Of a stretch of 64,000 bases of DNA, positions 1 through 64,000 are shown piece by piece. Under the pieces are notes generated by a model, which was not told the origin of the DNA, did no database searches, and saw nothing but the letters and a program-made list of their open reading frames with translations. The stretch covers positions 171,459 to 235,458 of IMG/VR virus record IMGVR_UViG_3300031997_000001. One strand, written 5' to 3'. The translations under genes and the position numbers were made by a program. The number at the start of each line of letters is the position of its first letter. Within the stretch, counting starts at the first letter, position 1.

Positions 1-23
1 TAATAACAGAATACAAGCAGGGA

Positions 24-854
24 TTGTCCAGTCTTATGCTTGCGCGCAAATATGGCATTCCAAAGTGCGCAGTTCTGCGGATTCTTGCAAAAGCTGGCGT
101 TGAACGGCGCTCGCTTTCTGTCGCACTTAGAAAGTATGCCATAGATGAGACTTTCTTCGATCGGATCGACAACGAACGGAAAGCGTATTGGCTCGGGTTC
201 TTATTAGCTGATGGACACATACGCCATTCGGGTCGTTTCAACAGGAGCGGGTCTGTAAGGGTGGCACTACAAGGGCGAGATGTGGCGCACCTTGAAATGC
301 TCAAATCACACATAGGCAGCCAAAAGCCGATCAAGCTCACCACCACAAATGCGGGGCACCCGTGTTGCATGCTTGATCTTCACTCTACGAGACTCGCGAA
401 CGTCCTGCTGTCTGCTGGCTGGACTGAGTTTAAAGAGAAAGGCGACTGCCGCATTTTAAGCACAGTACCGTTACGGTTGCGGCGACATCTCGTACGCGGC
501 CTTGTAGACGGCGATGGTCACTTTCGGAGTTCTCCGGCTTACAGGTGGAGAAACGGCAGGGTGTCGTACCAGCTCCATTTTGAGTTTGTCGACCTCCACC
601 TTCCTATCGTTCAATGGGTCCAGCAGTACCTCGTGCGGCATTGTGCCATGCACCGCACAAAGGTATATCATCCATCAAAAGCTTACACGATCCGTTACGG
701 TGGTAAGCAGGTCACGCGTATTTTGCGCCACCTCTACGCTAGCGCACACGTCGCACTTGAGCGGAAGGTAATTAAAGCACATGCTTTGCTTTCTGCTGCG
801 TCTCCGTCCCCACAAATCCGCAGCCGGAGCACCGATAAGTCGGCTCCGCTTTGA
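24..854 (+). CDS. LAGLIDADG homing endonuclease (two motifs, N-terminal HTH-like segment); true start may lie upstream of the window
   Basis: Motifs AYWLGFLLADG and LVRGLVDGDG; C-terminal ILRHLYASAHVALERK typical of phage LAGLIDADG enzymes; lower GC than neighbours. Confidence 0.9.
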   Translation: MSSLMLARKYGIPKCAVLRILAKAGVERRSLSVALRKYAIDETFFDRIDNERKAYWLGFLLADGHIRHSGRFNRSGSVRVALQGRDVAHLEMLKSHIGSQKPIKLTTTNAGHPCCMLDLHSTRLANVLLSAGWTEFKEKGDCRILSTVPLRLRRHLVRGLVDGDGHFRSSPAYRWRNGRVSYQLHFEFVDLHLPIVQWVQQYLVRHCAMHRTKVYHPSKAYTIRYGGKQVTRILRHLYASAHVALERKVIKAHALLSAASPSPQIRSRSTDKSAPL

Positions 855-1923
855 TGCACTTCGGCACAACATCCCCAGCCCTGATGATGGCCACAGTCGA
901 TCCGAGCCTGGCCCCGAGGCGTTCGATCTCCTCCACGTTGTTGAGGAGTACGTTCGAGATGATCACGCCTCCGATTCCGACGGGCTTGACCTTTCCGGTC
1001 GGAATTATGGCCCCTGTATGTCCAATGGTGAAGATCACGTCCTCGAGAACGGTCTCCGCCCCGAGCGCCTCCCACTTGTACGCCCGCTGTCCCTTCGGCC
1101 GGTCGTCCGAGACGCCCATCGCCTCGGAAGCCGCGCAGTCGTTGAGCTTGACGACGATCCCGTCGACCTCGAAGGGCAGCTTCTCCCGCGCCTGGCCCAT
1201 CGCCTCGTGCGCCTTCTCGACGTTCTCCAGCTTGGTCAGCTTCTGCATCAGGTGGACCTGGAACCCGCAGCTCTCCAGGAACTGGAGCTTCTGGAGCTCG
1301 GTGCCCACGATCAGCAGGTCAGACTCCGTGCCGACGACGTCGTACGGCAGGACGCGCAGATGCTCGCATCCGGCCCCGTCCTTGGACCGCATGACCCCGT
1401 TGCCCTGGTTGCGCGGGTTGGAGCCATCCGGCCAGTACTTCTTGAAGTCCTCCTTGTACAGCAGACACTCCCCGCGGATGAACCCGGTGAACGGGGTAGG
1501 GAGCTGCTTGATGATATGCGTGGACCTGAGGATGTTGACCGTCACGTCCTCCCCGACCTTCCCGTCGCCTCGGGAGACCGCCCGGACCAGCTTCCCCTTC
1601 TTGTACTCCAGGGAGAGCGAGCAGCCATCATACTTCCACTGGACCACGACTTCCTTGACGGGGAGCTTGTCCCACCACTTCCCCAGCTCCTCGAGCGTCT
1701 TGACCTTCTCCTGGGAGCCCATCGCTATGGCGTGCTTGACCGGCTTGAAGAGGGAGCCAGCCGGCGGGGCGCCGACCGTCTTGAGGAAGTCGTTCTTGGG
1801 GTCCAGCTCCCGAAGCTGGTCGACCAGCGCGTCGAACTCGGCGTCCGTCAAGAGAGAGACGCCGGTGTTGTAATAGGCCTCGGAGGCGGCCTTCAGCTGG
1901 GCGACGATCGCGGTGATGCTCAT
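772..1923 (-). CDS. ligA: NAD-dependent DNA ligase (adenylation + OB domains; HhH/BRCT region absent)
   Basis: N-terminal AYYN..DAEFD, WKYDG (KxDG), SRGDGKVGEDVT, EVDGIVVK, AYKW, GHTGAIIP, IIRAGDVVP; stops shortly after one CxxC. Confidence 0.9.
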   Translation of the reverse strand: MSITAIVAQLKAASEAYYNTGVSLLTDAEFDALVDQLRELDPKNDFLKTVGAPPAGSLFKPVKHAIAMGSQEKVKTLEELGKWWDKLPVKEVVVQWKYDGCSLSLEYKKGKLVRAVSRGDGKVGEDVTVNILRSTHIIKQLPTPFTGFIRGECLLYKEDFKKYWPDGSNPRNQGNGVMRSKDGAGCEHLRVLPYDVVGTESDLLIVGTELQKLQFLESCGFQVHLMQKLTKLENVEKAHEAMGQAREKLPFEVDGIVVKLNDCAASEAMGVSDDRPKGQRAYKWEALGAETVLEDVIFTIGHTGAIIPTGKVKPVGIGGVIISNVLLNNVEEIERLGARLGSTVAIIRAGDVVPKCIKAEPTYRCSGCGFVGTETQQKAKHVL

Positions 1924-2111
1924 GCCAGTGTCTCCAATTCCCGACGCAGTTCCGTCTCCCCCATGTACTGAATGTTGGAGAGGTAGGAGTACAGCTCATC
2001 GTCGCTCAGCCCATCCCTGTTCGGCTTATAGTGCTCGGTCAGGAGCTTCCGGACCTCGGTGATGTCCAGTTCCTTCTGGGCCAGAAGCTGCTTCGCCTGA
2101 TCGCTGGTCAT
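1920..2111 (-). CDS. hypothetical protein (63 aa)
   Basis: GGAGG RBS, ATG overlapping the upstream stop; translationally coupled to both ligase genes. Confidence 0.6.
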   Translation of the reverse strand: MTSDQAKQLLAQKELDITEVRKLLTEHYKPNRDGLSDDELYSYLSNIQYMGETELRRELETLA

Positions 2112-2689
2112 CAGTCCTCCTTCGTCTTGAGATCCTCGTCCGGGACGATGGTCCGGGTCATTCCAGATAATCCATCTCTCCACTTGAGCTTGAACATGGC
2201 CGGGTTGTCGACCGACTTATGGAAATCGCCGACCAGCTTCGAGCCGAGGCGCTTGAGCACGATCCCCTCGGTCTTCATGTCGCCGATGAGGGACTTGTAG
2301 AGCGCGGCGTAGCCCGTGGTCTGACCAGGAATGAGATGGATCGGCCATCTGGCACCGTCCACTCTGATTCCGTTGTAGATCCCGAACACCTTCGCGTACC
2401 GCTCCTCGACGGGGAGATGACCGACCCACTCGCCCCTCTCGTACATCATGTCGAAGAGCCACATTCCCTCTTCCTTCCACGCCTCACGCCGGCAGGTCCA
2501 CTCGGCGTTCAGGACCGTGCCATCCTCGAGCGGCAGGAGTTTGAGGGCATCTCTCATGTCGTCCGAGATGGCGAGCGGCTTCATCACGCGGGAGAGGACG
2601 ACCAGTTCGCCCTTCTCTCGGAAGATCAGGGAGTTGTGTCCATCGAGCTTCGGCTGGGCGACGTATTCGCCCTCCTTGATCATCTTCAA
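2111..2689 (-). CDS. ATP-dependent ligase-type nucleotidyltransferase (adenylation domain only)
   Basis: QPKLDG (motif I), LNAEW (III), FDMMY (IIIa), EGIVLK (IV), FKLK (V); no OB domain. Confidence 0.75.
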   Translation of the reverse strand: MKMIKEGEYVAQPKLDGHNSLIFREKGELVVLSRVMKPLAISDDMRDALKLLPLEDGTVLNAEWTCRREAWKEEGMWLFDMMYERGEWVGHLPVEERYAKVFGIYNGIRVDGARWPIHLIPGQTTGYAALYKSLIGDMKTEGIVLKRLGSKLVGDFHKSVDNPAMFKLKWRDGLSGMTRTIVPDEDLKTKED

Positions 2690-2711
2690 GGAATAGATGT
2701 GAGACGGTTTG

Positions 2712-3301
2712 TCAGGAAATCTGGGCTTGATTGGGTGTCTCCTTGAGCTTGAGCCCGGCCTGGAACGCCTTGTCGAAGGCCTTCTCGACCTTCGCGTAGG
2801 CCTCCATTTCCTGCTTCGCCATCCGGTTCAGGATGGCGTCACCGCAACCGGGACAACCGTCCTTGCTGACCAGCGCCTTGTTGAGGATCTCGATGACGGC
2901 AGCCGCCTTGCCCAGCCTGCGCCACAGGGAACCGATGACCTGATGGTTGCAGGCGAAGCAATGGCCGTACTCCTCGATCCACTTCCTGATGCTGCCGCAC
3001 TTCGGACACTTGGGGCTCATTTCGCCTCCAGGAATTCCATGCCGTAGCTCGTCGGACCCCCGTTCTCGACGGTGCTCCAGAGACGATAGACCAGGAACTT
3101 CTTCTTGAAGATCCGCCCCTTCGACGTCCGGACCGATGCGGCCCAGACCTTCCCTTCCGGGTCCTTGAACTCGACCGGAAGCCCTTCCTTCCTCGCCAGG
3201 GCGCAGAGCGCCCTGACCGTCGTCGGCGTCGTCCGCGGCTTGGTACCGCTGCGGCACCAGTGTCCGGTCATCGGAAAGCGTCTGATTGCAGCGTTGGTCA
3301 T
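2712..3301 (-). CDS. two small hypothetical proteins (2712-3020 with CxxC Zn-ribbon; 3017-3301)
   Basis: Overlapping start/stop, RBS-like GGAGG; CPKC...CFAC motifs in the first. Confidence 0.55.
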
Positions 3302-3314
3302 AATCTTCCCTCCC

Positions 3315-4271
3315 CTAGATTTCCAGCTTCCTGACGTTCAGGATCCGCTGGGCCAGCTCCTCGGCCGACTCGTTGAGCTCCTTGACCTTCACGTCGGGGA
3401 CGATCTCCCCGTACATCTCGATCCGGTCCTTGAGCCTCTTGACCTTCCTGAGCCGGGCTTCCATCCAGGTGATCTTGCCCTTGTCGGTGAGGTCCGGGGA
3501 CAGCTGATCGACTTCCTCGGCCAGCCCCTTCACGACGGATTCCAGCTCCTCCAGCACGGACCGGCCGAGGGTCACCTTGGAGACTTCGGCATCCGGCACG
3601 GGGAGATACTCGAAGCGCGCGTCGTTGGTATTCGGAGAGAGCTTCGACACCAGAGTCGAAACCTTCTCCACGACGCCGTTGAACTGCGCCGGGACGAAGT
3701 AGACGTTGCCCTGGTCCCGCAGGGTGATCAGGTCCGCCTCCTCCTCGATGATGCGCTGGAGGTAGCGGGTTATGTCGCTCGAGTTGTACCGGACCTTCTC
3801 CTTCTCGAACAGCTCGAGGACCAGCTTGTTGATCGCGGCGTTGGCGGTGTAGCCGGGCATCTCGGAGATGAGGGCCTCGGCGAAGTTCTTCGTCTCGTAG
3901 TACTTGCTCTTGGACACGATGACCCGAGTCTCGGTCGTGTACTTGAGCTCGCCGGACCCGACGGAGGTGCCGGTCAGCTGTTCAGCCGTGAACTGGAAGA
4001 CGATGAAGTCGTCGTCCTCGCTGACCCGCCGGATGATCCGACCTTCCTCCAGGTTGCGCAGGGCGCGGATGAAGGCACTGCGGTAATTATGTTCGCGAGC
4101 GTATTTGGTCGGGAGTCCGCTTTCCTCCAGCAGCTTGGTGAACTCGTCCTTGGTGATCGAGACGTTCCTCACGTTCCAGAACACAACCGACCCCAAGATC
4201 GGGCAGTCCAGACCTTTCATCTTGAGGAAGAATTGTGCGCGTTTCTCCTGAGCAGTCATGTGCTCCTCCAC
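3315..4271 (-). CDS. hypothetical protein resembling DUF3150/DUF6744-type proteins, with coiled-coil C-terminus
   Basis: GSVVFWNV start, G.VYFVP motif, helical C-terminus; family assignment from recall. Confidence 0.5.
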   Translation of the reverse strand: MEEHMTAQEKRAQFFLKMKGLDCPILGSVVFWNVRNVSITKDEFTKLLEESGLPTKYAREHNYRSAFIRALRNLEEGRIIRRVSEDDDFIVFQFTAEQLTGTSVGSGELKYTTETRVIVSKSKYYETKNFAEALISEMPGYTANAAINKLVLELFEKEKVRYNSSDITRYLQRIIEEEADLITLRDQGNVYFVPAQFNGVVEKVSTLVSKLSPNTNDARFEYLPVPDAEVSKVTLGRSVLEELESVVKGLAEEVDQLSPDLTDKGKITWMEARLRKVKRLKDRIEMYGEIVPDVKVKELNESAEELAQRILNVRKLEI

Positions 4272-4315
4272 TTGGGATAGTCAAATATAGAACATAAGCA
4301 ACATGGGGTAATGCT

Positions 4316-4981
4316 ATGAAGAAATGCGCCTGGTGCAAGACGCCAAAGCCGAATTCGAAATTTCCCCTGCATTATCCAGTTTGTTTTAAGTGCTTGGCCT
4401 ATCGTGCGCGCAAAAGCAAGCCATGCAAGATTTGCGGAGTAACCAAACCAAAGAAAAAATTCCCCCCAGCCAGTCTTAGGTGTTATGCTTGTGCTTGGGT
4501 TTGTAAGCGTAAAGACCCCAAATACCGGGAAAAATGCAACGCGTACAACAGGCGCCGGTACAAGGAAGACGCAGCTTACAGACAACACTATCTCGCCAAA
4601 TGCCGGGTACGCAACAAAGAACGCTGGCGGCTGGGCTTGATACAAGCCTACGACGAAAGCTCCCCACGCAGGTGGCTTTTTGCAAAGACGCGCAGAGGGA
4701 GAACACACGGGCGACGCAGTAACTTCAAGTGGGGCGTTAGTCTGGATTTCCTGTGTGGTCTTTGGGAAGACCAAAAAGGCAAATGTGCTCTTTCTGGTCT
4801 TCCCATGACAATGCAACGATACAGGCTTGATGGCGCATCCATAGACCGGATCGACTCCACCAAAGGCTACGTGCCTGGGAACATCCAGCTTGTGTGCAAG
4901 GCCATCAACCTCGCGAAGAATAAGAACACGAACGAGGAGATGATGGCATTCATTAAGGCGCTCCGGGCTATTCCTAGATAA
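4316..4981 (+). CDS. HNH/His-Me-finger-type endonuclease with N-terminal CxxC repeats
   Basis: KCALSG...SIDRIDSTKGYVPGNIQLVCKAINLAK; lower GC; antisense to flanking genes. Confidence 0.8.
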   Translation: MKKCAWCKTPKPNSKFPLHYPVCFKCLAYRARKSKPCKICGVTKPKKKFPPASLRCYACAWVCKRKDPKYREKCNAYNRRRYKEDAAYRQHYLAKCRVRNKERWRLGLIQAYDESSPRRWLFAKTRRGRTHGRRSNFKWGVSLDFLCGLWEDQKGKCALSGLPMTMQRYRLDGASIDRIDSTKGYVPGNIQLVCKAINLAKNKNTNEEMMAFIKALRAIPR

Positions 4982-4997
4982 CTCCTTTGGTACGCAG

Positions 4998-5216
4998 TCA
5001 CTGCTTGACCTGCTGGCTGGCCTGTGTCATTTCTCTGATCCAGTCGACTGTCAGGTCTCCATGCTGCGCCCGCTGGGTCGGCTCGTCGCAGCCCTGCTCG
5101 ACGGCAAGGCCGAGGGCGCGAATGACCTCGAATGGGACGAAGGCGCAGACGCCGCCGACCTTGTCGAAGCCGTTGACTCGGACGAACTTTCCCCCGTTCA
5201 GGTTGTTGACCATCAT
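4998..5216 (-). CDS. hypothetical protein (72 aa)
   Basis: ATG overlapping the upstream stop; codon usage like its neighbours. Confidence 0.5.
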   Translation of the reverse strand: MMVNNLNGGKFVRVNGFDKVGGVCAFVPFEVIRALGLAVEQGCDEPTQRAQHGDLTVDWIREMTQASQQVKQ

Positions 5217-5401
5217 CCGTTCCCCTGCTTGACCTGGTTCTTGTCGGCCTGGACCACGTGGTCCATCCCCTTGTGCCGCTCCTCGATCTTGCCCAGGCTC
5301 TTGGCCAGATCCTCGGTGAAGGAGGCCGTACCCTGACCGTTGGCCCCCTCTGCATGGATCTTGACTTCCCCGTCGTTGATCTTGAGCACTATTTCTTTCA
5401 T
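5213..5401 (-). CDS. DUF2997-like protein (copy 1)
   Basis: MKEIVLKINDGEVKIHAEGANGQGTASFTEDLAKSLG fits the I.i..dG.v...v.G..G..C..t..le..LG pattern, with the Cys lost. Confidence 0.65.
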   Translation of the reverse strand: MKEIVLKINDGEVKIHAEGANGQGTASFTEDLAKSLGKIEERHKGMDHVVQADKNQVKQGNG

Positions 5402-5535
5402 CTTTCCTCCCCATTCATTATGCCTGAGACACTCCTCACTATTCGAGCTCCAACTTTCTTTCCCCGAGCTCCGCCTTGGTCGGAATGGTGACTGTCGTAA
5501 AGGAGAACATAGTGTTGTCCTTTCAGCCATAGGAT

Positions 5536-5817
5536 CTAGTACTGCCTCAGGGTGAGTTGGATCTCGTTCCCGTTGTTCATCCGGACGACGGTGTACCCCG
5601 CCTGCTTCGCCTTCGCGGTGGCGAGGGATGCGGCGTACTCGTTCTTGAACAGCTTCTCGAACCCGGGGTATTGCTCCTTGGGCTCGACCTTGTACATCCC
5701 GTTCGGGAGCTTGGTGATCTTGGACTCCCAGCCGTGGTCCTTCTTCAGCTTCTCCGCGGCTGCCTTCGCGGCTGCCTGGTCCTTGACCTCGATGCTGACC
5801 CTCGTGAAACAGGGCAC
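5536..5817 (-). CDS. DUF1257-like protein (copy 1)
   Basis: GTG start after GGAGG; PCFTRVSIEV.D...Y...A...GY.V; directly downstream of the AAA ATPase. Confidence 0.55.
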   Translation of the reverse strand: MPCFTRVSIEVKDQAAAKAAAEKLKKDHGWESKITKLPNGMYKVEPKEQYPGFEKLFKNEYAASLATAKAKQAGYTVVRMNNGNEIQLTLRQY

Positions 5818-5873
5818 ATCTTCCTCCCTTGATGAGCGGTGGGGGTCCCGATTTGGGACCCCCACCTTCTTGA

Positions 5874-7421
5874 CTACGCGTCCACCTTGCGGGACTTCTG
5901 CTCCTCTTCCTTGCGGTGGTTCGCGTTCTGGGCGAAGTCGCTGGCCCACTTCTTCATCGACTCCAGGTCGCCCCTCCGGGACCGGGAGAGGGGCACGGTC
6001 CGCAGGATGGCGGACAGGATGTGCATGTCGTTGAGCTCCTCCTTGCGGTAGAAGCCGGTGTAGAGGCCCGAGATCACGGCCTCCTCCAGCTCCGCCCCCG
6101 AGTACCCCTCGCTGTTGGAGGCGCACTCCTTGAGGCCCTGGGCGTCGAACTTCTTGGGATCGCGGCCCCGCTTGGTGATGTGGATCTTGAGAATCTCCTC
6201 CCGCTCCTTCTCGTCCGGGAGGTCGACGTAGAAGATCTCATCGAAGCGGCCCTTCCTGAGCAGCTCAGGCGGGAGTCCGTCGATCTTGTTGCACGTCGCC
6301 ACGATGAAGACCGGCGCGGTCTTCTCCTGCATCCAGGTGATGAACGACCCGAAGACGCGGGCGCTCACTCCGGAGTCCGTCTGGCCCGAGCTGGACATCC
6401 CAGCGAAGGCCTTCTCGATCTCGTCCACCCACAACACGCAGCGGCCCACGGCCTCTGCCGTCTGGATGGCGACCCGCATGTTCGCCTCGCTCTGGCCGAC
6501 CAGCCCGCCGAAGACGCGTCCCACGTCGAACTTGATGAGCGGGACCCCGAAGTTGGCGGCGCACGCCTTCGCCGCCAGGGACTTGCCCGTTCCCGGGATG
6601 CCCGTGAGCATCACGCCACGCGGGGCGGGGAGGCCGTACTTGCGGGCGTCCTCGGTGAACGCCAGCTTCCTGATGCTCAGCCACTCCTTGAGCACCACCA
6701 GCCCGCCGATGTCGTCCATCCCCTGCTTGGCAGGGTACCACTCCAGCACGCCCGACTTCTTGATGGCGTTGGCCTTCTCGGACATGACCAGCGTGGAAAT
6801 CTGGACCTTGGACTTCGGGTCGTCCTTGGTGGACTTCTTCCAGTCCACCACGCCCTTGGCCATGGCGTTCTCCGCCTCGACCGTGGTCAGGCCCATGCAG
6901 GCCTCCACGATGGCGAAGACCTCGTCCTTCGCGACGTCCCCCACGACGGTCTTGTTCTCCGTCACGAACCGGTCGATCATCGTGCCGATGATCGCCCTCT
7001 CGGGGAGGCCGAACTCCAGGAGCGTCACGTCGCGCTGCAGCCCGACGGGCAGCTCGTTGAGCGGGCTGATCATGATGAGCGTCTTCTTGGCCGTCTTGAA
7101 CTCGCGGGCGATGTCCCGGATGAGCCGCGCGATCTTGGGCACCTGGAAGAACGGGTGCAGGTCGCGGAACAGGAACACCACCTTCTCGCCGAACGTGGTC
7201 GTGCTCTCGGCGCCGCGGATCTTCGCGAGGGCGGCGACCGGGTCGTCAACCTCGTCGATGGTCTTGCCGTTGGCGTCGATGAAGCCGTCCGTGTGGCTCC
7301 ACACGACCACCTTCCACTTGAGCTCCTTGAGGGTGTTGGCGAGCTCCAGCTCGACGCGCGCCTCCTCGGGGCTCACGACCATGAGTACCGGATAGCGGGC
7401 CTTGATGTAGCTGTCAAACAT
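5874..7421 (-). CDS. Ycf46-like AAA+ ATPase
   Basis: Walker A GIPGTGKS, Walker B LWVDEIEK, ELLRKGRFDEIFYVDLP, degenerate N-terminal AAA domain. Confidence 0.9.
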   Translation of the reverse strand: MFDSYIKARYPVLMVVSPEEARVELELANTLKELKWKVVVWSHTDGFIDANGKTIDEVDDPVAALAKIRGAESTTTFGEKVVFLFRDLHPFFQVPKIARLIRDIAREFKTAKKTLIMISPLNELPVGLQRDVTLLEFGLPERAIIGTMIDRFVTENKTVVGDVAKDEVFAIVEACMGLTTVEAENAMAKGVVDWKKSTKDDPKSKVQISTLVMSEKANAIKKSGVLEWYPAKQGMDDIGGLVVLKEWLSIRKLAFTEDARKYGLPAPRGVMLTGIPGTGKSLAAKACAANFGVPLIKFDVGRVFGGLVGQSEANMRVAIQTAEAVGRCVLWVDEIEKAFAGMSSSGQTDSGVSARVFGSFITWMQEKTAPVFIVATCNKIDGLPPELLRKGRFDEIFYVDLPDEKEREEILKIHITKRGRDPKKFDAQGLKECASNSEGYSGAELEEAVISGLYTGFYRKEELNDMHILSAILRTVPLSRSRRGDLESMKKWASDFAQNANHRKEEEQKSRKVDA

Positions 7422-7442
7422 GCGAACCTCCTGTAAAGGGAA

Positions 7443-8884
7443 CTAACGCAATTCGCTCTTGTCCTTGGCTTCGAAGATCTCGAACTTGCGGCGGCTGTCC
7501 TTGTCCTCGTCTTCCGACCTGTCGCCGATGCACCACATGTTGGCATCGCCTGGGCGATCGTCTGAGGTCAGAACGTATGAGCAATCGCTCCACTTCGCGC
7601 CGAGGTTCTTGAGCGCGGACTCGGCTTCCTGTTTGGTGCCATAGCCGACGAAGAAGGTCGGCGGCTTGTCCAGGTCGCTGAGGATGGCTGAACCGCTCCT
7701 GTTGATCTGGTACTCCACGATCACGAAGCTCATGGTCTCCTTCCTAATGGACGTGGGGAACGGAGCCTGCGTGCGCCAGGGCATGCTCTATCTGGTCGAC
7801 GTGCCGGTCGTACTCGTCCTCGGTGATGTCGAAGGTCCTGTTGCACAGGCCGCAGAGGGCCGTGTGCTGGATGCCGGAGCCCGTCACGTCCTCGGCTTCG
7901 ATGTGGACGGTGATGTAGGCGCCGCTGGCATGGCAGTCTTCGAACGGGCAGATGATGTGCTTTTCGTCGCTCATTAGGCCTCCAATACGCGGCCACCCAC
8001 CTGACCGAACGGGGCTGACCGCGACGGCATCGAAGTAAGGGTGAAATTCACATCCACCTTCACGACCTCGCACAGGTCCACGTAGGCCTGGCGCTTGGCC
8101 TTCTTTTGCTCCCAAGTGAGACGGTAAGCCTGAATCCCGTATGGAGTGGCGCCTGCGGCAAAGATGGCTGCACGAGCCGACTCCTCACCCTTGTATTGTC
8201 TGGCGTCCCAGAGGTCGGACACCCACCCAGATGCGTCCTGGCACCCGACGTCGGCCGTCTTGGGAAGCCAGCGCTTGGATGGCTTGTGCCGGACCATGAA
8301 TACCGTGGTCTTCACCGTCCCTCCTCCACGGACACGATCTCGATGTCGACGCCTTGGAAGCCCAGTGCCTCGATCTGCTCGCCTGCCTGTTTCATGGCCT
8401 TCGTCTCGGCGTCCGCGCAGGACTGGGCCTTGAGGCATACGGCCTTCGTGCCGCCGGTCAGCACTAGCTCGACGTGGAATTTCTTCTCCACTTGTGGAAC
8501 GCACGGCGTCTCGGGTGTGAAGTGCCGGGTCAGGATCTCCCTGATGTCGGCAACGTCCCATTCGCCGTCTCGGTGGACGGGAGCGACAAGCGCCTTGATC
8601 TCGCGGGCGGCGGCTTCATGCGGTGTCAGGCAATTGGAGCCGATCTGTTGGTCCGCGTACAGCCATGGCCTTGATGCGCACGTCTCGATGTCGAGAGTTT
8701 CGATGATCTGCAGGGCCTCCGCCACCGCAGGGTTGAATTCCAGCTCTGGCAAGCCTCCGCCATCGGGAACCTGTACCGGCCCATCCGCCCATTCCTCTCC
8801 GGGTTTTCCTGCGACGAGCCAGACGAGGCGGAGGAGCCGTTCGTCCAGGACCTTCCGCTTGGGATTCAGGATCTTGTTTGTCAT
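7443..8884 (-). CDS. run of four small hypothetical genes (7443-7733, 7744-7974 with Zn-ribbon, 7974-8315, 8312-8884)
   Basis: Contiguous or overlapping ORFs with GGAGG-type RBS. Confidence 0.55.
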
Positions 8885-9075
8885 CAGTGTCCCAGTTTCT
8901 GCTGGTTGTTGGCCTGCGGCTGCTGGTAGAACTCGCTGGTCTTCTGGTCGTCCTTGACCGTGCCCAGCGCGTTCTCCAGCGTCTTGGTCGCGTCCTTGCA
9001 GGCGGTGCCCTTGAGCCCGTCGACCGAGATCTTGAGGCCGCCCTTGTTGTCGATGATCAGCGTGATCGTGTGCAT
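8884..9075 (-). CDS. DUF2997 family protein (copy 2)
   Basis: MHTITLIIDNKGGLKISVDGLKGTACKDATKTLENALG...TSEFYQ. Confidence 0.8.
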   Translation of the reverse strand: MHTITLIIDNKGGLKISVDGLKGTACKDATKTLENALGTVKDDQKTSEFYQQPQANNQQKLGH

Positions 9076-9105
9076 CGGTCAGGCTCCTGTGCTGGGGGAA
9101 GTCGC

Positions 9106-9561
9106 CTAGTACTTGACGAACTGGAGCTTGACCTCGCCCGTCGGGAGCTTGGTCTGCGTGCAGGTGTAGCCCTGGGCCGTCATTTTCTTCTTGGCCACCT
9201 CGGCGACGTACCCCTTCACGATGTTGCTGCAATTGTCCCCGGCCAGCGCCTGCAGTCCGTGTCCGCCGGCGTAGAAGTCCCAGACCAGCACGTGGCCTTT
9301 CCCGTTGGGGTTCTTGCAGACGCCGATCTCGTACGCCTGCGAGTTGCCGGGGACGCCGATGGCGTGCTCGCACTTGCCGTAGTCCTCGGGCTTGATCCCG
9401 TGGTGGTAGGCGGCGTTCGCCCCGTGGTAGTCGTTGACCCACGAACCGTACCACTTGTGATGCTTCTGGCCTTCCTTCCACTGGAGGCCCGACGCCTTGA
9501 CCGCCTTCTTGAGGGCTTCCAGATCGAGCACGTCCAACTCGAGTCGAGCGACATGAGACAT
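9106..9561 (-). CDS. DUF1257 family protein (copy 2)
   Basis: MSH...l.v.DLEALKKA...G, YEIG, L.WDFY, Y...VA......GY. Confidence 0.8.
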   Translation of the reverse strand: MSHVARLELDVLDLEALKKAVKASGLQWKEGQKHHKWYGSWVNDYHGANAAYHHGIKPEDYGKCEHAIGVPGNSQAYEIGVCKNPNGKGHVLVWDFYAGGHGLQALAGDNCSNIVKGYVAEVAKKKMTAQGYTCTQTKLPTGEVKLQFVKY

Positions 9562-9822
9562 TTAGGCCTCCTTGGGGAACGGGATGTTGTGCTTGACGAG
9601 CCAGGCGTGCTCGATTGCGAGCGCCTTCGCCCGGGTCCTGAACGGTCCGATTCGGGGGCCGCCGACCGGCTTGAGATTGACGACCCACCGGACTCCTGCC
9701 GGCTCGACGTGGCTGGCCCGCCGGATTTCGGCCTTCCCCAAGGAGAGAAGCGGGGTCAGCTCGTCGGCATAGACCATCCGCAGCGAGCCGTCGTTGCCGA
9801 TGACCATCTCATGCTTGGACAC
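9562..9822 (-). CDS. conserved small protein that accompanies DUF1257/DUF2997 clusters
   Basis: DG.LRMVY.D...LG.A.IRRASHVEP...W...L.PVGGP.IGPF..RA.AL..E..WL pattern (recall). Confidence 0.6.
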   Translation of the reverse strand: MSKHEMVIGNDGSLRMVYADELTPLLSLGKAEIRRASHVEPAGVRWVVNLKPVGGPRIGPFRTRAKALAIEHAWLVKHNIPFPKEA

Positions 9823-9930
9823 TATCCCTCCTTAGTTGCTGCTTCCAAGCTTCTAGGCGCAGCTTGCCCTGCACACAGACGAATTTGTCGCCAACGCGCT
9901 TGACTTGAATTGGGGGCATCCCGTGGTACT

Positions 9931-12900
9931 TCACTTGTCCCCCTCCATGGTCAGGTCGTCGGCGGAGGCCTTCGCGTCCGCCAGCGCGCTGCGGATGGGA
10001 CCGTTCGGGTCGCTCGGCTCCACTGCGTCCTCTCCCAAGAGGATCCGCTGGCCCAGGTTCCCGAGGGTCTGGAACAGCGGCAGGCCGAGGCACTTCTCGA
10101 TGACCGCCTTGCCGACGTCCTTGCGCAGCTTCTCGGGAAGCGTGTCCTGTCGGATGTAGATGATCTTCTTCTTTTCCTCACCGGGGGAGGTGCTGACCTC
10201 CATGGTGATGAATTCCGGCGCTCCCGGTTCCAGGACCGAGGCGGTCTCGTTCAGGGTCGGGAGACGACGGAACTTCGGCGGAACGCGTTTGGGCATCTGG
10301 CCTCCTAGGTGGCATGAATCACGACGGACCAGGCCTTCCTTACCTCAAGACTGGAGAAGTAGAAGCAGTCGCTTCCACCCACGCGCTCGAGGGACTTCAC
10401 GACGAGCGATTTGTACAACTCCATTGAGCGGAGTGCGGCTAACGCGTCCTCCGGGCTGGATGTCTTGGACTTGACCTGGATGGCGATATGGACCGTAGAT
10501 CCAGACGCCAGTGTGATGCGCCAGATGTCGCAGTGCTTGTCTTCCATGGCTGTCCTCAATTCACGAGGGACTGGGCGCGCTTCAGGAGTTCCTCATCCTG
10601 GGCGACCTGTCCAAGCGACTGCATGATCTCCTGCGTCGGCGGGCTGCCTTCGTCCTTGGCCTTGGCGATGAGAGCCTTCGCCTCGGCGACGTGCTGGTCG
10701 AACCTCACCTTGAGCTTGGCCACGTCCTCCGGGCTGGGCGGACACACGAGACTCGCGTACCGGGAGGGAACGAGAGAGGGGACGACGGTAGCGAAGATGT
10801 TGCCGCCGCCCAGGATCTTCCCCAGCTCCCCCAGCATGCCTTTGATCTCCAAAGGCGATGGCATTCCCTCGGGCTCCTCGCCGCCCCCGAAGGCGCCCCC
10901 GTATTCGCCGTTGGGGTCAGGCCCCTCGAACTCTTCTGGCTCGTCCGGATCTTCCATGTTCATATACGTTCTCCTAGGAACAGTATATCAGGGAGGGAAA
11001 TCCCCTGTCAACTATTCCTCAGTACGAGCAGTATAGGACAAGCCATACCCCGAACGTCCCCTTGAGTTCCCATTCCTCGGACCTTTTCAGCATGAAGGCC
11101 CGCACGGAGTCGAGGGTGGATGGGTTGTACAGGAACGGTCCATCACTCCTGACCTCTGCCACCTGCTTGCCGACGATCACTTCGTCGCCTTCGGAATCTC
11201 CGACCGGGTAGACGCGGTATCCCAAGTATTCGCCGTCGTCTTCATTGTAGCCCTTGACGGGGCGGGGTTCTGTTGTCCACGATTGCTTCCCGCATTCCGG
11301 ACAGAACTTCGCCCCCTTCTTCGGATGGGCGCATCCGGACACCTTCCGCTCCGGCATCAAATCGGAACGCTTGACCTTGATGCCGCAGATTAGCCAAGTC
11401 GTATAGTCCACGCTCATGGACTCTCCTTGGTCATGCTTTCATTCCCATTTGGAATCCCATGGGCGGACGCTTGATGCTGCCTTCCTCGTCCCCCTCCCCT
11501 TCCTTGTAGAAGATCGACCGGGTGCCGAGCTTCGTGGCGATGGGCAGTTTGATGCCGTCCCCGCCGTAGGAACTGCCGAACATGAACAGCCCCTCGCCGG
11601 GCTCCGTGGCTCCCAGCTCCCGATAACACTTCCCGTCCCAGACCAGCTCGATAGCCTCTCCCCACTCGATGCCCTTGAGCTTCTGGTCCCGGTCATAGCA
11701 ATAGTCGCGGAGCCAGACATTGGCGACGTCGATGTCAAGGTCCTTGTGGCGGGCGACGACCTCAAGGCTCTGGGATTCGGTCACGACGAGTTCCGTGTTG
11801 GGGAACAGGAACGTCGGCTTCCCGCCCACGAGGCGGGCGTTCAGGAACACGATCCTCGGGTTGCGGTCGGGCTCGACGGTTTGCCCATGCCACTCCCCCG
11901 ATCCATGGTCGATATTCTTCACGCGGGCCACGACTATGGTGAAAATGTCCATCAAACCCGGTCTCCTTCCACCACCTGCAGGAACTGGGCCTGCAGGTCT
12001 TTCTCGACCTGGGTCCAGTCCTTGGCGATCTCCTCGTCCGTCATTCCCTCTCTCTTGCAGACCTCGTAGTGCGTCTCCTTCAGATCAGGACTGCGCGGGA
12101 GGGGCGGGCGGAGCGACGGGCTGAGCGGGTACGTTCGCATTCGGAGCCTCCTTCACGGGAGCGGGGGCGAGGGCCTGTGTGGGCTTCGCCTTGGGGATGA
12201 CGGTGACCGGACCCTTGGCGGGCTTCACAGTGACCGGGCGGTAATTGTGGTGCTCGACCTGCTCGGGCTTGGCCTTCTTGATGGGCTTGGGACTGGCCGT
12301 CGGGCCGCCGCCGACCCGCTTGTAGCCGCGGTCCATGAGCCGGGCGACCAGCTGGGCGTAGTCCTTAAACGCGAACACGCTGCCGGTCTTCCCCTGCTTG
12401 CCCAGGGAGGCGTTGTACGTGTTGAAGGCGCGGTACTTCTTGGTGATCCGGTTGACGATCACGTGGGCCTCTGCCTTCACGCCCTTGTGGTCGAACGCCA
12501 TCGGCTTCGACCAGCGCTCGCCGGCGATCGACTTGAAGTCGAACTTCGGGGTGCCGCTCACCTTCTGCGTCGCCATCTGTTCCTCCTTCTTGGATGAGAT
12601 GATCCGCGTGCAGTGGACGACCGCACGGGCGCCGCTCTTTATGTCTTCGACCTCGACCTGACTCCGGTCCCGCCGGACCTCGCGGAACAGCTCCGGCATC
12701 GCCTTCCCGTCAGGACCGACGACGCGAAACCCTTCGCGCATGCTCCTCCCTCCTTGGCACGATGCCGATCTGGATGTCCCTTCCCACGGTGCGGACCATG
12801 TGGAGCGCGTCCTCCAGCCTCTTGACTCCGTCGAGGGTGAGGACCGCGTGGATCGTCTCCGAGTGAGCCCTCCCGATCAGGCCGATGGTGACCATGTCGC

Positions 12901-13185
12901 CGACCTTCCTCGCCACGAGGTAGCGGGGCGACAGGAAGCCGTTGCGCTTGGCTTGCCTGACCTGGAGGACGACGAGCGTGTTGATCTTCAGCATGCCGTC
13001 TTCTCCTTCTCCTCCTCACTCATCTTCACCCAGGCCGAACCATCCCAACGGTAGACCAGCCCATCTACCGTCGCATTCAAGGCATCGTCCAACGTCGGGA
13101 AAGCAAAAGCCACCACCCCCCGGCTCCTGTCCTCGATGCCGAAATCGAAACCACCCACATGCTTCTGATTGACCAAATCCATCAT
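9931..13185 (-). CDS. run of hypothetical genes (9931-10296, 10305-10559, 10556-10963, 11019-11417, 11431-11955, 12085-12741, 12710-12994, 12988-13185)
   Basis: Tiled minus-strand ORFs with RBS; 11019-11417 carries CAHP...CPECG. Confidence 0.55.
10982..11011 (-). promoter_or_regulatory. sigma70-type promoter TTGACA-N18-TATACT
   Basis: Near-consensus hexamers in an AT-rich gap just upstream of the RBS and ATG at 10963. Confidence 0.75.
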
Positions 13186-13214
13186 TATCTCCTTGAGTTG
13201 GCTGATCCCCTAAA

Positions 13215-13243
13215 GGCCCGCCGCCCGATGCGGACGGCGGGCC
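13215..13243 (-). terminator. intrinsic terminator-like hairpin
   Basis: GGCCCGCCG/CGGCGGGCC stem followed by TTTA, just after the stop at 13251. Confidence 0.6.
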
Positions 13244-13250
13244 GTGTGGT

Positions 13251-13871
13251 TTACTTCGCCCGGAGCGAGGGCTTGGTGGGCTTGAGGATCCCCTGCTCGA
13301 GCAGGCCCTTGGCCTTCGCCTCGATCTTCTCGTCCATCACGATCCCGTGGTGGAGAGCCTCGGTCGGCACGTAATACTGCTCGACCACGAGGTAGTCCTT
13401 GAACTTGTCGATGCCGATGGCCTCGATGATCCGCTTCAGGCCGTCCGGGTCGTTGACCGCCTTCTCGCTGAGGCTGATCTCGGTGACCTTCTTGACCAGC
13501 TTGTCCATCTCGTCGCCGAAGGCCTTCTCCAGCGCGTCCTTGGCGTCGGTGGGGACCTTGCTGTACTTGTTCTGGGTGACCAGCAGCAGGGCCTCGTTGA
13601 GCACCACGGCGCTCTCGAACCGGCCGAGGGCGCGGAGTTCCTTGATGCGGGCGGCCAGGGCCTTGGGCATGATTTCCTCTTCCGCGGTCGCCTGCGCTGC
13701 CGCGGCGTTCTTGCTGTCCTGCTTGGCCTTCAGGAAGGCGGCCACGTCCTTGTCGATGCCGGGGACGGTGATCGTCGGGGTCTTGCTCTTCGACTTCGTC
13801 GCGGGCTTGTTGGCCGCGAGCCCGGCGAGCAGGTCGTTCACGTCGATGGTCTTGTCGGAGGTCTTCGCCAT
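13251..13871 (-). CDS. hypothetical protein, probably highly expressed early
   Basis: Strongly biased codons; has its own promoter and terminator. Confidence 0.75.
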   Translation of the reverse strand: MAKTSDKTIDVNDLLAGLAANKPATKSKSKTPTITVPGIDKDVAAFLKAKQDSKNAAAAQATAEEEIMPKALAARIKELRALGRFESAVVLNEALLLVTQNKYSKVPTDAKDALEKAFGDEMDKLVKKVTEISLSEKAVNDPDGLKRIIEAIGIDKFKDYLVVEQYYVPTEALHHGIVMDEKIEAKAKGLLEQGILKPTKPSLRAK

Positions 13872-13916
13872 GGTCGCAACTCCTAGAAAGGGGTGGATGC
13901 TTCCGTCAACAGGCGT

Positions 13917-13946
13917 ATTCTATCAGGGAGCGTATCTTATTGTCAA
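13917..13946 (-). promoter_or_regulatory. sigma70-type promoter TTGACA-N18-TAGAAT
   Basis: Near-consensus hexamers; shares TCCCTGA before the -10 box with the 10982 promoter. Confidence 0.75.
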
Positions 13947-14251
13947 TTATTTGAAATACAGTCTAGAATTCTCCTCAATTGGGGAATCTTGAGAATGGAG
14001 ACTACGCAGGGACGGCCTCGATGCAGTTGCGGGTCTTCTCGTCCATCCCGTACAGCTGGTCCCGCAAGGCCTTGATCATCTTCTCGACGTCCTCTTCCGA
14101 GAGCTCGTCAGGTTCGCCCATCATATGATCCCATATGTAGTCGGCCAGTGCGGGGATGAACTTCTTGTCCAGCTGCCTGACGCTCTGGACTTTGCCGGCC
14201 ATCATCTTGACGTCGCTGACGAACTGGTCAACCTTGGTCATCAGGCTCCTC

Positions 14252-14674
14252 CTAGTCAGGACCCGTGGTGCTCGAGAGGAATGAGTCGCCGCCCTTCTTG
14301 TAGCTGTGCGTATGTCCCTTCCTGGAAGCCCCTCGTGCCAGAGGCTCGACCGCATCCAGCCGCTTCTGGAGTTCCTTGAGCCAGATCGCCAGCGGCAGGA
14401 TCTCGCCAGGAATCCGCTCGTTCGAGGAGGCGAGAGCGTGCTTGGTCGCGGCCAGCTCGTCCCGGAGCTTGGCACACTCGGCCTTGGTGACGGTCAGCTC
14501 CTTGAGCACTTCGGGTTGCTCGGACGGCAGCGTCTTCTCCATCTCCCGCTGCTCGCGCAGGACAGCTTGGAGCTGCGTATTGAGCTTGCTGATCTCCCGG
14601 TCCTTGCTCCCGTCATCGCAACCGAGGATCGTGAGCGGGATCAGCAGAATGACTAGAGAGAAGAGTCGGTTCAT
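14252..14674 (-). CDS. putative lipoprotein with coiled coil
   Basis: MNRLFSLVILLIPLTILG-C signal peptide and lipobox. Confidence 0.65.
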   Translation of the reverse strand: MNRLFSLVILLIPLTILGCDDGSKDREISKLNTQLQAVLREQREMEKTLPSEQPEVLKELTVTKAECAKLRDELAATKHALASSNERIPGEILPLAIWLKELQKRLDAVEPLARGASRKGHTHSYKKGGDSFLSSTTGPD

Positions 14675-15191
14675 GATGCCTCCTGTGTTAGAGTTCCTGA
14701 AGGCCCAGATCCGGACCGCGACGGCTGGTCTCCTCCACGAGGACGGGCTTGGGCCGCGCCTTCTCCTCTTCCTGCTTGATCAGCTGCTTGAGCCCGTAGT
14801 TCACCTGCCGGAGCTCGTACTCGCTCTTGAGCTCGCCGTCCTTCACGGTGAGCCGGCGGGTCTCTGCGGCGATCGCCTTCCCCTTCCCGAGCCTGGCCAG
14901 GTTATCCATGACCTGGGTGATCAGCTCAAGTTGCTGATCCGTCGGGGCCTTGGTTGTCGCGTTCATGATTTCATCTCCCTGTGTTGCTTGCAGTGCTCGG
15001 CGCAGCAATACCCGCCATTGTGCGTGGTGAGCTTGTCGCATCCGGGCAGCGCACATTTCCTCGCTTCCCGCTCCTTCTTACGCAGGAAGGATGGGAGGCC
15101 GAAGATACCGGTGAGCCCGGCAAAGACCATCTTCGATTCGTGGCTCAAGAACCGCCATGTGCCACGGCACAGGCGCTCCACCAGATCTTCC

Positions 15192-15752
15192 TCATCCGAG
15201 GATCTCCTTGGCGAGGGCCTCGATGTTCTTGGTCTTCTGCTCCGTGGATACCGTCTGCTTGGTCGACTTCGCGCCTCTGCAGGCTACGCACAGCTTGACC
15301 TGGAAGAGGTCTGAGGTATGTACCAATCGCGCCGCCTTGCACTTGGCGCAGGTGATCTCGATGGTCCACTTCTTGGCGGCGGGCTGGTAGTAGAGCGTGC
15401 CCGCTTTCGCGTGCGGGTACTTCTTGAGCAGGGCTGCCTCGTCCGGCCCCTTGGTCTTGAGCGTCGGGATTCTGGGCTTCTTCGTCCCGTCCGGATTCCT
15501 GCTCTTCATCGCCCTCGCCGAGGCCGCATTGGTCTCCGACTTGGGCTTGAGCTTCTTGTTCTTGTCGACGATCGCCTTGACGATGGCGAGTCCCGGAGTC
15601 TTGACCGGCTTGGCTTGAGTCTGGCCCTCGGCGACGACCAGCACCGGCACGTCGGCCTTCGGCGGCTTCGGCTTGACCGGCTTGTCGATCAGCCTCTGGC
15701 CGAGGCCCAGGTTCTTCTCGAGCTGGCTCTGCAACGCTTCCATCTCGTCCAT
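15192..15752 (-). CDS. Lys/Pro-rich protein with KYPH-type Zn-ribbon domain (paralogue 1 of 4)
   Basis: LLKKYPH..GT....KW...I.C..C...R.V.TSDLF.V..C..C. Confidence 0.7.
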   Translation of the reverse strand: MDEMEALQSQLEKNLGLGQRLIDKPVKPKPPKADVPVLVVAEGQTQAKPVKTPGLAIVKAIVDKNKKLKPKSETNAASARAMKSRNPDGTKKPRIPTLKTKGPDEAALLKKYPHAKAGTLYYQPAAKKWTIEITCAKCKAARLVHTSDLFQVKLCVACRGAKSTKQTVSTEQKTKNIEALAKEILG

Positions 15753-15771
15753 ATTTGGCTCCTTGCCAGAT

Positions 15772-16645
15772 TTATGCCGCCTGAATGTTGGCCTTCCAGC
15801 CGAAGCGGGACAGCTCCGCCCACGCGTCGAGCACGTCCTCGATGCCGGCGGTCATCACCAGGTCCGCGGCCAGCAGGTTCTCACGGTGCTCACCCCCGCG
15901 GGAGGCGAACAGGTTCGAGCCCTTGCCCGAGACGGGGGAGATGGACGCGTAGTCCGCCTTCTTGGGAAGGGATCCCTCTTCCATCTGGCCGTCCGAGAGG
16001 CCGAGGTGCTTCCAGAGCTCCCACATCGCGTGGAAGCTGCCGGTGGCCACGAAGGGCCGCGTGCTCCCGTTCCGCACCGTGAGCTTGTAGAAGCGGGGGA
16101 CGGACAGGTCGATGGCGACGATCGCGTCCGGCTTGAAGATCGTGTTGCTCCCGCGGACGCCGCGCCGGGTCGTGTAGTGGTCGGTCCAGCCGATCGGGCC
16201 GTCCACGCCGAGAAGGGTCTGCGACATGGTAGGTCTCCTAGAGGGGGACGACGGTGGCCGTGCCCACTTCCGTGTCGAACTCGACGGTGATCTGCTCACC
16301 CCACCTCACGAACTTCGACAGGGCCTCCTCGATCTGCTCGCGCATCTCCGTCAGTTCGTCCGTGCCTGAGCCGATCGCCTCCTGTATGGCCATGTCCACG
16401 ACGTCCGGGGTCTTGAACATGACCCTGATCTTGTTATCCTTCGGGTCGGGGTCTTGGGCTTCGGATGCCTTCATCGCCAGGGCCGCTTTCGGTCCGATCT
16501 CGGTGGGCTTGAGCCTCTTGAAGAAGGCGTCGCACTTGTCCACCCAGAGCTTGAGGGTGGGGTCGCTCTTTCCCCCGCACTCCATGAAGAACGCCCACAG
16601 CATCTCGAGCGCCTCCTTCTGGTCCTGCTCTGAGAGATTCGCCAT
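15772..16645 (-). CDS. two hypothetical proteins (15772-16227, 16238-16645)
   Basis: GGAG RBS and ATG; tiled with neighbours. Confidence 0.55.
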
Positions 16646-16648
16646 GTC

Positions 16649-17099
16649 CTATTCCCTTTCTAGATGCCGGATCACCTTCCGCATCGACCGCTTCGTGAGA
16701 CCGCTCAACCAGCGGACGTGGATGAGCTTCACGTTCCCGCGCCGCTTGGCCCACTCGTGCGTGTCGTCGCGGAATCCGTCCTCGACCCAGACCAGCTTGC
16801 GGGCCGGATCGGGAAACATGTGGTCGACGGAGACGCACTTCCAGTCCTGATCCTTCCTCTCGATGGCGACCATGGGAATGTGCGGCCTCTCGGGGATCCC
16901 TGCCGCCTTCCCGGTTCGCCCTCTCCATCCAGCAAGTGCACCAGACCAGCTCCGAGATCCGGTCCACCTTCCGCAAGAAGGACTTCCAGTTCCGGCAGGC
17001 CCAGAGAGGAAGGTACGTACCGGGCAGGTGGACCGTCTCGCGCTGATCCCCGCCGATGCTGAGCACGCCGTCCACGTCCAGCAGGAGGATGGGCTTCAT
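16649..17099 (-). pseudogene. HAD-superfamily (HAD_SAK-like) phosphatase split by a frameshift near 16912
   Basis: LLLDVDGVL and LVWCTCW..AN in one frame; GKAAGIPERP...LVWVED in the next frame. Confidence 0.65.
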
Positions 17100-17563
17100 T
17101 TGCTCCCCTTCATCGCCTCCAGGTTGACGATCTTGAACCCCTTGAACGACGCGGGCAGGGTCCACGACACGAGGAACTCGACCTTCCTGCTGCCGGGCTT
17201 CTGTAAGACGTCGTCGACGTTGAGTCCGTCCCTGGCGAAGTCATCCGAGAGCGAGTCGATTTCGACGCTGTCGTCCAGCAAGGACGGCACCATGCTCAAC
17301 GTGCGCGTCGCGGCGATCTGGATGCGCGGTTGCGGGTTCTTCTTCGCCATGGTCAATCTCCTAACGGACCTCGATGTTCGCTGCTCCGAACTCCTGACAG
17401 CGCTTGCAAGTTGCGCGGTGCTTCTTCTCCCAGCCCGCAGTGATGTCGTCCGTCGGTGCGCCGTACGCCTCGGTCATCGGGTCGTCGAAGAGCGAGGACA
17501 TGAACTTCTCGACCTCGGGACACTCCGGGTCCACCGGCGCGTGCCAGCGATGCGTCATTCCCC

Positions 17564-18442
17564 TCATTTCCCCTCCTTGCCTTTCTTGGCCTTCTTGGTC
17601 CGCAAGTAGACGCAATACGCGTGGATCTCCGCGGTGAGCCACTTGCCGAACTCCTGCCAGGCCTTGATCTTGGGAATCTCGGCCATCAGGATGCCGTGCC
17701 TGTACGTGCGTGCCGCCTTGGTGGCCCTCGCCTCCTTCTCCTTCTTGGGAAGCTCGGCCTTCAAGATGCCGTGCCTGTAAGGGCGTGCCTGCTTGAGGAA
17801 GTCCATATAGGGCTTGAACCGGAAGCGGTCGGTGACGGTGCTCAGGCACTTGACGAAGCCGGGGAGGTGTTGGTAGATGAACGTGTAGTGACTGGGTCCC
17901 CAGATCCGGGCAATGAAGCCGTACTCCGCCGTCACCTTCCTCCCGAGCGCGTACCAGATCGAGCTGTAGATCTCGTAGGGGAGGCGTCCATCGCGCTCGG
18001 CCCGTCTTGCGTTGGCCTTTGCGTGCTTGTGCTTCTTCTGGACCTTGACGGGGTCATAGACCACGTCGTTGCTGTAAATGTGACAGCGGCAGAGGCCCTT
18101 CTCTTCCCAGCGCTTGGGTAAGCTCTTTTGATTGGGATCGAGATTGATCCGTCCGTACTTCTGACAGAGCTCAATGGCACGGCTGACGTGGATGGTCGGC
18201 TTGACGGTGGGGTGTTCGCTCACGCCGACCCCGTTCCAGTTCGGGTTCATCTTCTGGACGAAGACGGCATCGGGTTCCTGGGGGTACCGGTCGGTAAGCT
18301 CGGCCAGCAGGGCTTCGATGTCGCTCACGAAGATGATGTCCTGGTCGATTGTCTTGGCCGCCCGGACCTTGTCGTCCGTCAGCTCCCAGCGACTTCCATT
18401 TTTGATGGCTGCGATCGCACCGCTCAGGACTCCCACATTCAA
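17564..18442 (-). CDS. hypothetical protein with internal repeat ARxYRHGILxAExPK (x2)
   Basis: 292-aa ORF; DNA repeat gatgccgtgcctgta occurs twice. Confidence 0.65.
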   Translation of the reverse strand: MNVGVLSGAIAAIKNGSRWELTDDKVRAAKTIDQDIIFVSDIEALLAELTDRYPQEPDAVFVQKMNPNWNGVGVSEHPTVKPTIHVSRAIELCQKYGRINLDPNQKSLPKRWEEKGLCRCHIYSNDVVYDPVKVQKKHKHAKANARRAERDGRLPYEIYSSIWYALGRKVTAEYGFIARIWGPSHYTFIYQHLPGFVKCLSTVTDRFRFKPYMDFLKQARPYRHGILKAELPKKEKEARATKAARTYRHGILMAEIPKIKAWQEFGKWLTAEIHAYCVYLRTKKAKKGKEGK

Positions 18443-18526
18443 TCTCCTGAAGTGAGCATCAAGGGTGGCTCAGCCTGGCTTATCCGTTGCCACGGAGCCG
18501 AGCCACCGATGGCGATCACGCCAGCT

Positions 18527-19123
18527 TTACTCGGCGGCGAACCCCTCGAGGAACTTCCGGCCCTCGGCCGTCTGGCCGATGACCGCCGACGCCCACTTGG
18601 CGCGGGCCTGGCGCTCCATGGCGGGGAGCTGGGCCAGCTGCTTGCGGACGTCGCAGAGGTCCTCGTACGCCGCGTCCCGCTTCGCCTTCAGCGCCTTGAT
18701 CTCGGCGTTGAGGGCCTTGACCTCGGCGGGCACGGACATCTCGAGCTCGGAGCAGAGGGAGGTGCGGACCGTGACCTTCTCCTTCTTGTCGTCGTCCTCG
18801 TCCGGGTGGCAGACGTTGACGATCCGGACGTAGTTGTCGCTGGCGACGCCCAGGACCTTGAGGGCCTCGTTGGCCTTCTTCATGGCGGCGCCCCACTTCG
18901 CGTCGATGGCGGCCTTGATGGCCTTCTCGCGGTCGGCCTTCTTCGTCGACACGTCCTTGTCGAGGCCGGAGGCGAGCTTCTCGGCGACGTCCTTCTGGGC
19001 CAGGAGCGCCTGCTCCTTCTTGGACACGGCCACCGCGATCAGGTCGTCCTTGGTGACCTCCAGTTTGGACACGACGCCGGTCGGCAGCACGGGGATCAGC
19101 GACAGGCCTTTCGACTTCTCCAT
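18527..19123 (-). CDS. coiled-coil hypothetical protein
   Basis: GGAGG RBS, ATG at 19123, Ala/Lys-rich heptads. Confidence 0.65.
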   Translation of the reverse strand: MEKSKGLSLIPVLPTGVVSKLEVTKDDLIAVAVSKKEQALLAQKDVAEKLASGLDKDVSTKKADREKAIKAAIDAKWGAAMKKANEALKVLGVASDNYVRIVNVCHPDEDDDKKEKVTVRTSLCSELEMSVPAEVKALNAEIKALKAKRDAAYEDLCDVRKQLAQLPAMERQARAKWASAVIGQTAEGRKFLEGFAAE

Positions 19124-19164
19124 CGGGACACCTCCAGAGAGAAAGAGGAACGTGAAACGGTAGG

Positions 19165-22100
19165 TTACATGAGTTGCCAGACCACGCGGTAGGCGACCTT
19201 CGGGTTGAGCCGGATCACCTGCCGGTAGGGCAGGCGGGAGATGACCTTCGCGACGTGGCGACGGGCCTGATTGCGGGGGAGCTGACGGGTGACCAGCACC
19301 TCCTTGACGGAGCCGGGGCAGAAGTCCCAGCAGGCGGACACCCGCTCCCGGAGCGAGATCAGCTGGGCAACGCTCTCGCGCAGGGGGACGGGGATGATCA
19401 GGGGGATGTTGACCGACCGCCTCCACGCCTCCAGCACCAGATGGGACTTCCCCTGCGTCCGCCAGTCGGCCAGACGGGAGATGGCGGGAATCATGTGGAT
19501 CTCCTAATGGTGCCGACGGACGTCACTTCTTCTTGAGGATCGCGTAGGTCTCGTAGTTGAGGAAGACCATCAGGCAGATGCAGGCGTCGATGGACGCCTG
19601 GAGGTGCGTCGACGGGTCGCCGATCGTGGTAACGTACCGGACGGCCTGGATGATCACGATGGCGACGAGAATCAGGTAGATCATGCCCCCTCCTATGTGG
19701 CTGTGACATCCTTCTGCCAGAGGTGCCGAATGATCGAGTTGGAAATCGGGCGCTCGGGCAAGGCGACGTCTATCTCTCCGACCATCACGGCGGTCACCGA
19801 CGTCGGCTCTTTGTGCGAGTTCTTGCTGTAGTACGAAGGATAGGTGGCCTTGGCCTGCTCGCACGTTTCCAGCAGGAGGATCGCGTCGCTGGCCCTTCGG
19901 TTCTGGGTGATGACGAGGAACACGCCCTCCTTGCCGTCTTCGTACCGGACCGTCACCTTGCTCACGTACCGCTGCGCCTTTGGGTGAGGAGGGCCCACCA
20001 GGGGTCCATCGTACCGGACCGTCACCCCGCCGCGGCTCTTCTTTGCCAAGATTAAGCCTCCTAGAAGAACAGCGCCCGCAGGCAGCGGACGGTGTTCAGG
20101 GCCCAGAGGTACAGCCACCGCCAGGACTTCCCGACTAGCGGCAGGCAGGTCATCCCCGCCCGCCACTCGTTCATCCGGACGTCGCCCCGGCTGAACCAGC
20201 ACTCGCTGACCAAATAGGCCTTCATGAGACCTCCTCGGTGGGCTTGATCACGAGGATTCCCGCCACCTTGAGCCAGGGAATTCCACACTCGTCCGCCATC
20301 CGCATCAGCTCGCCTCCGGCCTTCGCATAGACCTCGGTGTCGGTCGCGTAGAACCTGTCGTGCAGGTGCCAGACCAGGCAGGCGATGAGAAAGCCCGTGT
20401 CCATCACTTGTCTCCTTCCCCTAATCCCCTTCCACCCCGCGCCGATCCCTCGCCTCGTCGCACTTGCGGTCCCCCTCGTCGGCCGCCGCCCGCTCGTCCT
20501 CGCCCTTCACGTGCTCGAGGCACTTGTCGGTGAGACTGTCCCTGTCGAAGCCCAGGGCGGGCCACAGATACTCGGGGACCTCGTGCTGGACCGGAGACCA
20601 AGGCACCCGGATGAAGACCGACAGGTTCTCGATCTCCCCTCCCTCCGCGTCGTGGCAGTCGTCCGGGTCCCCCTGCGTCTTGGCAGGGGAGAATGGCGTC
20701 GCGTTGAAGGCGATCGTGAACGTGTGCTCGTCGTTCACCCCGCCCTCCAGCTCGAAGTCGAACTTGAATCCCTTCATCGGGCACCTCCTCTCTGCATGGG
20801 TCTCATTCGGAGAACTCCATGATGAACTCTTCCACCGAGCACTTGTCTAGCGGGTCCAGGTCCACCGACCTTCCCGCCCTACCAAATCCCTTGGCTCCCT
20901 TCGACCCGGCTCCGACCACGGGGCACTTCTTCGTAGGCTTCCCGTCCCAGGTGATGAGCTGCCGGAACCATCCCATGGCATCCAGGTTCTCGTCCGTGCT
21001 CTGTGCCTTCAACATGCCCGCGAGCTTCACGAGGACTGACTTCGGCGCGTAGAGGATCTTGTCTCCGTCCCGCCCGTCCTGGTGCAGGTCAACCTGCACG
21101 TAGGCTTTATTCCCCTTCATCGGGCACCTCCCACTATGAACTTGCGCTCCTCATCGACCTGCATCGACAGCCGCGCCTCCAGCGTCCCGCACTTCTCGGT
21201 CAGCTCGACCACCAGCCCGCCCGTCGCGGCAGAGGTGCTCCCCTGCCTTACGTGGGTCATCAGCTCCCGCAGCGCCCGCTCGATCGCAGCCGCATCCGGC
21301 GAGACGGGGCTCATCCACCAGGTCCAGTTGAGCGCCTGGTAGACGGGAGCCACTCGGATGGCGAAGTTCGGGATGGCCTTCTCCAGCCACTCGACCGCCT
21401 GGTCCCTGCTGCTGGTCTTGGTCTCGATCATGTCACCTCCCATTTGGTTCTTCAAGATTCCCGGGTCGGCTACGCCTCCATCAGGATGGCCAGCACGAAT
21501 TTGGGGATGGGGGAGATCAGGACGTCGATCTTCGGCCCCTTGATCCGGAGCATCGGCCTGCCGCAGAAGCGCCCGGCCCAGGAGAGCGTGAAGGCCGGGT
21601 TCTTGCCCCCGACCTCGTCGTTGCTCTCGTCCAGGTCGATGAGCTTCACCTGGACCTGTCCCATCTTGGAGTCCTCGTTCCAGAGTATGACCTCCACCTC
21701 GTGCTCGAGCTGCCCGTACTCGTCCATGCAGCTGACGATCTGACGCAGGTCATCCATGGGAGTGTACTTTGCCTTCTTCACCTTGATCCTCCCTAAAGGA
21801 GCTTCAAATCTCCCAGGTCGACGCCGTAGGTGTTGTCGCCGTCGCCGAACAGGGCTTCGTGGGTGGTGCCGGCCAAACGGGCGTTCCCGATCGCCAGGAG
21901 GTCGAGGGCCTCGGCTGCCTTCTCAATCCGCCTGTTCTCGAAGGAATCGAGTCCCAGGAGCGACCTGAGCAGGGTGGACAGGGTCCAATAGCTCCGGGCG
22001 CGCATCTCGCAGCGGATCTTGATCGCCAGGCTGAAGTTCTGCTCCCGGACGGCTCTCTGCTTGTGCTTGTCGAGTCGGACCATGACCTTCATCCCGTCAC

Positions 22101-23675
22101 CCCCTTCTTGATTTCCTGTTCCGCTGCCGGACCCTGAGCTTCTCTTCCTTGCTTGAGCAGAAGTCTTCGTCGTTGGCGGCCGAAAACAGGTCGACGTCGC
22201 CGACGCGACCGGATGGGATCAGGATCTCTCCCGCCCTTAATTGAGGCTCTGGCAGGGAGGATGAATCCAGGTTCCTCATCCCCTCACCTCCTGTCTCAGG
22301 ATCCGCATGACGTTGCCGGTCAGCTCATGGACGTACGACGCCTCGATGTTGTGCCCCTTCCCGACGCAGGCCTTCGCCGCGTCCAGGTAGCGCCGCTCGA
22401 CCTCGTCCAGCGTGGCCAGAGAGGCGTCCTTCGCCAGCGCCAGGGCCTCGGTCGTGGCCCATCCGTTCCTCTCACATACCGACTTGAGGGAGATCCCGCT
22501 TTTTCGTCGTACTTCACCAAGAGCTTGTTGTGTATAGATCACATTGCCTCCTTGGATGCATCTCGGGCCTCACGGACGAGCAGGTCCATGGCTTCACCGA
22601 TGGTGTCCACCGGGCAGCACCAGGCACCGCCATACCAGAATCCCATCTTGTCCGTCCGCTGGTTCGGCGGGTAGAGCTCGCCCCAGTACTGACGGTGATA
22701 GGTCTTGCCCCACCTGGCGATCAGGACGACCTGCCAGTCCGCATCCATCCTGGCGAGGGCCTTCTTGGCGTCGTACGGGCTGTTGCGCGTCCAGATCTTC
22801 CGCCGCTTGCCCTTAAGCTTGTAGAACGACATAAGGCGTTGTATCGGCTTCACCGTGCCACCTCCTGGGAGGACGTTCCCGTTCCGCCGCACAGCGGGCA
22901 CGCCTCGGAGAAGAGGCCCGAATCGGGCACGCACCCCGCCCCGCGGCAGTAGGCGCACGCGTTCCTGCCGCCCTTGCTGCGGATCGCCAAGCCGGTCAGG
23001 ACCGCCCAGAGGCGGGCTACGACCACGCGGATCAGGAACATGGCCTACCTCCTGAAATACGGAAGGGGAATGGGAATCCGGAACTACATCTGGACGGCCT
23101 CGATCCGGAGATGTGCGTCGTGCGCCAGTTCGTCCAAGGTGGACTGGACGGCGGCGAGTGCCGCCTCGGGCGTCGACCCGTACCAGTGCATGCGACGGCT
23201 GTCGCTCCAGACGTCCCACGTCAGGCGGGTGTCGCCGCCCGGGTAGCTCCATGCGTCCACGCCGACGCACACGGAGTCGTCTGGCCCCAGGAGCTTGATG
23301 GCTGCAGCGAGCGTCTCGGCGAAGGTCATGGTCCAACCCCTAATTGAGTCCACGACGTTGATCCCCTCGGTTAGCCCCCCTCGTGCGGCTGCCTGAAGTC
23401 CTTCTCGAAGAACTCGAGGATCAGAGCGTCATACTCCTCGGGCGATGTCTTGAAACCGAATGAACGGTGCCTGGCTATTTCAGGAGACGGACCGTCAGCT
23501 CGACGGTCTGATTCGTCGGGTCCATGGGAATGATCAGGATCTTGTTCCCCTCGATCCGTACGCTACCGGCCCACCAGGTCTCGTCGCCGACCTGGATCGT
23601 CCAGTCGCCATGTCTCGCGCCCCCGTGGAACCCGAGAATCCCACCGATCGCCTTGGTCGCCTCGTTTTCGGTCAT
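19165..23675 (-). CDS. dense run of small hypothetical genes (about 60-170 aa each)
   Basis: Tiled ORFs with GGAGG RBS, e.g. 19165-19494, 20421-20777, 20803-21120, 21470-21781, 21793-22092, 22276-22542, 23084-23353, 23475-23675. Confidence 0.5.
21446..21467 (-). repeat. 22-nt leader motif GACCCGGGAATCTTGA(A/C)GAACC, copy 1
   Basis: 21/22 identical to 23773-23794; both lie just upstream of AAATGG(G)AGG. Confidence 0.7.
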
Positions 23676-23772
23676 CGGTTAGCCCTCCATGGGAAAGAGA
23701 CCCAGCCTTCTCGAGCTGGCGGATGTAAGTGCGGGTGCTTCGACCTTGCCCAGCTTCCTCCATTTCAGTTGC

Positions 23773-23794
23773 GGTTCGTCAAGATTCCCGGGTC
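23773..23794 (-). repeat. 22-nt leader motif, copy 2
   Basis: See 21446-21467. Confidence 0.7.
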
Positions 23795-24063
23795 TTCCTC
23801 CGGGAAAAAGAAAACTACTCACCTAGTGACTGGGGAGATTGACGTTCCTGACGTGGGAGAGACGGAGACCAGCCCACTCGCGGCGCCGTTGGCCAGCCCG
23901 AATCAACGGCCTGGCGCGTCGTCGCGGTCAGCCCGGTCTACGGGACGGAAGTGGGTCGCCACTTCCTGTACATTCACCGCATGGATGGGTCTCCTTTCCT
24001 GGGTCTGCACCTTGGAAGCAAACAGGAGGTCCACGTTCGTCCTCGGACGTCCCAAGAGCCTCA

Positions 24064-24157
24064 CGGGATCAGGACCCAAAAGCGCGGGCTGGCGGCGGGG
24101 CAACTCCCTGCCTGCTTCCGTTACGGAATACCAGCCCGCGCCCGTTGGATCATGAGC
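24064..24157 (-). terminator. terminator-like covarying hairpin with conserved flanks, copy 1
   Basis: 11-bp stem 24082-24092/24131-24141 followed by TTTTGGGTCCTGATCCCG; flanks shared with 25549-25620. Confidence 0.6.
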
Positions 24158-25548
24158 CGCACTGCACGAGCTTGAGCCTGACCAGATGGTCCAGCTTGAC
24201 CGTGAGCGGCCGGTGGAAGAAGTTCTTCGCGGGCCGATCCACCTTGCGGGGGTCCCGCTTGAACCACGCGGCGCTGGTCGAGTTGTCCTCCTGCTTCGGC
24301 ATGTCCCATCTCCTGAAAAGGCCGGAAACTGTGTCAGTGTCCGACGATCGCGTACTCCACCATGCCCTCCTTCACCGGCTTCTCGATCTTGTCCCAGTCC
24401 GCCTCATCGAGATCGGGGAAGGCCTCGCTGACCCGGTCTCCGTCCTTGAAGCCCTCGAAATCGATGTCCCGACCCTCGTTCTCGAAGAGGATCGTGCCTT
24501 CGTCCACCGTCCCGTCCTCGAACTGGACAGCCACCTTGACCTTGGTGAACGGACGCTCGAGGCCTGCGTACGTGGCTGACACGATCTTCATGTCCCCTCC
24601 TGAAACGTGGCCACTTCCCCTTCCCGGGGCGTCCGTGACCGGTCCAAACTGGTCCGTGTAAGCGTGTGAGTTGAAGAATTGATCCAAGAGGCCGGGTGCT
24701 GGTCTGCTGGTCGGGCTGGTCCTGCCAGACCGCGGCAACCCGAAACTCTCGAAACGACCGCGTCGCACGTGTTTCCGGCCCGAACGTTGCTGACCAGCCG
24801 TCCAGCCTTTCCGTCCGTCGGAATTAGTTGCTTGATGAACAGGTTGGCAATTGCCGATCCAATGCCCGTCCGTGGCACTCGGAATGGCAAGGAAACCCCG
24901 TCCTTGCCAACAGGTTACCTTTCTCTTCATGGATACCGAACTTCGGTCATCGTTCGGACCCATATTTGTGCGCCGACCTACGCGAGAAGCCGGTTCTCCT
25001 CGTCGTCGACGTAGACGATGGCCCGGTCCTCGGGGACGCCCTGCCTGCGCAGGTACTTGATCGCCTCATCTCTCGAGCTGGTCAGCAGGATCTCGACCAG
25101 CCGGTCCCGCATCTGCTGCGTCAGCTCGTCCATATTTTCACCTTCCTGGAAAGGGGCCGATCTCCCCGCGACGGGACGCCAGACCCGAATGAACGGTGTC
25201 CTGGCGGAGCCGGAGCGGACAGGTTTTATACGTCCTGTCCTCGTCGCGGTCAGGCCGGTCCTGAACCGGTTCGCCACCTGTCCAAAAGCCGATCTACCGA
25301 AGAGAGACATCTCTCTGTTCAGAAGTTTGGTGGACAGGTGGCGCTATGTAAGGAGTATTCGATTCCCTGCCTTTCTGGGTAGTTGCCTACCCTGTTTGGG
25401 TGCCTGACGTGCCTCAACCGGCCTGGCTCACGGCGGATCTCTCAGGCGGATTGGCCGGGGGAGATCGACACCTTCGGGGCATGTCCGCCCTCCTTTTGCG
25501 TGTGATGGGAGCTCTCGCTCCGAGCAGGTTGCCTGATCGTGCCCATTG

Positions 25549-25620
25549 CGGGATCAGGACCCAAAAGCACGGCCTAGGTCAGGCAATAATCGCCCAGGCC
25601 GCGCCCGTTGGACCATGAGC
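25549..25620 (-). terminator. terminator-like covarying hairpin with conserved flanks, copy 2
   Basis: 12-bp stem 25567-25578/25593-25604 with G-U pairs, same flanks. Confidence 0.6.
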
Positions 25621-25860
25621 CTAGGCCTTCTTCGCCTTCTTGAAGACGTTGAGGCCGAACGACACCCCGTCGTAGCCGGCGACCTTCGCGGTGCCGGACG
25701 CGATCAGGTTCGTCTTCCCGGACGAGCTGGGCCCGAGGTCGACGCCCAGGTCGACGACGAGGGTGAGCTTCCCGTCGGCGACGGACACGGAGATGTTGCG
25801 GGCGGCCTTGGCCACCTTCGCGACGACGGGCGACACGAGCGGCTGGGCGGCGGGCGACAT
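25621..25860 (-). CDS. small basic protein (DLGPSSSGKTNLIASG family), paralogue 1
   Basis: Alignable by eye to 28080-28301; GGAGG RBS. Confidence 0.75.
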   Translation of the reverse strand: MSPAAQPLVSPVVAKVAKAARNISVSVADGKLTLVVDLGVDLGPSSSGKTNLIASGTAKVAGYDGVSFGLNVFKKAKKA

Positions 25861-25913
25861 AGAGCCTCCTTGGTTGTGGCTCCGAAGAAAAGTGGAAGAC
25901 GGACAGGCTGATC

Positions 25914-25958
25914 AGCATCCAGGTCCTACGCGAGTGAACGTGCAGGCGGGTGGATGCT
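25914..25958. ncRNA. structured element (outer stem + CG-AGTGAA-CGTG hairpin), copy 1 of 3
   Basis: AGCATCCA/TGGATGCT outer stem around a conserved core. Confidence 0.55.
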
Positions 25959-26009
25959 CCTGAAGTGCAGGGAGCCCGGCAAGATTGCCGGGCCCCCGAC
26001 GGAGATGGC

Positions 26010-26345
26010 CTACGCCTTGGCCGCGAGGGCCTTGGCCTTGCACGCGCGGCACTGCCGCACGTGGAACAGATCGCTGGTGTAGACGATCCGGACCGCGCCG
26101 CAGTCGGCACAGTGGATGTCCACGGCCCACTTGCGGGCCACCTCGTCGTACCGGCGCGTCCCGGCGATGACGTGCGGGTACTTGGCGAGCAGCGCGGCCT
26201 CGGAGAGCGGGGCGGCGCGCTGGGCCCAGGGCGCGTCCTTCGGGAAGGTCCCGGAGACGCGGGGGGCGGGGGAGACGAGCGGCTGGCGGACGGCGACGGG
26301 CGCGGCGGCGACGAGCGGGGCCGCGGGGGCGAGCAAGCCCTCCAT
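26010..26345 (-). CDS. KYPH-type Zn-ribbon protein (paralogue 2)
   Basis: LLAKYPH..GT....KWAVDI.C..CG..R.VYTSDLFHVRQCRAC; GGAGG RBS. Confidence 0.75.
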   Translation of the reverse strand: MEGLLAPAAPLVAAAPVAVRQPLVSPAPRVSGTFPKDAPWAQRAAPLSEAALLAKYPHVIAGTRRYDEVARKWAVDIHCADCGAVRIVYTSDLFHVRQCRACKAKALAAKA

Positions 26346-26884
26346 GGTACACCTCCTGTAGAGAGTTGAAAAAGGACGTGGAAACGGACACGCTACCAGA
26401 CGACGTCGAGGCACTCCACGCCGAAGAGCGTTGCCGTCAGGTTACCCGCGCGCCGGATGATCTCATCCATGTCGGCGGCCTGCCAGACCACGCCAGTCGC
26501 TTCTGCGTAGGTGATGCCGATGTAGACTGCGTAACGCACGTTCCACCTCCTAGCGCGTGAGGGTCTGGCGGATCCAGACCCTGACCTTCCCGTTGTCGTG
26601 ACGGCCGACGACCCGCATCACCAGGCGGACTTCCCTGGCGACCTTCGCCACCATGACGCGTTCGGTCTTTGTCATGGCCTGACCCTCCTCACTTGTGCCT
26701 GGCGATGAAGTTCCGCAAGAGCGACGCGATCGGATCCGCTTCCTGACGCACGGACTCGTTCGAGCCGTCGCAGACCTTGTACAGCAGGGCCATTGCCGCG
26801 GCCAGGATCTTCACCTGGTCGGGTTTGAGGGCGTCCTCTGGCATGGGACCCTCTTAAAAGACGCGCTCGCAAAACGCCAAAGCC

Positions 26885-26934
26885 AGAGTTCCCAGTTCCT
26901 GACACGAGTGAACGTGCAGGCGGGTGGGAACTCT
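26885..26934. ncRNA. structured element, copy 2 of 3
   Basis: AGAGTTCCCA/TGGGAACTCT perfect outer stem, same core. Confidence 0.55.
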
Positions 26935-27327
26935 CCTGTCTTGTAGACGCGCTTACGCGCGTCCCTCGGCCTGGGCCTGCAGGAACTCGGGCTCCTGCTC
27001 CCGCCGCTCCTGGGCGTCGGGTCCCAGCCGCTCGATGACGGAGAAGCGCAGGGTCGAGGCCCGGTCCGGCTCGCGCCGGAACCGCTTCTCCGTGAGGCTG
27101 ACGCGCATCGTCTTGACGCGGGGCATGTTTGCCCTCCTTATAAGACGAGCCACAAAAATGCCAAGATTCCCACGAACGCGAGCACGCCGGCGATCGTCTT
27201 CCCCCAGCTCTCCTCGGGCACGTTCGGTCTCCTGACTAGGCCGCGATGTTGTAGACGCGCCAGTGGTCCTCGCAGCGTGGGAAGTCCGCCTCCTGTCAGG
27301 CGGGGCCACGCTGCCGCTCCCGGTCTC

Positions 27328-27579
27328 TCACCCCCGGGTGCACGAGGGCGTGCACTCCTGACAGAAGCGCACCTGCCAGAGGTCCGACACGAGGACCTCC
27401 CTGCGCCTCTCGCACCTGCACTGGCAGGTGCACTCGATCTTGCACGCCCACTTGAGGTGGGTGGCGTCGAAGTGGAGGCTGCCGGGCACGAAGTGCGGGA
27501 AGCGGCGGATCAGCTTCCCCTCGTCCATCGGGCGGCGCAGGACGGACGCCACGCCGGCGAGGATGTTCGCGCTCTTCAT
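27328..27579 (-). CDS. KYPH-type Zn-ribbon protein (paralogue 3)
   Basis: LIRRFPH..GS....KW...I.C.C..C.RR..V.VSDLWQV.FC..C. Confidence 0.7.
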   Translation of the reverse strand: MKSANILAGVASVLRRPMDEGKLIRRFPHFVPGSLHFDATHLKWACKIECTCQCRCERRREVLVSDLWQVRFCQECTPSCTRG

Positions 27580-27676
27580 GTTGCGTCTCCTGAGAAAGGG
27601 TTAATGTGGCAAAAGCGGCAGGCAAATCCGCCTCCTGGGTCGAGGGAGGCGGCCTTGCACGCCGGCTCAGTCGTCG

Positions 27677-27982
27677 TTAGTGGACCTTGAGGAAGTCGTC
27701 GCCGAGCACGGGGGCGTCGGCCAGGAGCGCCTTCACCTCGGCCTCCACCTCGGGGATCGGCGAGGGCGCGCCCTCTCCGTAGCTGCTGTACTCCACCCAG
27801 GGCGACGAGCCCGGGTACCTTCCCCCGTTGGGCTTCAGGTTGCGGGTGGACACGGCGTAGTCGCCGTGCCCGCGCTCCCTGTAGTCGACCATGACCAGGA
27901 GCGGGCCGCCGAAGTTGGCGAGCTCCACGACTCCCATGAGGCTGATCTCGTCGAGGCAGGTGCGGGCGGACATGATCTTCAT
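27677..27982 (-). CDS. hypothetical protein
   Basis: GGAG RBS; 101 aa. Confidence 0.6.
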   Translation of the reverse strand: MKIMSARTCLDEISLMGVVELANFGGPLLVMVDYRERGHGDYAVSTRNLKPNGGRYPGSSPWVEYSSYGEGAPSPIPEVEAEVKALLADAPVLGDDFLKVH

Positions 27983-28010
27983 GTTCGGTCTCCTGTGAGG
28001 GCCAAAACCT

Positions 28011-28056
28011 GAGCGCCAGGTCCCGCGCGAGTGAACGTGCGGGTGGGCTGGCGCTC
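28011..28056. ncRNA. structured element, copy 3 of 3
   Basis: GAGCGCCAG/CTGGCGCTC outer stem, same core. Confidence 0.55.
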
Positions 28057-28079
28057 CCGTATTGGCGCTCCCGTCTGGT

Positions 28080-28301
28080 CTACTTGTACCAGACGTTGAG
28101 GCCGAAGGACGCCCGGCCGCTGAAGCCGGGGATCTTCGCGGTGCCGGTCGCCACCAGGTTGGACTTCCCGGTGCTGGACGGGCCGAGGTCCTGCGTCATG
28201 TCGACGCGCAGGACGAGCTCGGTGCCGACGACCTCGACGCGGATGTTCCGGGGGGCGCGGACGATCTTCGCGACCTTCTCCGCCTGGATGAGTGCCTGCA
28301 T
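28080..28301 (-). CDS. small basic protein (DLGPSSTGKSNLVATG family), paralogue 2
   Basis: GGAGG RBS, ATG at 28301; similar to 25621-25860. Confidence 0.75.
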   Translation of the reverse strand: MQALIQAEKVAKIVRAPRNIRVEVVGTELVLRVDMTQDLGPSSTGKSNLVATGTAKIPGFSGRASFGLNVWYK

Positions 28302-28337
28302 CGCATCACCTCCGTGAAGGGGGACGCAAATTCGCCT

Positions 28338-28444
28338 TCCCGAGCTCAGGAGACTCGGGAGCCGGCGCAAGATCCCGCTTCCTCTGGCTCGGGGAAGCGG
28401 GATCGCGTGCCGTGGGCGCCCACCCAAAGATCGGGTGGGCGCCC
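28338..28444. other. three tandem perfect hairpins
   Basis: Stems 28338-28344/28354-28360, 28371-28382/28393-28404 (12 bp) and 28414-28425/28433-28444 (12 bp). Confidence 0.7.
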
Positions 28445-28460
28445 GGTCGGGTCGCTGTGT

Positions 28461-28793
28461 CTACCGGCCGGCCTTGCAGGCGCGGCACTGGCGCACGTGC
28501 CAGAGGTCGCCGGTGTACAGCGTGCGGACCGCGCCGCACGCGCACCGGATGTCCACGGCCTGCTGCCCCCGGGCGGGGCACTTGCGCAGGGTGCCGGGGA
28601 TCATGTGCGGGTATTTGGCCAGCAGCTGCGCCTCCGTCAGCGGGGCGGCGCGGACCCAGACGGGGCGGGGGCCGACGAGCGGGGCGGCGGGGCCGGCGAC
28701 CAGCGGGGCGCGGGCGGGGGGGGGGGGGGGCCCGACGAGGGCGGAGACGCGGCGGACGGCGACGGGCGCGGCGGGGGCGAGGAAGCCGACCAC
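28461..28793 (-). CDS. KYPH-type Zn-ribbon protein (paralogue 4)
   Basis: GGAGGTGTCCC-GTG start mirrors GGAGGTGTACC-ATG of 26345; LLAKYPH...DLWHVRQCRAC. Confidence 0.7.
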   Translation of the reverse strand: MVGFLAPAAPVAVRRVSALVGPPPPPARAPLVAGPAAPLVGPRPVWVRAAPLTEAQLLAKYPHMIPGTLRKCPARGQQAVDIRCACGAVRTLYTGDLWHVRQCRACKAGR

Positions 28794-28814
28794 GGGACAC
28801 CTCCGTTGTGTGCC

Positions 28815-29095
28815 GGGCCGGCGGGCCGCGGGCGCGCCCCCGGGACAGGCGGGGGCGGGACGCGGGGCCGGACGCGGCGGACGCGGGCGCGCCCCCCGGA
28901 CGGCGGGGGGCGGGCGCGGGGCCGGGGTCGGGGTCCCCCCCCCGCCGGGGGCGGGGGGCGGGCGGCGGGCGGGCCCCCCGGCGGGGGGGCGGCGGGGCCG
29001 CCGGGGGCGGGGGGCGGCGGGGGCCGGGGGGCCGGGGGGCCGCGCCGCCCCGCCCCCCCCGGGGGCCGCGGCGGGGGGCGGGCGGGCGGTCCCGT
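28815..29095. other. almost pure G/C low-complexity tract (possible base-calling artefact)
   Basis: Very few A/T, long G and C runs; the many overlapping ORFs here are spurious. Confidence 0.7.
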
Positions 29096-29123
29096 TTCGG
29101 ATCGCTTCTCGGCGAGCGCATCG

Positions 29124-30611
29124 CGTACGCGGAGGGTTCGAACTATGCCGCTGATCGTCAGTTTTGAACCAAAGATAGGACATGAGGTTATCGCAGCTCT
29201 GCGAAGGTTGGCGCCGCATTTCATATGACAAGCTCGCCTCACGACTGGCTGAGGCCGTCATACTCGGACTCAAGCGGCACTTCATCCCAAAGAGCAAGAC
29301 GGAACTGTCGAAGAATACGACGTTCTATATAAAGGTCGCCAAATGGGACAGAGATCCATGGAATCCGCCGCCTAAAGCAGCAGCAGTAGACATCCTCCCC
29401 CCAGACACCACGAAGCTCATTCAGGACATGTTCAAGGACACCCTGACACATGTAGCTAGGGATTTTACTCTCCGCGTAGAAGTAAAGGATGTTCAGCTCT
29501 GGCACGCGGGCTTGGCGTTTTTACGCCGTTCTGACGACGAAGCGGACATATCTATCAACATTTATTGTCACCATGAGTGGGAGCTTGGATGGGGAGGAGT
29601 GCAAAAGAGTTTGAGCATGACGTATAAGAGCGTTGCACAAGTCCTGCGGCATGAACTAGAACACCTGAGGCAATATGGATCTGGTGAAAAGCGCGACGCC
29701 TATGACGCACGTAAAGACTGGTTCGCGAAATCAATGGTCAGGAACCTCGCCCCACGCGTCGTGTCTATGCCCCACTACGGCAATGCTAAGTATTATAACT
29801 GGATCACGGACGTTCACGAAATAGGTGCAATGGTTACGGACATCCATTTCAGCGCACGAAGAAGGGGAGTATCGTTCGAAAAAGAATTACAAAGACGCCT
29901 AGCGGAAGATGAGAGAAGGCTGAAGGAAGAGGGGATCCCGGACGATCTGATTGCAGACATCACCAAGAGATGCTGGGATTTCGCAGCGAAGAAGTATCCA
30001 GGACTCATTAAGAAGCAGGTACCCGAACTGAAATCCTCGGAGCCGGTTGTTCCTCCGACCGGATGAGATCTCCTATAACGAAATGCGGGACTGCGGCTCA
30101 GGCATCCAGAAGGTCCGGTTCCCTCCAGGCCGCTGACCAGCAGTTTTTCGTGATTTTCGTCGAACTATGCCGCTGACCTGCTGGCTAGCCTTTCTCGCGC
30201 GTCACATGCGTACGTGGAGGGTTCGAACTATCCGCCGGAATTGAGGCTGCCGGAGACGGGTGAACTGGGTGCCAGACCGGAAGACAAGTTCCGGGCACCC
30301 AGGTCACCACCAAGCGGAAGTCCGACGCGAGTGAGTGGTGGAGGTGAGGGTAAGAAGCTGGATGGCATCCATCCGCTGTTCACAAAACCTATCTGGATGC
30401 TTCCGCACACGAGCAGGTTGTACAATGCGTATTCAGGAGAAAGGCCCTGTAGGACCTGTCCGCACCAGGGACAGAACCGGTGTCCGGTGGCGTAGTTGAC
30501 CCCGCCGGACTGCGAATTCGAAAGCTGACATGTGCAGTAAGGCACGCCCTATTTACGCGGGAGGCAGGGATTCCGGACGCGTCGCACGCGCACGCGTTGC
30601 CTTCGAACTAT
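29124..30611 (+). repeat. four direct copies of TCGAACTAT, with longer shared flanks
   Basis: 29124-29154, 30160-30176 (17 nt identical), 30209-30236, 30602-30611. Confidence 0.7.
29182..30066 (+). CDS. HExxH metallopeptidase-like protein with MRLxxLxE N-terminus
   Basis: VLRHELEH, later HEIGA; starts MRLSQLCE. Confidence 0.65.
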   Translation: MRLSQLCEGWRRISYDKLASRLAEAVILGLKRHFIPKSKTELSKNTTFYIKVAKWDRDPWNPPPKAAAVDILPPDTTKLIQDMFKDTLTHVARDFTLRVEVKDVQLWHAGLAFLRRSDDEADISINIYCHHEWELGWGGVQKSLSMTYKSVAQVLRHELEHLRQYGSGEKRDAYDARKDWFAKSMVRNLAPRVVSMPHYGNAKYYNWITDVHEIGAMVTDIHFSARRRGVSFEKELQRRLAEDERRLKEEGIPDDLIADITKRCWDFAAKKYPGLIKKQVPELKSSEPVVPPTG

Positions 30612-30936
30612 TCAAAGGTAGGGTATGAAGCAGACCTGCAAGTGCGGTGAGCCTCTGCCGCCCGAGGTCCAGGCGAAGATAGAAAGCCTCAAGCTGGTCC
30701 TCTCAGAATCACTCCCTTACCTGACGCACAGCGCCACGCTCTCCAAGGACCTGGTCCCATGGTCCGAGGCGCTGGTCCAGAAGGTCCACAAGGTACTGTT
30801 CCTGGATCCGTAGGCTGGAGAAGTCCCGATCCTATGATCTCTAATACCCGCTTCAAGCTCATCGCCGCCTTCATCATCCTGTGTCTGCTCTACGCCCTGA
30901 CGCTCGCCATCATAGGGCGGATGAGCTGACCGGATT

Positions 30937-33354
30937 CTAGGACGCACAGGCCCGCTCACATCTCTGTCTGCTCGCGGAGGCAATCCGCCTGTCGAGCGCT
31001 AGCTGGTCCCCCTTGAGCGGATAGCCGATCCGCCTTATGACTCCAAAGTATTCCCCTACGACGTCATGGCCGCACCAGTTCATGTACCTATCGTGTGTAT
31101 CTCTCCAGGCGGACCGGTCGCCGTAAAGGGCGTTGACGATGGTATTGTCTCTGGGATTCTGCAGGTCGTAGAGGTCCCGCTCGTGGAAGACGCGCCAGGC
31201 CCAGAAGTCCACCAGCCAGCGGCCGTCGATGAGGCAGAAGTCGTGGCCGAGGTCCTTAGCGACGATCACCGCGCTGTCGTTGGCCGGCCATCCGTGCTCG
31301 CGCCCGTGGGTGTAGCCTATCTGCTGTCCGTTGAACTCCCAGGTGAAGATGGCGGCGGTCCAGGAGCACATGCCGTACAGATCCCTTCCCGTCACGGGGT
31401 CCTTGACGAAGCCATGCGCGCACTCCCACCTATATTGGCGGCGGAGGCGCGCGAGCTCCCTCCGGATCTCCCTAGGCTTGTTCACCTTCGGGGTCCTCCG
31501 CGTTCGATCTTCTTGCGCATGGCCTTGATCTCATCCGCGTCTAACAGACAGGCCCCGGCAAAATAGTGGTCCCGGATGCGGTCGTGCGAGCGCGCCCTCG
31601 CGAGACATCTGCCTTCCGCCCACCGCAGTGCATCAGCCAGGACGGCGCGGATCAGGACTGCGGTGGACGCGATCCTCCGCCCTTGCGTCTCATGGGAACG
31701 CCCCTTGACGCATCGCTCTGCATATTCATGCGGATCGATCATAGTCTCTACCCCTTGACTTCCTGCGCAGGCGCGGTAGCCTTGATCAGGTGGCGTATCT
31801 GGTCGACGTCGTACTGCGCCTTGATCCATCCGTCATGGGACTTGCCGCCCGGGGCGAAGTCGGCGCTCCCGCTCATCCACTGGACGAGCCCCCATGCCAG
31901 GTGGAGTGCCTCCTTCAGCCGGCTAGTCTCCGTGTCATCCAATTTCGCTTTCAGTACGTCCCGCTCAGTGCAGTACTCCAGTCTCGCTTTCAGGGCGTCC
32001 CGCTCAGTGCAGTACCGGCGCGCCTCCTGATTGGCTTCCGAGAGGCTGGCCTCCAGCGCGGCTATTCGTTTGGATGACTGTTCCGCCTCGACCGCCATCT
32101 CCGTGAAGAGCCTTGGATCTATCATGGATTAGCCCCTAAAGAAGTATATCAAAAACCCGGGTCAGGAATGTCGTGAGATATCTAGTTCCAGTTCCGAAGG
32201 GTCATAATGGCCCACCGTCCCATCCTCGTGCTGGACTTCGTAACAAAGGCCGTGGGAGTCGTGGTGCTTGAGGATAGTCCCCTTGACGCCCCATTTCCTG
32301 GACGCCAGAGCTTCTCCGGTCCAGTCACCGCGGCCAGACCAGAAAGGCTTTGTGGTCTTCACCTTCGTACCGGGGTCCAGAGGGGGCCATTTCTTCACGT
32401 CGGGTGTATGGTCAGCAAGGCCGCCAGCAGGGATTCCAGGGTTTTGGCCTTCCACGATCCCTTCTACGAGCTTTTCTGCCTCGGCTATGTTGACCCTGAC
32501 GTCATAAGCTACCCGCCCGAACGCCAGGGATTCCGCTATCCACTTGATCAGCGGACGAAGCTTGGGATCGTCCAGCTTTCTGATCCTGTCAATGGCCTCC
32601 TCGCGGGTCAAGAGAGTGAAGTCGATGTCCGCTTGTGCGCCCTCGCGCCATGCAGCGCCCTCTGCCTTCAGCGCATCTCGCTCAGCAGTCAGAGTGGCGA
32701 TGCGTTTCTCGTATGCGGCCTCCACACAGGTTATCCGAGTCCGCAACATATCGCATTCCTGCACTAGACCGTTTACTCCGGCCTTCAGTGCATCCCGCTC
32801 GTCGGTCAGTGCATCAATTCGCGCCTCGTGACTTGTAGGGTCGCCCACTTTGTGCCTCCTGGTTACTTGATGACGATCTTGTGCAGTGCTTCCGCGGCGA
32901 TGTGAAAGCAGGGTCCAGCTGGCGAAAGGTCGCATCCGGGCCCGTCTTCCTTGCAGACCGCCTGGAGGGCGGCTACTGCTAAGTCCAGCTTCTCGGTCAG
33001 GGACCTCTCGGGTTCCAGCCGCAGGAAGCGTAGCTGCGTAGGGCGCAAGCCGAGGTCAGGATTTTCTGGCACAGTACTCTTCCTTAATAGTGCTGTGGCA
33101 ACAGGGCCGATCCAGTGACCTCACCGTCGAGGCGTACTCCGCACAGTTTGGCTCTTTCGCCTGTCCATCCGGGCCAGCGACCGCTTGAGCCTGGACGCCT
33201 GGATGTTGACGATCTTGGTGCCGAGGTAGTTGCCCTCGGGGCCTCTGAATTCCACGACAACCTCTATCCGGCCCTTGCACTCGTAGTACCAGGACTTGGC
33301 ATCGATCTTCTGAGGTCCCCGGCGCCCCAGGCTGCATCTCGTCTGTCTGGTCAT
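30937..33354 (-). CDS. run of hypothetical genes (30937-31485, 31748-32125, 32162-32935, 32863-33072, 33121-33354)
   Basis: Tiled ORFs; recurring coiled-coil motif [TA]ERDALKA. Confidence 0.55.
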
Positions 33355-34204
33355 TTATTTCCCTTTCATTTCATGGGCCGCAATCACCGCGTTGCAGACG
33401 GCACGGGCGGGGTGCTTGGCAGTGCCTTCCCAGTCGACCTCGTTCCACGCGTCATCCGCGGTTCCTACGACGTAGAACCACCCGGCTACCCACAGGTCAA
33501 GCTCTTCGTGGTAGATCAGGCTAAAGCGCCCGGTGAGAGCAGGTCGCTTGCCGACGCGCAGGCGCAGCCCTATCTTCTTGACCGCCTCCATCGCGTCATC
33601 AATGCATCGGGCGGGCGTCCAGGAGTGGGAATCCGGGATGTTCACCCACTCGCTTTCGAAGACGCCTCCGGTAGCGCGGTCGTCGCGCTCCCAGCAGCCG
33701 TGGTCATCGGCATAAGGCTTGGGAGACGGCCAGACGAGGTCCATCCCCTCCTTGTCCCAGGACCAGGACTTCCATGTCATGCCGAGGATCTTGGAGGCAA
33801 TGAAGACGTCTGCCTCGTCGTCGGTCATCGCTGCTATCTGTTTCTGGCTAAGCATGTTTCGCCTCATGGGCTGCAATGACTGCATTGCAGACGGCGCGGG
33901 CGGGGGCGCTATGCGACATCCAATCCACTACGGCACCCCATCCGGCCATCCACTTCTTCGTACCTAAATTCCAGACGAGACCAAAAGTCAATCCCTCTAA
34001 TTCCAGCCCCATCTTCCCCGCCGCCTCGACAGCCTGGTTGAGATCGGTGGCAAACTGGGCGGCATAAGAACTCGTTCGGCTGATATCTCCCGTCCACCAG
34101 GTGCCGTAGGAGAATGTCCACCCCATCACCTTCTCGGCCAGATACTTGCTGGCCTCCGCGTCGGTGAGTGCCTCGATCTGCTTGCGAGTAAGCAGGGTAA
34201 GCAT
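33355..34204 (-). CDS. two tandem phage ABA-sandwich (BC1872-like) domain paralogues (33355-33885, 33848-34204)
   Basis: Both show iA.kvmGw...[F/W]....id.A.eav.K...PARAVCNAVIAAHE; ML...QI.A.TD.EA starts. Confidence 0.65.
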
Positions 34205-34783
34205 TTTATCCTCCTGATGGCTGGTCCGTGGATTCCCGGAGGGCAGAAACGCTGTGGACTATGTCGTCCGCCGGGAGGCCGCACAAGCGGCAGGGTTCCT
34301 GACCGGCGAAGCGCTCCGCCTTGCCGTCAAACCCGTGCATCTTACACAGGGCTCGCTCGAGCTGCTGGACCCTCTGGCGAAGAGCTTCCGCGGTCGATTC
34401 CTGGAATCCTTGGGCTGTCATGTTAGATCACTGAAAGCTGGTCCGCAACCCGTGCTTCGGACAGGTCTTCGCTTCCCATTTCTCGCCCTTCTGAGGCAGG
34501 CGCAGCTTCCTGCTGGTCAGAGCACGCCAGGCAAGCCAGAGGTCAGTCAGCCTCTTGAACATCTTTATTCCTCCGACTGGATAACAATCCCTACCAGTGA
34601 AATACGGGTCCGAGAAGCATATCGAACTAGGTATGACACTGACATCTACACCATCTATCATGACAGAGGTTGTGCAATTCTGTTTTGCACCACCTACTTC
34701 TTTTCGTGCGATGCTTGCGCTTCAGTTTGGATGCTTTCATATTTCATCGAGGGCCTGGGCATTGCCGCCCAGGCCCTCTCTAT

Positions 34784-35398
34784 CTAGTCAATCGGCTCCC
34801 ACTTCAAGATCTTGAACTTGCCGAACACACCGCGGTAGGTCCCGATCCCGATGGCGTAGCCACCCTCCTGGATCAGGTTACGGATCTGCACTTCCTGGAT
34901 TTCGGTATTCGGAAGAATTGTCAGCTGGAACTCGAGCTCCCAAGGCAGCGGGAGGACCGGCCGGACCTTCGGGTTCGGCACCCCATCCTTCAGCCGGGCA
35001 ACCCGCCGGTCGATGTAGCAGCCCGACAGGGCGTCCTTATCCCCGTCGAACTTCCCGAACTTGATCGGCTGATTGTCCTTCAGGAAGGGGATCATCATCG
35101 GCTCGATGATGGTAAAGGAAAGGCACGAATTCGCAATCGACAGCCCCTTCTTGCCCCGCAGCCGCCTGGGCGCCGACACCGTGTTCTTGGCCGACAGGAA
35201 CGAGTGGATGTTCGCCGCCGGGAGGCAGATGTTGCGCTCTTCGTCCAGGTAGAGCTTCTGCATCGGCTCCAGCTTCGTGTCGTTGTCCCCGGCGTACCGG
35301 TCGAACATGACCGCCGTGATGCCCTGAAGCCGGACCAGCCGCCTGATCATGTCCTTCGTGCCGGCTTCCGCGACGACCGCCTTCGATTTCGCAACCAT
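34784..35398 (-). CDS. stand-alone Cas7-like RAMP protein (204 aa; Vipr-like)
   Basis: First strand VRLQGITAVMF, ICLPAANIHSFL helix motif, WELEFQL strand, C-terminal G-rich loop GGYAIGIGTYRGVFGKF; GGAG RBS 8 nt before ATG 35398. Confidence 0.8.
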   Translation of the reverse strand: MVAKSKAVVAEAGTKDMIRRLVRLQGITAVMFDRYAGDNDTKLEPMQKLYLDEERNICLPAANIHSFLSAKNTVSAPRRLRGKKGLSIANSCLSFTIIEPMMIPFLKDNQPIKFGKFDGDKDALSGCYIDRRVARLKDGVPNPKVRPVLPLPWELEFQLTILPNTEIQEVQIRNLIQEGGYAIGIGTYRGVFGKFKILKWEPID

Positions 35399-35417
35399 TG
35401 ACGGATCTCCAAAAAAG

Positions 35418-36003
35418 AAACCCTGCCTTGCCGCGCCGAGCCCGGCCAGGCCCTGCCCGGCAGCGCCGCGCCAAGCCTTGCCGTGCCTCGCCGTGCCGAA
35501 GATTCCTTTGTAAAAGCTAGCCTTGCCTCGCACTGCCCTGCCTCGCCCAGCCAGGCCGGGCCGGGCCTGGCCCCGCACCGCCTGGCCCCACCGGGCACCG
35601 CCTCGGACAGAAGATCTTGTAAGAAGAGCTGGCCTTGCCGTGCACTGCCGTGCCTCGCCCCGCCGGGCGCGGCCATGCCCTGCCTCACCTTGCCTTGCCT
35701 CGCCCAGCCGTGCCAGGCCGGGCCCGGTCAAGTTGGCAGTCAATGTTTCGTGTTGTAAGAAGAGCTAGCCTTGCCTCGCTGCGCCCTGCCCCGCCCCGCC
35801 TTGCCGCGCTTTGCCTCGCCCGGCCCGGCCGCGCCCCGCCCTGCAAAGCCCAGCCACGCCGTGCCGTACCTTGCCCGGCCGCGTCTTCACGTAATGCTTC
35901 TTGTAAAAGAGCTAGCCTTGCCTTGCCTTGCCCTGCCCCACCTGGCCCAGCCTCGCCGCCGCCTTGCCTTGCCTGGCCGCGCCCGGCCCGGCCGAGCCGT
36001 GCC
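35418..36003 (-). repeat. five-block GGY-NN pentamer array (putative guide-RNA array)
   Basis: Blocks 36003-35913 (18 units, one is 6 nt), 35880-35766 (23), 35724-35630 (19), 35602-35518 (17), 35497-35418 (16); 84/93 units begin GGY; linkers 20-41 nt all contain TTACAA. Confidence 0.9.
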
Positions 36004-36015
36004 CCGACTCAGACA

Positions 36016-36504
36016 TTACTCCAGCAGCAACATCGTCGCGGGCTTCATGTCCAGCTTCTTCTGGAGCGCGATGCAGGTCTCCAGCAGCCGCTCTCCGACC
36101 TTCGGCGACTCGATCTTCTTGTGCAGGCCCATCTTCGTGACCGCCGCGTTCAGCACCGCCTTCTGCTTGGCGTCGAGCGCCGTCATGTCGATGACAGCCA
36201 GCTGCCCGATCGTCTTCCTCGCCTTCCGGCCGATCCTCTGGCCCGCCTCGTCGGCCACCCCGACCGCCTCCTCGTTCGAGACCCGCTTGATTCCCACTCC
36301 CCGGATCGGACGCCAGAAAGCACGCTCGCGCCAGAGGGTCTTCAAGGCAGAGGCGACCACGTGTGCACCATTTCCGGCCAGCCGATGTGTGACTTCCGAC
36401 AACTTCTCATGCGACACAATCTCACCGACCGGCTTGCTCCGCAGGAACCGGATGAGTTCCTCCGTGTCTGCGGAACGCCGGAAGGCCGGACTCTTCCCGT
36501 CCAT
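36016..36504 (-). CDS. putative winged-helix DNA-binding protein heading the array operon (162 aa)
   Basis: GGAGG RBS, ATG 36504; helical N-terminus then FWRPIRGVGIKRV wing-like hairpin; stop lies 12 nt before array block 1. Confidence 0.6.
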   Translation of the reverse strand: MDGKSPAFRRSADTEELIRFLRSKPVGEIVSHEKLSEVTHRLAGNGAHVVASALKTLWRERAFWRPIRGVGIKRVSNEEAVGVADEAGQRIGRKARKTIGQLAVIDMTALDAKQKAVLNAAVTKMGLHKKIESPKVGERLLETCIALQKKLDMKPATMLLLE

Positions 36505-36551
36505 TTCGTGCCTCCCGAAAGGATTGTCGAAAACCTTCACCCAACTAGATC

Positions 36552-36581
36552 ATTAAAATACAGAGGGGAATCTCCCGTCAA
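36552..36581 (-). promoter_or_regulatory. sigma70-type promoter TTGACG-N18-TTTAAT driving wHTH-array-RAMP
   Basis: Same N18 spacing and similar spacer (GGAGATTCCCCTC) as the 10982 promoter. Confidence 0.6.
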
Positions 36582-36684
36582 GGATTTCGTTGTATCTAGA
36601 GCAATACAACAATAGGAGCGAGCTCGCGGGTCAAACGTATCTCACGGAAGTGCGGATTATTCCCCCTTACTAAGGAGGCACGAC

Positions 36685-37353
36685 ATGAGTAAGCAGGTCA
36701 AGAGCGACGGCCGGGTCCAGAAGGTAATGCGGATGGTATTCGACTACGGCACGCCGAATAGGTTCACTAACGAAGAACGTGCCAAGGCCATCACATACGA
36801 GCACCTGAGGTGCTGCGATCTGAAGACCATTGAGGACATATATAACGCGTGTTCCATGTTTGATATCCTGGATAGGCCCTGCGGCGACGGGGACATGGCC
36901 GTGCGCGGCAAGCTCGAGAAATTCATCGAGATTAGGAAGAAACAGTCGCCGACATATCACACGAAGCCAACCCAAATTGACGACGCTGAGATCAGAGAAC
37001 TTTTGGCGGAGGCTTGTTCGCCTGAGCCAAAATTGGTGCGCCGCCCTGGAATGGCCACGCCCGAGGAAGGGCTCCGCAAGTGGGTTACCGAAAAGGTCGC
37101 TTCCGAGATCCCCAAACAGATCCGGCGGGATTTTGGAGGGAAGGGTAGGGACGAGTCCATTCTCTGCCTGGCGAAGCAGTTGGGCCTCGAGCGGTACATT
37201 AGTTCAACGACAGCACGGGCCACGGTCGCTATCTCTGTCTATGATCTCCTGGGGAAACAGATCGAAGGATGCCGCAAGCGGGTGGCGTCCAAAGTGGAGG
37301 AACTCAAGAGGCGGGCGGAGCGCGGTGATTCTGCAGCCAGAACAGATTCCTAG
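36685..37353 (+). CDS. hypothetical protein, divergent from the RAMP operon
   Basis: AAGGAGG RBS; 222 aa. Confidence 0.7.
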   Translation: MSKQVKSDGRVQKVMRMVFDYGTPNRFTNEERAKAITYEHLRCCDLKTIEDIYNACSMFDILDRPCGDGDMAVRGKLEKFIEIRKKQSPTYHTKPTQIDDAEIRELLAEACSPEPKLVRRPGMATPEEGLRKWVTEKVASEIPKQIRRDFGGKGRDESILCLAKQLGLERYISSTTARATVAISVYDLLGKQIEGCRKRVASKVEELKRRAERGDSAARTDS

Positions 37354-37357
37354 AGAT

Positions 37358-37392
37358 GGGGCCTGGACCAGCCACTTGCTGGTCCAGGCCCC
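37358..37392. terminator. perfect 15-bp hairpin between convergent genes
   Basis: GGGGCCTGGACCAGC-CACTT-GCTGGTCCAGGCCCC. Confidence 0.7.
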
Positions 37393-37633
37393 TAGGCGGA
37401 CATCAGTTTATCAAGCGACAGAGCGCGGACGTCGGCCACGATCTTCTCCATCGCCCTCTTGGCAGATTCTGCGTCGTCGAAGACGGGATTCGAACTCAGA
37501 AGCGGCGTGTGAAGGATCCCGTCGCGGTATAGCTGGATCCAGCCCGTGAACTTGCCCTCCTCGGTACAGGGGCCTCCCACCTCACACTTGATGTCGTCGC
37601 CTCCCTCGTAGATGGCTAGTGCAGTCCATCTCG

Positions 37634-38215
37634 TCATGGGCGTCCTACTTTCCTGAGTGCGGCGTGCAGGGCGGCGATATATTCCTGCTCGAGCCCCACA
37701 TCCGTGCCGCTCAGCACCTCAAACAGGAGCTTGGACTCCTCCCCATATACCTGGACGAAATCCGCCGGCGCATCGCCCATTTCCAGGAGGTTGTCCGTCC
37801 GGTCTATTAGCTTGATCAGCTTAGCCTGCACGGAGGCGGTAAGCAGGTGATCCCGGTCCATCTTCTTGCGTTCGGCCCGGGGCAGTTCTGGGTGCTGCTT
37901 GGACGGATTGGTGAGTTCCAGGACCAGGTCGGCCACCCGCTCGCCGAAATGACACTCATCGCCAGTCTTCTTCCCCAGGAAGTAGTCAGTATGGAACGAG
38001 AGCCGTATATCGCGCGGGCTGGCCTGGGGGCAGTCCTCCAGCACGTCATGAAGCCACGCCGCACAGACGCCTTCCTCGGTCCCCAAGGGATGACGAGTCA
38101 GGCGGGCAGCCACCCGGGCGGGGTGCACAATGTACGGGGCACCGGTATATTTACGGACCTGCTGCTGGTGGTAGCCAGCCGCCACGCGCGCTGCGATCAG
38201 GATGTTGTTATTCAT
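37634..38215 (-). CDS. RelA/SpoT-type HD hydrolase (small alarmone hydrolase/Mesh1-like)
   Basis: H..Q.RK..G.PYI.HP..VA, AAWLHDVLED, V.ELT, IKL.DR.DNL. Confidence 0.85.
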   Translation of the reverse strand: MNNNILIAARVAAGYHQQQVRKYTGAPYIVHPARVAARLTRHPLGTEEGVCAAWLHDVLEDCPQASPRDIRLSFHTDYFLGKKTGDECHFGERVADLVLELTNPSKQHPELPRAERKKMDRDHLLTASVQAKLIKLIDRTDNLLEMGDAPADFVQVYGEESKLLFEVLSGTDVGLEQEYIAALHAALRKVGRP

Positions 38216-39466
38216 GCCTTTCCCGATATGACGGCCTGCGCCTTCTTGATCCAGCCGGAGAACTTATTGCTGAGTACGAATCCCACCTCTCCACACTTAT
38301 TGTGAAGCAACACCCCCGCTATGTCCATGTGGTCCAGGATGCTCTTGTCATCGTAGGACCGGTCCTCGGCGAATAGCGCCCGGAGATCCTCCACCGCGCC
38401 CCGGAGCTTTCGATTGTCCTCGCGATAATCCTGGGCGAGGTCTGTTTGCCGCTTGGCATCTTCCCTCAGCTTCTCATTCTCTGCCACCAGCTCCTTATGG
38501 TAGGCTTCCCGTGAGTCCTCGACGGCGGAGAGAGTCTTGAGAGCCCCGTCCACCTTTTCCAGCATCTTCTCCCCCAGCGTCCCACCCAGCCGCTTGACGT
38601 CGGCTTTCAGGGCATCCCGCTCTGCAGTTACGACTTTGAGCTTCTCCAAGAGTTCGGGATGGCTGATAGGGAGCTCAAGGACATGGTCGCCTACGATATG
38701 GGGCTTATTAGTTTCTTCTTTGTAGAAGGGTGACGCTTCCGGGTCTGGTCCATATTGGGTACCAGGACCCAGTTCGACGGGGACGGCGTCAGCATAGGCG
38801 CACGTGCCCTCGTGGCACTCGCGTGGCCAGTCGCGTCTTCCGCATCTACGACAAACAGGTTCGTCTAAACCCATTGTCTAGCCTCCGAGGGCGGGCGGCG
38901 CGCGAGGTATGGTGTCGGCTCGAGCCGCCCTGCCTTATTTGTGCCACAAGGCACTTATTCGGCAGACCCCGCACGCCACCCGAAATGAAATACGGCTGGT
39001 CAACTCCTGATCGGCATGATCTCGTCCAAGACCTTGCGCAGCCAGCACCTCCAGCAATAGCGCTGGATTTCCTTCTTTCCGTCCACGAACTGCACACCAT
39101 CTCCATTCCTGACGAACACGCGGCAGCGAAGCGCCGTGCAGAAGCCGGACTCCAGGGCATTCTTTTGCTTCATCCGGGGTATTCCATATCCTTCTTAAAC
39201 TTTTCCCATTCCTTCCCCTGAACGCCTTGAACCCAGCACATGAAGGGGAAAGGCGATAGTAGGAGCAGATGGTAGGTACAGATCGGCGTATCAAGATCCA
39301 AATAGACGATAGCCAGGCCGAAGAGGACCGCGGAAAGGACGAGGCCGATGACAGTCAAGGCTGCTTTTATGGCCTGTTTCTCGACTTCGCGCAGGCGCTT
39401 CTTGGCCCTCTCAAGCTCCAGATCCTGTTTCTGAAGCAGCCGGAGCTGTCCCATCAATTCTTCCAT
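38212..39466 (-). CDS. hypothetical genes (38212-38874 coiled coil; 38846-39160; 39170-39466 two-TM membrane protein)
   Basis: Tiled ORFs; hydrophobic segments in 39170-39466. Confidence 0.5.
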
Positions 39467-39539
39467 GGCTTCCTCCTGGAGGAGTTAGATACGTTTGCAA
39501 AGATATTAAACCAGGTACTGGAATATCCGTTCAAGTATT

Positions 39540-39545
39540 TAAATA
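39540..39545 (+). promoter_or_regulatory. T4-like late promoter box TAAATA (also 44916+, 46876+, 46829-46834 minus, 63994-63999 minus)
   Basis: TAAATA in AT-rich gaps 0-17 nt before start codons; TTAAATACCATG is identical at 39539 (+) and at the 63991 gene (-). Confidence 0.65.
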
Positions 39546-39547
39546 CC

Positions 39548-40000
39548 ATGAAAATCCTCGTCCTCGGATACACGCGGTCCGGCAAGACCGAAGCAACCCG
39601 GATGCTCGGCAGGATCTTGGGTGTCAAGGTTGTCGATAGCACCTCTAAATACATCATCCGCGACTTCGCCGCCAAGAAAGGCCTCGATCCGGAGAAGATC
39701 CTGGCCGATAAGGAGACATATCGGAAGCAGCTCTGGGAGTATGGCCTTGCTAGGCAGCAAAAGGACGCAGCCTATCCAGTAGATGAGGCGGTCCGGGAGG
39801 CGGATGTCGTCTCCGGGGTACGGACCAGAAGGCAACTCGGAGTCGTCAGGCCTCTGTTCGATAAGGTCATCTGGGTAGACAGGCCCGGCGTCGATGGCGG
39901 GTTTTCCGACGAACTGGTCGCAGACGACGCAGACGAAGTCGTGAAGAACGACAGTACACTTGAAGACCTCGAGAAGAAGCTCACCGCGGTCGCCCTCTAA
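39548..40000 (+). CDS. P-loop nucleotide-monophosphate-kinase-like protein
   Basis: ILVLGYTRSGKTEA Walker A, YRKQLWEYG, VVSGVR. Confidence 0.7.
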   Translation: MKILVLGYTRSGKTEATRMLGRILGVKVVDSTSKYIIRDFAAKKGLDPEKILADKETYRKQLWEYGLARQQKDAAYPVDEAVREADVVSGVRTRRQLGVVRPLFDKVIWVDRPGVDGGFSDELVADDADEVVKNDSTLEDLEKKLTAVAL

Positions 40001-40034
40001 CGCTCCCCTTCTCTTCCATTGGCAAAGTTATTTT

Positions 40035-40475
40035 ATGCGCTTATCCTTATTGACAGAAGCCGATCCTTCTTATCGCATTGTTGAGCTGCGCCCGGGTGCG
40101 AAATCCGAGCTAGCCGACCAAGTGGACCTGGAGAAGGAGAATAATAATTTCGTCGTAGGGGCTCTGACCAACGACGACATGGCGCGGACTGCCGTGCTGG
40201 ACGGCGACGAGGTCATCGGCGCCATGTCCTGGTCTGAGGAACCGAAGGTCATTTGGATGCACATGTTCGGATCCACGAAGAAGGGTGCCGGATCGATGCT
40301 TTTGAGACGCCTGGCCGGGAAGGCAAGGACAGCCGGGAAGCAGATCTGGCTGAATAGTATTGCCGGGATGGAAGAGTATTACAGGAACCTCGGCTTCCGA
40401 AGGGAACCGTCCACCGGGCAGGAAAGGACCTTCGCTGCGAATCCGGAAGAGGTCCTGAGCAAGCTGGGGAGCTAA
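40035..40475 (+). CDS. GNAT acetyltransferase with MRLxxLxE N-terminus
   Basis: KKGAGSMLL (motif A), EEYYRNLGF (motif B); ATG 40035. Confidence 0.75.
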   Translation: MRLSLLTEADPSYRIVELRPGAKSELADQVDLEKENNNFVVGALTNDDMARTAVLDGDEVIGAMSWSEEPKVIWMHMFGSTKKGAGSMLLRRLAGKARTAGKQIWLNSIAGMEEYYRNLGFRREPSTGQERTFAANPEEVLSKLGS

Positions 40476-40662
40476 CATGACAGATCAAGAAAAGGTCTGC
40501 GGGACGTGCAAGCATTATACGCAATTCCAACAGACGAATTGCGGGGATTGCGCTATGAAGCCGCCTTTTCCCGATAATCCCAATACCCGGGAAGGCACCT
40601 GGGATGACATGAGCTGTCCGCGGTGGGAGTCTGTGCAGCTAGCCCCACCTGAGTTGCCGAAT

Positions 40663-41303
40663 CTAGACCAGAACCCGCCTACAGCCTAATCCGAACGGCA
40701 AGTCCGGCACGACCACGATGACTTTTCTTTCCACTGTCTCGATTTCCGACTCTTCTTCGGCTCTTATTTCTTCCGGGTCCAAATATCTCCGGCCAATGAC
40801 GCTGAAAGTACTGCGCCACACGGCTTCCCTTCTCTTCTCCTCTGCCTTTATCGCCACCCTACGCTTCGCTTCCTGGACCTGCTCTATAAGGTCTTTAAGA
40901 ATCTGTTCATCGACCTCTTTGGCCATCTGCTGGGACATTGCCTGGATCAGTTCTTCTTGAAGTCGCTCTCCTATGTCAATGCCGTGAACCGCCTTTAGGT
41001 CTTCCACAGCCTCTACGGACCAGGCTGCCTTCAGCCCTTTCATGGACGGTGTCGGCATTGGTTGCACGCTGACCAGACTATCGGCGAAGTCTTGAGCAAG
41101 GGAAATGTAAAATTCTTCTCGAATGAATTTGCGGGTGAGGGTGTGCCGAACTCTTTTACGAATTCTTCCTGGCTTGAGATGATTTTGGGCAGAGGCCCTT
41201 TGGGTATTTTACCTATGACCCCCGCCCATTTCTTTATAATCTCATTCGGGACATAACCAACCTCGTCGATGAAGGAATACTTTTTGGCTTTTGGCGCGTC
41301 CAT
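40663..41303 (-). pseudogene. miniature T4 gp23-like (major capsid) gene, split by a frameshift near 41090
   Basis: IIKKWAGVI, FTFPLLK // DFADSLVSVQPMPTP, LKAAWSVEAVEDLKAVHGID...EVDEQIL. Confidence 0.6.
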
Positions 41304-41332
41304 GGAATTAAAATACGAACCAAAAGTATCGT

Positions 41333-41929
41333 ATGGCATTCGAACGTCTGCTCTGTGAAGTCCTCGGCCTCGAGGTCATCATAACCGACATCGACGATAC
41401 CCTCGTCGCGGTCGGGAATCGGGCAGTAGAGTCCCTCAGGCAGCTCGACATCGAGGCCACCCCCGAGGACTGGGAAGAAAAGCTGGATGCCCTAAAACAG
41501 AAGGCGAAGCAATCCCAGGAGGATAGGGACAAGGTCAGTCAGTTCTTCAAGATGTTCCTGGACGACGCCTTCACGCATCTGGATGCGCCACATAGAGCCA
41601 TTTACGATTTCATCCGTATCCTGGCCAGCAAGTCAAGCCTCCCCGTGGTAGCCGTCTCCGGCCGGCCGGAAAAGATGATCAACAGCGCCATGAAGATACT
41701 CAAAGGCATTCCGCTGACGGACATCATCCTGAAGCCGGAAGGCCAGCGGATGCTAAAAGCGCCGGAATACAAGGTGGATGCCATTAGAAGGAAGAATTAC
41801 ATACCCAAGTTCGTAATTGATGACGAGCCGACTGTCCTGGACGCGATCGGGAAGGAATGGCCCGACGCCGTCCTCTATAGGGCACATAACGGAAGCATAG
41901 TCCCCTATTTTAGCAAAGATCAGACATGA
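41333..41929 (+). CDS. HAD phosphatase (polynucleotide kinase 3'-phosphatase-like)
   Basis: DIDDTL, VSGR, K, VIDD motifs. Confidence 0.8.
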   Translation: MAFERLLCEVLGLEVIITDIDDTLVAVGNRAVESLRQLDIEATPEDWEEKLDALKQKAKQSQEDRDKVSQFFKMFLDDAFTHLDAPHRAIYDFIRILASKSSLPVVAVSGRPEKMINSAMKILKGIPLTDIILKPEGQRMLKAPEYKVDAIRRKNYIPKFVIDDEPTVLDAIGKEWPDAVLYRAHNGSIVPYFSKDQT

Positions 41930-44147
41930 CATTCCTGGAACGGCTGGAACAGGCGATCAACGAAGTCATTTCCGGGCGCCATGCGATGGCTCTCGATCCG
42001 CGGACGTTCTTCGATGTAAAGCTTACCAATGACCGCTCGGTCGGTGACATCATCGAGGTGGACTGGCGGGCCGAGCTCAAGCATGACAAGCCGGATTTCG
42101 GCAAGAAGAGGCCCATCGCGGCGGATGGCGTTGCGGTCGCGGCTCCGGGCCAGAAGGCAGAAATAGAAGTCCTGGAGTGGGAAGTGGGCGGCGTGACGAT
42201 TCCCAAGAACCTCTGGCACAACAACGTCCGCGGCGAATGGGAAGCCGCGATCGAGAAGGACGTGCGGGCCGCCGTAGCGAACCTGGCATCGGAGAAGAAG
42301 GCAGAGGTGCCGCCTCCGCTCCCTAATGCTGCTCCTGAGGAGCCGCCTCCACTTCCTTCACGCACTGGATACCCAGAGTCTTTACGGCAGAGACTAAATC
42401 AATTGCTGGGCGAGGTTTGATGCCCGGCGAGATCCCGACAAGCTTGTACTGGAAGTTGTAGATCATCCTCCGTATGCATCCGTGGCAGACCCAGACATAG
42501 GCACCATCCCACTTATCTTCTGTGCGTTCGGCCACGCCCTGGCAGTACCTGCAGGTTGTTTCCATGGCGGCATCAAACCACAAGATTCGTTTGGCGTCAA
42601 TAATTCACTGTCTCGTATTTAAAAGCCATGTCTCCCATGCCTCTATCTGGTTGGGCTGGAGTCCAGGGCGGCCAAGGCGGCAACCAGGGTCGTTATGTGC
42701 AGAAGGCCGCAGACTTCCAGGCTATACAGAAACTCAACGATGGTCCTCCCCTCTCAAAAGATGGATATAGACAGTTCTTCTCCAAGAAACAGAGTTCTGC
42801 GGGAATATTCTTCACCGCACTAGACAAAAAGTGGAACAAAATCGGTATAACCATCCGGGGGCAGATCGATACGGACTTCGGTCCCTCCTGCATCGCTAAG
42901 GTGATGGACCTATCCGAGAAGGACGAAATTCAGAAGATCGCAGAATCGCTCGAAAAGAAGACGATGGTCTTCAAGATCAAGATAACGAACATGGGCACGC
43001 CTTATGAACCGGCCCTGGTCGTCAAGAAGACAGTGGACGTGCAGGATAGCTGGAACGGGCTTTGCAACATCCTCCTCGACGACATTACCGTTGGGCCGAT
43101 CAAGAGCAACTGGAATGTTAATATCGTGGTCACGCGGGAAGGAACTGATCCGCAGGATACCTTCGAAGGTACGTTTAATTTGAAGGATATGGAGGTATTT
43201 CTTCCGCAGGTCGCGGAGGAAATGCGAGAGGAAATGCAGGCCCAAAAAGAAGGCGCGCCAAATGTGCAAAAACAGCTCGATGAGGCGATGAAGAATCTCG
43301 AGTCGATTACGAAGGCCGTAAAAAAGCTCCAAAGTCCTCTCACCGTCCTAGATCCAAATACGTTTGAGCTAGTTCCGGCGCCACAAATGCCTGTCCAGCC
43401 AAGCGCGGCAACCCTGCCAGGCGTCATCACCGCTGAGGTCCTGAAGAACTGCGATATGGCGACGCTGCAGAAATTGAAGCAGCTCGGCATCCTGCAATTG
43501 GAAAGCAAGATCCTGCAATTGGAAAGCAAGCAGGTTCCTATTTTTGGCGACCCACTCTCCCCTCCCGCGGTCATAGACAAGCCGTCGGGATTGCCGCTTG
43601 GCAAGATGGGAGGCAGAAAGGTGGATCTAACATGAGCCCGTTAGCAGAACTCATCAAGAAATGGACAAGCAAGAAGGGAAAGGCAAGTATCCTCCCGAAG
43701 CCGATCACAGCTCCCGGAGCTGTCAATCCTAATTGGAATCCGTTGGCGGTAGACGAAGAAGTCTACATGCCTCTGGGCGTACAAGGGCTTGTGGGCGGCC
43801 CGGGAGTCCAGGGCTGGCAAGGGTCTGTGGGCTGGCAAGGGTCTGTGGGCTTGCAGGGTCTTGGAGGCTACCAGGGAGGCAGTCAGGGCAGTTGGGGCGG
43901 TTGGACCCCTGGTAATCAGGGGTTCAATAACCCGCCGCAGGCGGTCCAGGTCTCCGTCTCTTCCGCCCCCGTGAATGGGGTCAGGGAGGTCACGCTGACT
44001 GCAGAGGGCCTTGGCAAGAAGATCTCCATCCAGGGATTTGGCGTGCTGGTCTGGGACGGGAAGGAATGGCGTCTGGACGGGAGGAAGGCGGGCGAGATAG
44101 CTTCTGGTCCGATCGGCGAACTCGGAAATCGGATCATTTCTTTCTGA
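41926..44147 (+). CDS. hypothetical proteins 41926-42420, 42628-43635 (21-nt tandem duplication at 43489-43530) and 43632-44147 (Gly-x-Gln-Gly repeats)
   Basis: Long clean ORFs; GxQG repeats include an 18-nt tandem DNA repeat. Confidence 0.65.
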
Positions 44148-44938
44148 AGCGGTCTACGACAATGAGAATAATGCTCACGACGAGAGCTACGATAAGGGCC
44201 TGGTATCTGAACACTTCTTCTTCCATCCTCATCTCTTCGGAGCCTTCTTCTGGGTCTTGTTCAGATAGCCGTTGATGTTCAACATGACCTTGTCATACCT
44301 GTCCCAATCCACTACTGTAGCGTTATCTCCGGCATCCGGGTTTCCTTGAATCCCATCCTGTAGGAAATCGCGGGCCATGATCAGAATCCGGCGGTCTTCC
44401 GTTGTCTTCGGCATTTTAGCTCCTATGTGCTAATGCGATCGAAAATTTCTGTATTCTCAAACGTAGCATCCACGACGCTGGAAGTTATGATTTGGCATCG
44501 GGGTCCGACGACGGTCCGAAGGACCTTGTCCTGCGTGACGACGCAAAGGACCCAGCTTCCGTGTTCCAAAAGTGCCTTGAAGAACGCAACGTGATCTGAC
44601 TCATTGGGCTGGTAGTTTAGACGCCAGTTTATGGCACAGAGTTTCCCGTCGATTGCGACCGGGACCGCCACATCCTCATCGACGAACACGTGGTAGGTAC
44701 TACTGAAGATCCTTAGGATAATGAATTGCTGCCCGGACAGGAACCGAAGAAGCTTGCTTGCGCTCTCTTGGTTCGCTGATTGGCGATAGTCAGCGGCGAA
44801 GACAGGAAAGCGCCCGTCCTGATTCAGATTTATGGTGCCTACTAGGCACCGAGTTGGCTCTTTGTCGTGCAGGACGACTATCTTGCCCATGTTGTATCTT
44901 TCCCGCTCCGTTTCTTAAATACAAAGAAAATATACGCT

Positions 44939-45487
44939 ATGAGACTTTGTCTTTTACATGAAGCCGAAGCAGGCCAGATAGACATCCTCCAAGTCGCTAA
45001 GATACTGGAGAGCGAGGTGTTCTCCGGAATTAAGCGACTTGGGAAGGACTTCCACTCATTCCAGTTTAACTGGCCCAGCCCCGTTAGCGACACCATCCGC
45101 GACGACGTCATAAGATGCCGCGTAAGCGCCGGCGCCGGTGGCAGGCCCGTCGCGGAGAGGACTTATCTCATAAGCCTTGGAACGGGTAAGCCCGGCAAGC
45201 AGAAATCGAGGGATGAAAAGTGGGCGGATATCATGCAGAAGGCGGAACAAGCTACGCAGAGCATACCCCTCTTCCTGGCCAGGACAATCTTCGGCGTTTT
45301 AAATAAGGAGAGGCGCGTACAAGCGGGCCCAATCATGGTAGTGCAAGCGGTAGAAAAAGAGAAAGTGGTAGAGACCAAGAATTATCCTATCACGTCGATA
45401 GGGCTAAAGGATCTCAGATTGGATATTTGGGACTGGGCGAAGAATGCCGTGCTCGAGGTCATGCCGGGGGCGCAGAAGCTTCGGTAG
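44939..45487 (+). CDS. hypothetical protein with MRLxxLxE N-terminus
   Basis: TAAATA at 44916; starts MRLCLLHE. Confidence 0.7.
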   Translation: MRLCLLHEAEAGQIDILQVAKILESEVFSGIKRLGKDFHSFQFNWPSPVSDTIRDDVIRCRVSAGAGGRPVAERTYLISLGTGKPGKQKSRDEKWADIMQKAEQATQSIPLFLARTIFGVLNKERRVQAGPIMVVQAVEKEKVVETKNYPITSIGLKDLRLDIWDWAKNAVLEVMPGAQKLR

Positions 45488-45661
45488 GTCCTTTGGTCTT
45501 GTATGCCGCTCTTCTTCTCGCGTTCGCACAGATCTTACAAAGGTTTCTACGGCCATCGCAGTTCTTGACGTCCACGCCAAATTCCTCGACCGTCTTGACC
45601 TGCCCGCATCCGCCGAGGTTCTTTCGACATTCCTTGTGCGTGATCACAGCAAAGCTACCTT

Positions 45662-45832
45662 ATGAAACTCGAGCTGCTTGCCGAAGATGTGATTCTGGAA
45701 CGCATCAAGAAGATCGGCCCCGGGAAATGGCGAGTCCTTTCCAAGAAGGGGAAGAATCTCGGCACGTCTTCGTCGAGAAAGGGAGCCGTAAAGCGCCTAG
45801 GCGAAGTCGAGTTCTTCAAAAGCCAGAAGTAA
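45662..45832 (+). CDS. 56-aa basic protein (not in ORF track) with MKLxxLxE N-terminus
   Basis: MKLELLAEDVILERIKKIGPGKWRVLSKKGKNLGTSSSRKGAVKRLGEVEFFKSQK. Confidence 0.7.
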   Translation: MKLELLAEDVILERIKKIGPGKWRVLSKKGKNLGTSSSRKGAVKRLGEVEFFKSQK

Positions 45833-47730
45833 TCACCTCCGGAACCCTCTCTGCATCCGCGGCGGTACGAATCCCTTCCTCTGCGATACCGCAGAAACTT
45901 GTGGCTGGACCCGGATAGGTTGCCCCACGACGCGGATCTTGGGCTGAATCGCATTCAACCCCTTGCGCTTGTCGATGACTGCCGGACGCGGCGGAATCGG
46001 GCTCGTCTCAGCAACCGGGCCGGGCGCCATTACTGAAAGATGTGCAATGTAGGAAGCAAGCCAGGATCTCATCTGGGTATCCGGGAAATCCTTCAGGCAC
46101 TGTCCAGTCGTCCAGAGCTCCGTCTTGCCGGAATATTTCTTCTGGACTTCGGGGCAATTCGCGAGGTGTATGTTGTCGATGATGTGAAGTGGGATGTGGC
46201 AGTACGGGCATTGTACGAAAATGAATTCCGCAACTCCGCCGAAGGCTTCATCCGCCTTCTGGATCGCAACCGTGGGGTTGTCGCCATTCACCTTAGCTTC
46301 CAGAGACAGTATACGGAGGGCGCTATGGTTGATGTTCGCTGTCACGAAGGTAGCGAAGTCGTCCGCAGCCTTGTCCGCTACGAAGGGACTCGGCTTCAGG
46401 CTAAACTGAATCCGGCCTGCCATCTCCCGGAGGTCTGCTGGGACGACCGGATACGGTGGGACTTCCTTTTTCTGCTCAGCTTTTGCCTTTGGCTTGGTCA
46501 TTGGCTTCTTCCTTTAAACTTGGGATGCACTTCTCTATCTCTTCGCGAGGATAGCCTTTCAAGAGCCAGTACTGGATCATGGCTTCCCGGCCTTCTTTTT
46601 CATCCAGATTGACGACGAAATAGTGGAGGCCCTGGAGATTCATCATGCCATCCAGCGTACTCTTGAACGTCTCGATTTCCCGGGGGCCGATGTCTGCGTT
46701 GAAGACGGCCTTCATGAACTTGGCAAATAGGCCGCCAATCTTCTCTCTCTTGATGACGATATACTTCTGAAAGTACTTTGATTCCTCTTCCTTTGCCTGC
46801 TTCACGAGCCTGAGGCGAAGTGGTTCCATATTTATTAGATACACAAATGATTGACAACAGAATCCAAGTCTGTTTTAAATATCTGTATGAAAATCAGCCA
46901 TTTTGCCGTTCGGCTGGGGGCCGACGTCAGGGATGGTTCTCTCTTCCCTCCGTCCAAAGAAGACGTCATCTGTAGCTCTTCCGATATTAATGACATGAAA
47001 AGCGCCGGCACCCTTATTTACACTGTCAGATATACGGGTTCTCCGTGCGGTACAGGTAACGGAAAGGTCTTCATTGCAGCGCATCTCGACAGATCACAAT
47101 TCATCCCAACGGGAAAAGAGGAACGATACTACAGGGCTTACCGCGAGATGGCGAGCATAGAAGGCCATCCGTTCCTGCCACAAAATCTCGCCTGGTCGCA
47201 CTCAGAAAGACAGTATAGGCCCAACGAAGCCCTCCTCCTTGCCAAATCCTGGTTCCATAGCGACAAGAGCAAGCCGGCTGTCCTCGTCGAGGAACTCTAT
47301 ATCGGCAACATCCTCGTGTCCGCAAGGACGATAGCGATGGCTACCTGTATTTCACACGCATAATCCAAAAGGGACCCCCATGAACAACGGATCTCCGAAA
47401 CCACCCTATCTGCCTGGCGGCGAACCAGCGCCCGACGTCAAGGACGCTCTCTTGAAATCCGTAATAGAAAAACTTTCCCTCGCGGACGGGGACCTCATTA
47501 TCATTAGGCTTGCGATAGAATACCGTAGGAAGCTTAGCCAGCAAAAGGCCCAATTCTGGATGAAGGCCTCTGGGGCGGCCCTCCGGAAGGTCCTGGATGG
47601 GATCGGGAAGAAGAAAGTGGACTTCGCCTTCCTGGATGAAGGCATCAAACTGGAGAAGGTACCGCTCGTGGATCTGAAGAAACTCGTCGCGAAGCTGGAA
47701 GCGGAACAGAAGGAGGAGAAACCGACTTAG
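45833..47730. CDS. hypothetical genes (45833-46501 minus, 46476-46829 minus, 46887-47363 plus, 47380-47730 plus)
   Basis: Divergent pair, each side preceded by TAAATA. Confidence 0.6.
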
Positions 47731-48713
47731 ATTATTGATTTGGCGTGCTCGAGCATCTTATCCGCCTCCCCTACAAATCCTACCGTCCTCAGCAACCCCG
47801 CCAGCCTGTGGAAATAAGTGTGCCCGTCCAGGATGTCCCTTCGCTGTCTCCGGGCGAGTTCCTGCCGCTGTGGTTCCATCTCCGGTCTGGACCATTTGAC
47901 ACAGAGCTCTATGAACTCCATCGGCCCATTCGCCATAACGATGTTCGGCGAGAATCGTTCCAGGCCCTTTATAGGATCGTGGACGGCCAGGGCGCCACAG
48001 AGGATGACCTTGAATGCCCGCTCTGGTAAATCTATTCCCCATTGCGTGGTATGGGGTTCGGCAACGCAGGGGCAGACTCGGCATCTCGAAAAGAAACCAG
48101 CCACGTCCTCGTCCCGAATGACACCAGAGCTGATCCCGGGCTGCCAACCGCCCCAGCCATGGACTTTACAGCCAAGTGTCTTGTTTGAGAAAAGGGGGAA
48201 CAGGTATCTGTCCAAATTCTTGGCCTTGTAATCCCAGCGACCGCCAACGTACCCTATGGGGATGTCGCGCGGCACCGGGGCGTTTGTTAGACCTTGCCTG
48301 GAATAGAAGACAGTGGCATCCCCGGCCGTAGCCATCGGCACCCAAGGGATGCCATGTTTTGAAGTCCAATACTCCCAGAATCTCCCGTCGTCTTTGTGGC
48401 CGTATCCGAATACGGCATCTGGCCGTTGCGCGAGAGTCCAGTTTATAGCCTCCTGTGGCTCATCAATGCCTTTAATTTTTTCTGGCCCGTAAGGGTTCAC
48501 ATGGACGGCCAATTTTGTTCTGCCGCGCGGTGCGGGTATGGGTTGGCGGTGGCCAGAACATGCGATTATCAGATCCGGATCAAATATATTCCAGGAGCTT
48601 TGTTTGCCGTCCCAGCGTTGCGCTTGGTGACCCGCGGCAATGAAGGCATTGAGCCATCCATCTGATATGAAGCTGAAAGCGCCCCCGGGTCTATGTGGTA
48701 ATAGCACGCGCAT
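47727..48713 (-). CDS. CgeB-like (GT-B) glycosyltransferase
   Basis: DIPIGYVGG, CKVHGWGGW, PERAFKVILCGA, HTYFHRL. Confidence 0.75.
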   Translation of the reverse strand: MRVLLPHRPGGAFSFISDGWLNAFIAAGHQAQRWDGKQSSWNIFDPDLIIACSGHRQPIPAPRGRTKLAVHVNPYGPEKIKGIDEPQEAINWTLAQRPDAVFGYGHKDDGRFWEYWTSKHGIPWVPMATAGDATVFYSRQGLTNAPVPRDIPIGYVGGRWDYKAKNLDRYLFPLFSNKTLGCKVHGWGGWQPGISSGVIRDEDVAGFFSRCRVCPCVAEPHTTQWGIDLPERAFKVILCGALAVHDPIKGLERFSPNIVMANGPMEFIELCVKWSRPEMEPQRQELARRQRRDILDGHTYFHRLAGLLRTVGFVGEADKMLEHAKSII

Positions 48714-49812
48714 ATCATCTATGTACTTTTTGCCAATAGATTCGCAGCATCGGCGACTAAAGATAGGTACTATCGTCGGCCATCTAAAAGTGGTGAGTCG
48801 CCCTTTTCATATGCAACATGAACCAAAGCGCGTTTTCTATAAATTCTACTGCGAATGTGGTAATAAATGCGTAAAGTGCATATCAGAAGTGAATTATGTG
48901 GCAAAATCATACCCGCCACATTGTGGGTGCCGCGCAAGGGAACATTTATCAAGAAGCCAAACTAATCTTACCCCAAGGTGCAACGTATGTGGCACTACCG
49001 AGTTATCCCGCTTCAGACCAAAACGCAAGAATATTTGTTATGAGTGTAGGAAATTAAAGAAAAGACTAGAAAGTAGAGAAAGGCAAAGTAGCCCGGCTAG
49101 GCGACGGCAGCACAACGACTCCATAAAACAACACAGAGAGAGCACTCCGGAAAACTTCCTCAGATCCGCTCTGGCAAGGCTACGAAAACCTTGCGATTTT
49201 GGCATTGAATACCTAATGCAGCTATGGGAACGTCAAAATGGAAGATGTAAAGCCACCGGCATTAAAATGACACACTGCTTTAGACATCTTCTTTCAGTAT
49301 CTATTGACCGCATCGATAACAATATGGGGTATAACAAAGGAAATATTAGACTGGTATGCAAATGGGTAAATTTGGGCCGTCGAAGACATACGGCCAGAGA
49401 ATTTAGAGAAACACTAAAACAGTTTAGAAATGGCGGCGGTCGGGAATACAATACCAATGATACCAAAATCAGAACATACTTCAGGCATTTATTCCGAGTA
49501 ATAAGACAACGTATTCATAGCAAAATATTCAAAAGACGAAAGGGTTTTAACCATAACTTAACGCTCTATTTCTTATGTGATCTTTATAAGAGTCAAAAAG
49601 GACGATGCGCTATCACGAAAGTGCCGATGAGACTCCAGGGAGGTCATCTAAATTCCTGTAGCATCGACAGGATAGAGAATTCGACTGGCTATCTAAAGGA
49701 TAACATCCAATTGGTATGCGTGTGGGTCAATTTGGCTCGGAGCTATCACGCGTTAATTGAATTTAAAAGAATGCTCCGAGCACATCAATCTAAATGCCCA
49801 GGCTATCCATGA
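48640..49812 (+). CDS. HNH-type endonuclease with two tandem nuclease domains (likely start 48721)
   Basis: GRC..T.....SIDRI.N..GY...NI.LVC.WVNL.R occurs twice; markedly lower GC; antisense insertion. Confidence 0.8.
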   Translation: MKALSHPSDMKLKAPPGLCGNSTRISSMYFLPIDSQHRRLKIGTIVGHLKVVSRPFHMQHEPKRVFYKFYCECGNKCVKCISEVNYVAKSYPPHCGCRAREHLSRSQTNLTPRCNVCGTTELSRFRPKRKNICYECRKLKKRLESRERQSSPARRRQHNDSIKQHRESTPENFLRSALARLRKPCDFGIEYLMQLWERQNGRCKATGIKMTHCFRHLLSVSIDRIDNNMGYNKGNIRLVCKWVNLGRRRHTAREFRETLKQFRNGGGREYNTNDTKIRTYFRHLFRVIRQRIHSKIFKRRKGFNHNLTLYFLCDLYKSQKGRCAITKVPMRLQGGHLNSCSIDRIENSTGYLKDNIQLVCVWVNLARSYHALIEFKRMLRAHQSKCPGYP

Positions 49813-51709
49813 GGGGGCCGTACCCGGCAGTACGCAGCTTTCCGCGACAATATCCCGACAATTGGGTCATGTCATGCCCGACCTTGAGATTGGCGAAGAG
49901 CTTCTTATTCTTCACGTGAATTTCCTTCCATCCCGGCGGGCGACCATGATCTAGATGGATGAAGGCCTCCGTCCGCACGTCGAAGAACTTTCCGAGGTTC
50001 TTGAGCCTATTGAAGAAGTCGCAATCCTCGCATCCGTACCCGATGAACTCCTCTAGGAACCCGCCGCAGGCGAAGTACGCCTGCTTTGTGCAGGCCAGAG
50101 AGCCTCCCTCGAAATAACCGACGACCTGGCTCGACTTCAGGCTCTCGCTGATTCTGAATTGGGAAATAATCTCACTCGTGCTAGCGCTGTCCATGTAGAT
50201 AACTTCCTTGCCGATGTGGGCTCCTTGCTGCCCTTTCAGCACGCCCATGAGCTTTCTAAGATAATCCCTATGGAAGATAATGTCCCCGTCCTGCAAGACC
50301 AGCTGTAGATGCTTCGTCTCTGCTACGCCTTTGTTGAAGGCGACTGCCTTGCAGAAAGGCTGTTCGCGTGGTGCCCTGATGAATAACTTCCGAGCGAACT
50401 GGCTCAGGCGGATCTTCTCCGTCTCGTCCTGCTCGACGACCAGGATCTCTACGGCGGGGAAGTTCTGGCCCTTGATACAGGCGATGACCGCATCGACAGA
50501 CTTCTGTCTTTCCAAACCGCGGCAGGGAATGACGCAGCTTACGCTCGGTACGTCTGAACGCGGCGTGCGCTGGACGTGAATTCGAGCAGGATTTGTCTTT
50601 ACGCTTTCCCAGAGCTCTCGCGCCTTGAGCAGCAGCTGAACCCTGCCCTCGACGGCGGAAGACTCATTATGGAGCTTGAAGAACTGCTCCGAGCCCTCCA
50701 CGTCGTGGAACCCTCGCGGCTGGATGCCGGAAAGGGATATGCGATTGGACCAGTCGACGTGCTCCATTCCATAGAGCCCCATAGACTCGTCCATGAAGCC
50801 GACGGCCCTGGCCGCGGCATCGTCGTAGGCTATCACGGCGCCCTGCGGCTTATCATGGACCGACTTGATGAGCCTGCCCTTGATTCTGGTTTCTACGACG
50901 CCAGTCTTTGCTGCGCCATAGACGCCAAGCTGTCTGAAGCAGAAATGATGGATCCCGGATTCGGCCGTAGCCACCGGATAAAACTGCTCCCAACCATTGG
51001 CCAGGATCTCGACGTCGTCATTGAGGATGACCTTATGTCTGAACCTATCTAGGCATTGGATGAGGCGATTTGTATTCCCTGCAACCCCAAGACGTTCCTG
51101 ATTGTCCAAAAGGACGATCCAGTCGACGGTCCGCAGCCATTGCTTCACTTCCGGCTGGGATGACTCATCGCTGACGAAGACGGTTGTTCTCTGGAGGTTC
51201 GTGTGAGCCGCAATAGACGCCAGAAGTCGCTGGATGGATCCGAGCCTGTTGTAACTTAGGATGCCGACGCCAATGTCGTTGGAAAGGCAAATTCTGAAAG
51301 ACGGAATGATCATCTGGAAATACTTTGTCGCGACCTCCCCGTGAAAGGTCGTCTTTCCGACGATAGGACCATGGTTCCTAATGTTTACTGGCTGGCGCGG
51401 ATGGCCATGCCGCTCATTCAATACCTTGATCGCACGATTCGCATATTCTACTCGAATTCCTTTTATGCCAGTGGGGATCTTGGGTCGGGTGGCACGTGCG
51501 ACTTGGACTTGCGGACGCGTATTGGGATTGATTACGGAGATGGAATCCCTTTCTACTCCGCGGACCGGTCGGATGAAGTTGGGCGCATACCTGGAAAACC
51601 AATCCTGGAGGACGACCTTCTGCTTGCCGCCTACGACGATGACCTTCTTGTCCGGACCCATCAAGTGTACGCTATGCTGGTTCGGATTGACAAATTCGAT
51701 GAGGGGCAT
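49790..51709 (-). CDS. two-domain GT-A glycosyltransferase (GT2-like + GT7/galactosyltransferase-like)
   Basis: ILSYNR...VSDES...LNDD; second domain QDGD, FIGYGCEDCDF. Confidence 0.8.
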   Translation of the reverse strand: MPLIEFVNPNQHSVHLMGPDKKVIVVGGKQKVVLQDWFSRYAPNFIRPVRGVERDSISVINPNTRPQVQVARATRPKIPTGIKGIRVEYANRAIKVLNERHGHPRQPVNIRNHGPIVGKTTFHGEVATKYFQMIIPSFRICLSNDIGVGILSYNRLGSIQRLLASIAAHTNLQRTTVFVSDESSQPEVKQWLRTVDWIVLLDNQERLGVAGNTNRLIQCLDRFRHKVILNDDVEILANGWEQFYPVATAESGIHHFCFRQLGVYGAAKTGVVETRIKGRLIKSVHDKPQGAVIAYDDAAARAVGFMDESMGLYGMEHVDWSNRISLSGIQPRGFHDVEGSEQFFKLHNESSAVEGRVQLLLKARELWESVKTNPARIHVQRTPRSDVPSVSCVIPCRGLERQKSVDAVIACIKGQNFPAVEILVVEQDETEKIRLSQFARKLFIRAPREQPFCKAVAFNKGVAETKHLQLVLQDGDIIFHRDYLRKLMGVLKGQQGAHIGKEVIYMDSASTSEIISQFRISESLKSSQVVGYFEGGSLACTKQAYFACGGFLEEFIGYGCEDCDFFNRLKNLGKFFDVRTEAFIHLDHGRPPGWKEIHVKNKKLFANLKVGHDMTQLSGYCRGKLRTAGYGPLMDSLGI

Positions 51710-51820
51710 GACATATCTACTTGTTGCGGCGCGCCTTTCGCTTTCGCTTCGCTTCTAGGAACATCGGAAGCGGCCTCACGAGGGTTACGCCCGCGATGTT
51801 GGAGTGAAGTCTCTTGAGTT

Positions 51821-53554
51821 TCATATCTTGCAGTAAAGGGGGACCATATCATCTCCGGCTACTATAGTTTTGTACACAGAGGGCTTCAGAATCGCGGTTA
51901 TGCCCTTCATTTCCTCTTCCGTCGCAGCCGCGACCTTCAAGATCTTCTGGGTGGAAATGGTCTTGGCAAAGAGGTCCCGGAGCATGCCGGGTCCGATGAA
52001 CTTGTCCACGGATAGCCTTACGTCCACGAGCATCATCCCACTGAAATAGTACTCTGCCTGGATGATCTTCGCATACTTCATAATCTTGATGATGTGCGGT
52101 ATCCACCTCGCCAGAATATCTGCTTCCAGCGTTCCTTTCTTGATCTTCGTAACGTCCAGGTCAGCAGAGACCGTCATTCCACTCCACTTGCTGGCTTTTA
52201 CGTGAAAGAGCCCTTTGGACAGATAGATGACTACAGCGACGCCTTCCAGCTTGTAGGGTTCTATGAAGTAACAAAGGCGCCCGAGAATTGGCTTGACATC
52301 CTTCAGCTCGAGGAGCGGGACATAGGGGAGGATGGTTGGCGTCATACGAACCAGGTTATCTGATTGTTGGCCGTCTGAATAGCCGCCCATTCTCCGCCTC
52401 GGGACGCCCTGATCTTCGTGATGTGAACCAGCTTCGTCTTCCTCTGCATGGAATCCTGATCCATCGTGAACAGGAGGAGCGGAAGGCCGCCGCGGATAAC
52501 GGAAACGTGCCCACTGGCCTGGACCTGGTTCACGACGCCATACCAGTGCGTAAACCAGCCGTGCCAGATTACGATGTCGCCCATCTTAGGCTGCCAAGTG
52601 CTTATGGCGGCATAATGGGCGAGGTCCACCATCACTGATTGATCAGGCATCGGAAAGCTTCTTTGTTAGAGGTTCGAACTGGAACTTCCCTTCTGGCAAC
52701 TCCCAGACGACGACCATGTCCTTGCGCTTGCCACCCATCCGCTGCTTGATAAGGTCATCGACCCAGAAGTGCATCTGGTCCACGTCCAGACCGGAATCCG
52801 TCTTCTCATTGAACAGCTTTCGCTTTTTAACTAGTTCGAAGCCTTCCAGGAGTGAAGCCCTGAGCTGGTGCTTGTCGTCCACGAAAGGCTTGAGGGCCTG
52901 GACGATGTCAGCTTGGCTCTTGACTATTACTGGTTCCAGTTTCAGTTCCTTGGTCATCGTTTTTCTCCCGGATGAACAGCGTCAGGACATGCTCCTGGGG
53001 TGGCCGGTCACACGCCATCTTTATCTTGCCATGCATAAAGTTAGATACCCTGTGAAGTGCGAACGTGCGCAAGGCAATATCGACAACCCAGCCATACTCG
53101 CCGGGGAAGAGGGCCCCCGGAAGGGCCCATGCCACGGCTGCGCTTGCCCAAACGGAAAAGCAGTAGCCGCAGGAAACGAGCTCGCCGAAGAACGCCCCGA
53201 TCCGGCCTGGAAGACGCGAAATGCCGGTACGGAGGCCGAAGAATAGGCTGGATGATACGACAATCTCAGTGACGGCCTCGACGGCCAGGGCGGCCATGAG
53301 CCAGAGTAGGAGAGATTGGCATAGTTGCGTCACTGAGAGAACCTACAGTGGTTGTTGATACATACCAGGGCGAGCGTCGGCTGCCTCTTCTCCCTGTCGA
53401 ACTTATGTACCCGTCTCATAGGCCAGCCGCACCTGGGGCAGCGTTCGGCAACGCCGACGCTAATGACAGGGCGACCTATGGCAATATGTGAGCCCTTTGG
53501 GGCTACGCTTGCGCCTTGCTGCTCTCGGCGCTTGCCGCAGGCTCCACAGGCCAT
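51821..53554 (-). CDS. hypothetical genes incl. DUF1360-like membrane protein (52908-53333) and small Zn-ribbon protein (53330-53554)
   Basis: TM helix plus LVSCGYCFSVW; CGAC/CPRCG motifs. Confidence 0.55.
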
Positions 53555-54072
53555 ATGGCCTCCACGGGTATCTTCAGGAAGTCAAACAGGTTGAATGCCC
53601 ACAAAGAAAGACCGCCACACATTATCAGGATCTTACTCTGTGGCCATAGGTCGACAAGGCTGCCGCGGTCCGTGCTGCGGAGTTCATAGTTCACCAACAT
53701 AAACCAGTTTCTGTCCCCTTTGGTGATAATCAGGAGGGGCTCTTTCTTATATTTCCTTGCCGCTCCCTCGAGTTTTCGCCACCAGGCAAATATTTGGTGC
53801 TTCGGACTGGTCAGAAACTGCTCGAAATGCCATCCCGTAGCGCTCTGCTTGGTTATCCTCTTCTTGACGTCGATCATGAACTTGCTGAGGAAGGCAGCAC
53901 CCTTCTTCCGGACATCTTCCGGGGCCGCCTCGTTTACTATGATGTCGCCGAGATACTCTTCCATCATGCGCCCCTGGAGGGGCATCCGGCGGAGAGCGTC
54001 TTCATTTCCACAAGCCCACTTGCCGAGGAGACGGGCTACTTTTCGCTCAGCGACTTTCCACGAATTGCCCAT
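53503..54072 (-). CDS. Holliday-junction-resolvase-like PD-(D/E)xK nuclease
   Basis: ERKVA..L, GDII, IDVKKR, WW.KL...A...KEPLLII. Confidence 0.6.
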   Translation of the reverse strand: MGNSWKVAERKVARLLGKWACGNEDALRRMPLQGRMMEEYLGDIIVNEAAPEDVRKKGAAFLSKFMIDVKKRITKQSATGWHFEQFLTSPKHQIFAWWRKLEGAARKYKKEPLLIITKGDRNWFMLVNYELRSTDRGSLVDLWPQSKILIMCGGLSLWAFNLFDFLKIPVEAIWPVEPAASAESSKAQA

Positions 54073-54412
54073 TGTTCACCCTGACTTATATACGCTGCTG
54101 GCCCGCAAGCACGAACCTGCGGGCCAGCTAGGTCAAGCCAGTGGGAGCTGGCTCGTTATGGATTGCTGCCGATTAGCGTATTATCCGTGACGATATAGGT
54201 CTGGTCCATGTGTATAAGCCTAAACCCATCGGCATATTCAGCTGTAAGATACGCCTCGATCGTGGGGAAGCCGGCCACGTCGACGCGGATCTCCGAGCTG
54301 CTCTTGGTCATGACACTGATAGTCGTGTTGTTCTTGTCTACTACGTTTCCCGTGGCGTCGATCGGCTTTATGATCGTGGAGGCGACATGTACGCTTGCCA
54401 TCTTTTTCTCCT

Positions 54413-55264
54413 TTAGTTTATCCTGGTTAGATTTTTGAATGGGAGGACGAATCTATGGAATTCCCCAATGAGACCCCGGATTTTGAGCCGCATGGCCGCT
54501 GATTCGATAGCAGGCCCGTTGAAGACAGGACGCGAGGACCTAATAGCCTTGACGTACTTGACGTTGTCCTCAACGAAAGGGCATTTCGACATGTCGATGA
54601 GGAACCTATTGTCGACGAGCGTTTTGATACCCCTGGCCTTCAGGAAAGCCTTCATTTCACCATCATTCTCGCAGAGCTTCGCAGCCCTCTTTGGGCCTAT
54701 GCCGACATAACCGGGAATGTTGTCGGCCTTGTCGCCCATCATGCACTTCATTAAAAGAGGATACCTATATTCCTTCCGGTGTCCCGTGTGCATCGGATTG
54801 AAGACGTGGACGTTTCCCTTCTCGAGTTGTACGAAATCGCTATCGCTGGAGACTATCGTCGCGGACTCCTTGTCCTGCAGGGTCTGGATGAACGCGTAGA
54901 TCAGATCATCCGCTTCCTGGGTCTCGCGGAAGTACATCCGGATGCCCATCTCTGGTATGATAGTCATGGCAACATTGACGCAATCCGCCATGACTTTATC
55001 GACATCAAAGGCGTTCCTCTTGTCGCGCTCCGCCTTCCTTTGGGCCTTATAAGCCGGGAAGAATTTCCGACGCCAGAGGTTTTCCGGCTTGTCATCCCAG
55101 AATACGTGGATCTCTGATGGCCTGAACGTGCGGAGGTAGTGGTGGAGGAACCGGACGAAGATGATGACGGTATGGAATCCGGACTTCCGGAAGGCAGGGT
55201 CCGCCATCCCCGCGAACATGGCGCGGTAGATCGAATTGCGGCCGTCTACCAGCAGATGCTTCAT
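54413..55264 (-). CDS. 5'-3' exonuclease / T4 RNase H-like flap nuclease
   Basis: LLVDG.N..YR, VFWD, YKAQR, EADD, SSDSDF, GDKADNIPG..GIGPKRA. Confidence 0.9.
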   Translation of the reverse strand: MKHLLVDGRNSIYRAMFAGMADPAFRKSGFHTVIIFVRFLHHYLRTFRPSEIHVFWDDKPENLWRRKFFPAYKAQRKAERDKRNAFDVDKVMADCVNVAMTIIPEMGIRMYFRETQEADDLIYAFIQTLQDKESATIVSSDSDFVQLEKGNVHVFNPMHTGHRKEYRYPLLMKCMMGDKADNIPGYVGIGPKRAAKLCENDGEMKAFLKARGIKTLVDNRFLIDMSKCPFVEDNVKYVKAIRSSRPVFNGPAIESAAMRLKIRGLIGEFHRFVLPFKNLTRIN

Positions 55265-55271
55265 AAAGAAA

Positions 55272-55293
55272 CGGGCGCGGTGTCCCGCGCCCG
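55272..55293 (-). terminator. intrinsic terminator after SSB gene
   Basis: CGGGCGCGG/CCGCGCCCG stem followed by TTTCTTT. Confidence 0.7.
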
Positions 55294-55321
55294 CCTCCGA
55301 TTACGTTTCAGCAGAGACCGG

Positions 55322-56389
55322 CTACTCGTCCTTGATCTCTTTCAAGAGACTGTCGATTTCCGCATCCGCGATCGGCCCGCCATCCGCCGGTGATTCCTCA
55401 GGTTCCGGCGCAGCCTTAGCCGCCGTGGCGGGCTTCGCCGGCTTGGTAGGGGCTTCCTCCGTAACCTCGTCCTGGAATTCCTCTGCAGGAGGAGCGGGTT
55501 TGGCTGCCGCAGGCTTTGCGGCCGGAGCAGGCTTGGCTGCTGCTGGCGCGGGTTTGGCTGCCGCAGGCTTCGCGGCCGGGGCGGGCTTGGCTGCCGCGGG
55601 CTTTTCCTCCGTGTGGTCCTCATGGAATCCGGCATCATCGCCAGCGGTGGTCGGCGACTTCTTCAGGATGTTGTCCACCTTCGCCTGGAGCGCTGCCAGG
55701 TCGCGTGCGGCGAACTTCGTGGGCACGTCATGCCGCCTGGACAGGATCTCCTTGATCTTGGCCTCGTCCTTGGACAGGGGGCCCTTGGTCGTGACCAGGA
55801 ACTTGGACTCCTCGTAGTTGTTGTAGCCGCCCTTGCTCTTGATGACGACCTTCATGACGTACCCGGCCTTCTCGTCGTAGAACAGGCCGAACGGCGCGGG
55901 ATCGTCCTCGCTGCCGGCATCGTCCCGCAGAATGCACTCCTCGCACTTGTCGTAGAGCGTCTTCGGGATGTTGGCCCAGAAGACCTTGCCGCGGAGGTCT
56001 TCCTGGACGTTGGTAGACTGTGGGAAGTAGATGTTGACGCCGTAGTAGCTCCTGGCGAGGTACGTCTTGGCGATCTTGCTCTTCTGCTCCTTGTCCATTC
56101 CGTCCATCAGCTGGAAGCCGAGCTGACAAAGCGGGCACTCCGCCCCCTGTTCATGAATGCGCGGGCATTCCAGCCGCTTCATGTCCAGGAAGTGGCTGCC
56201 GTTCATGTAGAACCAGAGGTCGCCCATGCTCGGAACGGGCGGTAGAAACTTGATGTAGTAGGTGAGCGTCTCGTTTTCCTTGGCCTTGGGGAACCGGAAC
56301 TCGTTCGGATCCTTCTGCCCGCCGCCCTTCTTGTCCTGCATCAGCTTGCGGATCCTGGCAATGTCCTCGTTCTCGCGGATCACGGTCAT
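55322..56389 (-). CDS. T4 gp32-like single-stranded DNA-binding protein with AAKP repeats and acidic tail
   Basis: IKFLPP, H...CP...ECP.C, YYGVNIY, GKVF, GYNNYEESKF, acidic C-terminus. Confidence 0.8.
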   Translation of the reverse strand: MTVIRENEDIARIRKLMQDKKGGGQKDPNEFRFPKAKENETLTYYIKFLPPVPSMGDLWFYMNGSHFLDMKRLECPRIHEQGAECPLCQLGFQLMDGMDKEQKSKIAKTYLARSYYGVNIYFPQSTNVQEDLRGKVFWANIPKTLYDKCEECILRDDAGSEDDPAPFGLFYDEKAGYVMKVVIKSKGGYNNYEESKFLVTTKGPLSKDEAKIKEILSRRHDVPTKFAARDLAALQAKVDNILKKSPTTAGDDAGFHEDHTEEKPAAAKPAPAAKPAAAKPAPAAAKPAPAAKPAAAKPAPPAEEFQDEVTEEAPTKPAKPATAAKAAPEPEESPADGGPIADAEIDSLLKEIKDE

Positions 56390-56425
56390 GACTTCCTCCT
56401 TTAATGGTTCTCCGTGAAATACGGC

Positions 56426-56959
56426 TTACACGCTGCCGGCGTCCCTGAGCTCCTGTCTCTTGAAGCCCGCCAATGACCGCAAGTGCTCAGACTTCATCTT
56501 TAACGCCTCTACGATGTTGTAGAGCTTGCCGGAGGACCTCTGCGCGATTAGGAGCTCCGCTTCCAGCTTCTCTAGAATGTCATCTGCTTCGATGAGCTCC
56601 TTTATGTCTGCGGCGCGCAGGGAGACACCCTCCGCCTTTGCCGTGTTAAGGATCTGCTCTGCGACGATGGCCCTGCGCCTCTTTATCTTGCGCTCAAAGA
56701 CGCCGACGACCATCTTCTGTTCACTCATGACTCCGGCCCAGTAGGAAAAGGCGCTTGGCGTCCTTGCAAGCTGCTCTTCGAGATTGTCGTAGTCTATTTC
56801 TACGTCGGTCCTAAAGTCCCGAGAGATAGTTCCGCCGCCTGGCACCTTGACGTGGATGCGGACGACGATGTTCGCAACGTCCTCCGGGATGTTGTCGGCA
56901 AACCATTTGTTCTTGGGAGCTGTCATCGGATTTCCTTGTAAAGCTTCCATTTCTTCCAA
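56426..56959 (-). CDS. UvsY-like recombination mediator
   Basis: Helical; ID..L..QL...P..F.YW...EALKMKS..LRS; sits next to the SSB gene. Confidence 0.55.
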   Translation of the reverse strand: MEEMEALQGNPMTAPKNKWFADNIPEDVANIVVRIHVKVPGGGTISRDFRTDVEIDYDNLEEQLARTPSAFSYWAGVMSEQKMVVGVFERKIKRRRAIVAEQILNTAKAEGVSLRAADIKELIEADDILEKLEAELLIAQRSSGKLYNIVEALKMKSEHLRSLAGFKRQELRDAGSV

Positions 56960-58107
56960 TGACGGCCGACGTAAATCCGGAGCGGAAACGTCGGATTGCT
57001 GTCCAGTATGTCCTTGAACGGATGGAGCATGGCTTCGACGCCGACGTTCAGAACCTCCTTGATCGCGTGCCTATTCGCCGCCAGAGTAATCGAGTCGTGC
57101 ATCTCTGCCACGATGCAGTCGGGCATCGCCTTGTAAATCTGCCAGAGGGCACTATGCATGGCGTGCACCACCGTCCCCTGGAGCGAGGCGTTAAATACGC
57201 TCCTCATATTGTGGAGAGGATCGCCTTCTGTAGCCATCCGGAACCTTCTACCCAGGACGGACTCCGTCCAGCCTCTGTTTTCCAGCTTAGCCTTCTCGAC
57301 GGCGACCCATTTCTGAAGATCCGGCCAGAACTGAAGGGCCGGGCTATCCTGGTCCATTTCGTAGAGAGCGCGAATCATCATGCTCTTGCAGTCTGCCCGG
57401 GTCAGATCTCCCTTCGCCATGACGGTGTAGGGGTCGGACTTCCTGAAGGCTTCTGCAAGAAGCTCGTCTCCGCTCAGGATCTGACCAGCCTTAAGATCTG
57501 CCGAGATCCAGTCCAGATGGATGAAATAGGATTTTTCTTCATCGGGGTGCTTTACGTCGTAAGACGCATCCGTCCCTTGGACGTTGAAACCTAGCGTCTT
57601 TGACCGGCCGCTGACCGTGTTGAGGATATATCGAGGATAGGCGAGAAGGTGACCATTCATGAGGCCACGCTTCTGGAGCATACGATAGACCTGCGTGGCT
57701 CTTCCGAGCAGTTTCATCCAGGGAGCGGGCTGGATGCTGGCAACGCCACGGACGAGCTTCTCGCAGATCTCCTTGGCCCTCTCGGCGGACAACGTACCGT
57801 AATTCGGCTGCTTCGGGATGCCAAAATCCCAGACGTTAAACGGATGCGCCAGTAGGTTGCATTCGCGGTCCAGGAAATCAAGGACCGTTTTGAAGTCGTT
57901 CATCGTTACGGCGGGAAGAGGACTCCCTTTGAATTCTCCAAGGATGGCCTTTGCGCTCTCCCAGACCGTCTTCAAGCTGAGACCGACGCCAGAGAGAAGC
58001 AGGGGGTACGATCTGACGGCATCACTCCCGTCGTCCATGAAGGCAGCCATGAGCGGACGAGAGGACTGCTTCGTGTACTGACACATTACGAAGGCGTGCT
58101 TGGACAC
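56923..58107 (-). CDS. minimal, divergent family-A DNA polymerase-like protein
   Basis: SGR...FNVQ, motif A HLDWISADLK, motif B R..CK.......Y, NASLQGT, motif C EMHDS; no exonuclease domain visible. Confidence 0.7.
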   Translation of the reverse strand: MSKHAFVMCQYTKQSSRPLMAAFMDDGSDAVRSYPLLLSGVGLSLKTVWESAKAILGEFKGSPLPAVTMNDFKTVLDFLDRECNLLAHPFNVWDFGIPKQPNYGTLSAERAKEICEKLVRGVASIQPAPWMKLLGRATQVYRMLQKRGLMNGHLLAYPRYILNTVSGRSKTLGFNVQGTDASYDVKHPDEEKSYFIHLDWISADLKAGQILSGDELLAEAFRKSDPYTVMAKGDLTRADCKSMMIRALYEMDQDSPALQFWPDLQKWVAVEKAKLENRGWTESVLGRRFRMATEGDPLHNMRSVFNASLQGTVVHAMHSALWQIYKAMPDCIVAEMHDSITLAANRHAIKEVLNVGVEAMLHPFKDILDSNPTFPLRIYVGRHWKKWKLYKEIR

Positions 58108-58408
58108 GGAGATGAAATACTTTCCGGTCGGAAATAACGGCAGACGCCCGGGAGAATGCTGACTTTCCAGCCCGAATTGAAGAGTGCGTCCAGTTGGTCA
58201 TCCCGCCAGATGAGCTCGAGCTCACATCCGAAGTGCTTCTCTAGGAAGGCTTGAATCTCCTTATCCTTCTCTCCAAGGTAGGCCATAGTACAGCTCGGAT
58301 TTGAGACGAAGATCTGCGCGCCCTCTCCACATTTGCGACAGATGGCGCTGTACCACGTTTTCATTTGAAGTAGACCTGGCGACCCTGGAAAACGCATTCC
58401 ACAGTAGC

Positions 58409-58768
58409 TCATTTCTTCTTGATCCCGTGGGTCGCGATGACCTTCGGGTGTCCCTGGTGCTTGCCGCCCTTTCGGAGCTTGTCCACCAAGTCCGCTTTCT
58501 CGCCCGGCTGGCGCATATAACCATAGGGGTCGTCGTTCTCGAGTTGGTGTAGGTTCATACTACGCCTGGCGCCTGCCTTATCTCTGACCAGCCCATTGCC
58601 AGGGAAGAAGAACTGGAACGTCATCCCCAGCCAAGTCCTCTTACAGGGCTTCTTGCACTGGGGACAGAGGACTTCCGGCTTCTGGTTCATGCCGTGATTG
58701 ACTTCGAAGACGAAATCCTGACTATCTTCCGTCTTGTGATGTTCGCAGATGTAGTTGTAAGTTGGCAT
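58409..58768 (-). CDS. FmdB-family zinc-ribbon protein
   Basis: MPTYNY.C....FE..H.M...P...CPQC. Confidence 0.75.
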   Translation of the reverse strand: MPTYNYICEHHKTEDSQDFVFEVNHGMNQKPEVLCPQCKKPCKRTWLGMTFQFFFPGNGLVRDKAGARRSMNLHQLENDDPYGYMRQPGEKADLVDKLRKGGKHQGHPKVIATHGIKKK

Positions 58769-60180
58769 TAGGAATTCCCGCCTACCGTCGTAATGTTGAC
58801 GGCCGGCTCGTCCTCCTTGGCCTTCATGGTGACGTAGTTCATACGGATAGCTACTGTCTCGGACTTCGGACCGTTCCGATTCTTGGCGATGAAGAGTCTC
58901 GCTCGGGCGGCTGTGTTTTCAGCCCGGCTCGCGTCGTAGCCGGCCTCGTATTCGTTCTTCGTCTGATTGATACTCACGACGTAGGAAAGCGGCATAGATT
59001 TCCCGAAGGACTCTGCGATCTTATCCAGGTCGATTGACTTCCCGCCGCCAGTCCCGGCCGTCTTCTTGCTGGACTGCTCTTCCTCGTTCATGCCGTACCG
59101 GTTGGTCTGCGTCGCCGTGAAGACTGCCACGTTTTCCTTGTCGGCGAATCCGCACAGCTCCGTGGAGATGGACTTCTGTCTAGCGTAATCGTCCCGGTTC
59201 ATGAACTTGTTCCGCGAGACCATGAGTTCCAGGTAGTCGATAATCACGACTCTCGGATTGAAGCCCTTGTTCCGCCTCAGGAAGTCCATGACCTGATGGA
59301 GGGTGTCTACGCTGACCTCGTCCGCAGGAAACTTGTAGAGGACGAGTTCCGCTCCATAATGGGCCTTGCATCGGCTCAGGATTTGCGTGATCTGATCCTT
59401 GTGCGCCATCCGATGCATATGCGTGACGACCGGCACATTGGTGAATGCGCCGGCGTACCTGACTTGGGTCTTCTTGATGTCTCCTTCGAAGGAGAAGTGT
59501 ACGACGTTGTGCCCAGCCCGTACGTTAGCCTCTCCCGTGTTGCAGAGCATGTAAGTCTTGCCGACGTTGGTCGGAGCCATCCAGACGAAGACGTCGCTTA
59601 TCGTAGGCCCGCCGTCGTTGATGTACCTATCAAGCTTCGGGAAGCCCGTCGTGAACTTGATTTCATTCTCTTCCGTGAAGAGCTCGTGAGCGCGCTCGAA
59701 GAACCAGATTCCCGTCTGGCTGACGTCGGTGATCTTCCTGGCTGATTCGACGATCTCGTTTACGCGGTCAAAGTTCCCGCGCGAGACTTCCTCCATGACT
59801 TCTTTGGAGTAAAGGAGACCCAGGGCACGACGTTTGGCGAATTCGACGACGGACTGCTTGACGACCGGAGCTTCCCGAGGATCAGATTGCTTGTCGATGA
59901 GGGAGATGATCGGCTCGTAGTCGTCATCGACCGTCAGGTTCTTCCTGGCAATGTCCTTTACCAGGCCGCGAGTCGGCGATACCCGGTGCTTCTCTATGAG
60001 TTTCTTGATGATGGCGAATAGGAACTTGGACGGGATGTGCTTGAAGTGATCGATCTGGAGGTAGGGCACGACGGAACTGAAGAACTCTGGTAGGTCGAAG
60101 GCCAGCGCTATGATCGCCTGCTCTTCGTTCTCGCCGAACGTGCGAGAATCCTTATCGTGAAGGGTCTGTTCGTCTGACAT
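58768..60180 (-). CDS. DnaB/gp41-like replicative helicase
   Basis: TGFPKLD, APTNVGKT, FSFE, IIDYLELM, TATQTNR, AESFG, IAKNRNG. Confidence 0.9.
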   Translation of the reverse strand: MSDEQTLHDKDSRTFGENEEQAIIALAFDLPEFFSSVVPYLQIDHFKHIPSKFLFAIIKKLIEKHRVSPTRGLVKDIARKNLTVDDDYEPIISLIDKQSDPREAPVVKQSVVEFAKRRALGLLYSKEVMEEVSRGNFDRVNEIVESARKITDVSQTGIWFFERAHELFTEENEIKFTTGFPKLDRYINDGGPTISDVFVWMAPTNVGKTYMLCNTGEANVRAGHNVVHFSFEGDIKKTQVRYAGAFTNVPVVTHMHRMAHKDQITQILSRCKAHYGAELVLYKFPADEVSVDTLHQVMDFLRRNKGFNPRVVIIDYLELMVSRNKFMNRDDYARQKSISTELCGFADKENVAVFTATQTNRYGMNEEEQSSKKTAGTGGGKSIDLDKIAESFGKSMPLSYVVSINQTKNEYEAGYDASRAENTAARARLFIAKNRNGPKSETVAIRMNYVTMKAKEDEPAVNITTVGGNS

Positions 60181-60189
60181 TCTTTTTGT

Positions 60190-60600
60190 TCAGCTAAATA
60201 GATATGCTTGTGCCAGACCTCGTCGTGCATTGCGACACCCAACTTTTCGAAAGTGTCTCTTTATGGAATCGAGATACTTCACGGCCTCCTGGGGCGATAG
60301 GTCGGCTGGAATCGTGACGCAAAGAGTTTCCCGACCAACACGTTCCACGTGCATAGAGAATTTCCGACCATTTCTGGCCCGTTGGATGTCGTGGATTAGA
60401 GCGACGTCCTCGGCGAGCAGCAGTCTCCTGCGGTAAAGCTCTGCCTTCTTATGGTCCCCAATCGATTCGCAATGCTCTACTTTGTGCCGCCAATAGGCTA
60501 GGTCGTCTTCTCCATTCGGAATGGCTGCTTCTGTCTTGCGTCCGAGCAGGGGTGCAAATGGGAGGAGTGTGAGGGCTTTTAAAAGAGATCGTCTGTTCAT
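60190..60600 (-). CDS. small protein with twin-arginine-like N-terminus and T4 portal (gp20)-like segment
   Basis: MNRRSLLK; LLLAEDVALIHDIQRA...PADLSPQEAVKYLDSI. Confidence 0.5.
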   Translation of the reverse strand: MNRRSLLKALTLLPFAPLLGRKTEAAIPNGEDDLAYWRHKVEHCESIGDHKKAELYRRRLLLAEDVALIHDIQRARNGRKFSMHVERVGRETLCVTIPADLSPQEAVKYLDSIKRHFRKVGCRNARRGLAQAYLFS

Positions 60601-60989
60601 GGGGCACTCCCAGTTGATCCGGCGCTCCCGCTTCCAGGCGGAGTCGGACCGGTGCTTCCCGATCCCGGTGAAACCGAGCATCTGGCGGCAAGCCGAGCCC
60701 TTTCCTCCCGCAACCTTCTCTCGAGATTTTGCACGACGAGCGTCTCTGCCTCGCAGAACGTCAGAAGTTCATCTTCCGTGAAGTAGAGCGTCTGGATGCG
60801 CTTCAGGTCAATATGGTCGCCGAGCGTCTGAGCGGACGGCGGCCTCCTGTTGATGTCGATCGTGTAAACATATCGGTCGTTCCTGAGCTGGAAGATCCCG
60901 CTGATCTTGTAGGCTTCCAGGAAGCCGATCTGCGCCGAGGACCTTAGATACACGACGTCATCGATCCGGAATGCGCTGACAATAGCCAT
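60597..60989 (-). CDS. hypothetical protein
   Basis: 130-aa ORF coupled to 60600. Confidence 0.65.
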   Translation of the reverse strand: MAIVSAFRIDDVVYLRSSAQIGFLEAYKISGIFQLRNDRYVYTIDINRRPPSAQTLGDHIDLKRIQTLYFTEDELLTFCEAETLVVQNLERRLREERARLAARCSVSPGSGSTGPTPPGSGSAGSTGSAP

Positions 60990-61020
60990 AGCCAGACTCC
61001 TATTGGGCCTGGCGTATCTT

Positions 61021-62076
61021 TTATTCCTCCGGCGCTTCCTCCTCCGGTTTGCTGATGATCACGTCCCTCTTCCGGATCTCCTCCCGGACCAGGTTCTCCA
61101 GTTCCGCTGTTATCTCGGGCCTTTCTACAAGGAATTTAAGAGCTTGATCTATGCCGTTCCCAATCTTTTCGTCCTTGAAGCAAATCCAGGCGCCGGCCCT
61201 CTTCAGGATACCACACTGCTCCGCCATGTCGGCAATGCAAGCTTCCCTTTGGATGCCTCTCCCGAAGACGAGTTTGAATTCGGCCTGGCGGAACGGCGGG
61301 GCGACCTTGTTCTTCTGGACCTTGGCGCGGACGATGATGGCGACGGCATCGTCTCCTTCCTTGACGGTCGAAAGGCGCCTGATCTCGATCCGGACAGACG
61401 CCCAATATTTCAGAGCGCGGCCTCCGGATGTCGTCTCCGGATTTCCGAACATGACTCCGATCTTCTCTCGCAGCTGGTTCGTGAAAATGACGCAGGTCTT
61501 CGTCTTGTTTACGATGGGCGCCAGCTTGCGTAAGGCTTTTGACATGAGGGCTGCCTGGGCGCCCATCTGCTTATCTATGAGGTCGCCTTCCAATTCTGCC
61601 TGGGGGACCAGGCCGGCGACGGAATCGATGACGATAAGGTCCATGGCATTCGATGCTACGAACCTCTCGACGATGGTTAAGGCTTGTTCGCCGCTGTTTG
61701 GCTGGGAAAGGTAGAGCTTGTCCATGTCCAAGTTGATCTTCTTGGCGTAGGCAGAGTCAAAGGCGTTCTCGACGTCGACGAACATTGCCCGGCCCTTCTC
61801 GGCCTGGACGTTCTTGACGATCTCCATGCAGAGCGTCGTCTTCCCTGACGCTTCAGGGCCATAGATTTCCGTGATACGGCCACGAGGAACTCCCCCAATC
61901 CCGAGGGCGATGTCCAGACGAAGGGATCCCGTCGGAATAGCCTCAACGTCGCGGATGATGGTCTGCCCGTGCATGACAGACCCCTTGCCGAAATCCTTCT
62001 CGACGGAATCCCAAGCGTGCTTGATGGCCTGCTCTTCGGCCTTGAAGTCCTGGGACTCATCTTTTTCTTTCGCCAT
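61021..62076 (-). CDS. recA: RecA recombinase (bacterial type)
   Basis: PTGSL.LD.ALG.GG.P.GRI.EIYGPEASGKTT, IDSVA.L.P.AE.EG, FTNQLR, GG.ALKY.ASVR, KNKVAPPF. Confidence 0.97.
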   Translation of the reverse strand: MAKEKDESQDFKAEEQAIKHAWDSVEKDFGKGSVMHGQTIIRDVEAIPTGSLRLDIALGIGGVPRGRITEIYGPEASGKTTLCMEIVKNVQAEKGRAMFVDVENAFDSAYAKKINLDMDKLYLSQPNSGEQALTIVERFVASNAMDLIVIDSVAGLVPQAELEGDLIDKQMGAQAALMSKALRKLAPIVNKTKTCVIFTNQLREKIGVMFGNPETTSGGRALKYWASVRIEIRRLSTVKEGDDAVAIIVRAKVQKNKVAPPFRQAEFKLVFGRGIQREACIADMAEQCGILKRAGAWICFKDEKIGNGIDQALKFLVERPEITAELENLVREEIRKRDVIISKPEEEAPEE

Positions 62077-62104
62077 GGGATACTCTTAAAGGGGCCGCGC
62101 TCAA

Positions 62105-63221
62105 TTAAAATACTGGCTTTGCGTCGTCGACTGCCTTGAGAATCCTGCCCATGTCATACGAAGCGATTTTGACGACGTCGACCATGGGAATTCGGATGAT
62201 AGTATTGTTTCTAGCCAGCATGAGATCCGCACCCATGGAACCGACGACTATCCAATCCCCTTTGGGCGTGGCTGGCCTGCCCTTTGGGCCGGAGACATAT
62301 TTGACGTGCTTTTCTTCCTTCAAACGGACGATGTCATTTTGTCTAAACATAAAGCCTTCCTCAAAGATATGTTGACCATTAAATGGAGACTGCCATGAAC
62401 GCTAGTGAGAAGCTCCTCCTGGAAGCCGTCCGCAACATGTTGCACCAGGATGCTAGGCTAGGTCTGGCTTATCACAAGCCGGACCAGGTGAAGCGGGAGT
62501 CTTCTCACTTCATGCAGTTCCATCGAGAGACCATCGACGATATGTACCAGCTTGCGATCTCCGAAAGTAAGTTCGCCGACTCCCTCACTGCCGCATTCAG
62601 CAAGGTTCACTGCCACAAGTACATCGACGATCCGACGTTCAAGCTGGCGATGGACACCGAAATGCGCTCCATGGGCCTCCCGCAAGAGGACCGCGACCTC
62701 GCCCTGAAGTCAGTCGACAAGGTTATCAAGGAGCTGGTGGAGGGCGGAGAGAGGGCTGCTGGCTGGAATCCGCGGATGGACGAGCTGGTCGACCTCACCT
62801 CCAATGCCGACAAGCACGAAATGTCTCACGAGCCGCCCTGGACCGGGGGCGGGCCAAACCCACAACCTGAGAGGGACAAGGCCCTAAAAGCTGCAAAATG
62901 AGACTGACCGCGCTATTCGAATCCACAGCAGGCGACCTCAAGCAAGCCATGGGTCTGCGGTATTTCAAGAGAATGCAGGACCCGCTTAGATCATACCCCG
63001 CACAAAAGAAGCTCCTGCCACAGAGATCTGGTAATCAAGATACGCCGCTCAAGCCGAGGCATCGGATTTACTTCAATGCGCCGATTGGCGCCGTACAGGG
63101 GAAGATTGGCCGCGGAAGTCCATTAGGCGGGGATCTGATGGGCGGGGACGCTGGACCGAAGCGGAAGGGCTCAAGGCACTCCGGCTTCCTTCAGAGGAAG
63201 GGCAAATTCGACAGGCCCTAG
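62105..63221. CDS. hypothetical genes 62105-62350 minus, 62383-62901 plus, 62898-63221 plus (MRLTALFE start)
   Basis: Clean ORFs; the last carries the MRLxxLxE motif. Confidence 0.6.
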
Positions 63222-63991
63222 AGTTTCGACACCTCACCAGCTCCGTTGCACTTCGTACATATCTGACCGTTGATGGCCGTCTTCCCCTTTCCCTGGCAGA
63301 GCGTGCATGTCCGCAGGGCGTATCCGTCCTTGTTGAAGGAGTGCGCGTTCTCGTTCTGGTCCAGTTGGCTTTTCAGGTTCTTGAGCCGCGCCTGCATAGC
63401 AGCGTCCCCACCGGTCTGGACTACCCGGATGTTCGTCTCGCCCGCCTCGCTCACGATCTTCTTCGGCAATTTAATGGGCAGGCCGTCTCCACGCTCGTAA
63501 ATCTGCTCCGTGGTTGATAGGACCTTTGGTGCCTTCTTCTTGTCGATTTCGTGAGCAGCGAATCTGGGTGCCTCGGTATCCTCCGGAACATTGGCAAGTA
63601 GAGGCCTTCCTTGCGTAGAAACGGCAGATTGAGCGTCTGATTGCTGTGAAGCCGGCGCAGCCTGGGGCGCAGGTTGCGATGTCTGCTCTCCAGATTTCTG
63701 GACGTGCACGATAGTAGGCCCAGCAGCCTTAGCGGGCACTGAGACTTTGATAGCCTGCCCTGCCGGGGCAGTGTCCATGACGTCGAAGCCGTATTGCTTG
63801 GCTTGCTGCTTCAATTTCTCGATAGCCTGTTTCTTCTTTAGGTAGGCCTTCTTCAGAGACGGAAGTTGCGTCTTGTTCTGGTGCTGTTCGCACAGGGAGA
63901 TGGCTACCGGCGATTCCCCTTCCACGAGGGACATCGTCATGTCTATGACGATCTTCTCCTGTGTTCCGCAGTAGAGGCAACATTTTGCCAT
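63218..63991 (-). CDS. Cys-rich protein with N-terminal Zn site and C-terminal DnaJ-like CxxCxGxG motifs
   Basis: CLYCG...LCEQH; CTLCQGKG...CTKCNGAG; preceded by TAAATA. Confidence 0.6.
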   Translation of the reverse strand: MAKCCLYCGTQEKIVIDMTMSLVEGESPVAISLCEQHQNKTQLPSLKKAYLKKKQAIEKLKQQAKQYGFDVMDTAPAGQAIKVSVPAKAAGPTIVHVQKSGEQTSQPAPQAAPASQQSDAQSAVSTQGRPLLANVPEDTEAPRFAAHEIDKKKAPKVLSTTEQIYERGDGLPIKLPKKIVSEAGETNIRVVQTGGDAAMQARLKNLKSQLDQNENAHSFNKDGYALRTCTLCQGKGKTAINGQICTKCNGAGEVSKL

Positions 63992-64000
63992 GGTATTTAA

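What the first reader, a model, noticed from the sequence alone, without database searches (positions are those of the whole stretch)
35418..36003. The NN dinucleotides spell five different non-repeating codes: candidate gapped targets
Read by hand, 5'-3' on the minus strand. B1: AC TC CG CG GC CA AA AA [GGC] GA TG CA GG AG AA AA AA TA. B2: CG AA AC AC GT TG TT AG GG GC CG CG GA AA GC AA GG GG AG GC GA AA TA. B3: CC CT AC TG GA AA AA GA AG AT CG CC GG GA AC AG AC AA CA. B4: GG CC GG CA GG GG CA CC CC CT TG GA AG AG GA AA TA. B5: AC GA AC AA TT GC GC CG AG CT CG TC GC AA AG TT. The blocks are not copies of one another, unlike a slippage-derived satellite. Inference: if the target is read as NN-x-NN-x (every third base skipped, as I recall for VIPR), a guide in phase with a coding strand would ignore wobble positions and resist synonymous escape.
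Basis: partly seen in the sequence, partly recalled or inferred. Interest (0 to 1): 0.85.

Follow-up and report, generated by a model that had tools for sequence, protein, structure and literature searches.

The report
Phage VIPR guide-RNA array
This is a set of five guide RNAs and their small Cas7-like partner protein (a VIPR system, first described in 2026) carried by a 235-kb phage; it is a clear new example of a known kind, but I could not find what its guides target.

Summary
On the minus strand, window 35418-36003 holds five blocks of GGC-NN pentamers (16-23 units each). GGC is fixed, the NN strings differ between blocks, and four blocks end in the same handle and short tail. Directly downstream lies a 204-aa gene (34784-35398). 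Its confident model matches Cas7-type RAMPs, and its family profile matches SUSP1 Vipr, including the residues that grip GGY. All 99 related loci carry same-strand pentamer arrays beside this gene. This is therefore a VIPR locus (vipr plus vrRNAs), a system published in three 2026 preprints. Among close relatives NN strings are either replaced outright or conserved while tails and GGY stay fixed, so they behave as guides, not as drifting microsatellite.

No target was found. The window, about 1 Mb of related loci, and ten exact-seed scans of viral and metagenome collections gave only chance-level matches. One weak candidate remains: B4 units 1-11 match 21 of 22 positions, but out of codon phase.

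Differences from the studied SUSP1 system: no conserved accessory gene, a short unstructured tail, longer guides, and the last guide abutting the vipr ribosome-binding site. Verdict: new member of a known kind, of moderate interest.

The parts
35913..36003 (-). vrRNA block B1: 9+9 GGC-NN units with a register slip (extra C at 35958)
   Evidence: It starts 12 nt after the stop codon (36016-36018) of the upstream gene.
35901..35912 (-). B1 3' tail, GCTCTTTTACAA
   Evidence: conserved with the tails of B2-B4.
35766..35880 (-). vrRNA block B2: 23 units; internal GGCGA GGCAA at units 13-14 resembles the 3' handle
35753..35765 (-). B2 3' tail, GCTCTTCTTACAA
35630..35724 (-). vrRNA block B3: 19 units
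35617..35629 (-). B3 3' tail, GCTCTTCTTACAA
35518..35602 (-). vrRNA block B4: 17 units; the first 11 look like guide, the last 6 are purine-rich and handle-like
35508..35517 (-). B4 3' tail, GCTTTTACAA
35418..35497 (-). vrRNA block B5: 16 units, gene-proximal. It ends GGCAA GGCAG GGTTT and lacks the B1-B4 tail.
   Evidence: Arrays lie upstream of vipr in 79 of 99 loci.
35399..35417 (-). Leader between B5 and the vipr start codon, containing the ribosome-binding site GGAG (35407-35410)
   Evidence: The predicted hairpin pairing the end of B5 with the RBS is not significant (z = -1.06).
34784..35398 (-). vipr: 204-aa stand-alone Cas7-like RAMP (thumb hairpin about residues 128-149; G-loop 184-194)
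   Evidence: AF2 model pLDDT 89. The top 50 PDB fold hits are all Cas7-type RAMPs. hhalign to SUSP1 Vipr: probability 88%, E 3e-6. The top PDB sequence hit is 'SUSP1 Vipr protein'. More than 2100 homologues.
34749..34778 (-). Perfect 12-bp GC-rich hairpin 5 nt after the vipr stop codon; possible end of the transcription unit
   Evidence: Read directly from the sequence. The consensus scan did not call it a terminator because it has no T-run.
36016..36540 (-). Upstream 174-aa gene: weak candidate accessory protein, possibly winged-helix
   Evidence: Virus-only family with faint HTH resemblance, TM 0.42-0.46. One homologue sits in the same position in L009 only. It is not a conserved neighbour.

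Best explanation
Window 34749-36003 (minus strand) is a VIPR locus of a large phage: five vrRNA genes followed by the vipr gene. Shown here: the GGC-NN arrays, their shared 3' handle and tail, the RAMP fold of the 204-aa protein, its homology to SUSP1 Vipr with the GGY-gripping residues kept, and the universal array-gene linkage. Inferred from the published SUSP1 and P. fulva work: the strand is transcribed, probably together with the upstream operon, and cut into five RNAs. One Vipr protomer binds each pentamer, flips out GGC and presents NN. The filament reads double-stranded DNA as NN-x-NN-x and silences the bound gene of a rival phage, prophage or satellite. With 11-21 informative units the footprints would be about 32-62 bp. 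Because B5 ends 19 nt before the vipr start codon, next to its RBS, Vipr loading on B5 may also limit its own translation. That last step is speculation.
For: The arrays are far beyond chance. Vipr candidate: pLDDT 89; the top 50 PDB fold hits are all Cas7-type RAMPs (Csm3, Cmr4, type VII Cas7), including 6IFN_E, the VIPR paper's own query; the top BFVD hits are phage RAMP-like proteins. hhalign to SUSP1 Vipr gives probability 88% and E 3e-6, with R138, W178, R179 and D177 aligned to R146, Y188, R189 and T187; R146 and R189 are invariant in the family. 'SUSP1 Vipr protein' (36pp) is the top PDB sequence hit. My caller recovers the four published SUSP1 vrRNAs. It finds same-strand arrays beside the gene in 97 of 99 loci, and the other two carry relaxed GG-NNN arrays. 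Across 196 arrays, entropy is 0.17-0.48 bits at GGC and 1.87-1.95 bits at each N. In close relatives (vipr 90-97% identical, tails 91-100%) NN identity is at random level in 9 of 12 comparisons and at least 0.89 in 3. The carrier is a phage.
Against: No target was found for any of the five guides. No transcription or processing evidence is available: no sigma-70 promoter or terminator and no ribozyme on this strand. There is no conserved vap accessory gene. The tail is short and not detectably structured, unlike the SUSP1 pseudoknot cap. Sequence similarity to SUSP1 Vipr is low (26% over 133 columns) and its N-terminal part aligns poorly. B1 has a register slip that a strict 5-nt filament would not tolerate.
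Confidence: 0.88

Rival explanations
1. It is a slippage-derived pentanucleotide microsatellite with no function of its own.
For: Unit-level duplications do occur: L035 and L038 have identical vipr genes but arrays of 16 and 23 units. Runs of GGCAA occur in many arrays.
Against: GGC is fixed while NN is near maximum entropy. The blocks are not copies of each other. Handles and tails are conserved. Strand-specific linkage to one protein family holds in 99 of 99 loci. NN turnover is bimodal, not gradual.
Confidence: 0.02
2. The locus is a VIPR relative that does not use the 1-nt skip rule or does not target DNA of rival elements. It might read RNA, use another spacing, or mainly regulate the phage's own genes outside the window.
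For: No target was found under the 1-nt rule. This clade differs from SUSP1 in tail, accessory gene and guide length. The rule was shown experimentally only for type II. About 171 kb of the phage's own contig could not be searched.
Against: The thumb and G-loop residues that set the geometry are conserved. The published searches applied the same rule to types III and V and found hits for 44 of 63 and 23 of 39 guides. My searches needed exact seeds and could not reach the host genome, so a negative result is weak. Skips 0, 2 and 3 did no better locally.
Confidence: 0.08
3. The pentamers act as DNA, for example as iterons or binding sites for a phage regulator or replication protein, not as RNA guides.
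For: The locus sits in the DNA-metabolism module of the phage. No promoter was detected.
Against: The arrays keep a fixed strand orientation relative to vipr in all but 8 of 242 calls, which a symmetric DNA site would not need. The partner protein is an RNA-binding RAMP. Homologous arrays are shown to be RNAs bound by Vipr.
Confidence: 0.02

Closest known systems
Type II VIPR of Escherichia phage SUSP1 (KT454805; bioRxiv 10.64898/2026.04.26.720920, .720927 and 2026.10.15.759431)
   Same: Phage-borne. Small stand-alone RAMP (195 aa versus 204 aa) with the same thumb and G-loop residues. Same-strand GGY-NN pentamer arrays flank the gene, with a constant 3' end on each RNA.
   Different: GGC here versus mostly GGT. 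All five RNAs lie upstream, versus 1 upstream and 3 downstream. 16-23 units versus 6-15 called in SUSP1 (9-16 as published). A 10-13-nt unstructured tail versus a roughly 40-nt pseudoknot. No vap1 homologue. Only 26% identity over 133 aligned columns. Targets unknown.
Pseudomonas fulva prophage VIPR (same papers)
   Same: Same system kind. Its guides mostly hit resident prophage regulators, which is the sort of target expected here.
   Different: I did not have its sequence, so there is no direct comparison. It is described as close to SUSP1 (type II).
Class 1 CRISPR backbone: Cas7 (Csm3, Cmr4) on crRNA
   Same: Same protein fold. One protomer binds per RNA repeat interval, and a thumb breaks the guide-target pairing periodically.
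   Different: No repeat-spacer array, no cas genes and no adaptation module nearby. The period is 5 nt with 2 read, not 6 with 5 read. The guide is built into the repeat itself.
TIGR-Tas tandem interspaced guide RNA arrays
   Same: Guide information is interleaved with short fixed repeats in a tandem array.
   Different: 18-nt period and a different effector protein, as summarised in bioRxiv 10.64898/2026.10.21.760802. Neither is present here.

Membership tests
VIPR system | Vipr protein: minimal RAMP with RRM core, G-loop and thumb | tested here: met
   Model pLDDT 89. The top 50 PDB fold hits are all Cas7-type RAMPs. hhalign to SUSP1 Vipr gives 88% probability and E 3e-6. The top PDB sequence hit is SUSP1 Vipr.
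VIPR system | Residues that lock GGY (SUSP1 R138, D177, W178, R179) | tested here: met
   They align to R146, T187, Y188 and R189. R146 and R189 are invariant and T187 is nearly invariant in 34 family members. D-to-T and W-to-Y are substitutions, not identities.
VIPR system | vrRNA: at least 4 tandem GGY-NN units with fixed GGY and hypervariable NN, on the vipr strand, in flanking intergenic DNA | tested here: met
   Five arrays of 16-23 units. Family entropy is 0.17-0.48 bits at GGC versus 1.87-1.95 bits at N. 99 of 99 loci carry arrays.
VIPR system | Invariant, structured 3' tail capping each vrRNA | tested here: inconclusive
   A conserved handle plus a 10-13-nt tail is present in B1-B4 and is lineage-specific across the family. 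No significant structure was found (z -1.1 to +0.6), and B5 lacks it.
VIPR system | Adjacent vap accessory gene | tested here: not met
   No conserved neighbour across 99 loci. SUSP1 vap1 has no homologue. The paper says loci 'typically' have two genes and also reports stand-alone genes, so this feature is not obligatory.
VIPR system | Virus or provirus location, with no CRISPR array or cas genes | tested here: met
   235-kb IMG/VR contig. Phage replication genes in the window. No CRISPR-like repeats.
VIPR system | Targets read by the 1-nt skip rule (at least 80% NN match, skip at the wobble position) | tested here: inconclusive
   No target in the window, in 1 Mb of loci or in ten collection scans. 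One out-of-phase candidate remains.
VIPR system | vrRNAs expressed and bound by Vipr | not testable with these tools
   Needs small-RNA sequencing and a pull-down.
VIPR type II (SUSP1 / P. fulva clade) | vap1 gene, pseudoknot tail and close Vipr phylogeny | tested here: not met
   No vap1, no pseudoknot-like tail, and only a remote Vipr relationship. Which of the other six types it belongs to cannot be read from the text; the figures and tables are not held.
CRISPR-Cas | Repeat-spacer array with 25-40-nt repeats, plus cas genes | tested here: not met
   Only 5-nt periodicity. No Cas families among the neighbours.

The most novel reading that the evidence does not exclude
This very large, mostly metagenomic family (more than 2100 clusters at 90% identity) may be a distinct, minimal VIPR form. 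It would have no accessory protein and no pseudoknot cap. Filament length would be set by arrays of 6 to 74 units. One vrRNA would be built into the vipr mRNA leader, so that Vipr loading feeds back on its own translation. If so, the cap and Vap are dispensable for noncontiguous DNA reading.
Probability: 0.25. Interest if true: 0.55.

Novelty: new member of a known kind. Interest (0 to 1): 0.38.

Why it matters
VIPR is a months-old discovery whose biology has been worked out in only two related type II systems. This locus adds a clean example from a 235-kb environmental phage. It represents a very abundant clade that appears to work with the RAMP and its RNAs alone, with longer guides and a short unstructured tail. 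The family comparison gives independent, sequence-only support that NN strings behave as swappable guides. It also offers test cases for what sets vrRNA length and 3' end.

Tried and rejected
1. Self-targeting: I scanned the window with the array masked at skips 0-3 against 100 shuffled guides. The best matches (57-63% for the long guides) equal the background.
2. Cross-targeting of rival VIPR loci: the five guides and 542 sub-guides from all loci against about 1 Mb. There was no excess at any skip; only poly-A guides scored high.
3. Exact NNx seeds in viral contigs: B5 units 4-13, B2 units 11-21 and 1-10, B3 units 9-17 and 1-9, and B4 units 7-15 all gave 0 hits.
4. Metagenome scans: B5 units 2-13 gave 0 hits. 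B2 units 3-12 gave 1 hit (L102), rejected because only 8 of 26 positions match outside the seed and the skip falls on codon position 1.
5. B4 units 3-11 gave 5 hits (L103-L107), all at one conserved site in a 62-aa ORF. Units 1-11 match 21 of 22 in L103, but the last six units match 2 of 12 and the skip falls on codon position 2. My own estimate is about one chance hit per 18-base seed, and the other guides do not converge there. I keep it only as a weak candidate. A 12/12 match of B2 units 15-20 in L106 does not extend.
6. Ribozyme-interspersed array: no Rfam match.
7. Sigma-70 promoters or terminators on the array strand: none.
8. Conserved vap gene: none.
9. Coding reading: ORFs that run through the arrays (for example 34784-35743) are artefacts of a 5-nt repeat.
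10. VIPR type assignment: not possible, because the figures and tables are not held.
11. The only genome-contig scan went on finding relatives, so host genomes were never searched for targets.

Full report
**Observation.**
Read on the minus strand, window 35418-36003 consists of five blocks of 5-nt units of the form GGC-NN.
- B1: 35913-36003, 9+9 units.
- B2: 35766-35880, 23 units.
- B3: 35630-35724, 19 units.
- B4: 35518-35602, 17 units.
- B5: 35418-35497, 16 units.

The one correction is in B1, where the irregular spot reads GGC GGC before GGCGA, equivalent to GGCGG plus an extra C at 35958. Thirty Markov surrogates of the window produced no array of even 6 units. The blocks are not copies of one another: NN identity is 0.18-0.41. 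B1-B4 share a constant 3' end, GGCAA GGC(T/C)A, followed by GCT(C)TT(C)TTACAA. B5 instead ends GGCAA GGCAG GGTTT and runs into a GGAG ribosome-binding site and the ATG at 35398.

**What 'VIPR' is.**
VIPR (Viral Interference Programmable Repeat) systems were described in 2026 preprints.
- They comprise a small RAMP protein (Vipr) and usually an accessory vap gene.
- Their vrRNAs are GGY-NN pentamers followed by a constant 3' tail.
- One Vipr protomer binds each pentamer and flips out GGY. The NN bases pair with double-stranded DNA while every third target base is skipped.
- Natural targets lie in rival phages, prophages and satellites, mostly in coding sequence with the skipped base at the wobble position.
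- The later preprint shows that this codon periodicity blocks mutational escape.

**The partner protein.**
The gene directly downstream of B5 (34784-35398, minus strand, 204 aa) has no Pfam match and only phrog_4652, of unknown function.
- It has more than 2100 homologues at about 55-66% identity, all unnamed.
- An AlphaFold model built on 34 of them is confident: pLDDT 89, pTM 0.84.
- Its top 50 matches in the PDB are all Cas7-type backbone subunits (Csm3, Cmr4, type VII Cas7). One is 6IFN chain E, the query the VIPR authors used for discovery.
- In the viral structure library the three significant hits are phage proteins, one annotated as a RAMP.
- I located the SUSP1 record (KT454805). My caller recovers exactly its four published vrRNAs.
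- The family profile aligns with SUSP1 Vipr at 88% probability, E 3e-6.
- 'SUSP1 Vipr protein' (36pp) is the best sequence hit in the PDB copy.
- The residues that the cryo-EM paper shows gripping GGY (R138, D177, W178, R179) align with R146, T187, Y188 and R189. R146 and R189 are invariant in the family.

**Linkage across the family.**
I fetched 99 other loci encoding relatives, from phages, proviruses and MAGs of many phyla.
- A strict GGY-NN caller finds same-strand arrays within 1.6 kb of the gene in 97 of them: 40 on both sides, 39 upstream only, 18 downstream only.
- The remaining two carry relaxed GG-NNN arrays.
- Over 196 distinct arrays (3555 units), entropy is 0.29, 0.17 and 0.48 bits at G, G and C, against 1.87 and 1.95 bits at the two N positions.
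- Interior NN dinucleotides reach 3.84 of a possible 4 bits. The last three units are biased towards AA and GA, giving a semi-constant handle.
- Tails are short, AT-rich, conserved within a locus and different between lineages.

**Do the NN behave as guides?**
I compared pairs of loci whose vipr DNA is 90-97% identical, with tails 91-100% and GGY 83-100% identical.
- NN identity is at random level in 9 of 12 array comparisons (median 0.32).
- It is at least 0.89 in the other 3.
- A Burkholderia phage group keeps its guide across 11% vipr divergence.
- Unit-level duplication also occurs: L035 and L038 have 16 and 23 units.

**Targets.**
This is the weak point.
- With the array masked, no guide matches the 64-kb window better than shuffled guides at skips 0-3.
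- The same holds for about 1 Mb of related loci, for the five guides and for 542 sub-guides from the whole family.
- The large collections accept only exact patterns, so I used NNx seeds of 9-12 units and then tested extension.
- Seven viral-contig seeds and one metagenome seed gave nothing.
- A B2 seed gave one metagenome hit. It fails extension (8 of 26 positions) and is out of codon phase.
- A B4 seed gave five viral hits, all at one conserved site in a 62-aa ORF. Units 1-11 match 21 of 22 in L103. The last six units match 2 of 12, and the skipped base is at codon position 2.
- By my own estimate one such hit per 18-base seed is about the chance expectation. The other guides do not converge on those phages.
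I also could not search the other 171 kb of the source contig.
- The negative result is therefore weak, and the skip rule is untested for this clade.

**Anatomy and differences from SUSP1.**
- No ribozyme and no sigma-70 promoter or terminator was found on the array strand.
- B1 starts 12 nt after the upstream gene's stop codon, so co-transcription with the upstream operon is likely (inference).
- A perfect 12-bp hairpin sits 5 nt after the vipr stop codon, at 34749-34778.
- The tails show no significant fold.
- No accessory gene is conserved next to vipr, and SUSP1 vap1 has no relative in any locus.
- The upstream 174-aa protein belongs to a virus-only family with faint winged-helix resemblance. 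It recurs in the same position only in L009.
- The carrier is a large phage. The window holds NAD-ligase, SSB, exonuclease, polymerase, DnaB and UvsX genes, on a 235-kb IMG/VR contig.

**Verdict.**
This is a VIPR locus, a new member of a known kind.
- It is not type II.
- Its type among the other six cannot be settled, because the paper's figures and tables are not held.
- The family is large and has NCBI members, so it was probably within reach of the authors' PSI-BLAST. I did not verify this.

Noticed in passing
window 34749-34778 (-): A perfect 12-bp GC-rich hairpin with a 6-nt loop lies 5 nt after the vipr stop codon. It has no T-run, so the terminator scan missed it.
   Followed up: partly
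window 28600-29100: Dense G-rich low-complexity tandem repeats (periods 7, 8, 17, 21-27, 55 and 63) overlap long plus-strand ORFs (28062-29228).
   Followed up: no
window 1-64000: GC content falls from about 0.62-0.65 (12-32 kb) to 0.51-0.56 (40-64 kb) within one phage contig.
   Followed up: no
window 43489-43530, 43811-43861, 44049-44090: A cluster of short perfect or near-perfect tandem repeats (21 nt x2, 18 nt x2.9, 21 nt x2) lies within about 600 bp.
   Followed up: no
window 55494-55601: A 54-nt unit repeated twice (90% identical) lies inside the minus-strand SSB-like gene 55322-56389.
   Followed up: no
window 31938-32015: A 39-nt tandem duplication at 89% identity.
   Followed up: no
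L014, L029, L080, L081, L006: Some relatives carry uninterrupted arrays of 40-74 units, far longer than published vrRNAs. They may be the 'staggered' arrays of overlapping vrRNAs mentioned in the paper.
   Followed up: no
L087 (about 1430 to 150 nt upstream of vipr): Eleven short arrays in tandem, each with the same GGATATTTTGATCGCATTC-type tail: the largest guide set seen in this family.
   Followed up: no
L021 and L029: Arrays on the opposite strand lie 3-6 kb from vipr and could be separate or solo vrRNA loci.
   Followed up: no
L035 versus L038 (arrays about 570 nt after the vipr start): With identical vipr genes and tails, one array has 16 units and the other 23, through duplicated units (GA GT TG). 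Slippage-like expansion therefore also shapes guides.
   Followed up: partly
L080 versus L081: The 3' 33 units are identical, but the 5' end of the array is replaced. Guide turnover may therefore act at the 5' end.
   Followed up: no
L011 and L031: Arrays here use relaxed GG-NNN units (GGA and GGC mixed) rather than GGY, within the same Vipr family.
   Followed up: partly
L103 1466-1654 (-), with the same site in L104-L107: A conserved 62-aa phage ORF carries the only near-full match to a guide: B4 units 1-11 match 21 of 22, out of wobble phase. This cannot be told apart from chance.
   Followed up: yes
window 37634-38215 (-): An HD-domain phosphohydrolase gene lies about 1.6 kb upstream of the array.
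   Followed up: no

What the first reader, a model, noticed from the sequence alone, without database searches (positions are those of the whole stretch)
36016..37353. Accessory genes of the RAMP array: upstream wHTH-like gene and divergent orphan
Seen: the 162-aa gene stops 12 nt before block 1 and shares the host-type promoter. A 222-aa orphan is transcribed divergently from the same 180-bp gap and is closed by a perfect 15-bp hairpin. Inference: the wHTH-like protein may be a regulator or partner of the RNP. A sigma70 promoter implies early or lysogen-stage expression, consistent with exclusion of competing phages. Neither gene looks like a nuclease, so a binding/silencing output is more likely than cleavage.
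Basis: inference. Interest (0 to 1): 0.6.

Follow-up and report, generated by a model that had tools for sequence, protein, structure and literature searches.

The report
VIPR accessory gene (Vap1-like) plus bystander
The 162-aa gene is a winged-helix accessory protein (Vap1 family) of a phage VIPR RNA-guided silencing system described in 2026 preprints, so the locus is a new example of a known system; the divergent 222-aa gene is an unrelated neighbour.

Summary
The sequence features are at the stated coordinates. The "RAMP array" is a VIPR locus (Viral Interference Programmable Repeat; bioRxiv 10.64898/2026.04.26.720920). It holds a Vipr RAMP gene (34784-35398, -) preceded by five vrRNA blocks of 16-23 GGC-NN units (35418-36003, -).

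Gene A (36016-36504, -) folds as an N-terminal winged helix plus a helical C-terminal domain (pLDDT 95). Word-based search found one relative. A profile search found 2176 clusters.

In 80 loci fetched through a sister Vipr clade, 71 carry an A-like gene on the same strand, 63 of them downstream of vipr as called. The A-family profile hits the gene next to vipr in phage SUSP1, by position the published vap1 (23 bits, colinear). Published deletions show that vap1 is needed to protect SUSP1 from its satellite.

In the window's own Vipr clade only 3 of 104 loci carry A. There it lies upstream of vipr, here ahead of the whole guide array.

Gene B (36685-37353, +) has three homologues. The one on a contig long enough to judge has no Vipr and no array within 10 kb, and B matches none of about 200 VIPR loci.

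The promoter and timing claims are untested. No natural targets were found.

The parts
36016..36504 (-). Gene A: 162-aa Vap1-family accessory protein. Winged helix at residues 9-75, helical domain at 76-161, pI 10.1.
   Evidence: ORF and RBS. AF2 pLDDT 95.4. wHTH matches. Family of 2176 clusters. Adjacent to vipr in 71/80 loci. Homology to the SUSP1 gene next to vipr.
36552..36581 (-). Candidate sigma-70-like promoter for A, the vrRNAs and vipr: TTGACG, 18 nt, TTTAAT.
   Evidence: Read from the sequence. Not called by the consensus scan. Unverified.
35913..36003 (-). vrRNA block 1: two runs of 9 GGC-NN units with a 1-nt phase slip at 35958, then a tail GCTCTTTTACAAG...
35766..35880 (-). vrRNA block 2: 23 units, ending GGCAA GGCTA, plus a tail GCTCTTCTTACAA...
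35630..35724 (-). vrRNA block 3: 19 units plus a tail.
35518..35602 (-). vrRNA block 4: 17 units plus a tail.
35418..35497 (-). vrRNA block 5: 16 units, ending 19 nt before the vipr ATG.
34784..35398 (-). vipr: 204-aa RAMP (Cas7-like), the guide-binding protein of the system.
   Evidence: AF2 pLDDT 90. Foldseek top hits Csm3/Cmr4/Cas7-11, probability 1.0. Best and only significant PDB sequence hit 'SUSP1 Vipr protein', E 0.0025. hhalign to SUSP1 Vipr 88%. Arrays flank the gene in about 100 loci.
34751..34776 (-). 10-bp perfect GC-rich hairpin just after the vipr stop; likely end of the operon.
   Evidence: Read from the sequence.
36685..37353 (+). Gene B: 222-aa protein of unknown function. 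A neighbour, not part of the VIPR module.
37358..37392 (.). Perfect 15-bp hairpin between convergent B and the 81-aa ORF; no T-run.

Best explanation
The region is one end of a VIPR locus.

Reading on the minus strand, a promoter in the 180-bp gap (inferred) drives gene A. Then come five vrRNA guides, each 16-23 GGC-NN units plus a short conserved tail, and then vipr. The unit ends at a hairpin after vipr.

Vipr is a RAMP. In the published SUSP1 system it polymerises along the vrRNA, buries each GGY triplet and presents the NN dinucleotides. These read double-stranded DNA with a one-base skip and silence transcription of competing mobile elements. That mechanism comes from the literature and was not tested here.

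Gene A is a member of the Vap1 family, the basic winged-helix accessory protein that normally sits beside vipr. Its most conserved positions lie in the recognition helix (A53) and the wing (G71, R74), and K73 is invariant among its three closest relatives. The conserved activity is therefore most likely nucleic-acid binding (inferred). It most likely potentiates silencing by the Vipr-vrRNA filament, as Vap1 does in SUSP1. How it does so is not known.

Gene B is an ordinary neighbouring phage gene transcribed the other way.
For: The system is VIPR:
- The core model is RAMP/Cas7-like.
- The family profiles hit 'SUSP1 Vipr protein' in the PDB: E 1.3e-11 for the sister clade and E 0.0025 for the window's own clade.
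- hhalign gives 88% probability, and jackhmmer joins the two clades.
- Arrays have the consensus G93 G97 C83 N N, a median of 15 units, and lie on the gene's strand in about 100 loci.
- Lag-5 periodicity gives 206 arrays, against 1, 23 and 1 at lags 4, 6 and 7.

A is the Vap1 family:
- The model has pLDDT 95.4 with H-b-H-H-b-b topology. PurR, BirA, OmpR and ScpB winged helices match at Z up to 7.9, rmsd 2.4 A over 66 residues.
- The profile search found 2176 relatives of 150-180 aa.
- 71 of 80 loci fetched through Vipr alone have an A-like gene on the same strand.
- All 17 A-fetched loci with enough flank have a Vipr next door.
- The only A-profile hit in the 90.7-kb SUSP1 genome is the ORF abutting vipr (E 4e-4). 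hhalign gives E 4.8e-5 and the 150-sequence HMM gives 23.4 bits, colinear over about 110 residues.

Literature:
- Loci 'typically' hold vipr plus vap. Some vaps, including those of type II (the type of SUSP1), are predicted DNA binders, and winged-helix-like domains are among those shown. vap1 enhances protection (10.64898/2026.04.26.720920).
- A SUSP1 delta-vap1 mutant loses 10^4 in plaquing on a satellite lysogen, like delta-vipr (10.64898/2026.10.15.759431).

Stability: A, the arrays and vipr are identical in contigs of two other sediment samples.
Against: - The sequence link from A to SUSP1 Vap1 is weak taken alone: 16-23 bits and hhalign probability 68%. It leans on synteny.
- I identified SUSP1 vap1 as ALH47068.1 from its position beside vipr and from the published 1,114-bp vipr-vap1 deletion, not from a stated accession.
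- In the window's own Vipr clade 101 of 104 loci have no A-like gene within 3 kb, so this clade's Vipr evidently works without it.
- The gene order here (A, then five guides, then vipr) is the minority arrangement.
- There is no RNA evidence for the vrRNAs or for co-transcription.
- No natural target was found for any of the four guides searched.
- The fold of A with Vipr gave no verdict.
Confidence: 0.78

Rival explanations
1. A is only a transcriptional autoregulator. As a winged-helix repressor it binds an operator in the 180-bp A-B gap and sets the level of the VIPR operon (and perhaps of B), with no role in target silencing itself.
For: - The winged-helix fold is typical of repressors.
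- A is the first gene of the putative operon, directly behind the divergent gap.
- A 7-bp inverted repeat, GTTGTAT-N8-ATACAAC (36589-36610), lies just upstream of the candidate -35.
Against: - In the published assay vap1 was expressed from a separate plasmid while VIPR ran from a heterologous pBAD promoter, and it still enhanced protection (methods of 10.64898/2026.04.26.720920). That is hard to explain by control of the native promoter.
- In most loci A-like genes lie downstream of vipr, often behind an array, not at a promoter.
- A 7-bp inverted repeat in 180 bp is about what chance gives.
Confidence: 0.12
2. A is an unrelated phage regulator that lies beside the array by chance, or is a cargo gene captured between arrays. 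It has no functional tie to Vipr.
For: - Only 3 of 104 loci of the window's Vipr clade have it.
- Genes that follow arrays in that clade are extremely diverse: 76 clusters among 190 array-following ORFs.
Against: - 71 of 80 sister-clade loci have it, and all 17 A-fetched loci with enough flank have a Vipr next door.
- It always lies on the vipr strand.
- It is homologous to the SUSP1 gene next to vipr.
- The three A-bearing loci of the window's clade fall in one 14-tip subclade, and the window and L002 are sisters.
Confidence: 0.04
3. B is a second accessory protein of the locus, or a counter-measure tied to it, sharing the regulatory gap with A.
For: - It is transcribed divergently from the same 180-bp gap.
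- It is basic (pI 9.1).
- It has no known family, so nothing excludes a new function.
Against: - Its 50% homologue P0004 sits in a 40.7-kb phage-like contig with no Vipr and no array within 10 kb either side.
- It has no homologue in any of 206 loci (1.27 Mb) around VIPR genes.
- Only 3 relatives were found in 5.8 billion proteins.
Confidence: 0.05

Closest known systems
VIPR system of Escherichia phage SUSP1 (type II; vrRNA1 - vipr - vap1 - three vrRNAs), bioRxiv 10.64898/2026.04.26.720920, .720927 and 10.64898/2026.10.15.759431
   Same: - Phage-encoded minimal locus.
- A Vipr RAMP of about 200 aa with the C-terminal G-x-G-x-[FW]-R-x-x-F-G-[KR] loop.
- Same-strand arrays of GGY-NN pentanucleotides ending in a conserved tail.
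- A small basic accessory protein with a winged-helix-like domain beside vipr.
- No nuclease gene.
   Different: - Gene order is vap, five vrRNAs, vipr, rather than vrRNA, vipr, vap, vrRNAs.
- The constant triplet is GGC rather than mostly GGT.
- Guides are longer: 16-23 units here, against the 9-16 and 10-12 units reported for vrRNAs in the two papers.
- The tail is short (GCTCTTYTTACAA) and no pseudoknot was tested.
- Vipr is only distantly related (PDB hit E 0.0025).
- The window's Vipr clade usually lacks any Vap1-like gene.
- The carrier is an uncultivated 235-kb element from sediment metagenomes, and its natural targets are unknown.
Type III CRISPR-Cas backbone (Csm3/Cmr4 Cas7 filament on crRNA, with the Cas11 small subunit)
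   Same: - Same RAMP fold (Foldseek probability 1.0, TM about 0.5).
- One protein subunit per short RNA register.
- A small helical partner protein is encoded nearby.
   Different: - The register is 5 nt with a sequence-specific GGC, not 6 nt and sequence-independent.
- There are no CRISPR repeats, no Cas6/Cas10/Cas1/Cas2, and no adaptation module.
- A is a winged helix plus a helical hairpin. No Cas11 chain appeared among its 50 best VIA fold matches.
Winged-helix DNA-binding domains of bacterial repressors (PurR N-terminal domain 1o57, BirA, GntR/MarR, OmpR-type)
   Same: - The N-terminal 9-75 of A superposes on them: Z 7.9, rmsd 2.4 A over 66 residues for 1o57, and 2.8 A over about 73 for the AdeR DNA-binding domain.
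   Different: - No sequence family membership: Pfam, NCBIfam, PHROGs and PADLOC all gave nothing.
- The C-terminal helical domain has no specific match.
- The genomic context is a guide-RNA system, not a metabolic operon.

Membership tests
VIPR system | Vipr protein: a single-RRM RAMP with G-loop, homologous to SUSP1 Vipr | tested here: met
   AF2 pLDDT 90, Foldseek hits to Csm3/Cmr4/Cas7-11. The A1 profile gives 'SUSP1 Vipr protein' 36pp_D at E 0.0025 as its best and only significant PDB hit. hhalign 88%. jackhmmer links it to the clade that hits 36pp_D at 1.3e-11.
VIPR system | vrRNA genes: tandem GGY-NN pentanucleotides on the vipr strand in flanking intergenic DNA | tested here: met
   Five blocks of 16-23 GGC-NN units at 35418-36003 (-), the only such arrays in the 235-kb genome. 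The same arrangement is seen in about 100 homologous loci.
VIPR system | Invariable 3' tail after each repeat tract | tested here: inconclusive
   Blocks 1-4 all end GGCAA GGCTA/GGCCA followed by GCT(C)TT(Y)TTACAA. Tail structure was not analysed. No hammerhead or other Rfam hit.
VIPR system | vrRNAs are expressed as roughly 100-nt RNAs and co-purify with Vipr | not testable with these tools
   Only DNA runs from sediment metagenomes hold the locus.
VIPR system | Guides match natural targets by the NNx (1-nt skip) rule and do not match their own genome | tested here: inconclusive
   No self-target: the best NN match in the own genome does not exceed the best score of 20 shuffled guides. Exact patterns of 11-12 units from four guides gave 0 hits in viral contigs and metagenome contigs. 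Mismatch-tolerant search of the collections was not possible.
Vap1 (vipr-accessory protein 1) | Sequence homology to SUSP1 Vap1 | tested here: met
   The A-family profile finds only ALH47068.1 in the whole SUSP1 genome (E 4e-4). hhalign E 4.8e-5, probability 68%, 89 columns. The 150-sequence HMM gives 23.4 bits, colinear 28-139 against 34-142. This is weak but specific. ALH47068.1 is taken as vap1 by position.
Vap1 (vipr-accessory protein 1) | Encoded next to vipr on the same strand | tested here: met
   Window: same strand, 617 nt upstream of vipr with the guide array between. Family: 71 of 80 Vipr-fetched loci and all 17 A-fetched loci with enough flank.
Vap1 (vipr-accessory protein 1) | Predicted winged-helix-like DNA-binding fold (paper fig. 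S21) | tested here: met
   Model pLDDT 95.4, H12-22 b29-31 H32-39 H47-59 b63-67 b71-75. wHTH matches. SUSP1 Vap1 itself was not folded here.
Vap1 (vipr-accessory protein 1) | Required for, or enhances, VIPR protection | not testable with these tools
   Shown for SUSP1 only (10.64898/2026.04.26.720920, Fig. 4E; 10.64898/2026.10.15.759431, Fig. 1F).
CRISPR-Cas type III | CRISPR repeat-spacer array and Cas10/Cas6/Cas11 partners | tested here: not met
   No repeat-spacer array. No match in Pfam, NCBIfam or PADLOC for the three genes scanned (A, B, vipr), nor in Pfam and PHROGs for five further neighbouring ORFs. The array period is 5 nt.

The most novel reading that the evidence does not exclude
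The Vap1-like gene was recruited secondarily into a Vipr clade that normally works alone and was placed at the head of the guide array. There its winged helix might do something other than boost silencing. For example, it could load or cap the Vipr filament at the 5' end of the polycistronic guide transcript, or recognise the RNA-DNA triplex. Because the Vap1 mechanism is still unknown, this vap-optional clade would be a natural system for finding out what Vap1 adds.
Probability: 0.15. Interest if true: 0.5.

Novelty: new member of a known kind. Interest (0 to 1): 0.3.

Why it matters
This result mainly files the finding correctly. The "RAMP array" is a VIPR locus and its upstream gene is the system's known class of accessory protein, so it is not a new mechanism.

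It adds some numbers that the held text of the preprints does not give:
- The Vap1-like family has about 2200 clusters at 50% identity, and word-based search misses almost all of them.
- Its linkage to vipr is 89% in one clade and 3% in another.
- It can sit upstream of a five-guide array.

The vap-optional clade is a natural comparison for asking what Vap1 does, which the papers leave open.

Tried and rejected
- **Family scans.** Pfam, PHROGs, PADLOC and NCBIfam gave nothing for A or B. The sub-threshold YlxR and SOAR hits for A were ignored.
- **Cultured phages.** tblastn of A and B against 50,697 phage records gave no match.
- **Single-sequence pattern scans** of viral contigs with Vipr and with A found nothing. 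The 61-sequence A alignment was too divergent for pattern search, so a 13-sequence subset was used instead.
- **Rfam and tRNA scans** found nothing in the window.
- **Early ideas dropped once the fold and the literature were in.** These were a TRAP-like leader attenuator, G-quadruplex leaders, CsrA-type decoys, autoregulatory leaders in the manner of T4 gp32, and integron-like cassette boundaries.
- **Complex prediction** of Vipr with A scored 0.00, no verdict. This is evidence neither for nor against binding.
- **Target search.** Exact NNx patterns from vr2 and vr3 (viral contigs) and from vr5 and vr4 (metagenome contigs) gave 0 hits. The own-genome scan gave nothing above the best shuffled guide.
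- **Protein atlas for B** gave no usable hit, and the atlas model is poor (pLDDT 0.52).
- **Synteny of L003 with the window.** Only scattered homologues were found, so there is no clean with-and-without comparison of the insertion site.
- **Cas11.** The idea that A's helical domain is Cas11-like found no support. No Cas11 chain was among the 50 best VIA matches, and the helical hits are generic hairpins.
- **Literature.** Searches for 'pentanucleotide repeats' and 'GGCNN' found nothing relevant. The VIPR papers came up with RAMP, Cas7, prophage and tandem repeats.
Full report
**Observation**

All the stated features are in the sequence.
- Gene A is a minus-strand ORF, 36016-36504, 162 aa from an ATG. 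GGGAGG lies 6 nt upstream of that ATG.
- A's stop lies exactly 12 nt before the first GGC unit of the array, at 36003.
- The gap to the divergent gene B (36685-37353, 222 aa, RBS AAGGAGG) is 180 bp.
- A perfect 15-bp hairpin (37358-37372 / 37378-37392) follows B and separates it from a convergent 81-aa ORF.
- A sigma-70-like TTGACG, 18 nt, TTTAAT (36581-36552, minus strand) can be read in the gap. The consensus scan did not call it, and promoter-like sites are no commoner here than in shuffles. The promoter remains a plausible reading only.

**What the array is**

Downstream of A on the minus strand lie five blocks of pentanucleotide repeats:
- 36003-35913, about 18 units with a 1-nt slip
- 35880-35766, 23 units
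- 35724-35630, 19 units
- 35602-35518, 17 units
- 35497-35418, 16 units

Blocks 1-4 each end in GGCAA GGCTA/GGCCA followed by a short conserved tail, GCT(C)TT(Y)TTACAA. The 204-aa gene follows at 34784-35398, and after it a 10-bp hairpin. This is the only such array in the 235-kb genome that holds the window.

The 204-aa protein has more than 2100 close relatives (55-65% identity, no Pfam family). I fetched about 100 loci from viral and genome collections and one cultured Burkholderia phage. In nearly all of them the gene is flanked, on its own strand, by arrays with consensus G(93%) G(97%) C(83%) N N and a median of 15 units.

Its AlphaFold model (pLDDT 90) matches type III Cas7 RAMPs (Csm3, Cmr4), type VII Cas7 and Cas7-11, at Foldseek probability 1.0 and TM about 0.5.

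**The system is already described**

A literature search found three 2026 preprints on VIPR, Viral Interference Programmable Repeat systems. According to them:
- A phage-encoded ancestral RAMP, Vipr, polymerises on vrRNAs made of alternating GGY and NN segments plus a 3' tail.
- The NN dinucleotides read double-stranded DNA with a one-base skip.
- The complex silences transcription of competing phages and satellites (10.64898/2026.04.26.720920 and .720927).

Membership was tested directly.
- The profile of the window's Vipr family has "SUSP1 Vipr protein" (36pp_D) as its best and only significant PDB sequence hit, E 0.0025.
- The sister-clade profile hits the same chain at 1.3e-11.
- hhalign to the SUSP1 gene gives 88% probability.
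- jackhmmer joins the two clades.

**Gene A**

Word-based search found a single relative, P0002 at 66% identity. It lies on a 2.1-kb contig with the order array, A, array, vipr, array.

A profile search of 1.84 billion representatives then showed that A belongs to a large, fast-evolving family. There were 2176 hits at E<=1e-3 and 588 at E<=1e-10, and nearly all of the 150 best hits listed are about 150-180 aa long.

With an alignment of 61 members the model reaches pLDDT 95.4. It shows the H-b-H-H-b-b winged-helix topology in residues 9-75, followed by a helical domain.
- Foldseek lists mostly wHTH regulators, at weak E-values.
- VIA-align gives Z 7.9, rmsd 2.4 A over 66 residues to the PurR N-terminal winged helix. 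NaeI, ScpB, BirA and OmpR-type domains lie close behind.
- The C-terminal matches are generic helical hairpins.

The protein is basic (pI 10.1). Its best-conserved positions (A53, G71, R74 and the "RGVGxKRL" wing) lie in the recognition helix and the wing.

- *From the A side.* Three A-family members looked up at random lie beside a Vipr homologue, an array, or both. All 15 viral loci fetched through an A-family motif have a Vipr gene immediately upstream.
- *From the Vipr side, blind to A.* Of 80 viral loci fetched with the sister-clade Vipr alignment, 71 have an A-like gene on the same strand. In 63 it lies downstream of vipr as called and in 8 upstream. Two of the nine without it end too soon after vipr to hold it.
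- *In the window's own Vipr clade.* Only 3 of 104 loci carry an A-like gene within 3 kb: the window, L002 and L011. In all three it lies upstream of vipr, and in L002 and L011 between two arrays. They fall in one 14-of-93-tip subclade, and the window and L002 are sisters with support 0.94.

So A is a conserved partner of the Vipr superfamily, but it is optional in this clade.

**Is A Vap1?**

[quoted passage not shown] They also say that type II, VI and VII vaps are predicted DNA-binding proteins, and winged-helix-like domains are among the examples shown for types II, III and VII. They report that vap1 enhances protection. A SUSP1 delta-vap1 mutant loses 10^4 in plaquing on a satellite lysogen, like delta-vipr (10.64898/2026.10.15.759431).

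In the SUSP1 genome (KT454805.2) the Vipr profile finds ALH47069.1 (28474-29061, -). The A-family profile finds one place only, the abutting ORF ALH47068.1 (28031-28471, -), at E 4e-4.
- hhalign gives E 4.8e-5, probability 68%.
- A 150-sequence HMM gives 23.4 bits over a colinear stretch of about 110 residues.
- GGT-NN arrays flank the pair as published.

The sequence signal is weak but specific. Together with the fold and the synteny, I take A to be a Vap1-family member. I identified ALH47068.1 as vap1 from its position and from the published 1,114-bp vipr-vap1 deletion, not from a stated accession.

**Gene B**

B has no family match in any library. It has no phage-record match, no atlas lead, and only three homologues at 44-50% identity.

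The homologue on a contig long enough to judge lies in a 40.7-kb phage-like contig. That contig has no Vipr and no array within 10 kb on either side. The other contigs that carry a B homologue are only 1.3-1.5 kb long. None of 206 loci (1.27 Mb) around VIPR genes encodes a B homologue.

B is a real gene: it has an RBS, conserved homologues, and a hairpin at its end. It is a neighbour, not an accessory gene.

**Mechanism, and what is shown against what is inferred**

- *Shown here:* the anatomy, the folds, the family sizes, the linkage, and the homology to the SUSP1 proteins.
- *Taken from the literature:* filament assembly on GGY, NN read-out with a one-base skip, transcriptional silencing of rival elements, and the need for Vap1.
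- *Inferred:* A, the five guides and vipr form one transcript from the gap promoter to the hairpin after vipr. A binds nucleic acid through its winged helix and potentiates silencing.

A pure autoregulator role for A is less likely. In the published assay Vap1 helped when VIPR was driven from a foreign promoter.

The preprint associates nuclease-type vaps with other VIPR types and DNA-binding vaps with repression.

Timing of expression could not be tested. Only DNA runs from sediment metagenomes hold the locus.

Contigs from two other sediment samples carry the locus without a single difference. One covers vipr, the arrays and nearly all of A (34700-36560); the other runs from the start of vipr into A (35246-36394). 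Variant contigs exist for the 36543-36651 part of the gap.

**Targets**

Using the published NNx rule, none of the five guides matches its own genome better than the best of 20 shuffled guides. Exact 11-12-unit patterns from four guides found nothing in the viral or metagenome collections. The rivals this locus is aimed at remain unknown.

**Verdict**

What is new relative to the held text of the preprints:
- the size and divergence of the Vap1-like family;
- its 89% against 3% linkage in two Vipr clades;
- the vap-first, five-guide arrangement;
- in related loci, constant triplets other than GGY (see below).

Noticed in passing
L108 2650-2795, 3376-3494, 3987-4091; L160 3278-3501; L111 2728-2875, 4014-4105; L105 1373-1451; L109 2592-2697, 3992-4079: In Vipr/Vap1-like loci of the sister clade the 5-nt arrays keep their period, but the constant triplet differs. 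It is GAC-NN in L108 and L160, CAC-NN in L111, and CGC-NN in L105 and L109. The motif is the same on both sides of a gene within a locus. The preprint lists NNNGG, YNNNG and NNNNG variants. GAC and CAC (YNNGA, YNNCA) are not among those named in the held text.
   Followed up: partly
window 35958 (minus strand, inside block 1): Block 1 consists of two 9-unit runs separated by a 1-nt phase slip (GGCGG c GGCGA). This may be two short guides, a degenerate unit, or something like the 'staggered' arrays mentioned in the preprint.
   Followed up: no
L056 3007-3621 and 4730-5341: One viral locus carries two Vipr paralogues from the two clades, each with arrays around it. An HMM search found no A-like gene in this locus.
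   Followed up: no
L005-L104, ORFs directly behind arrays: Genes that follow the arrays downstream of vipr in the window's clade are very diverse: 76 clusters among 190 array-following ORFs, mostly singletons. The clade therefore has no common accessory gene.
   Followed up: partly
window 36543-36651: In sample X8, contigs with 8-10 differences coexist with the identical form across the A-B intergenic region. In the same and another sample, contigs spanning parts of vipr, the arrays and A show no difference. Many short contigs from the same sediments match the arrays only partly, so other GGC-NN arrays are common there.
   Followed up: partly
window 36589-36610: A 7-bp inverted repeat, GTTGTAT-N8-ATACAAC, lies just upstream of the candidate -35 of gene A. 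It could be an operator, but a repeat of this size in 180 bp is about what chance gives.
   Followed up: no
window 37634-38215 (-), 33848-34204 (-), 33355-33885 (-): Neighbouring genes are an HD_4-domain phosphohydrolase (Pfam E 1.5e-12; phrog_990), one small protein with a sub-threshold match to the Phage_ABA_S domain, and an adjacent small protein with a similar C-terminal sequence but no family match. No tRNA or Rfam family was found in the 64-kb window. The carrier is a single 235,458-bp contig with 57% GC and many small ORFs, seen only in sediment metagenomes.
   Followed up: no
gene A profile (alignment A3), positions 10-53: The only PDB sequence matches of the A-family profile are sub-threshold hits (E 0.007-0.03) to the helix-turn-helix region of O6-alkylguanine-DNA alkyltransferases. 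From my own knowledge, not tested here, that motif binds the DNA minor groove.
   Followed up: no
L001 (Burkholderia phage vB_E436, PQ789831.1) 4864-5582: A cultured temperate Burkholderia phage carries a Vipr of the window's clade (58.5% identity) behind a single 15-unit GG[C/A]-NN array. The gene upstream reads like a PAPS-reductase-type enzyme by eye (not scanned) and no A-like gene is present. It is annotated 'hypothetical protein' and could serve as a laboratory model for this clade.
   Followed up: partly

What the first reader, a model, noticed from the sequence alone, without database searches (positions are those of the whole stretch)
40663..41303. Miniature, internally deleted T4 gp23-like capsid gene split by a frameshift
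Seen: two overlapping ORFs join into KKW..VI / FTFPLLK-DFADSLVSVQPMPTP / LKAAWSVEAVEDLKAVHG...EVD.QIL. From recall of gp23, these are its N-terminal KW motif, the P.L..VQPM..P motif and the LKA.YS.ELAQDL.AVHG motif. In gp23 the last two are separated by a long stretch; here only about 5 aa separate them. The segment SSQEEFVKEFGTP also resembles a tail-sheath N-terminal motif (weaker). Inference: a capsid-assembly modulator or dominant-negative decoy against related phages, or a decaying relic.
Basis: partly seen in the sequence, partly recalled or inferred. Interest (0 to 1): 0.6.

Follow-up and report, generated by a model that had tools for sequence, protein, structure and literature searches.

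The report
Split mini copy of capsid gene
A huge sediment phage carries a fast-evolving mini gene cut down from its own gp23-type major capsid gene; here a 22-base deletion splits it in two, and it may act as a capsid mimic, which is untested.

Summary
On the minus strand, ORF-A (41040-41339) and ORF-B (40663-41067) overlap. ORF-B matches Pfam Gp23 above the curated cut-off (E 1.2e-9).

The frameshift is a real 22-bp deletion between 41089 and 41090. Sister strains carry one intact ORF of 220/232 aa. Both alleles recur in several sediment samples.

The intact protein is colinear with residues 11-111 and 298-347 of a related phage's capsid protein. It therefore lacks about 186 aa (E-loop plus insertion) and everything after the spine helix. 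In place of that it has a family-specific, conserved tail of about 55 aa.

Selection differs by region:
- Helix and tail: dN/dS 0.19-0.42.
- The linker holding VQPM: indel-prone and decaying.
- Whole gene: dN about 7 times that of the neighbouring gene.

In the split allele the ORF-A stop overlaps an ATG (ATGA) that opens a 126-aa ORF. That ORF encodes exactly the conserved core.

The gene lies among nucleic-acid repair and accessory genes, not in a head module. The 235-kb record is incomplete. Relatives have full-length gp23-type capsid proteins.

A separate conserved family of about 104-aa spine-helix-only proteins exists in other huge phages.

The function is untested. My best guess is a capsid-protein mimic used in conflict (a decoy).

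The parts
40663..41339 (-). Whole mini-gp23 locus, from the M1 ATG at 41339 (gene callers use the M13 ATG at 41303) to the stop at 40663-40665. In this genome it is split into two reading frames.
   Evidence: The intact 232/220-aa allele is in sister contig L006:3870-4568.
41040..41339 (-). ORF-A: the N-terminal part (99 aa from M1, 87 aa from M13). It holds the KKW segment (W38 codon 41226-41228) and FTFPLLK (41091-41111). After the deletion junction come 14 out-of-frame codons, then the TGA at 41040-41042.
   Evidence: Colinear with capsid protein residues 11-111 of a relative. The 87-aa product is on record as P0003 on 4 contigs.
41089..41090 (.). Junction of the 22-bp deletion. The intact allele has AAATTCACGCCGGGATTCACTT (+ strand) inserted behind 41089.
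   Evidence: Alignment A1. A contig from run X3 carries the insert, and the contig from probable-source run X1 lacks it.
40663..41067 (-). ORF-B in the +1 frame (134 aa from GTG). It encodes VQPMPTPS, the E-loop return strand, the spine helix and the tail.
40663..41043 (-). 126-aa ORF whose ATG (41043-41041) overlaps the ORF-A stop TGA (41042-41040) as ATGA. It encodes exactly the conserved core (strand, spine helix, tail). Translation by coupling is inferred, not shown.
   Evidence: Read from the sequence. JGI gene calls give 87-aa and 126-aa ORFs with a 4-nt overlap. On record as P0076.
40876..41040 (-). gp23-homologous block: E-loop return strand (LKAAWSVEA) plus spine helix.
   Evidence: Pfam PF07068 positions 148-198, E 1.2e-9. 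Matches T4 gp23 263-306. AF2 helices 116-126 and 132-193 have pLDDT 83-98.
40666..40827 (-). Family-specific C-terminal tail (EAVWRSTFSVIGRRYLDPEE...VERKVIVVVPDLPFGLGCRRVLV). It is not gp23-like and is strongly conserved.
   Evidence: Alignment A4 invariant columns. dN/dS 0.19-0.34. No informative Atlas match.

Best explanation
What it is (confidence about 0.9).
This is a genuine, lineage-restricted accessory gene made from the phage lineage's own gp23-type (HK97-fold) major capsid gene by two large losses. The intact allele (220/232 aa) consists of:
- the capsid protein's N-terminal segment (KKW helix);
- a decaying N-arm/VQPM linker;
- the E-loop return strand and spine helix, joined directly to that linker;
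- a new, conserved tail of about 55 aa.

It lacks the E-loop, the insertion domain, most of the P-domain sheet and the whole A-domain. It therefore cannot be a shell subunit.

In this genome a recent 22-bp deletion in the dispensable linker splits the gene. The ORF-A stop overlaps an ATG (ATGA), so the conserved core may still be made as a 126-aa protein. That step is inferred.

How it most likely works (inference, about 0.3).
It is a capsid-protein mimic used in conflict. It would display the conserved N-terminal and spine-helix surfaces of the capsid protein outside the capsid. That could titrate a factor that recognises newly made capsid protein, most plausibly a host abortive-infection sensor. 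The tail would supply a second, unknown interaction.
For: Shown:
- A significant Gp23 profile hit, and colinearity with relatives' capsid proteins at 11-111 and 298-347. The KKWA.VI.K.P similarity is specific to this lineage.
- Intact and split alleles both occur in independent samples.
- Purifying selection on helix and tail (omega 0.19-0.42, p down to 2e-6). The N-part overall is near neutral (0.70). dN is 7 times that of the adjacent HAD gene (0.146 vs 0.021).
- The linker has independent indels in P0001 and P0079.
- The gene sits alone on the opposite strand among HD, P-loop kinase, GNAT-like and HAD/PNKP-like genes. RtcB-like and NAD-dependent-ligase-like ORFs (named from reading their sequences) lie elsewhere in the genome.
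- A second, independent and well conserved family of about 104-aa strand-plus-spine-helix proteins exists in huge-phage contigs up to 462 kb. It is likewise a lone opposite-strand gene, next to DEAD helicase, RNase T-like, RNA ligase and kinase genes.

From the literature:
- Capsid proteins are known triggers of defence: Gol-Lit (PMC3014915) and CapRel (PMC9712102).
- MCP-binding Avs sensors are also reported (bioRxiv 10.64898/2026.01.04.697583).

Fast evolution, indels and presence/absence polymorphism are typical of conflict genes. That last point is inference.
Against: - There is no expression data; no listed run holding the stretch is on record as RNA.
- No binding partner is known.
- AF2 is confident only for the long helix.
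- Co-folding with a relative's capsid protein gave no verdict.
- The cognate capsid protein is not on the record, and the host is unknown.
- The Gol-like VQPM segment, the one capsid epitope with a documented sensor, is not conserved in the family. That argues against a Lit/EF-Tu type decoy specifically.
- The split allele circulates in at least 3 samples, so the full-length protein is dispensable at least in the short term.
- The family is tiny: six clusters at 90% identity.
- The neighbourhood argument is guilt by association.
Confidence: 0.45

Rival explanations
1. Head-assembly factor or internal head protein of the phage itself. The capsid-derived N-terminal segment and spine helix both face the prohead interior in T4-type heads. 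They would dock the protein onto the scaffold, protease or unassembled capsid protein. It would then act as a chaperone, a size modulator or a packaged (possibly ejected) protein.
For: - The conserved modules are precisely the N-terminal KKW segment and the spine helix.
- A V-K-E site (FVKE|FG) lies where gp23-type propeptides are cleaved. The L/I-x-E rule of the T4 protease is from my own recall.
- Relatives use gp23-type capsid proteins, so a cognate partner is expected.
- T4 internal-protein genes are also scattered outside the head module (own knowledge).
Against: - The gene evolves 7 times faster than its neighbour and carries indels.
- A split allele persists in several samples.
- It was not detected in the partial records of relatives G005-G009.
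- It is not next to any head gene.
- Co-folding gave no verdict, which is no evidence either way.
Confidence: 0.2
2. Dominant-negative weapon against co-infecting gp23-type phages. The fragment would co-fold or co-assemble with a competitor's capsid protein and poison its capsomers.
For: - It retains the most conserved capsid segments.
- It has conflict-like evolution.
- Many related huge phages share these sediments: one search found 143 sheath relatives.
Against: - There is a risk of self-poisoning, because the fragment derives from the phage's own capsid lineage.
- No evidence of binding exists (one search gave no verdict).
- An isolated strand plus helix has no obvious way to enter a folded HK97 subunit (inference).
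Confidence: 0.12
3. Non-functional relic. This would be a partial capsid gene duplicate, perhaps left by homing-endonuclease-driven rearrangement, that is simply decaying. The window copy would be the pseudogene end state.
For: - The window copy is frameshifted.
- The linker is indel-prone with omega about 0.7.
- A second capsid fragment ORF lies elsewhere in the genome, 2.5 kb from an HNH/Mom-like endonuclease.
- Another phage contig has Mom next to two Gp23-fragment ORFs.
Against: - ORFs are intact in at least 4 diverged lineages, with dS up to 0.8-0.9 and omega 0.19-0.42 on helix and tail.
- The non-capsid tail is almost invariant.
- The deletion is recent: the surrounding 600 nt are 100% identical to the intact allele.
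- It leaves a coupled ORF for the core.
Confidence: 0.12
4. Artefact or recoding. The frameshift would be an assembly or sequencing error, or would be read through by programmed ribosomal frameshifting.
For: Two overlapping frames that join into one homologous protein.
Against: - An independent assembly of the probable source run reproduces the deletion at word depth about 21.
- The same allele occurs on 4 contigs from at least 3 samples.
- The difference from the intact allele is a 22-nt indel, not a slip.
- There is no slippery heptamer or known +1 site in the 14-codon overlap (read).
Confidence: 0.03

Closest known systems
T4 gp23 / Pfam PF07068 Gp23 major capsid proteins (HK97 fold), including those of huge-phage relatives (L112, L113)
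   Same: - Homologous N-terminal KKW segment.
- F.FPLL(K/R)(K/R)V...LVSVQPM..P segment.
- (R)KLKA.WS.EA.(E/Q)DL...HG.D block and spine helix.
   Different: - About 186 aa are missing (E-loop plus insertion domain), along with all about 170 aa after the spine helix (P-domain sheet, A-domain).
- It has a new tail.
- It is not in a head module.
- It evolves fast.
- It cannot form a capsomer.
T4 Gol peptide of gp23 (activator of the e14 Lit protease through EF-Tu)
   Same: The intact window-lineage allele contains the homologous, most conserved quarter of the capsid protein, including the VQPM region. A stand-alone fragment of gp23 is known to be biologically active in Gol-Lit (PMC3014915).
   Different: - The Gol-like segment is degenerate or deleted in other family members.
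- The conserved parts here lie elsewhere.
- Gol is part of gp23, not a separate gene.
- EF-Tu binding was not tested.
P0009 family: about 104-aa 'strand + spine helix' Gp23-fragment proteins of huge phages (unnamed, apparently undescribed)
   Same: - A stand-alone E-loop return strand plus spine helix with the same RKLKA.WS.EA.QDL...EID.EI..DL pattern.
- A lone opposite-strand gene in an accessory, nucleic-acid-enzyme region.
   Different: - No N-terminal capsid segment.
- A different tail (FRFKNRKKKILPRSIDDDWQVSRFD).
- Probably an independent derivation.
Capsid-protein paralogues with altered roles (T4 gp24 vertex protein; the PICI Ccm capsid homologue that redirects capsid size)
   Same: Derived from a major capsid gene and acting, or proposed to act, through capsid-protein interfaces (own knowledge).
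   Different: Those keep the complete HK97 fold and are built into shells. This one keeps under 45% of the fold's sequence and no shell-forming domains.

Membership tests
Pfam PF07068 Gp23 / HK97-fold major capsid protein | Significant match to the family profile | tested here: met
   E 1.2e-9 (ORF-B) and 3.6e-10 (intact allele), both above the 24.4-bit cut-off. Only profile positions 148-198 of 376 are covered.
Pfam PF07068 Gp23 / HK97-fold major capsid protein | Complete fold: E-loop, P-domain sheet and A-domain (full-length coverage) | tested here: not met
   Colinear only with capsid residues 11-111 and 298-347 of 516. A custom HMM of 30 full-length capsid proteins matches only positions 83-97 and 248-304 of 462. 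The AF2 model shows one long helix.
Pfam PF07068 Gp23 / HK97-fold major capsid protein | Encoded in the head module beside protease, scaffold or portal genes | tested here: not met
   Neighbours are HD, P-loop kinase, GNAT-like and HAD/PNKP-like genes. No T4-type portal, TerL-C or prohead protease is on the record. Compare the typical module in L031.
Pfam PF07068 Gp23 / HK97-fold major capsid protein | Assembles into capsomers or the shell | not testable with these tools
   Needs expression or virion proteomics. The missing domains make it implausible (inference).
Gol-type gp23 peptide (Lit/EF-Tu) | Conserved Gol-region sequence (VQPM block) retained under selection | tested here: not met
   Present in the window/L006 lineage, degenerate in P0001 (VNQPPPP) and absent in P0079. 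The N-part omega is 0.70, not significant.
Gol-type gp23 peptide (Lit/EF-Tu) | Binds EF-Tu domains II/III and activates a Lit-type protease | not testable with these tools
   The host is unknown and no assay is possible. The feature is described in PMC3014915.
Programmed ribosomal frameshift gene | Slippery site, with the frameshift conserved among homologues | tested here: not met
   Homologues are single ORFs. The difference is a 22-nt indel. No slippery motif lies in the overlap.
P0009-type mini spine-helix proteins | Stand-alone strand plus spine helix of gp23 | tested here: met
   Alignment A2. The 126-aa ORF of the split allele has the same layout.
P0009-type mini spine-helix proteins | Shared C-terminal KNRKKK...DDDWQVSRFD tail | tested here: not met
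   The tails do not align.

The most novel reading that the evidence does not exclude
Huge phages repeatedly domesticate the spine-helix segment of their own gp23-type capsid protein into small stand-alone proteins. The window family and the about 104-aa P0009 family would be two examples. These proteins would act as capsid mimics: decoys that blunt capsid-sensing host immunity, or that interfere with rival phages' capsid assembly. The split allele here would show the N-terminal part being shed while the core stays translatable through an ATGA overlap.
Probability: 0.25. Interest if true: 0.8.

Novelty: new variant of a known kind. Interest (0 to 1): 0.55.

Why it matters
Major capsid proteins are among the best documented triggers of bacterial abortive-infection systems (Gol-Lit, CapRel, Avs). 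No phage-encoded capsid-fragment decoy has been described in the papers I could search.

A conserved, selected mini-gene holding only the interior-facing, most conserved capsid elements would give a directly testable candidate. That holds even more so if it is one of several such families in huge phages. The candidate roles are a new counter-defence or inter-phage interference strategy, or an unknown capsid-assembly cofactor.

The natural intact/split allele pair offers a ready-made comparison.

If instead it is a slowly dying duplicate, the finding is a modest note on gene decay in huge phages.

Tried and rejected
- Search for the phage's own full-length capsid gene. Pfam PF07068 on the 235-kb record, tblastn with the XacN1, RM378 and PA5oct capsid proteins, and a custom HMM with --max found only two fragments. 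This is explained by the record being incomplete, not by absence.
- PHROG scans of 30 large ORFs for head genes found none.
- Pfam portal, terminase-C and protease searches found none.
- AF2 model: mean pLDDT 63.9, with only the long helix confident. I therefore ran no PDB fold search, which would be meaningless on a single helix.
- ESM Atlas on the tail: no usable feature hit, and only generic helical structure matches.
- Complex prediction of the mini protein with a relative's capsid protein: no verdict, so it is not evidence either way.
- Promoter and terminator scan: nothing found.
- RNA runs: none on record, so expression is unknown.
- Tail-sheath N-terminal resemblance: pairwise E 0.005 only; treated as probably chance.
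- Programmed frameshift and assembly error: rejected.
- 'Two unrelated genes': rejected because of the intact allele and the colinearity with capsid proteins.
- No alternative genetic code was used.

Full report
**Observation**

The feature lies on the minus strand.
- ORF-A is 41040..41339: 99 aa from M1, or 87 aa from the M13 ATG at 41303, which gene callers use.
- ORF-B is 40663..41067 (134 aa, GTG start). It overlaps ORF-A in different frames.
- ORF-B matches Pfam Gp23 (PF07068) positions 148-198 of 376 at E 1.2e-9, above the curated cut-off.
- It also matches phrog_138 'major head protein'.
- tblastn against deposited phages hits only annotated major capsid proteins of large myoviruses such as XacN1, PA5oct and RM378.
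- Against solved structures, the block aligns with T4 gp23 residues 263-306, and VQPM aligns with gp23 113-116.

**The frameshift**

A near-identical sister contig (IMG/VR 3300036761_003567; L006) has 22 extra nucleotides between window 41089 and 41090. It carries a single 232-aa ORF, or 220 aa from M13.

The restored segment reads FTFPLLKKVNPGVNFFADSLVSVQPM. This fits the capsid consensus F.FP(L/I)(L/I)RRV.P.LIA..LVSVQPM seen in dozens of full-length proteins.

Laying public assemblies on the stretch gave two results:
- An independently built 32.5-kb contig from the probable source sample has the deletion.
- A contig from another sediment sample has the 22 nt.

Exact-protein look-ups agree:
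- The split allele (87-aa plus 126-aa gene calls) is on 4 contigs from at least 3 samples.
- The intact 220-aa protein is on record from two further samples.
- At 90% clustering the intact form has more member sequences.

The deletion is recent. Window 40600-41199 is otherwise 100% identical to the intact allele, inside a strain mosaic that ranges from 54% to 100% identity.

The new stop of ORF-A (TGA, 41042-41040) overlaps an in-frame ATG of frame B (41043-41041). The split allele therefore has an ATGA junction in front of a 126-aa ORF (40663..41043). Translation by coupling is an inference. Programmed frameshifting is not supported.

**Origin**

The 235-kb record is not a complete genome, despite a CheckV estimate of 97%.
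- The sister contig runs 46 kb past its end, with no match to the rest of the record.
- That extension carries a 973-aa ORF whose N-terminus reads like a contractile tail sheath (named from reading its sequence).
- No T4-type portal, terminase-C or prohead protease is on the record.

Phages whose homologue of that sheath-like protein is 46-52% identical have CheckV estimates implying genomes of about 360 kb. They carry full-length gp23-type capsid proteins of 516-529 aa.

Against one of these capsid proteins the intact mini protein is colinear in two blocks:
- residues 19-106 with capsid residues 11-111 (E 3e-6), including a lineage-specific KKWA.VI.K.P match;
- residues 106-159 with capsid residues 298-347 (E 4e-10).

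The gene is therefore a cut-down paralogue of the lineage's own capsid gene. It is missing about 186 aa (E-loop and insertion domain) and everything after the spine helix.

The same genome holds a second capsid fragment ORF, outside the window at C1:122360-122764. It is 56% identical to a relative's capsid residues 89-133.

**Is it a gene or a relic?**

Across 1.84 billion representative proteins, only three clusters are close kin. At 90% identity there are six.

Codon comparisons of the intact allele gave these values:

| Comparison | Region | dN/dS | Note |
|---|---|---|---|
| vs P0001 lineage | whole gene | 0.37 | p 7e-6 |
| vs P0002 lineage | whole gene | 0.32 | p 3e-7 |
| both | helix | 0.19-0.42 | |
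| both | tail | 0.19-0.34 | |
| vs P0001 | N-part | 0.70 | not significant |

The adjacent HAD-like gene is 95% identical with omega 0.10. The mini gene's dN is therefore about 7 times higher.

Alignment A4 shows three conserved modules:
- the N-terminal about 55 aa with KKW;
- LKA.WSVEA.EDLK.V plus the helix;
- the tail WR.TF.IIGRRYLDPEE...VERK.IV.VPDLPFGLG.RR.L.

The linker is hypervariable. VQPM is degenerate in P0001 and the whole linker is gone in P0079. The 22-bp deletion falls in this linker.

AF2 is confident only for helices 116-126 and 132-193.

**Context**

The gene is alone on its strand. It starts 29 nt (or -7 nt, if M1 is used) from the divergent HAD/PNKP-like gene. Its neighbours are HD-domain, P-loop kinase and GNAT-like genes. 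RtcB-like and NAD-dependent-ligase-like ORFs, named from reading their sequences, lie elsewhere in the genome. A T4-like replication module lies 13 kb away.

No listed run holding the stretch is on record as RNA.

**A wider pattern**

The representative search also found other short Gp23-fragment proteins.
- One family of about 104 aa has at least 20 clusters down to 55% identity, on contigs up to 462 kb.
- It consists of the E-loop return strand, the spine helix and a KNRKKK...DDDWQVSRFD tail.
- It too is a lone opposite-strand gene, beside DEAD helicase, RNase T-like, RNA ligase and kinase genes.
- Two further proteins carry the VQPM block after the helix (P0049, P0052). One of them sits next to a Mom-like gene and another 88-aa Gp23 fragment.

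I found no description of such proteins in the searchable literature.

**Mechanism**

Shown:
- It is capsid-derived.
- It cannot be a shell subunit.
- The helix and tail are under selection.
- It evolves fast and is polymorphic.
- It lies in an accessory neighbourhood.

Inferred: it acts as a capsid-protein mimic.

I favour a conflict role, most plausibly a decoy for a host sensor of newly made capsid protein. Such sensors are documented in PMC3014915, PMC9712102 and bioRxiv 10.64898/2026.01.04.697583. The evolutionary tempo, the dispensability and the neighbourhood all fit accessory conflict genes better than core assembly factors.

The poor conservation of the Gol-like segment argues against a Lit/EF-Tu-type mechanism specifically.

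The rivals are:
- an assembly factor or internal head protein of the phage itself;
- a dominant-negative weapon against related phages;
- a decaying relic.

The single co-folding job, with a heterologous capsid protein, returned no verdict and is not used as evidence.

**Verdict**

This is a new, drastically reduced variant of the gp23 family. Its function is open but experimentally approachable.

Noticed in passing
G000:C1:122360-122764 (+), outside the window (L001:1417-1821): A second capsid-gene fragment: a 134-aa ORF whose residues 27-71 are 56% identical to a relative's capsid residues 89-133 (the Gol/VQPM block with the lineage-specific RYRY). An unrelated tail follows. It matches Pfam Gp23 positions 3-49 (E 3e-12). 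A 93%-identical 137-aa homologue exists.
   Followed up: partly
G000:C1:118292-119857 (+); window 48640-49812 (+): Two HNH-type homing-endonuclease-like genes in low-GC patches (GC3 0.42; window GC 0.478). The first has a Mom-like C-terminal half and lies 2.5 kb from the second capsid fragment. In another phage contig (L023) a Mom gene directly precedes two Gp23-fragment ORFs. Endonuclease-driven scattering of capsid gene pieces is possible.
   Followed up: partly
whole record G000 vs G001 (L025-L030): The 235,458-bp record, rated 97% complete, is a fragment. The sister contig continues 45.9 kb past its end with a 973-aa ORF that reads like a tail sheath, and other genes. CheckV values for relatives imply about 360-kb genomes. 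A 284,750-bp contig of the same phage exists in the protein collection.
   Followed up: yes
window 42400-43900: A hypervariable patch between strains (nucleotide identity falls to 54-76%) covers the 335-aa ORF 42628-43635, which has no family hit. It is flanked by blocks at 90-100% identity, so the region is mosaic and recombining.
   Followed up: no
window 41304-41332 and L114/L115/L020 upstream regions: Both mini-gp23 families have a divergent intergenic spacer of only about 26-29 nt. Each has an AT-rich motif 4-5 nt before the ATG (gTATTTTAATTcc here; cTTAAAATAAttc in the P0009 family) and no Shine-Dalgarno sequence. This could be a late-promoter-like or leaderless arrangement.
   Followed up: no
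window 54413-62076 (-): A T4-like replication module: exonuclease, gp32-like SSB, a DNA-polymerase-related ORF, a DnaB-like helicase and a UvsX-like recombinase (phrog_97, E 2.7e-83).
   Followed up: partly
window 1-36000 vs 36000-64000: GC content steps from 0.60-0.67 in the first half of the window to 0.48-0.57 in the second half. The mini-gp23 gene lies in the lower-GC part.
   Followed up: no
window 40477-40689 (+): A 70-aa Cys-rich ORF (C..C...C..C, then C) converges on the mini gene and overlaps its last 27 nt. It is conserved in the sister strain and has no family hit.
   Followed up: no
L006:3870-4565 residues 21-141 vs the tail sheath-like ORF L025:2103-5021 residues 10-133: A weak pairwise similarity (E 0.005, 24% identity) that includes SSQEEFVKEFGTP against STSEQWVNTFGTP. 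It is probably chance but was not excluded.
   Followed up: partly
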